A stretch of DNA of 14,472 nucleotides, from contig CAXGWI010000091.1 in NCBI GenBank assembly GCA_964013405.1, positions 1 through 14,472 on the forward strand, read 5' to 3'. Below the pieces are notes generated by a model. That model was not told the origin of the DNA and did no database searches. It worked only from the letters and a program-made list of their open reading frames with translations. The translations under genes and the position numbers were made by a program. Source of the DNA: an uncultured Myxococcales bacterium. Lineage in GTDB: Bacteria > Myxococcota > UBA4151. This document shows, piece after piece, positions 1 to 14,472 of the stretch (positions are counted from its first letter, which is position 1; every line of letters begins with the position of its first letter).

Positions 1-199
1 CCGGTCGTCCCAGGTCGAGCACCTCCGCATCCGGGGGCAACTTCCCCGCCTTCACGGCAAGCAAGAACTTGGCTGGCGGGGCATCGAAGCCCCGGCCATC
101 GGGGAGACGAACGCTAACTTCGCCGGGGCCCCCAGCGGTCCAATACGGCATGGTCGATGGAGCTAAAATGTCCGACCGGTCTTGGTTTTCTTCGCTCAT
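1..199 (-). CDS. 5' part of a hypothetical protein running off the left edge (possibly GYF_2/DUF4339-like N-terminus)
   Basis: Not in the ORF track because it is truncated. Read manually from ATG at 199-197, open to the edge: MSEENQDRSDILAPSTMPYWTAGGPGEVSVRLPDGRGFDAPPAKFLLAVKAGKLPPDAEVLDLGRP. 'AVKAGKLPPDAEV' loosely resembles the GYF_2 pattern (weak). Confidence 0.55.
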   Translation of the reverse strand, partial: MSEENQDRSDILAPSTMPYWTAGGPGEVSVRLPDGRGFDAPPAKFLLAVKAGKLPPDAEVLDLGRP

Positions 200-360
200 A
201 GATAGGCCTCAGGCGGCGATGAGAGACCCCCACCTATCATCGATCGGTTCGCCGCGACAATATGGCTCGAATAGGGCTGAGCAGGGGCCATCGCGGGGCA
301 CGAGTGATTGATGGCGCTTCGTGGGGGCTCGGAGGGGGCAGTTTCGCCACCACTGGCTCA

Positions 361-527
361 AAAAAACGTTCATAACGTTCAGGCGCACAGGCAGCCGCTT
401 CTGATTTAACTAACTGTATTCCCTTGTATTCAGTCTTTGACTCTAAGTCACCATGGACGTTTTTGGCGATTTCTGCCTTGCGCTCCCCTCGATTTTCGAC
501 CAAAACGTAAGCACTAGGAATGTAACG
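361..527 (+). promoter_or_regulatory. AT-rich putative promoter/operator region of the photolyase operon
   Basis: Direct repeat AACGTTCA (365-372, 374-381), direct repeat TGTATTC (415-421, 425-431), inverted repeat TGACT-cta-AGTCA (438-450) overlapping a -35-like TTGACT (437-442), and RBS-like AGGAA (516-520). No convincing -10 was found. Confidence 0.4.
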
Positions 528-2147
528 ATGAACCTTTTCCTCGATAAGCTCTATCAGCTCCAGCCGACCGTCACCGCCAAGCGCTGGGTTTTTGTGCCCT
601 ATGACCAACTTACCGATGGCTTTGACTCGCTCCTTGACCCCTCCATCCCCGAGCTCGGAATCATCCTCGTCGAAGCCACCGAACGCCCCCATTTCAAGCG
701 CTATCACAAACAGAAACTGGCCCTCATTCTGGCGAACCAACGCCATTTTGCCCTGGAGCAAGTCGGCAAGGGCCGATCCGTCCTTTATGTGACGGCTCCC
801 ACTTACCGTAAAGCCCTCGAGCGAGTCATCGAGAACGTGGGTCAAGTGGAGATGATGGAGCCGGCCGAGCGTGCTTTGCGCAAAGAGTTGGAACCCCTGA
901 TCCTCACCGGTCGGTTGATCGAACATCCGAACCGCTTATGGCTCACCAAGCCCTGGGATTTTCTCGATGCCGCGGATGGACGCCCTTGGCGCATGGACCG
1001 CTTTTATCGTTTGGTCCGCAGTCGATATAACTACCTGATGGATGCAGACGGTCGACCGGCCGGCGGACAGTGGAGCTTCGATTCAGAGAATCGAAAGCCC
1101 TGGAATGAGGCACCAAGGGCGCCAGCCTCCTTGGTGTTTGAGCCCGATGAGATCACCGAAGAGGTGGTTCATTTCGTCGCCACCAAGTTTGATCATCATC
1201 CCGGGCAGATTGACACCAGCCGACTCCCCGCGACGGCAGCGGACGCCGCTGCCATTTGGCGCCGAGCCCAAAAGGACTGCCTGGAGCATTTCGGGCCCTA
1301 TGAAGACGCGATGTCGACCCGATCTCCGACCTTGTTCCATACCTTGATCTCCAGCGTCATGAATTTGGGCAGATTAAGCCCCCAGCGCGTCCTTGAGGAT
1401 GTTCTTGAGATGTCGATTCCGTTGAACAGCAAAGAGGGATTCCTCCGCCAGGTTCTCGGCTGGCGGGAGTTTGTTCGGCATGTTCACTATCAAAGTGACG
1501 GCTTTCGGCGCTTGCCAACCTACGCCAGCCCCGTTCCCCGGGACGCCGGCGGTGCAGTCAATGCACTGGCTGCCCATGAACCTTTGCCACCGGTGTTTTG
1601 GGGTGGCGCTCCTTCCGGTCTAAATTGCTTAGACCGGGTGGTCGAAGAGGTGGTTGGGACGGGTTACACTCACCACATCAATCGCCTGATGGTCTTAGCC
1701 AACTGGGCCACGCTCCTCGGCGTGACGCCAAGGGAGCTCACCGACTGGTTTTGGTGCATGTTCATCGATGCTTATGATTGGGTCGTTGAGCCCAATGTCT
1801 TGGGGATGGGTACGTTCGCTACAGGGCCTTTAATGAGCACCAAGCCCTACATCTCTGGCAGCGCCTACATCAAAAGAATGAGTGACTATTGCGGGGATTG
1901 TCGCTTCACACCTGGCGAAGACTGCCCCATGACCTCTCTTTATTGGAGCTTTCTGGATCGAAACGCCGACCCGCTGCAATCATCCCATCGCATGCTCATG
2001 CCCCTGGCTTCGGCGAGAGGTCGCAGTGTGGCTCAAAAGGAGCGTGACCAGCGCACGCTCAATCATGTGCGCGAGCGGCTTCGGGCTGGGCTCCCAGTGA
2101 CCCCCACCCCGATCGTCGAGGAGGATCGGCAACATGCCTTCGCCTAA
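528..2147 (+). CDS. phrB: Cryptochrome/photolyase family protein, FeS-BCP class (prokaryotic (6-4) photolyase, PhrB/CryB-like)
   Basis: N-terminal YDQL and YHKQKL; 'GGQWSFDSENRK'; 'HFGPYEDAM'; 'EGFLRQVLGWREF'; catalytic 'HHINRLM'; 'DAYDWV'; 'TKPY'; four [4Fe-4S] cysteines (LNC...YCGDC...DCP). ATG 528 is preferred over 453 because of AGGAA 7 nt upstream. Confidence 0.93.
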   Translation: MNLFLDKLYQLQPTVTAKRWVFVPYDQLTDGFDSLLDPSIPELGIILVEATERPHFKRYHKQKLALILANQRHFALEQVGKGRSVLYVTAPTYRKALERVIENVGQVEMMEPAERALRKELEPLILTGRLIEHPNRLWLTKPWDFLDAADGRPWRMDRFYRLVRSRYNYLMDADGRPAGGQWSFDSENRKPWNEAPRAPASLVFEPDEITEEVVHFVATKFDHHPGQIDTSRLPATAADAAAIWRRAQKDCLEHFGPYEDAMSTRSPTLFHTLISSVMNLGRLSPQRVLEDVLEMSIPLNSKEGFLRQVLGWREFVRHVHYQSDGFRRLPTYASPVPRDAGGAVNALAAHEPLPPVFWGGAPSGLNCLDRVVEEVVGTGYTHHINRLMVLANWATLLGVTPRELTDWFWCMFIDAYDWVVEPNVLGMGTFATGPLMSTKPYISGSAYIKRMSDYCGDCRFTPGEDCPMTSLYWSFLDRNADPLQSSHRMLMPLASARGRSVAQKERDQRTLNHVRERLRAGLPVTPTPIVEEDRQHAFA

Positions 2148-3642
2148 ACCTCCACGCAGGATCGCAGTGGCTGGTGGCACAGGATTCATCGGCAAGGGGC
2201 TTCCTCAGGTTCTGGGCGCCTCCAATCACTTGATCTGCTTATCGAGGACTGCACCGAAGCCGCCAGACGGCTACGATGAACTGCGGCAGGCTGATCTTTT
2301 CTCACTCCAAGACACCCGAAAAGCGCTCAAGGGCGTGGACGTGGCGGTCTACCTGGTTCACAGCATGATGCCGGCTGCGCGCTTGATCCAAGGATGCTTT
2401 CAGGATCTCGACCTCTTGTGCGCCGACAACTTCGCTCGAGCGGCAGCGGAAGCCCGGGTGAAGCACATCGTCTACGTCGGCGGTCTGATCCCCGCATTAC
2501 CACCGGAAGGGCTGTCTGAGCATCTGGCAAGCCGGCTCGAAGTGGAGCGTATTTTGGGGAGTCATGGTGTCCCGTGCACCACCTTGCGGGCTGGCATGGT
2601 GATCGGGGCCGAGGGCTCATCTTACCAGTTGATGGCCCGTTTGATTCGACGCTTGCCGATCATGATCTGCCCGCGCTGGACCCAGTCTCAGATGCAACCT
2701 GTGGGTTTAACTGACTTGCGAGAGGCCATCGGCTTGGCAGCCTCCCGATCCGTGACTGCCTCCCAGAGTTATGACGTGAGTTCCGGTGAAGCCCTTAGTT
2801 ATGTGGAGTTAATGGGCCGAGCGGCAACTGCACTCGGGCTCAAGCGCTCTTTCCTACCGGTGCCGTTTCTTTCACCGAAACTCTCTCGGCTCTGGGTCTC
2901 CATGACCACAGGCGCGCCGAAGGCATTGGTGGCGCCCTTGGTCGAAAGTCTGAAGGGGAATATGCTGGCTCGTCCAGGGGCACGCTGGCGTCTCCCGGGC
3001 TTCAAGCCAAGTCCAGTGGACCACCATCTAGAAGAGGCGGCCCGTCTCGACGTAGGCCATCAGCCCCGAGCCTTCCGCTCCGCACACAGTCGCGGTCAAG
3101 CGACGGAGGCGATCGTTCATTCAGTTCAGCGATTCCAGATGCCACAGGCGGGCTCAGCTCGTTGGGCGGCTCGGTGCTACACTGCCTGGCTCTCGACCGC
3201 CTTCTTTGGGATGATCCGTATCGAACATCAGCCGAACCGAGATCGAGTTCATTTTCGACTCATCGGCCTGAAGAAGCCACTGCTCACGCTAGAGACAGAC
3301 ACAGGGGTGAGTGAGCGGGACCGCCACGTGTTTAGAATCCAGGGAGGGCTTCTGGCAGCCCGGTCAGGTCGAGGCTATTTGGAATTTCGCACCACCCTAG
3401 ATCAACAACTGATGGTGGCGATCCAAGACTACAAGCCCAGTCTACCTTGGTGGCTCTACCGCCTCACTCAGGCCCAGTTTCACCTGTGGGTCATGCGCTC
3501 CTTTCGTCGCCACTTGGAAGCACAAGAGCCTGGAGCACTGGTCGAGGACACCGCCACGAACCCCAGCCTAGAGGTCACGCTGCCCGCCGGGACTGCCTCG
3601 AAGGCCAAGAGTCCCGTCGAAGTGAGCCCAACTAGGGTCTAG
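2134..3642 (+). CDS. NAD(P)-binding atypical SDR/epimerase (YbjT-like) with C-terminal DUF2867-like domain
   Basis: Rossmann motif '[11 protein letters not shown]', 'AVYLVHSM', '[12 protein letters not shown]', 'LRAGMVIG', '[10 protein letters not shown]'. It overlaps the photolyase gene by 14 nt, suggesting an operon. Confidence 0.88.
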
Positions 3643-5809
3643 GGGCCTCAAACTCCCCATGGACGCAGATGACCCCCGGCAGGGCGTGACTCATGTTGTT
3701 GGCAGCGTGGGTTTGATTGTTGCACGAGTGACCCCCCTGGAAGAGGTCACCCCAGCTGCCGCCCGTATCGCCAACGTCGTAGTTGTCGGAAACGTAGATG
3801 TCCCCGTGCGCTTCCGGCTCGCAGCCGCCCCGGCGCTTCTGCCCGGTGCGGAGATAGCTGGTGTTGTTGCCTTGGGTCGGGAGGCTTCGGTACCAATTAA
3901 AGAGGGCATCGTTCTCCGCGTCGGTGGGCTTGCGGAGGCCGTTGGCGTTCACCAGATCGAAGGTGGCTGGTGTCGAGCCATTGGCGCACATGGCGTTGTT
4001 TAACTCGTACGATGTGATGTTTTGGGTATGCACACAGGCCCAGAGCCCTGGGGTGATCTCCCGGGCAAAGCTGGCCTGATCGGAACAGCCTGCACAGTCC
4101 TCGAAGAGATCGGCATTGTCGGGCGCACAGTCCCCGTCATTGTCGCGACCATCGCCATCCCGGTCGCCATCGCAGACATCGCCTAAAGCATCGTTGTCGA
4201 GGTTTTCCTGCCCCTGGTTTGCCACCTCGGGACAGTTATCGTCGGCATCGGCGATTAGGTCCCGGTCGCTATCCAGGCGGCAATCGGCCATGCAGCCATC
4301 GGCGTTGTCCACATTCCCGTCATCGCAAGCCTCCTCACCAACCAGAACAATACCATCGCCACAGCTCGCCTCGGCACAAATGCCTAAGCAAGCGTCATCG
4401 TCGAGATCGTTCCCATCGTCGCAGGCTTCGAAGCCCTGATCATCGGGCCCCAGATCCAAGCGTACAATGCCATCGCCACAGGTCGCGGCGGTGCAGTTGT
4501 TGAGACAAGCATCTTCGTCGATGACATTGCCGTCATCGCAGATCTCATCCAACTCCAGTCGGCCATTGCCGCAAACGGCCTCTCGGCAGCCATTGTCGCA
4601 GCCGTCGTTCTCGACGTCGTTGCCATCGTCGCATTCCTCTTCGCCGACACGGACCACCCCGTCGCCACAGCGGGCCTGCTGGCAGTCATTGAGGCAGGCA
4701 TCGGTGTTGACACCATTGCCGTCATCGCAGGCTTCAAAGCCCGCCTGGTTCGCTTCGAGGTCGTTCCGTAAAATCCCATCACCGCATTCGGCGATGATAC
4801 AGTTGCCCCGGCAAGCATCACGATCATCTCCGTTGCCGTCATCGCAGGCTTCATTCGGATCGAGGCGCCCGTTGCCGCAATACTCCCGCAGACAACTTGG
4901 ATTGCAGCCGTCGGCGGCTTCCCCATTACCATCATCACATTCTTCATAACCGGCGGCTTCGGGGGCGAGATCATTGCGTAAGATCCCATCACCGCAAGAG
5001 GCCAACTCACAAACCCCCGTACAGGCATCTCGATTGTCGTTGTTGCCATCATCGCAGACTTCGAAGCCGTCCCGAACGAATCCGTCGCCGCAGACCGCCA
5101 CCGCGCAGGAGGAGAGGCAAAAGTCCGTCTCCACGGCGTTGCCATCGTCGCATTGCTCGCCCTCTTGGATCACCCCATCACCACAGGAAGCGGGCTGGCA
5201 CCGGTGACAGGCATCGGTGGGGTCCTCGTTCCCATCGTCGCAGCCCTCGCCCGGGCCCACCACACCATCGCCACAGCGGGCTTCGCTGCAATCGCTCAAG
5301 CAGTTATCATCGTCTGCTTCGTTGCCATCATCGCAGGCCTCAAAACCCAGCAACCCTTCACTGAGATCGTGACGCTGAATGCCATCGCCACAGCGGGCGG
5401 CGACACAGTTGGATAAGCAGCCATCATCATCGGCTGTGTTGCCATCATCGCAGGCTTCGAAGCCCGCAGCGCCCTCGGCCACGTCGCTGCGCAGCATCCC
5501 ATCGCCGCAGCTGGCGATCAGGCAGAGGTTTAAGCAACCATCGGTGTCCACACTGTTGCCATCATCACAGGCTTCATAGCCCGCCTCTTCGGGCCCCAGA
5601 TCACTTCGAGTGACCCCATCGCCGCAGGCAGCCAACTGACAACTGTTGGTGCAGCCATCGGTCATCACCTCATTGCCATCATCACAGCTTTCGCCGGTTT
5701 CAATCTCCCCATTCCCGCAACTGGCTTCGGTTTCTCGCACCACGACTTGGTCACCGCAGGCGCTGAGGATGGTCAGAAAAGCAGCGAGAGATAACAGGCT
5801 TCGATTCAT
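3632..5809 (-). CDS. Lipoprotein with 14 myxobacterial Cys-rich (DUF4215/TIGR02232-type) repeats, thrombospondin type-3 repeats and a C-terminal domain of unknown function
   Basis: Signal peptide [14 protein letters not shown] with lipobox LSA-C; GGAG upstream of ATG 5809; 14 CG[DN]G...CDDGN units; TSP3-like '[35 protein letters not shown]' (4121-4273). Confidence 0.88.
4274..5720 (-). repeat. Array of 14 Cys/Asp-rich protein repeats (8 short, 6 long)
   Basis: Counted in the translation; order from the N-terminus is S L L L S S S L S L S S L S. Confidence 0.85.
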
Positions 5810-5899
5810 GCTTGGCACTCCAGATCACCGAGCCCCAAACTGGCCTAAGGCGCTGTGCGGGGCAAGGGGCCCTCGCTCTAAGAGCCGGATCCTTGGCCT

Positions 5900-6916
5900 T
5901 CACCCCATCGGGCGACCTTGAGGTCGACGGCGACACAGGCAGAGCAGAGCCAGGAACAGCCCGGTCCAAAGATCTATCGCACCCGCTTGACAGCTGGCAA
6001 AGACGCCCCCGGCCCTTGGCTGACCCCCTTGCGGCCCATCCACCCGCTCCACCCGAATGCCCGATTCATCCCCCTCGGCCATGGGCTCGGCAGCGGCGAC
6101 GGCCTGATAAGTGAAAGCGCCATCAATCCGCGCCCCATTTGAGCCGTTTTTGACCGCAATAAAGACGGCACCCGGCTCACCTGGCGGGGTTCGAAAGGTG
6201 AGCGTTCCTTCATTTGGACGCACGACATCGAGACCGGGTTTACCCCCCACGATGACCACCGTCTCTGGGCTAAAGCCAGTCCCAACGAGCCGGACGTGCG
6301 TCCCCCCGCCGACTGGACCAGACACAGGAGAAATCTGATGAATATTGAGTGGTGCATTCGCTGCGCCTTTCCTCGAACCTCCGGTCATTTCGCCTTGTGG
6401 ATTGCCCCAGATTGAAGGGGTCGGCGAGTCGCCGAAGAGCCTAGATTCCTTCCCCATCACTCGAAGGGCCCGCTCGTAATCCCCCTGTTTACCCCTCGGT
6501 AGTCTGAAGTCCGATGAGATGCGCGCAAAACCTTTGGCAGCACCGCTGAGCCATGGGTCCACAAACTGCTTCTGGATCCCCTTCCTGTAATACTTCTCTT
6601 GATCCAGCGTGAGTCCCCTGGGAACCGGCGACCGAGTCATACGGTCGGCCAAATCCACAGCCATGTACGACAACTGCCACAGGTACCAATCGGCCGTGGG
6701 GCGGTTGACCCCCTGGGCCACGAGGCGCTTTATCTCTGCCTCTGCCCCTTTGACCGCTTCCATTTTGGCGACGAGTTGCCTCTTGAGGGATTCGCCCCGG
6801 CGAGCGTTGATCTGCAGGGACAGGGCTGCGCGCACACTGGGTAGGTACTCGATCGAGTCCGAGGGCTGCGCGCCATAGGCGATCTGACCCAAAATGAGGA
6901 CGACGCTCAGTAGCAT
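5900..6916 (-). CDS. Exported protein with helical N-terminal domain, IPT/TIG domain and MYXO-CTERM-like C-terminal sorting tail
   Basis: Start re-set to ATG 6916 (signal-peptide-like MLLSVVLILGQIAYGA, purine-rich upstream); the ORF track's 7330 start overlaps the opposite-strand gene. IPT/TIG 'IHQISPVSGPVGGGTHVRLVGTGF...VIVGG...LTFRTPPG...FTY' (6107-6355). Tail 'GGVFASCQAGAIDLWTGLFLALLCLCRRR'. Confidence 0.82.
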   Translation of the reverse strand: MLLSVVLILGQIAYGAQPSDSIEYLPSVRAALSLQINARRGESLKRQLVAKMEAVKGAEAEIKRLVAQGVNRPTADWYLWQLSYMAVDLADRMTRSPVPRGLTLDQEKYYRKGIQKQFVDPWLSGAAKGFARISSDFRLPRGKQGDYERALRVMGKESRLFGDSPTPSIWGNPQGEMTGGSRKGAANAPLNIHQISPVSGPVGGGTHVRLVGTGFSPETVVIVGGKPGLDVVRPNEGTLTFRTPPGEPGAVFIAVKNGSNGARIDGAFTYQAVAAAEPMAEGDESGIRVERVDGPQGGQPRAGGVFASCQAGAIDLWTGLFLALLCLCRRRPQGRPMG

Positions 6917-7076
6917 CCCTTCACCCCAACCATCAGCGCCCAACTCTTGGCAAACTTCTGGGCTAAAGAACAAGGCTTGCCGTTGGCTCAACGCTACTGG
7001 CTTAAGGCCTGCAGCCATCCCTTGCCCCATCGGCCTTCCTGGGGCCAGTGTCGATGGGGGAAGTAAGGAGGTGACT

Positions 7077-8000
7077 TTGCAGACTGTCCATCCTCTGGTG
7101 ATCGCCTGCTGCTTAAGCGCGTGTGTAGCGCCACCCGGGTCCCCGAGTGGAGATGGGGGCTTACCTTCATCCCCGAGCTGCGGCGATGGCCTGGTCGAGG
7201 GGGAAGAAGCCTGTGATGATGGCAACTGGGATGAGACAGACGACTGTTTGTCCAACTGTGAAATCGCCCGCTGCGGTGATGGGGTGATCGGCCAAGAGGA
7301 ACGCTGCGAGCCGGAAGCAGACAGTGCCAATCCCCACTGTGATGCGGATTGCCAACTGGCGGACTGTGGGACGGTTTTTGACTATCAGGCCCTCTGGGTC
7401 CGGGGCTTTCGAGTCTGTCGAGCCGAAGCGCTCCATGAGGCCGATGGGGATTTGAGTGAGCGGGCGGTGGCAGCCCTGGAAGAGGATCTCGACATCATCG
7501 CCGCAGCCTTGCCCGTTGCCGCTATGAACTATTTAAAGCGAGTCACCATCTGGCTAGAGTACGAACAGGACTTTCCGGGGGGTGTTTATCATCCTTCTCC
7601 CGTCTGGCTGCGCAACAATGGCTATCCCGAAGCCTGGGCTGAAGGCGTCCAGTTAGGCAACGCTGCTAACTACATGTCGTGGGTGAGCCAACAGCCGGCC
7701 ATCGTCCTGCACGAGCTGGCCCACGCTTGGCATCACCAATTCCTGGGCTACGACCATGAGGGGATCCAACGAGCCTTTGATGAAGCCATGACGGCGGGGA
7801 TCTACGAAGAAGTGGCCCACGTCGCCGGCGGGAGCCAACAAGCCTATGCCACCTCCAACCGCATGGAGTACTTTGCCGAACTCACGGAAGCCTGGTTTTG
7901 GGTGAACGACTTTTATCCCTTCAACCGGGATGAGCTTCAAGCCCATGACCCAGCGGGGGCGCAGATGATCCAGCAGGCTTGGGGGCTGCGCTCCGAATAG
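7077..8000 (+). CDS. Lipoprotein with 2 Cys-rich repeats and a zinc metallopeptidase domain (HExxH...E; MtfA/anthrax lethal factor-like zincin)
   Basis: Strong SD AAGGAGGT (7065-7072) before TTG 7077; lipobox LSA-C; HELAH (7710-7724); third-ligand motif 'YATSNRMEYFAE' (EYFAE 7866-7880); C-terminal 'L..HDP.G..MI...W'. Confidence 0.87.
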   Translation: MQTVHPLVIACCLSACVAPPGSPSGDGGLPSSPSCGDGLVEGEEACDDGNWDETDDCLSNCEIARCGDGVIGQEERCEPEADSANPHCDADCQLADCGTVFDYQALWVRGFRVCRAEALHEADGDLSERAVAALEEDLDIIAAALPVAAMNYLKRVTIWLEYEQDFPGGVYHPSPVWLRNNGYPEAWAEGVQLGNAANYMSWVSQQPAIVLHELAHAWHHQFLGYDHEGIQRAFDEAMTAGIYEEVAHVAGGSQQAYATSNRMEYFAELTEAWFWVNDFYPFNRDELQAHDPAGAQMIQQAWGLRSE

Positions 8001-8081
8001 GGAGATGTCCGGTGGCATGACGCAACCCCTTGAACGAAAAGAGACGGGCCGATTATTGACATACACACTAGGAGGCTACCG

Positions 8082-9092
8082 ATGAGAACAATCTCGTGGT
8101 TGCTCGCTTTCGTCCTGATCTTCGATGCCCCTACTGCGCCCGCTCAGTCCGATGGCGACCGAATCAAAGAGACAGCCCCGACCCACTATGCCAGTCGCCG
8201 CAAAAGCAAACGAAAGCGGCGCACAAAGCGGCCCAGAAAACCAGCGACAAAACCTGCACAATCCCCTGTTCAAAAGCCGACCACGCCACCAGCCACGCCA
8301 GCCAAACCTGCGCCCGCACCGGTTCAGGAAGAAGTTGTGGTGCTGCAGCCCGAGGAGCCGACCAAACCCAGCATCGCCGTCATGGAGATTACCGCCTCAG
8401 AAGCCCTCGATGCTGCCGTGGTCAAATTGCTCAACGAGCGCGTTCTCGCCCGGATCAACACCAACAACCGCTTCGACAATGTCATCGGGAGTTCAGACAT
8501 TCAGGCGATGCTCGATCTGGAACAGACCCGAAATGCCCTCGGCTGCGACGACGAAAGTTGTCTCACTGAACTGGGCGGCGCTCTGGGTGTCCCCTACCTC
8601 ATGGTGGCAAACATCGGCTCCTTCGCAGGGCAATTCATCGTCAACATGAAGGTCCTCAAAGTGGAAGATGGCACCGTCGGCTCCCGGGTCAGTTACTGCA
8701 TGCCCAACGCGCTGACGATCATGACGGGTCTCGCCTTGCCCGTGGACCAAGCCATCGAACTGGCCCTCGATCCCAAGGCGGTCCTCGCGAACAACGGCTC
8801 CAACACGTCGGTGAACAAATGCACCGTACCGCTGACCCAAAAGAAAACCTTCTGGGCGGGCACGGGCATGACCACGGCATCGCTGCTCGGCTTTGCATTT
8901 TTCAATGTGTCCAACTCCGAGTTGCAGAATCTCAAAGGCCAGTACGACCTCGCGCGGGGACAAGACGCCATCGACCGCTGGACCGATTTGGAGGCTGCCA
9001 GCCAACAAGCGTTGATCGCTCGCACCGCCGCGCCCATCGGTGTCGCAGCTGGTGCCGCCTTGCTCGTCTACGCCGTCGTTGCGGAGGACTAA
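8082..9092 (+). CDS. Exported/membrane-anchored protein: basic tract, Pro-rich linker, TolB-N/CsgG-like alpha/beta domain, two C-terminal hydrophobic segments
   Basis: AGGAGG at 8070-8075; signal-peptide-like N-terminus; 'SIAVMEI...DIQAMLDLEQTRNALGCDDESCLTELGGALGVPYLMVANIG', a pattern I recognise from myxobacterial PEGA-associated proteins; hydrophobic 'FWAGTGMTTASLLGFAFF' and 'APIGVAAGAALLVYAVVA'. Confidence 0.8.
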   Translation: MRTISWLLAFVLIFDAPTAPAQSDGDRIKETAPTHYASRRKSKRKRRTKRPRKPATKPAQSPVQKPTTPPATPAKPAPAPVQEEVVVLQPEEPTKPSIAVMEITASEALDAAVVKLLNERVLARINTNNRFDNVIGSSDIQAMLDLEQTRNALGCDDESCLTELGGALGVPYLMVANIGSFAGQFIVNMKVLKVEDGTVGSRVSYCMPNALTIMTGLALPVDQAIELALDPKAVLANNGSNTSVNKCTVPLTQKKTFWAGTGMTTASLLGFAFFNVSNSELQNLKGQYDLARGQDAIDRWTDLEAASQQALIARTAAPIGVAAGAALLVYAVVAED

Positions 9093-11756
9093 GTGAGATA
9101 CCTCCTCTGCCTCGTCGTCGGACTCGCCGGCTGCTTGCCCACCGGGCTCGAAAACCGCGACAACCCCCTCGACCCCCAAGCCCCCAGTTATGAAGCCGCT
9201 TGCGGCAACGGGCTCTTGGATGAAGGCGAGGTCTGTGATGATGGCAACACGGTGAGCAGTGATGCCTGCGTCAACTGCCAAACAGCCTTCTGCGGCGATG
9301 GCGTCCGTCGCCTCGGGCTGGCGCGCGATGACGCAGCCTACGAAGAGTGCGATGATGGCAACACGGTCCAGACCGACAGTTGCTCCGACGACTGTCAACT
9401 CGCTGCCTGCGGCAATGGACGCATCGATCCCGGTGAGGATTGTGACGACCGCAACCTGAACGACCGAGACAGTTGCTCCAGCCAATGCAGCCTGGCCTTT
9501 TGTGGAGATGGTATCGTCCGCAACGACCTCCCCGAAGATCATCCCGATCACGAGCGCTGTGACGACGGTAATGACCAAGACGATGACAGTTGCTCCAGCG
9601 ACTGCCAACCGGCCCGCTGTGGGGATGGCATCCTGCGGCAGGACAAGGTGGAGGGCGAAGTAGGCTATGAAGCCTGCGACGATGGCAACGGGGATGAAGC
9701 CGATGCCTGTCGCAGCAGTTGCCGATTGGCTTCCTGTGGGGATGGCATCCTCCGTGAGGACCTCAGCCCCAACGATGAAGGCTATGAAGCCTGCGACGAC
9801 GGCAACCCGATCGAGGTCGACGATTGTACACCGACCTGCCAAATCGCCCGCTGTGGCGATGGTTACCTGCGGCTCACCGATCCCCCAGAGGGCGAACTCC
9901 CCGAGCAATGCGATGACGGGAACCCGAACGATAACGATGGCTGTCTCAACAACTGCCAACTGGCCCAATGTGGCGATGGGTTTGTCCGGGAGGATCTCGA
10001 TCCCGGATCGCTGAATGCCTGCGATCCAGCAGCCCCAAACTGTCCCGAAGGCGAACTGTGTTTGGTGAATCGCTGCTATCGGATCGGCTACGAATCGTGC
10101 GACGACCAAAACGCGGTGAATGACGACGCCTGTCTCACCGGCTGTATCGCCGCCCGATGCGGTGATGGCGTGTTGCGGACCGATCGCAACGAAAATCAGG
10201 ATGACTACGAAGCCTGCGATGATGGCAATGACAACGAGGCCGACGCATGTGTTGAGTGTCAGATCACCGGCTGTGGCGACGGCATCCGGCAAGCGCTCAC
10301 GGGTGAAGAGTGCGACGATGGTAACGACAACGATCACGACCTATGCGATCGCGAGTGTCTCCTGACTCGTACGGTGGCGATCGGCGGGCTTCACAGTTGT
10401 GCGCTGCACGTCGAGGACGGCGCCTTCGACGGTCGAGTTGCCTGCTGGGGCGATAATCGCTGGGGACAGATGGGCCAAGGCAATGTGGACCTCGACGCCA
10501 GCCAGTCCAGGCCCAATCCGGTTCCTGATCTCGAAGACGTGGTTGCGCTGTCCGCGGGACAGGCCACGACCTGCGCACTGAGTGCAGCAGGCACCGTCGC
10601 CTGCTGGGGTATGGGTTCAAACGGGCAGATTGGCGCTGGTGAAGCCTCCGATGAGGTCTGTAACGGTGACGACCGCTGCACATCGAGTCCAACCAGCGTC
10701 GTCAATCTCGGCGGCGGCGCCCAAGATCTCAGTTCCGGTACCTTTCACAACTGCGTCATCGATCCCAATCGCCGGAGTCGTTGCTGGGGTTATGGCGGTT
10801 TCTATCAACTCGGCGACGGCGTTGCGAACGTCAATCAACCCAGACCACGACTGGGTCCCGCTTTATCAAAGCAGCGCATCACCGCGGGCTTCTACCACAG
10901 TTGTGCGCTGAGTACGGAGGGCGAGGTCAGTTGTTGGGGCCGGGGCGTTGCCGGGCAACTGGGTGCTGGCACAAGAGAGGAGTATATCCAGAGTCCGGTT
11001 GCGGTGCAGTGGGCTGACCGTAGCCCAGTTGATGAGGTCATCGTCCTCCATTCGGGCATGAATCATAACTGCATCATCCGAGATGTTGAGACCCAAGAGG
11101 TTCGGTGCTGGGGCGCCAACGACAAGGACCAACTCGCCGCGCGAGGACCCGGGGGAAGAGATCAAGGCGGCCTTGACGAAGCGAGAGGCGAGTATTGCGG
11201 CCGTGAGGCTTGTGCCGAAGGCAACCTTTGCGTCACCGAGGACGGCGATCCCAACCGACGATTCTGCTACCGCAGTTGCGAGGCAGACGATGATTGTCCC
11301 CTGGGCCAGGCCTGCTCAGAGGAGCAGACTTGCCAAATGGCCGCCTGCGGAGAAGACAACAACTCGCCCTGCATGGCGCTGCCAAGAGCCCCAGGCGACG
11401 ACAACCTTCAACCTCTTGTCGGCGCACTCGCCTTAGGGGGCGGCCAGCATCACACCTGCATCCTTCTGGCCAATCGGCAAATGAAATGCTGGGGAAGCAA
11501 CCAGTTCGGACAGTTGGGTAACCTTGGCATCAACGGGTCCCGCGGTACCTGGTTTCAAAATCCAGCCATGTCCGTCAACCGGGCGAAGACCATCGAGGGG
11601 GCAAGCGAGATCAGGGAAGTCGGGCTCGGGATGTCCATCGGCCATCAATGTTATCGGGATACCGAACGAAGGGTCTTCTGTTTGGGAGACAACAGTGGTT
11701 ATCAACTGGGTGATGGCAGTTCAGAGCGGCGCCTCTTGCCGGTCCAGGCCCAGTAA
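9093..11756 (+). CDS. Lipoprotein with 10 Cys-rich repeats and a 7-repeat RCC1/BLIP-II-like beta-propeller
   Basis: GTG directly follows the upstream TAA; lipobox LAG-C; 10 CG[DN]G...CDD units; seven 'H.C....C[WL]G.N..GQLG'-type repeats from ~10374. Confidence 0.9.
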   Translation: MRYLLCLVVGLAGCLPTGLENRDNPLDPQAPSYEAACGNGLLDEGEVCDDGNTVSSDACVNCQTAFCGDGVRRLGLARDDAAYEECDDGNTVQTDSCSDDCQLAACGNGRIDPGEDCDDRNLNDRDSCSSQCSLAFCGDGIVRNDLPEDHPDHERCDDGNDQDDDSCSSDCQPARCGDGILRQDKVEGEVGYEACDDGNGDEADACRSSCRLASCGDGILREDLSPNDEGYEACDDGNPIEVDDCTPTCQIARCGDGYLRLTDPPEGELPEQCDDGNPNDNDGCLNNCQLAQCGDGFVREDLDPGSLNACDPAAPNCPEGELCLVNRCYRIGYESCDDQNAVNDDACLTGCIAARCGDGVLRTDRNENQDDYEACDDGNDNEADACVECQITGCGDGIRQALTGEECDDGNDNDHDLCDRECLLTRTVAIGGLHSCALHVEDGAFDGRVACWGDNRWGQMGQGNVDLDASQSRPNPVPDLEDVVALSAGQATTCALSAAGTVACWGMGSNGQIGAGEASDEVCNGDDRCTSSPTSVVNLGGGAQDLSSGTFHNCVIDPNRRSRCWGYGGFYQLGDGVANVNQPRPRLGPALSKQRITAGFYHSCALSTEGEVSCWGRGVAGQLGAGTREEYIQSPVAVQWADRSPVDEVIVLHSGMNHNCIIRDVETQEVRCWGANDKDQLAARGPGGRDQGGLDEARGEYCGREACAEGNLCVTEDGDPNRRFCYRSCEADDDCPLGQACSEEQTCQMAACGEDNNSPCMALPRAPGDDNLQPLVGALALGGGQHHTCILLANRQMKCWGSNQFGQLGNLGINGSRGTWFQNPAMSVNRAKTIEGASEIREVGLGMSIGHQCYRDTERRVFCLGDNSGYQLGDGSSERRLLPVQAQ

Positions 11757-14116
11757 TGCAGCGGGTTCTCCTCCTCCTCCTGTTGAGTCCTGCTCTCGCC
11801 TGTCTCCCGCCAGGCCTCACGGAGCGAAACAACGCTGACGATCCAGCGAGTCCCGAATTCGTGGCCCGCTGCGGCAATGGGGTTCTCGAACTCGCCCTAG
11901 GGGAGAGCTGTGACGACGGTAACGATATCGATGAGGACGCCTGCACAACGGCTTGCCGAGAAGCGAGTTGCGGCGATGGCATCGTTCGTCGCGACCTTGA
12001 TCCCGACGCCCCCCTCGCGGAGGCCTGCGATGACGGCAACGATGCCGACGACGATCAATGCACCAGCGACTGCCAGGCCAATCGCTGCGGGGACGGAATT
12101 CTCAACCCCGGCGAAGACTGCGATGATGGGAACGACGACTCCAGTGATGGCTGTACAAGCCGTTGCGAGGAGGCTCGCTGTGGCGATGGGACCAGGCGAC
12201 GAGATCGGCTTCTTGGAGAACTCGGCTACGAAGCCTGCGATGATGGGAACGACGACGAGACCGACGCGTGCCTCAATGGCTGCACCGTCGCCCGCTGTGG
12301 TGACTTCGTGCGACGGCAAGATCTCGAGCCGGGGGCCGAGGGATATGAAGCCTGTGATGATGGGAATCAGGACCCTAGGGACAGTTGTACGGCCGACTGC
12401 GTCGTCGCTTCTTGTGGCGATGGCGTGGTGCGACAGGATCTTGCGCCGGGCAGCGACGGTGCCGAATCGTGCGACGACGGCAATGATGATGAGCAGGACG
12501 GCTGCACCGGGGATTGTCAGCAGGCTCGATGTGGTGATGGCATCCTGCGAACCGATCTTGATGGTGACCATCCCAACTACGAGGCCTGTGACGATGGGAA
12601 TCTGGACAATCGGGACCGTTGCTCCGTGATCTGTCGCCAAGCGACGTGCGGCGATGGGCTGGTGCGACAGGATCTCGAGCCGGGCGAGGACGACTATGAG
12701 GCCTGTGACGACCGCAATGAAAACAATTTGGACGGCTGTACCAACGCCTGCCAGCGCGCTCGATGCGGTGACGGCATCTTACGAACGGACCTCGCCCAAG
12801 GCTTCCCAGGTGCCGAAGCCTGCGATGATGGCAATGAGATCGATGGGGATGATTGCCTCAACAACTGCCAGCCCGCTCGCTGCGGTGATGCTGTCCTTCA
12901 GATCACCAGTGCCGATGAGAACGCCCCCCTCGAAGAATGCGATGACGGCAACCGCCTCACCGGCGATGCCTGTGACAACGATTGCCTGCGGCCTGCCACC
13001 CTCGCTGTCGGCACAAAACATGTGTGTAGTCTCGAGGAGGGACGTGTCTGGTGCTGGGGTGATCATCGTTACGGGCAGTTGGGCTTCATCCCAGCGAATC
13101 CGGAACAAACCCGATTCCACCGCCCTCAAAGAGTGGCTGACTTAGCGGGGCAAGTCGCCATTTTCGCGGGGGAAGCGACCACGTGCTCAGCCGATGCGGA
13201 AGGCAACGTCTCTTGCTGGGGTCGTCATCGAATGGGCCACGTGCCCATCCAAATCCCCGAGGGCGGGGCTCAGGTCTATGAACCCGTGTCGATTCCTGAC
13301 CTCGCTGGCACAAGGTACATGGATCTCACTCGCCCTGAGTTCTTTCAAGACGCCGCGTGGGGCTGTGCCTTGTCGGCCGATCTGGAGGCTTCATGCTGGG
13401 GCCAGAATTACTCGGGGCAGTTGGCCGCGGAGGACGTTTGGGAAACACGGATACCCATCCCCTTCGCACAGGGCTTGCCTATCACCCATCTCGCGGTCGC
13501 CGGCCTCGAGTTGCCAAACGGCTCATGTCGTCGAACACAACAGACCTGCTTCAGCGACGAAGAGGGCGAACTCTACTGTGTGGGCGAAAATCGGGGTGTC
13601 TTCCAAGGCGATGGCTGCGGATTTGGCACGCCTAGCCCCCAACCGATCGAGGTGGCTGGCTCCGGCACAGCGCTGGCCTGTTCCCTATTGAGTTGCTGCA
13701 TGATCACCGACGATGAAGGGCATGTAGCGTGCACAAAGGCCCCTCGACTGGTTGGGCCTGAAGACGGTGAGCCGAGCCGTTTTCGTCAGTTGGCTGGTGG
13801 CGGTGAAAACTTCTGCGGCGTGACCACCAACCATAGTTTGCGTTGCTTCGGGGACTCCTGGGACCTTTACGGCCTGCAGGCGGCCGATCCCAGATCACGG
13901 GCCCAGACGGATGGCTACAAGCCAGTACGTCCTCGAGGCAGTGGGGATCTCCGTTTCCGGGAAGCGCGGATTGGTGGGCTCTCCGCCTGCGCTCGAACTG
14001 ACGAAGGTTCCGTGTACTGCTGGGGCCGAAATGATTCCGGTCAGGTGGGCCTCGCCCAGATGGGTCCTTTCGAGGATGTCACAGGCATCCAACGCATCGA
14101 GTACCCAGCACCCTAG
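11756..14116 (+). CDS. Lipoprotein with 10 Cys-rich repeats and a more divergent 7-repeat RCC1/BLIP-II-like propeller; paralog of the upstream gene
   Basis: TAATG stop/start overlap; signal MQRVLLLLLLSP with lipobox ALA-C; 10 repeats; propeller repeats from ~13001 (VWCWG, VSCWG, ASCWG, LYCVG, VAC, LRCFG, VYCWG). Confidence 0.9.
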   Translation: MQRVLLLLLLSPALACLPPGLTERNNADDPASPEFVARCGNGVLELALGESCDDGNDIDEDACTTACREASCGDGIVRRDLDPDAPLAEACDDGNDADDDQCTSDCQANRCGDGILNPGEDCDDGNDDSSDGCTSRCEEARCGDGTRRRDRLLGELGYEACDDGNDDETDACLNGCTVARCGDFVRRQDLEPGAEGYEACDDGNQDPRDSCTADCVVASCGDGVVRQDLAPGSDGAESCDDGNDDEQDGCTGDCQQARCGDGILRTDLDGDHPNYEACDDGNLDNRDRCSVICRQATCGDGLVRQDLEPGEDDYEACDDRNENNLDGCTNACQRARCGDGILRTDLAQGFPGAEACDDGNEIDGDDCLNNCQPARCGDAVLQITSADENAPLEECDDGNRLTGDACDNDCLRPATLAVGTKHVCSLEEGRVWCWGDHRYGQLGFIPANPEQTRFHRPQRVADLAGQVAIFAGEATTCSADAEGNVSCWGRHRMGHVPIQIPEGGAQVYEPVSIPDLAGTRYMDLTRPEFFQDAAWGCALSADLEASCWGQNYSGQLAAEDVWETRIPIPFAQGLPITHLAVAGLELPNGSCRRTQQTCFSDEEGELYCVGENRGVFQGDGCGFGTPSPQPIEVAGSGTALACSLLSCCMITDDEGHVACTKAPRLVGPEDGEPSRFRQLAGGGENFCGVTTNHSLRCFGDSWDLYGLQAADPRSRAQTDGYKPVRPRGSGDLRFREARIGGLSACARTDEGSVYCWGRNDSGQVGLAQMGPFEDVTGIQRIEYPAP

Positions 14117-14155
14117 CTTGTCTCTCTTATGACCGGCCCCCAAGCGCCTCGCCGT

Positions 14156-14472
14156 TCAGGGCTGGGGCGAAGCTTCGGCGTTAAGCGCTGCGCTCAGGCT
14201 CTGGGCAAAGGGATTGGGTAACTCCAGAGCCGCGAGGACGGCCCGCACCAAGAGCGTCTCGTCTTCGGTCCAGTGACCATCAGCTTCGGCCGCCGCCATG
14301 ACCGCTTCTCCAACTCGGCTCTTGAGCTTTGGGCTCATGGACTGGAGGCGCTCAAGGCTGCGAAGTAAGATCTCTGGACCCACCTGCTCTTCGCCTAAGG
14401 GCCCGGCGCCGATCTGGACTGGGCCCAGTCGGTCCCGCCCGGCGCCATAGGCCCGGGCGACCTCGCCGGCCC
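14156..14472 (-). CDS. C-terminal fragment of a probable M48-family metallopeptidase (TerB-like C-terminal domain)
   Basis: Frame is open from the right edge: AGEVARAYGAGRDRL...SLERLQSMSPKLKSRVGEAVMAAAEADGHWTEDETLLVRAVLAALELPNP. 'ADG....E..L.RA...AL..P.P' is typical of long M48 peptidase C-termini; the catalytic part lies outside the window. Confidence 0.68.
   Translation of the reverse strand, partial: AGEVARAYGAGRDRLGPVQIGAGPLGEEQVGPEILLRSLERLQSMSPKLKSRVGEAVMAAAEADGHWTEDETLLVRAVLAALELPNPFAQSLSAALNAEASPQP

Follow-up and report, generated by a model that had tools for sequence, protein, structure and literature searches.

What does a membrane-anchored protein with a TolB-N/CsgG-like domain do directly in front of two stalked RCC1 lipoproteins? 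The question is raised by a three-gene operon on the forward strand of the window, the whole stretch of 14,472 nucleotides of uncultured Myxococcales DNA analyzed here. Gene context supplies the first part of the answer. The operon is a single instance of a two-part cassette, common in myxobacteria, in which a helical-hairpin gene stands directly 5' of a lipoprotein gene. This genome has about 17 such hairpin genes, gene 1 among them, and most lie directly 5' of a lipoprotein gene.

The three open reading frames (Table 1) are real, and both junctions named in the original prediction are present in the sequence: the TAA of gene 1 abuts the GTG of gene 2 with zero gap at 9092/9093, and genes 2 and 3 overlap at TAATG. 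An obvious Shine-Dalgarno sequence had been credited to gene 1 only; gene 2 also has its own, and none is clear in the sequence before gene 3. The further proposal that coupling signals stoichiometric co-production is rejected, as such junctions are too common in this genome. An in-frame start codon at -4 or -1 accompanies 781 of 2172 same-strand gene pairs (-4 in 669, -1 in 159 and 0 in 32), these being possible starts from our own gene calls rather than validated ones. Since these junction types are ordinary here, the idea that coupling is informative by itself is not supported. A promoter/terminator scan returned 1 and 2 sites, no excess over shuffled sequences, and the gene after gene 3 is convergent.

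Table 1. Features of the operon, in positions of the window.
Feature	Position	Strand	Basis
Gene 1 Shine-Dalgarno, AGGAGG	8070..8075	+	sequence
Gene 1, 336 aa: signal peptide, basic/Pro-rich linker, TolB-N/CsgG-like domain, C-terminal helical hairpin	8082..9092	+	
Likely cleaved type I signal peptide, A-P-A then Q	8082..8144	+	by eye from sequence
Lys/Arg-rich patch and Pro/Ala-rich linker	8196..8357	+	
TolB-N/CsgG/LpoB/PelC-like alpha/beta domain with Cys155/Cys160 pair	8358..8777	+	AlphaFold2 pLDDT 89.6, fold matches
Gly/Ala-rich helical hairpin: residues 257-276 and 312-334 hydrophobic, polar helical extension between, without beta-strand tail	8850..9089	+	model and sequence
Gene 2 Shine-Dalgarno, GGAGG, within last codons of gene 1, 5 nt 5' of GTG	9083..9087	+	sequence
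Gene 2, 887 aa lipoprotein, GTG start: lipobox Cys14, N-terminal tag, acidic Cys-rich stalk, RCC1 propeller	9093..11756	+	
Gene 2 mature N-terminal tag: Cys, then R-D-N-P-x-D-P motif	9132..9200	+	reciprocal best match with gene 3 tag
Gene 2 TIGR02232/DUF4215 stalk, about 10 units	9201..10361	+	TIGR02232 E 6e-39, 8 stretches; 10 CG(D/N)G motifs
Gene 2 RCC1-like propeller with Cys-rich insert	10368..11753	+	WD40_RLD 173 bits (cut-off 150); UVR8 E 4e-27
TAATG stop/start overlap, genes 2/3	11754..11758	+	sequence
Gene 3, 786 aa lipoprotein, layout as gene 2	11756..14116	+	
Gene 3 mature N-terminal tag	11801..11869	+	tag match to gene 2
Gene 3 TIGR02232/DUF4215 stalk, 9 units	11870..12988	+	
Gene 3 RCC1-like propeller, one stretch poorly modeled	12995..14113	+	WD40_RLD 94.6 bits, below cut-off; pLDDT 78.9

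Genes 2 and 3 are stalked RCC1 lipoproteins, as had been proposed, with lipobox cysteines at 9132 and 11801 and both TIGR02232/DUF4215 repeats and RCC1 domains in each. Their TIGR02232 scores are 131.5 and 131.8 bits (curated cut-off 20.8), PF00415 and PF13540 are above cut-off in both, PF25390 is above cut-off in gene 2 only, and the propeller model of gene 3 matches UVR8 (E 1.5e-21, TM 0.61). RCC1 propellers are binding domains. Both genes are ordinary members of the proteins that join TIGR02232/DUF4215 with RCC1-like (PF25390) modules, a combination to which the papers found assign no function; at least two TIGR02232/DUF4215 repeats occur in 129 genes of this genome, 33 of which also carry CWG repeats. 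The two proteins are 41% identical over their best segment. Their first 22 mature residues are reciprocal best matches among the 571 lipoproteins of this genome, while their stalks and propellers are not, being no closer to each other than to other paralogues; what genes 2 and 3 specifically share is the N-terminal tag only. A recent tandem duplication is not favored because stalks and propellers fail to be reciprocal best hits; the two genes may stem from an old one.

The TolB-N/CsgG-like domain assigned to gene 1 is borne out by the AlphaFold2 model and fold comparison. The model aligns with the TolB N-domain (Z 11.5, rmsd 2.7, 113 aligned; Foldseek E 1.7e-5) and with chain 6lqh_A of the curli complex (Z 9.9, rmsd 5.0, 122 aligned; 4uv2 at E 9.6e-4), and residues 93-232 match the TolB N-domain, LpoB, PelC, CsgG and FlgT at Z 9.5 to 11.5 with 9-20% identity, the monomeric TolB-N and LpoB scoring as strongly as the ring formers. 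The predicted cysteine pair, GCDDESC, lies at residues 154-160 (8541-8561), and both cysteines are invariant in 120 aligned homologues. Two C-terminal hydrophobic segments had also been described. They are predicted to form a helical hairpin, but the first is weakly hydrophobic, with no 19-residue window above KD 1.2. A Lys/Arg-rich patch like that of gene 1 is present in at least four paralogues.

Sequence models place gene 1 in no named family. Searches against Pfam and NCBIfam returned 0 families, the CsgG model (PF03783) had no match above cut-off in gene 1 and reached 1 of 120 homologues (E 0.008), a PDB sequence search returned nothing for the domain, and a lipobox is absent from the N-terminus, the first 154 residues holding no Cys. 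Glycine-zipper Pfam families matched neither gene 1 nor 36 hairpins, and among 22 candidate stretches of viral contigs no relative was confirmed. Comparing the family profile with the PDB gave a designed coiled coil and non-significant MakA/Nhe-type hydrophobic hairpins (E 0.03-0.04), and one hairpin among the 36 gave a MakA/Nhe-type match at E 0.018; all were rejected as compositional. DUF5683 (PF18935), found by a structure-atlas search with the hairpin alone, is a lead in shape only (TM 0.80, score under the naming bar), and as an identity it was rejected, with 0 Pfam matches in this genome.

Homologues of gene 1 are followed by lipoprotein genes far above background, in this genome and across the phylum, and the predicted role as lipoprotein partner is therefore supported by gene context, be it as a putative anchor, platform or exporter. 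In this genome, a lipoprotein directly follows 13 of 16 hairpin-bearing copies versus 281 of 2945 other genes (Fisher p 3e-11, a value that treats paralogues as independent, which the hairpin copies are not); one of the three copies without a called lipoprotein follower has a lipobox by eye. The follower is a lipoprotein at 39 of 57 hairpin loci in other families versus 8 of 191 bystander genes. A strict lipobox rule finds lipoproteins behind 39 of 52 hairpin-positive relatives, and 8 further misses are lipoproteins by eye. A hairpin-only model run on five near-complete genomes finds 30 loci, most without a CsgG-like domain, and 21 of them are lipoprotein-followed. Weaker hairpin matches have such a follower in only 4 of 11 cases, and four tandem-domain relatives stand alone. 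These counts rest on HMMs where possible.

The hairpin carries most of this link. CsgG-like genes without a hairpin are lipoprotein-followed in 2 of 13 cases in this genome, but in other families 12 of 24 CsgG-like genes lacking a hairpin-model match still are, so part of the link lies outside the hairpin. Nor is the three-gene layout with RCC1 cargo the unit, as had been supposed; the unit is a hairpin gene plus any lipoprotein, and the cargo varies. Two other genomes pair a long-loop hairpin and the same tag type with differing cargo. The gene 1 profile matches 14,494 cluster representatives and 108 of 151 genomes of the phylum, and three single-contig genomes of 9-10 Mb hold 6 to 11 hairpin matches each. 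A search of the open-access literature found no paper on the cassette, and the available part of the lipocone paper does not describe it (PMC12419801).

Charge and C-terminal residues bear on where these proteins reside. The hairpin loop carries a net acidic charge in 89 of 122 cases and a net basic one in 13; ahead of helix 1, the flanking residues are net basic in 84 of 122. Inner-membrane proteins obey the positive-inside rule. The observed distribution is the reverse of what that rule gives for a hairpin in the inner membrane whose N-domain is periplasmic, a hint of the outer membrane. Relatives in other families end in F/W/Y in 48 of 84 cases, after a beta-hairpin-like tail, compared with 191 of 3029 genes of this genome. 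Only 10 of 62 members of gene 1's own family do so, and the last residues of gene 1 are V-A-E-D, without an aromatic tail or any other tail beyond helix 2. From the charge distribution and the Phe/Trp-ending tails of relatives, gene 1-type proteins are predicted to be likely outer-membrane proteins.

Gene 1 may accordingly be pictured as an outer-membrane docking and display partner for lipoproteins made with it; the context supports a partner, and for docking and display, which are predicted from sequence, we would put the chances at a little under even. Gene 1 would be exported by its own signal peptide, its disulfide-bonded domain kept in the periplasm and its Gly-rich hairpin crossing the outer membrane, probably as an oligomer. 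The polar helical extension or the hairpin-lipid interface would hold roughly the first 20 residues that follow the lipidated Cys, and the acidic disulfide stalks would carry the RCC1 propellers off the membrane as putative binding heads. A complex prediction that combined residues 93-336 of gene 1, in triplicate, with mature residues 1-55 of gene 2 scored 0.11, where the mark was 0.32; run with no folded controls, it speaks neither for nor against binding. Among stalked proteins with CWG repeats in this genome, 23 of 33 have no hairpin gene in front, 4 lie at contig edges and 6 have one. An export factor was among the roles first suggested for gene 1; that it is a required one is not supported, because most similar proteins lack such a neighbor, and the partner would be accessory, or would work in trans.

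An alternative possibility, which we regard as unlikely, is that gene 1 is a dedicated exporter, a ring whose helical pore flips the lipoprotein to the surface and reads its N-terminal tag, as a helical counterpart of Slam and CsgG. Its fold neighbors CsgG, PelC, FlgT and TraT form rings at the outer membrane, although the monomeric folds score as high. The one-to-one gene pairing resembles a transporter with its cargo, but the same 23 stalked proteins do without it. In the available part of PMC9946355, the route of myxobacterial lipoproteins to the surface is stated as open; the same source reports that even in E. coli CglB arrives at the surface, and Bacteroidota are described as using the LPS translocon for general export (10.64898/2026.10.03.756453), so private exporters may be unneeded. 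The TraT barrel, according to the available text, forms no pore (PMC11733297). The widest form of the proposal would be a multi-copy Myxococcota system for lipoprotein surface export, built of alpha-helical hairpin outer-membrane oligomers that each read the post-Cys residues of their own cargo, with gene 1 exporting both stalked RCC1 adhesins and same-tag orphans served in trans; this too seems improbable.

The tags bear on a further alternative, in which there is no physical partnership and an ancestral two-gene unit has been duplicated often, leaving merely co-expressed envelope proteins. In support of the docking partner, followers in this genome have a hydrophobic residue at +2 after the Cys in 7 of 14 cases versus 79 of 557 other lipoproteins, and in 46 followers from other families hydrophobic residues stand at +3 to +5 in 54, 52 and 43%. 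The R-D-N-P-x-D-P motif recurs after lipobox cysteines elsewhere, R-D-N-P-L-D-P being so placed in 18 of 120 metagenome matches. A strict tag-to-hairpin code is weakened, as is the docking reading, by the R-D-N-P-L-D-P loci with context, only 1 of 13 of which is preceded by a hairpin gene. The types of loop and tag track the tree, with 4 changes versus 15 in shuffles, in a tree from which 92 of 146 rows were omitted before labeling (no follower, hairpin or full domain) and 40 more fell outside the family. Linkage alone predicts such tracking, and the matching of loop and tag types can stem from DNA adjacency alone. Moreover, related paralogues make the counts overstate the case, translational coupling is common in this genome, and hairpin genes and stalked lipoproteins each also occur alone. 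Yet the pairing survives swaps of the partner's N-terminal domain and of the lipoprotein cargo, it recurs at loci from many families of the phylum, and gene 3 keeps its tag while its stalk and propeller are no closer than other paralogues. The absence of any partnership is quite unlikely. A signaling adaptor, an inner-membrane or trans-envelope protein linking a ligand-binding lipoprotein to a Ser/Thr kinase, is very unlikely. In its favor, 7 of 32 hairpin genes without a CsgG-like domain have a kinase motif in the 3.5 kb upstream, one copy in this genome (C40) comes after a gene with a kinase motif, a kinase-like gene, a hairpin gene and a gene for a tagged lipoprotein are consecutive at metagenome locus L201, and RCC1 propellers are binding domains. 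Against it, the motif occurs at 0 of the 53 CsgG-type hairpin loci for which 2.5 kb or more of upstream sequence exists (by a motif search that may miss long or divergent kinases), no kinase lies upstream of gene 1 in the window, the loop charge speaks against the inner membrane, and the gene 1 protein stops without a tail beyond helix 2.

By what means lipoproteins of myxobacteria come to lie, and stay, at the cell surface is posed as an open question in the available part of PMC9946355. The cassette connects two protein sets, both large and unnamed. A partner or exporter made of alpha-helices, if true, would be a new architecture for lipoprotein surface placement; should the genes be co-expressed and no more, what is gained is an annotation rule for many hypothetical proteins.

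The cassette, undescribed in the papers found, most likely supplies a partner that docks or displays its lipoproteins at the outer membrane, by analogy with the sitB-sitA or Slam-cargo pairs. Slam proteins consist of TPR repeats and a DUF560 beta-barrel. As in Slam/type 11 secretion, so far as its available description goes, an envelope partner gene adjoins the lipoprotein gene and a periplasmic N-domain is joined to a membrane part; unlike Slam, gene 1 has no DUF560 or TPR Pfam match, its C-terminus is helical in the model, and export is only a hypothesis here. Compared with TolB, gene 1 lacks the C-terminal beta-propeller and is modeled with a helical hairpin in that place, and compared with the TolB N-domain, LpoB, PelC, CsgG and FlgT together it lacks a lipobox and adds the Cys pair and hairpin. 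TraT (PDB 9e2v) shares a related alpha/beta fold, a weak likeness in the range of common arrangements (Z 7.8, rmsd 2.5, 98 aligned). Its helical barrel anchors it in the outer membrane by amphipathic helices, as predicted for gene 1, but TraT is described as lipidated, with an extracellular domain, helices that are not a C-terminal hairpin and a decameric form acting in surface exclusion (PMC11733297). SlyB and YfgH likewise place Gly-rich transmembrane helices in the outer membrane, are predicted to form ring-like oligomers and stabilize other envelope proteins, but are presented in the available text as glycine-zipper lipoproteins without a cognate downstream partner (10.64898/2025.12.22.696046). 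The sitB-sitA pairs of Myxococcus differ in that SitB is a predicted beta-barrel, as opposed to a helical hairpin with a TolB-N-like domain (set apart by description, not by sequence), and in that SitA carries a toxin and an immunity gene, while genes 2 and 3 end in RCC1 propellers. In both, however, an accessory gene with a type I signal overlaps or abuts the downstream lipoprotein gene, and many lipoproteins have no accessory gene in cis (PMC5562445; PMC8546572). Ultimately, sitB, which overlaps sitA, is reported to help its lipoprotein without being strictly required (PMC5562445).

The unit that matters here is a gene encoding a C-terminal helical hairpin with a lipoprotein gene directly behind it. 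The cargo is variable: some lipoproteins carry a stalked propeller, others a different head on a stalk, and others domains of unrelated kinds. The finding is a family-wide cassette, and the three-gene operon in the window is one unremarkable copy of it. Gene 1 had been proposed to act as a partner of the lipoproteins encoded behind it, and a gene-neighbourhood check of its homologues upheld the pairing: scored with a hairpin HMM built from other genomes, and with lipoprotein starts counted between -30 and +60 nt, 13/16 genes of the source genome (G000; 3.9 Mb, 94% complete) that have both the TolB-N/CsgG-like domain and the hairpin are followed by a lipoprotein gene, vs 281/2945 other genes. 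The rate is 2/13 for the domain without the hairpin and 3/6 for the hairpin without the domain. Among relatives, a crude lipobox rule finds followers in 39/52 hairpin-positive and 12/33 hairpin-negative cases, one locus being counted twice. Loci from other families give 25/35 for hairpin-positive vs 4/13 for hairpin-negative genes, and another count gives 39/57 vs 8/191 for bystander genes of the same loci; CsgG-like genes without a hairpin-model match in these families still have a lipoprotein follower in 12/24. A hairpin-only model yielded 56 matches in five near-complete genomes, and among the 41 of these examined, most of them without a CsgG-like domain, followers occur in 21 of the best 30 and 4/11 of the weaker matches. 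Because the sets share members and related genes are not independent samples, p-values for the pairing are too strong. The junctions are mostly ATGA-type overlaps.

Gene 1 matches no Pfam or NCBIfam family. Its predicted structure, built from 120 sequences (pLDDT 89.6), combines an alpha/beta domain with a long helical hairpin, the latter formed by the two C-terminal hydrophobic segments seen originally. The domain was correctly assigned as TolB-N/CsgG-like, since the model matches TolB-N (Z 11.5), CT253, FlgT, LpoB, CsgG and PelC, with TraT as a weak fold match, and an Atlas search agrees. The Cys pair to which attention had been drawn forms the sole invariant columns across 120 aligned homologues. 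Matches to the domain number 20 (single-sequence search) or 31 (profile search) in the source genome and 16 to 22 per genome in five same-family genomes; phylum-wide it is found in 108/151 genomes, and 14,494 cluster representatives match the profile.

Features of the window, which covers contig C91 entirely
Feature	Position	Strand	Remarks
Photolyase-related gene overlapping NAD-binding epimerase-like gene	453-3642	+	ordinary
Repeat lipoprotein	3632-5818	-	14 TIGR02232 repeats; N-terminus type Q-V-V-V-R-E
Protein with IPT/TIG domain	5900-7330	-	weak GlyGly-CTERM-like tail
Secreted zinc-peptidase-like gene	6894-8000	+	likely start near 7098; 81 nt 5' of gene 1; H-E-x-x-H motif (by eye); one DUF4215 repeat; not conserved as neighbour among gene 1 paralogues
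Gene 1	8082-9092	+	336 aa
Very basic patch	8196-8240		directly after signal peptide in gene 1 and at least 4 paralogues
GGAGG	9083-9087		5 nt 5' of gene 2 start
Gene 2	9093-11756	+	lipoprotein
Gene 3	11756-14116	+	lipoprotein

The three open reading frames of the operon, its zero-gap junction between genes 1 and 2 and its TAATG overlap between genes 2 and 3 are present as originally described. A Shine-Dalgarno sequence had been seen before gene 1 only, which is wrong, as gene 2 has its own GGAGG. Nor does the coupling indicate stoichiometric co-production as proposed: in a set of 3229 genes from a simple calling method, a possible in-frame start lies at -4 or -1 in 781/2172 same-strand pairs of the source genome, and at 0 in 32 pairs. 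Because tight junctions are so common, coupling alone carries little information on stoichiometry.

There is nothing unusual about genes 2 and 3 within a large repeat-protein expansion: TIGR02232/DUF4215-type repeats occur in 129 genes of this genome, and in 33 of these CWG repeats are present as well. In each of the two, a lipobox precedes a stalk of 9 to 10 TIGR02232/DUF4215 units, acidic and Cys-rich, and then comes an RCC1-like domain. That of gene 2 matches UVR8 in sequence (E 4e-27), and that of gene 3 falls below the Pfam whole-domain cut-off and is modeled as an RCC1-type propeller (pLDDT 78.9; UVR8 match E 1.5e-21 from the predicted structure). The two lipoproteins are 41% identical across their best segment, yet neither their stalks nor their propellers (28%) are reciprocal best hits. 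The 22 residues at their mature N-termini, by contrast, are each other's best match in a set of 571 lipoproteins (score 51 vs 39 and 31).

This N-terminal stretch, the tag, begins at the lipidated Cys. Bulky hydrophobic residues just after the Cys are commoner in followers than in other lipoproteins (background from G000 only), and 71% of the 21 followers located with the hairpin-only model have one at +3. Long-loop hairpins pair with R-x-N-P-x-D-type tags and short-loop hairpins with a small disulfide module; this label changes 4 times on a 54-row tree vs 15 in shuffles, an agreement explained equally well by adjacency on DNA. The exact motif R-D-N-P-L-D-P follows the lipobox in 18/120 metagenome matches. 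Of the 13 such lipoproteins with context, only the one at L201 lies behind a hairpin gene, at zero gap, so this widespread tag does not prove a private partner. In 6/13 (L194, L223, L240, L244, L262 and L264) the lipoprotein directly precedes a GAF/sigma-54-type regulator (by eye), a separate conserved pair.

The pairing also has limits within the genome. No hairpin gene precedes 23/33 stalk-plus-CWG proteins, including the repeat lipoprotein of the window, so the partner would be accessory or act in trans, as is likewise stated for SitB (PMC5562445 and PMC8546572). The Q-V-V-V-R-E-type N-terminus recurs many times in this genome, with no hairpin gene in front among those listed. On C189 (L012), a tandem-domain paralogue of gene 1 precedes two lipoproteins whose A-P-I/V-type tag is shared by orphan lipoproteins on C166, C89, C8 and C90, and four relatives of the paralogue lack a lipoprotein follower; these genes may act in trans. 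On C29 (L003), a hairpin gene is followed by two lipoproteins whose W-R-x-N tag recurs in an orphan lipoprotein on C139.

Given its putative cleaved signal and disulfide, the gene 1 domain would be periplasmic, in which case an inner-membrane hairpin would place its loop in the cytoplasm, where a basic loop is expected. Among 122 members, the loop has a net acidic charge in 89 and a net basic one in 13, and in 84 the stretch ahead of helix 1 is net basic. In other families, 48/84 members end in F, W or Y after a beta-hairpin-like tail, which resembles the signal for outer-membrane assembly, vs an F/W/Y end in 191/3029 genes of G000; the tail is missing from gene 1 and from most members of its own family (F/W/Y end in 10/62). 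Some members carry apparent whole barrels by eye. An outer-membrane location is likely for gene 1-type proteins, by prediction from sequence, and helical outer-membrane anchors have precedents in TraT (PMC11733297) and SlyB/YfgH (10.64898/2025.12.22.696046). In three 9-10 Mb genomes (L338, L339 and L340), the top-scoring protein joins the gene 1-type domain to an apparent whole beta-barrel (by eye), with a lipoprotein behind and an M23-type peptidase gene (by eye) in front at L338.

The most likely reading, still tentative, is that proteins of the gene 1 type serve as outer-membrane docking and display partners for co-made lipoproteins. That they are instead helical exporters of the lipoprotein is unlikely, and mere co-expression of the two genes without contact between their products is more doubtful still. 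A role as kinase-linked adaptor is improbable: a kinase motif lies upstream of 7/32 hairpin loci without a CsgG-like domain and of one G000 copy, but of 0/53 with the domain, and an association with kinases is limited to a minority within another hairpin branch, the one lacking the domain.

General lipoprotein export routes exist outside myxobacteria (10.64898/2026.10.03.756453), and the myxobacterial route to the surface is called open in PMC9946355. No description of the cassette was found in the literature searched, which had supplements and subscription papers outside its scope, and an earlier computational mention is possible. Gene 1 is not a member of CsgG or TolB, and the cassette, although a member of neither system, may by analogy work like a sitB-sitA or Slam-cargo pair.
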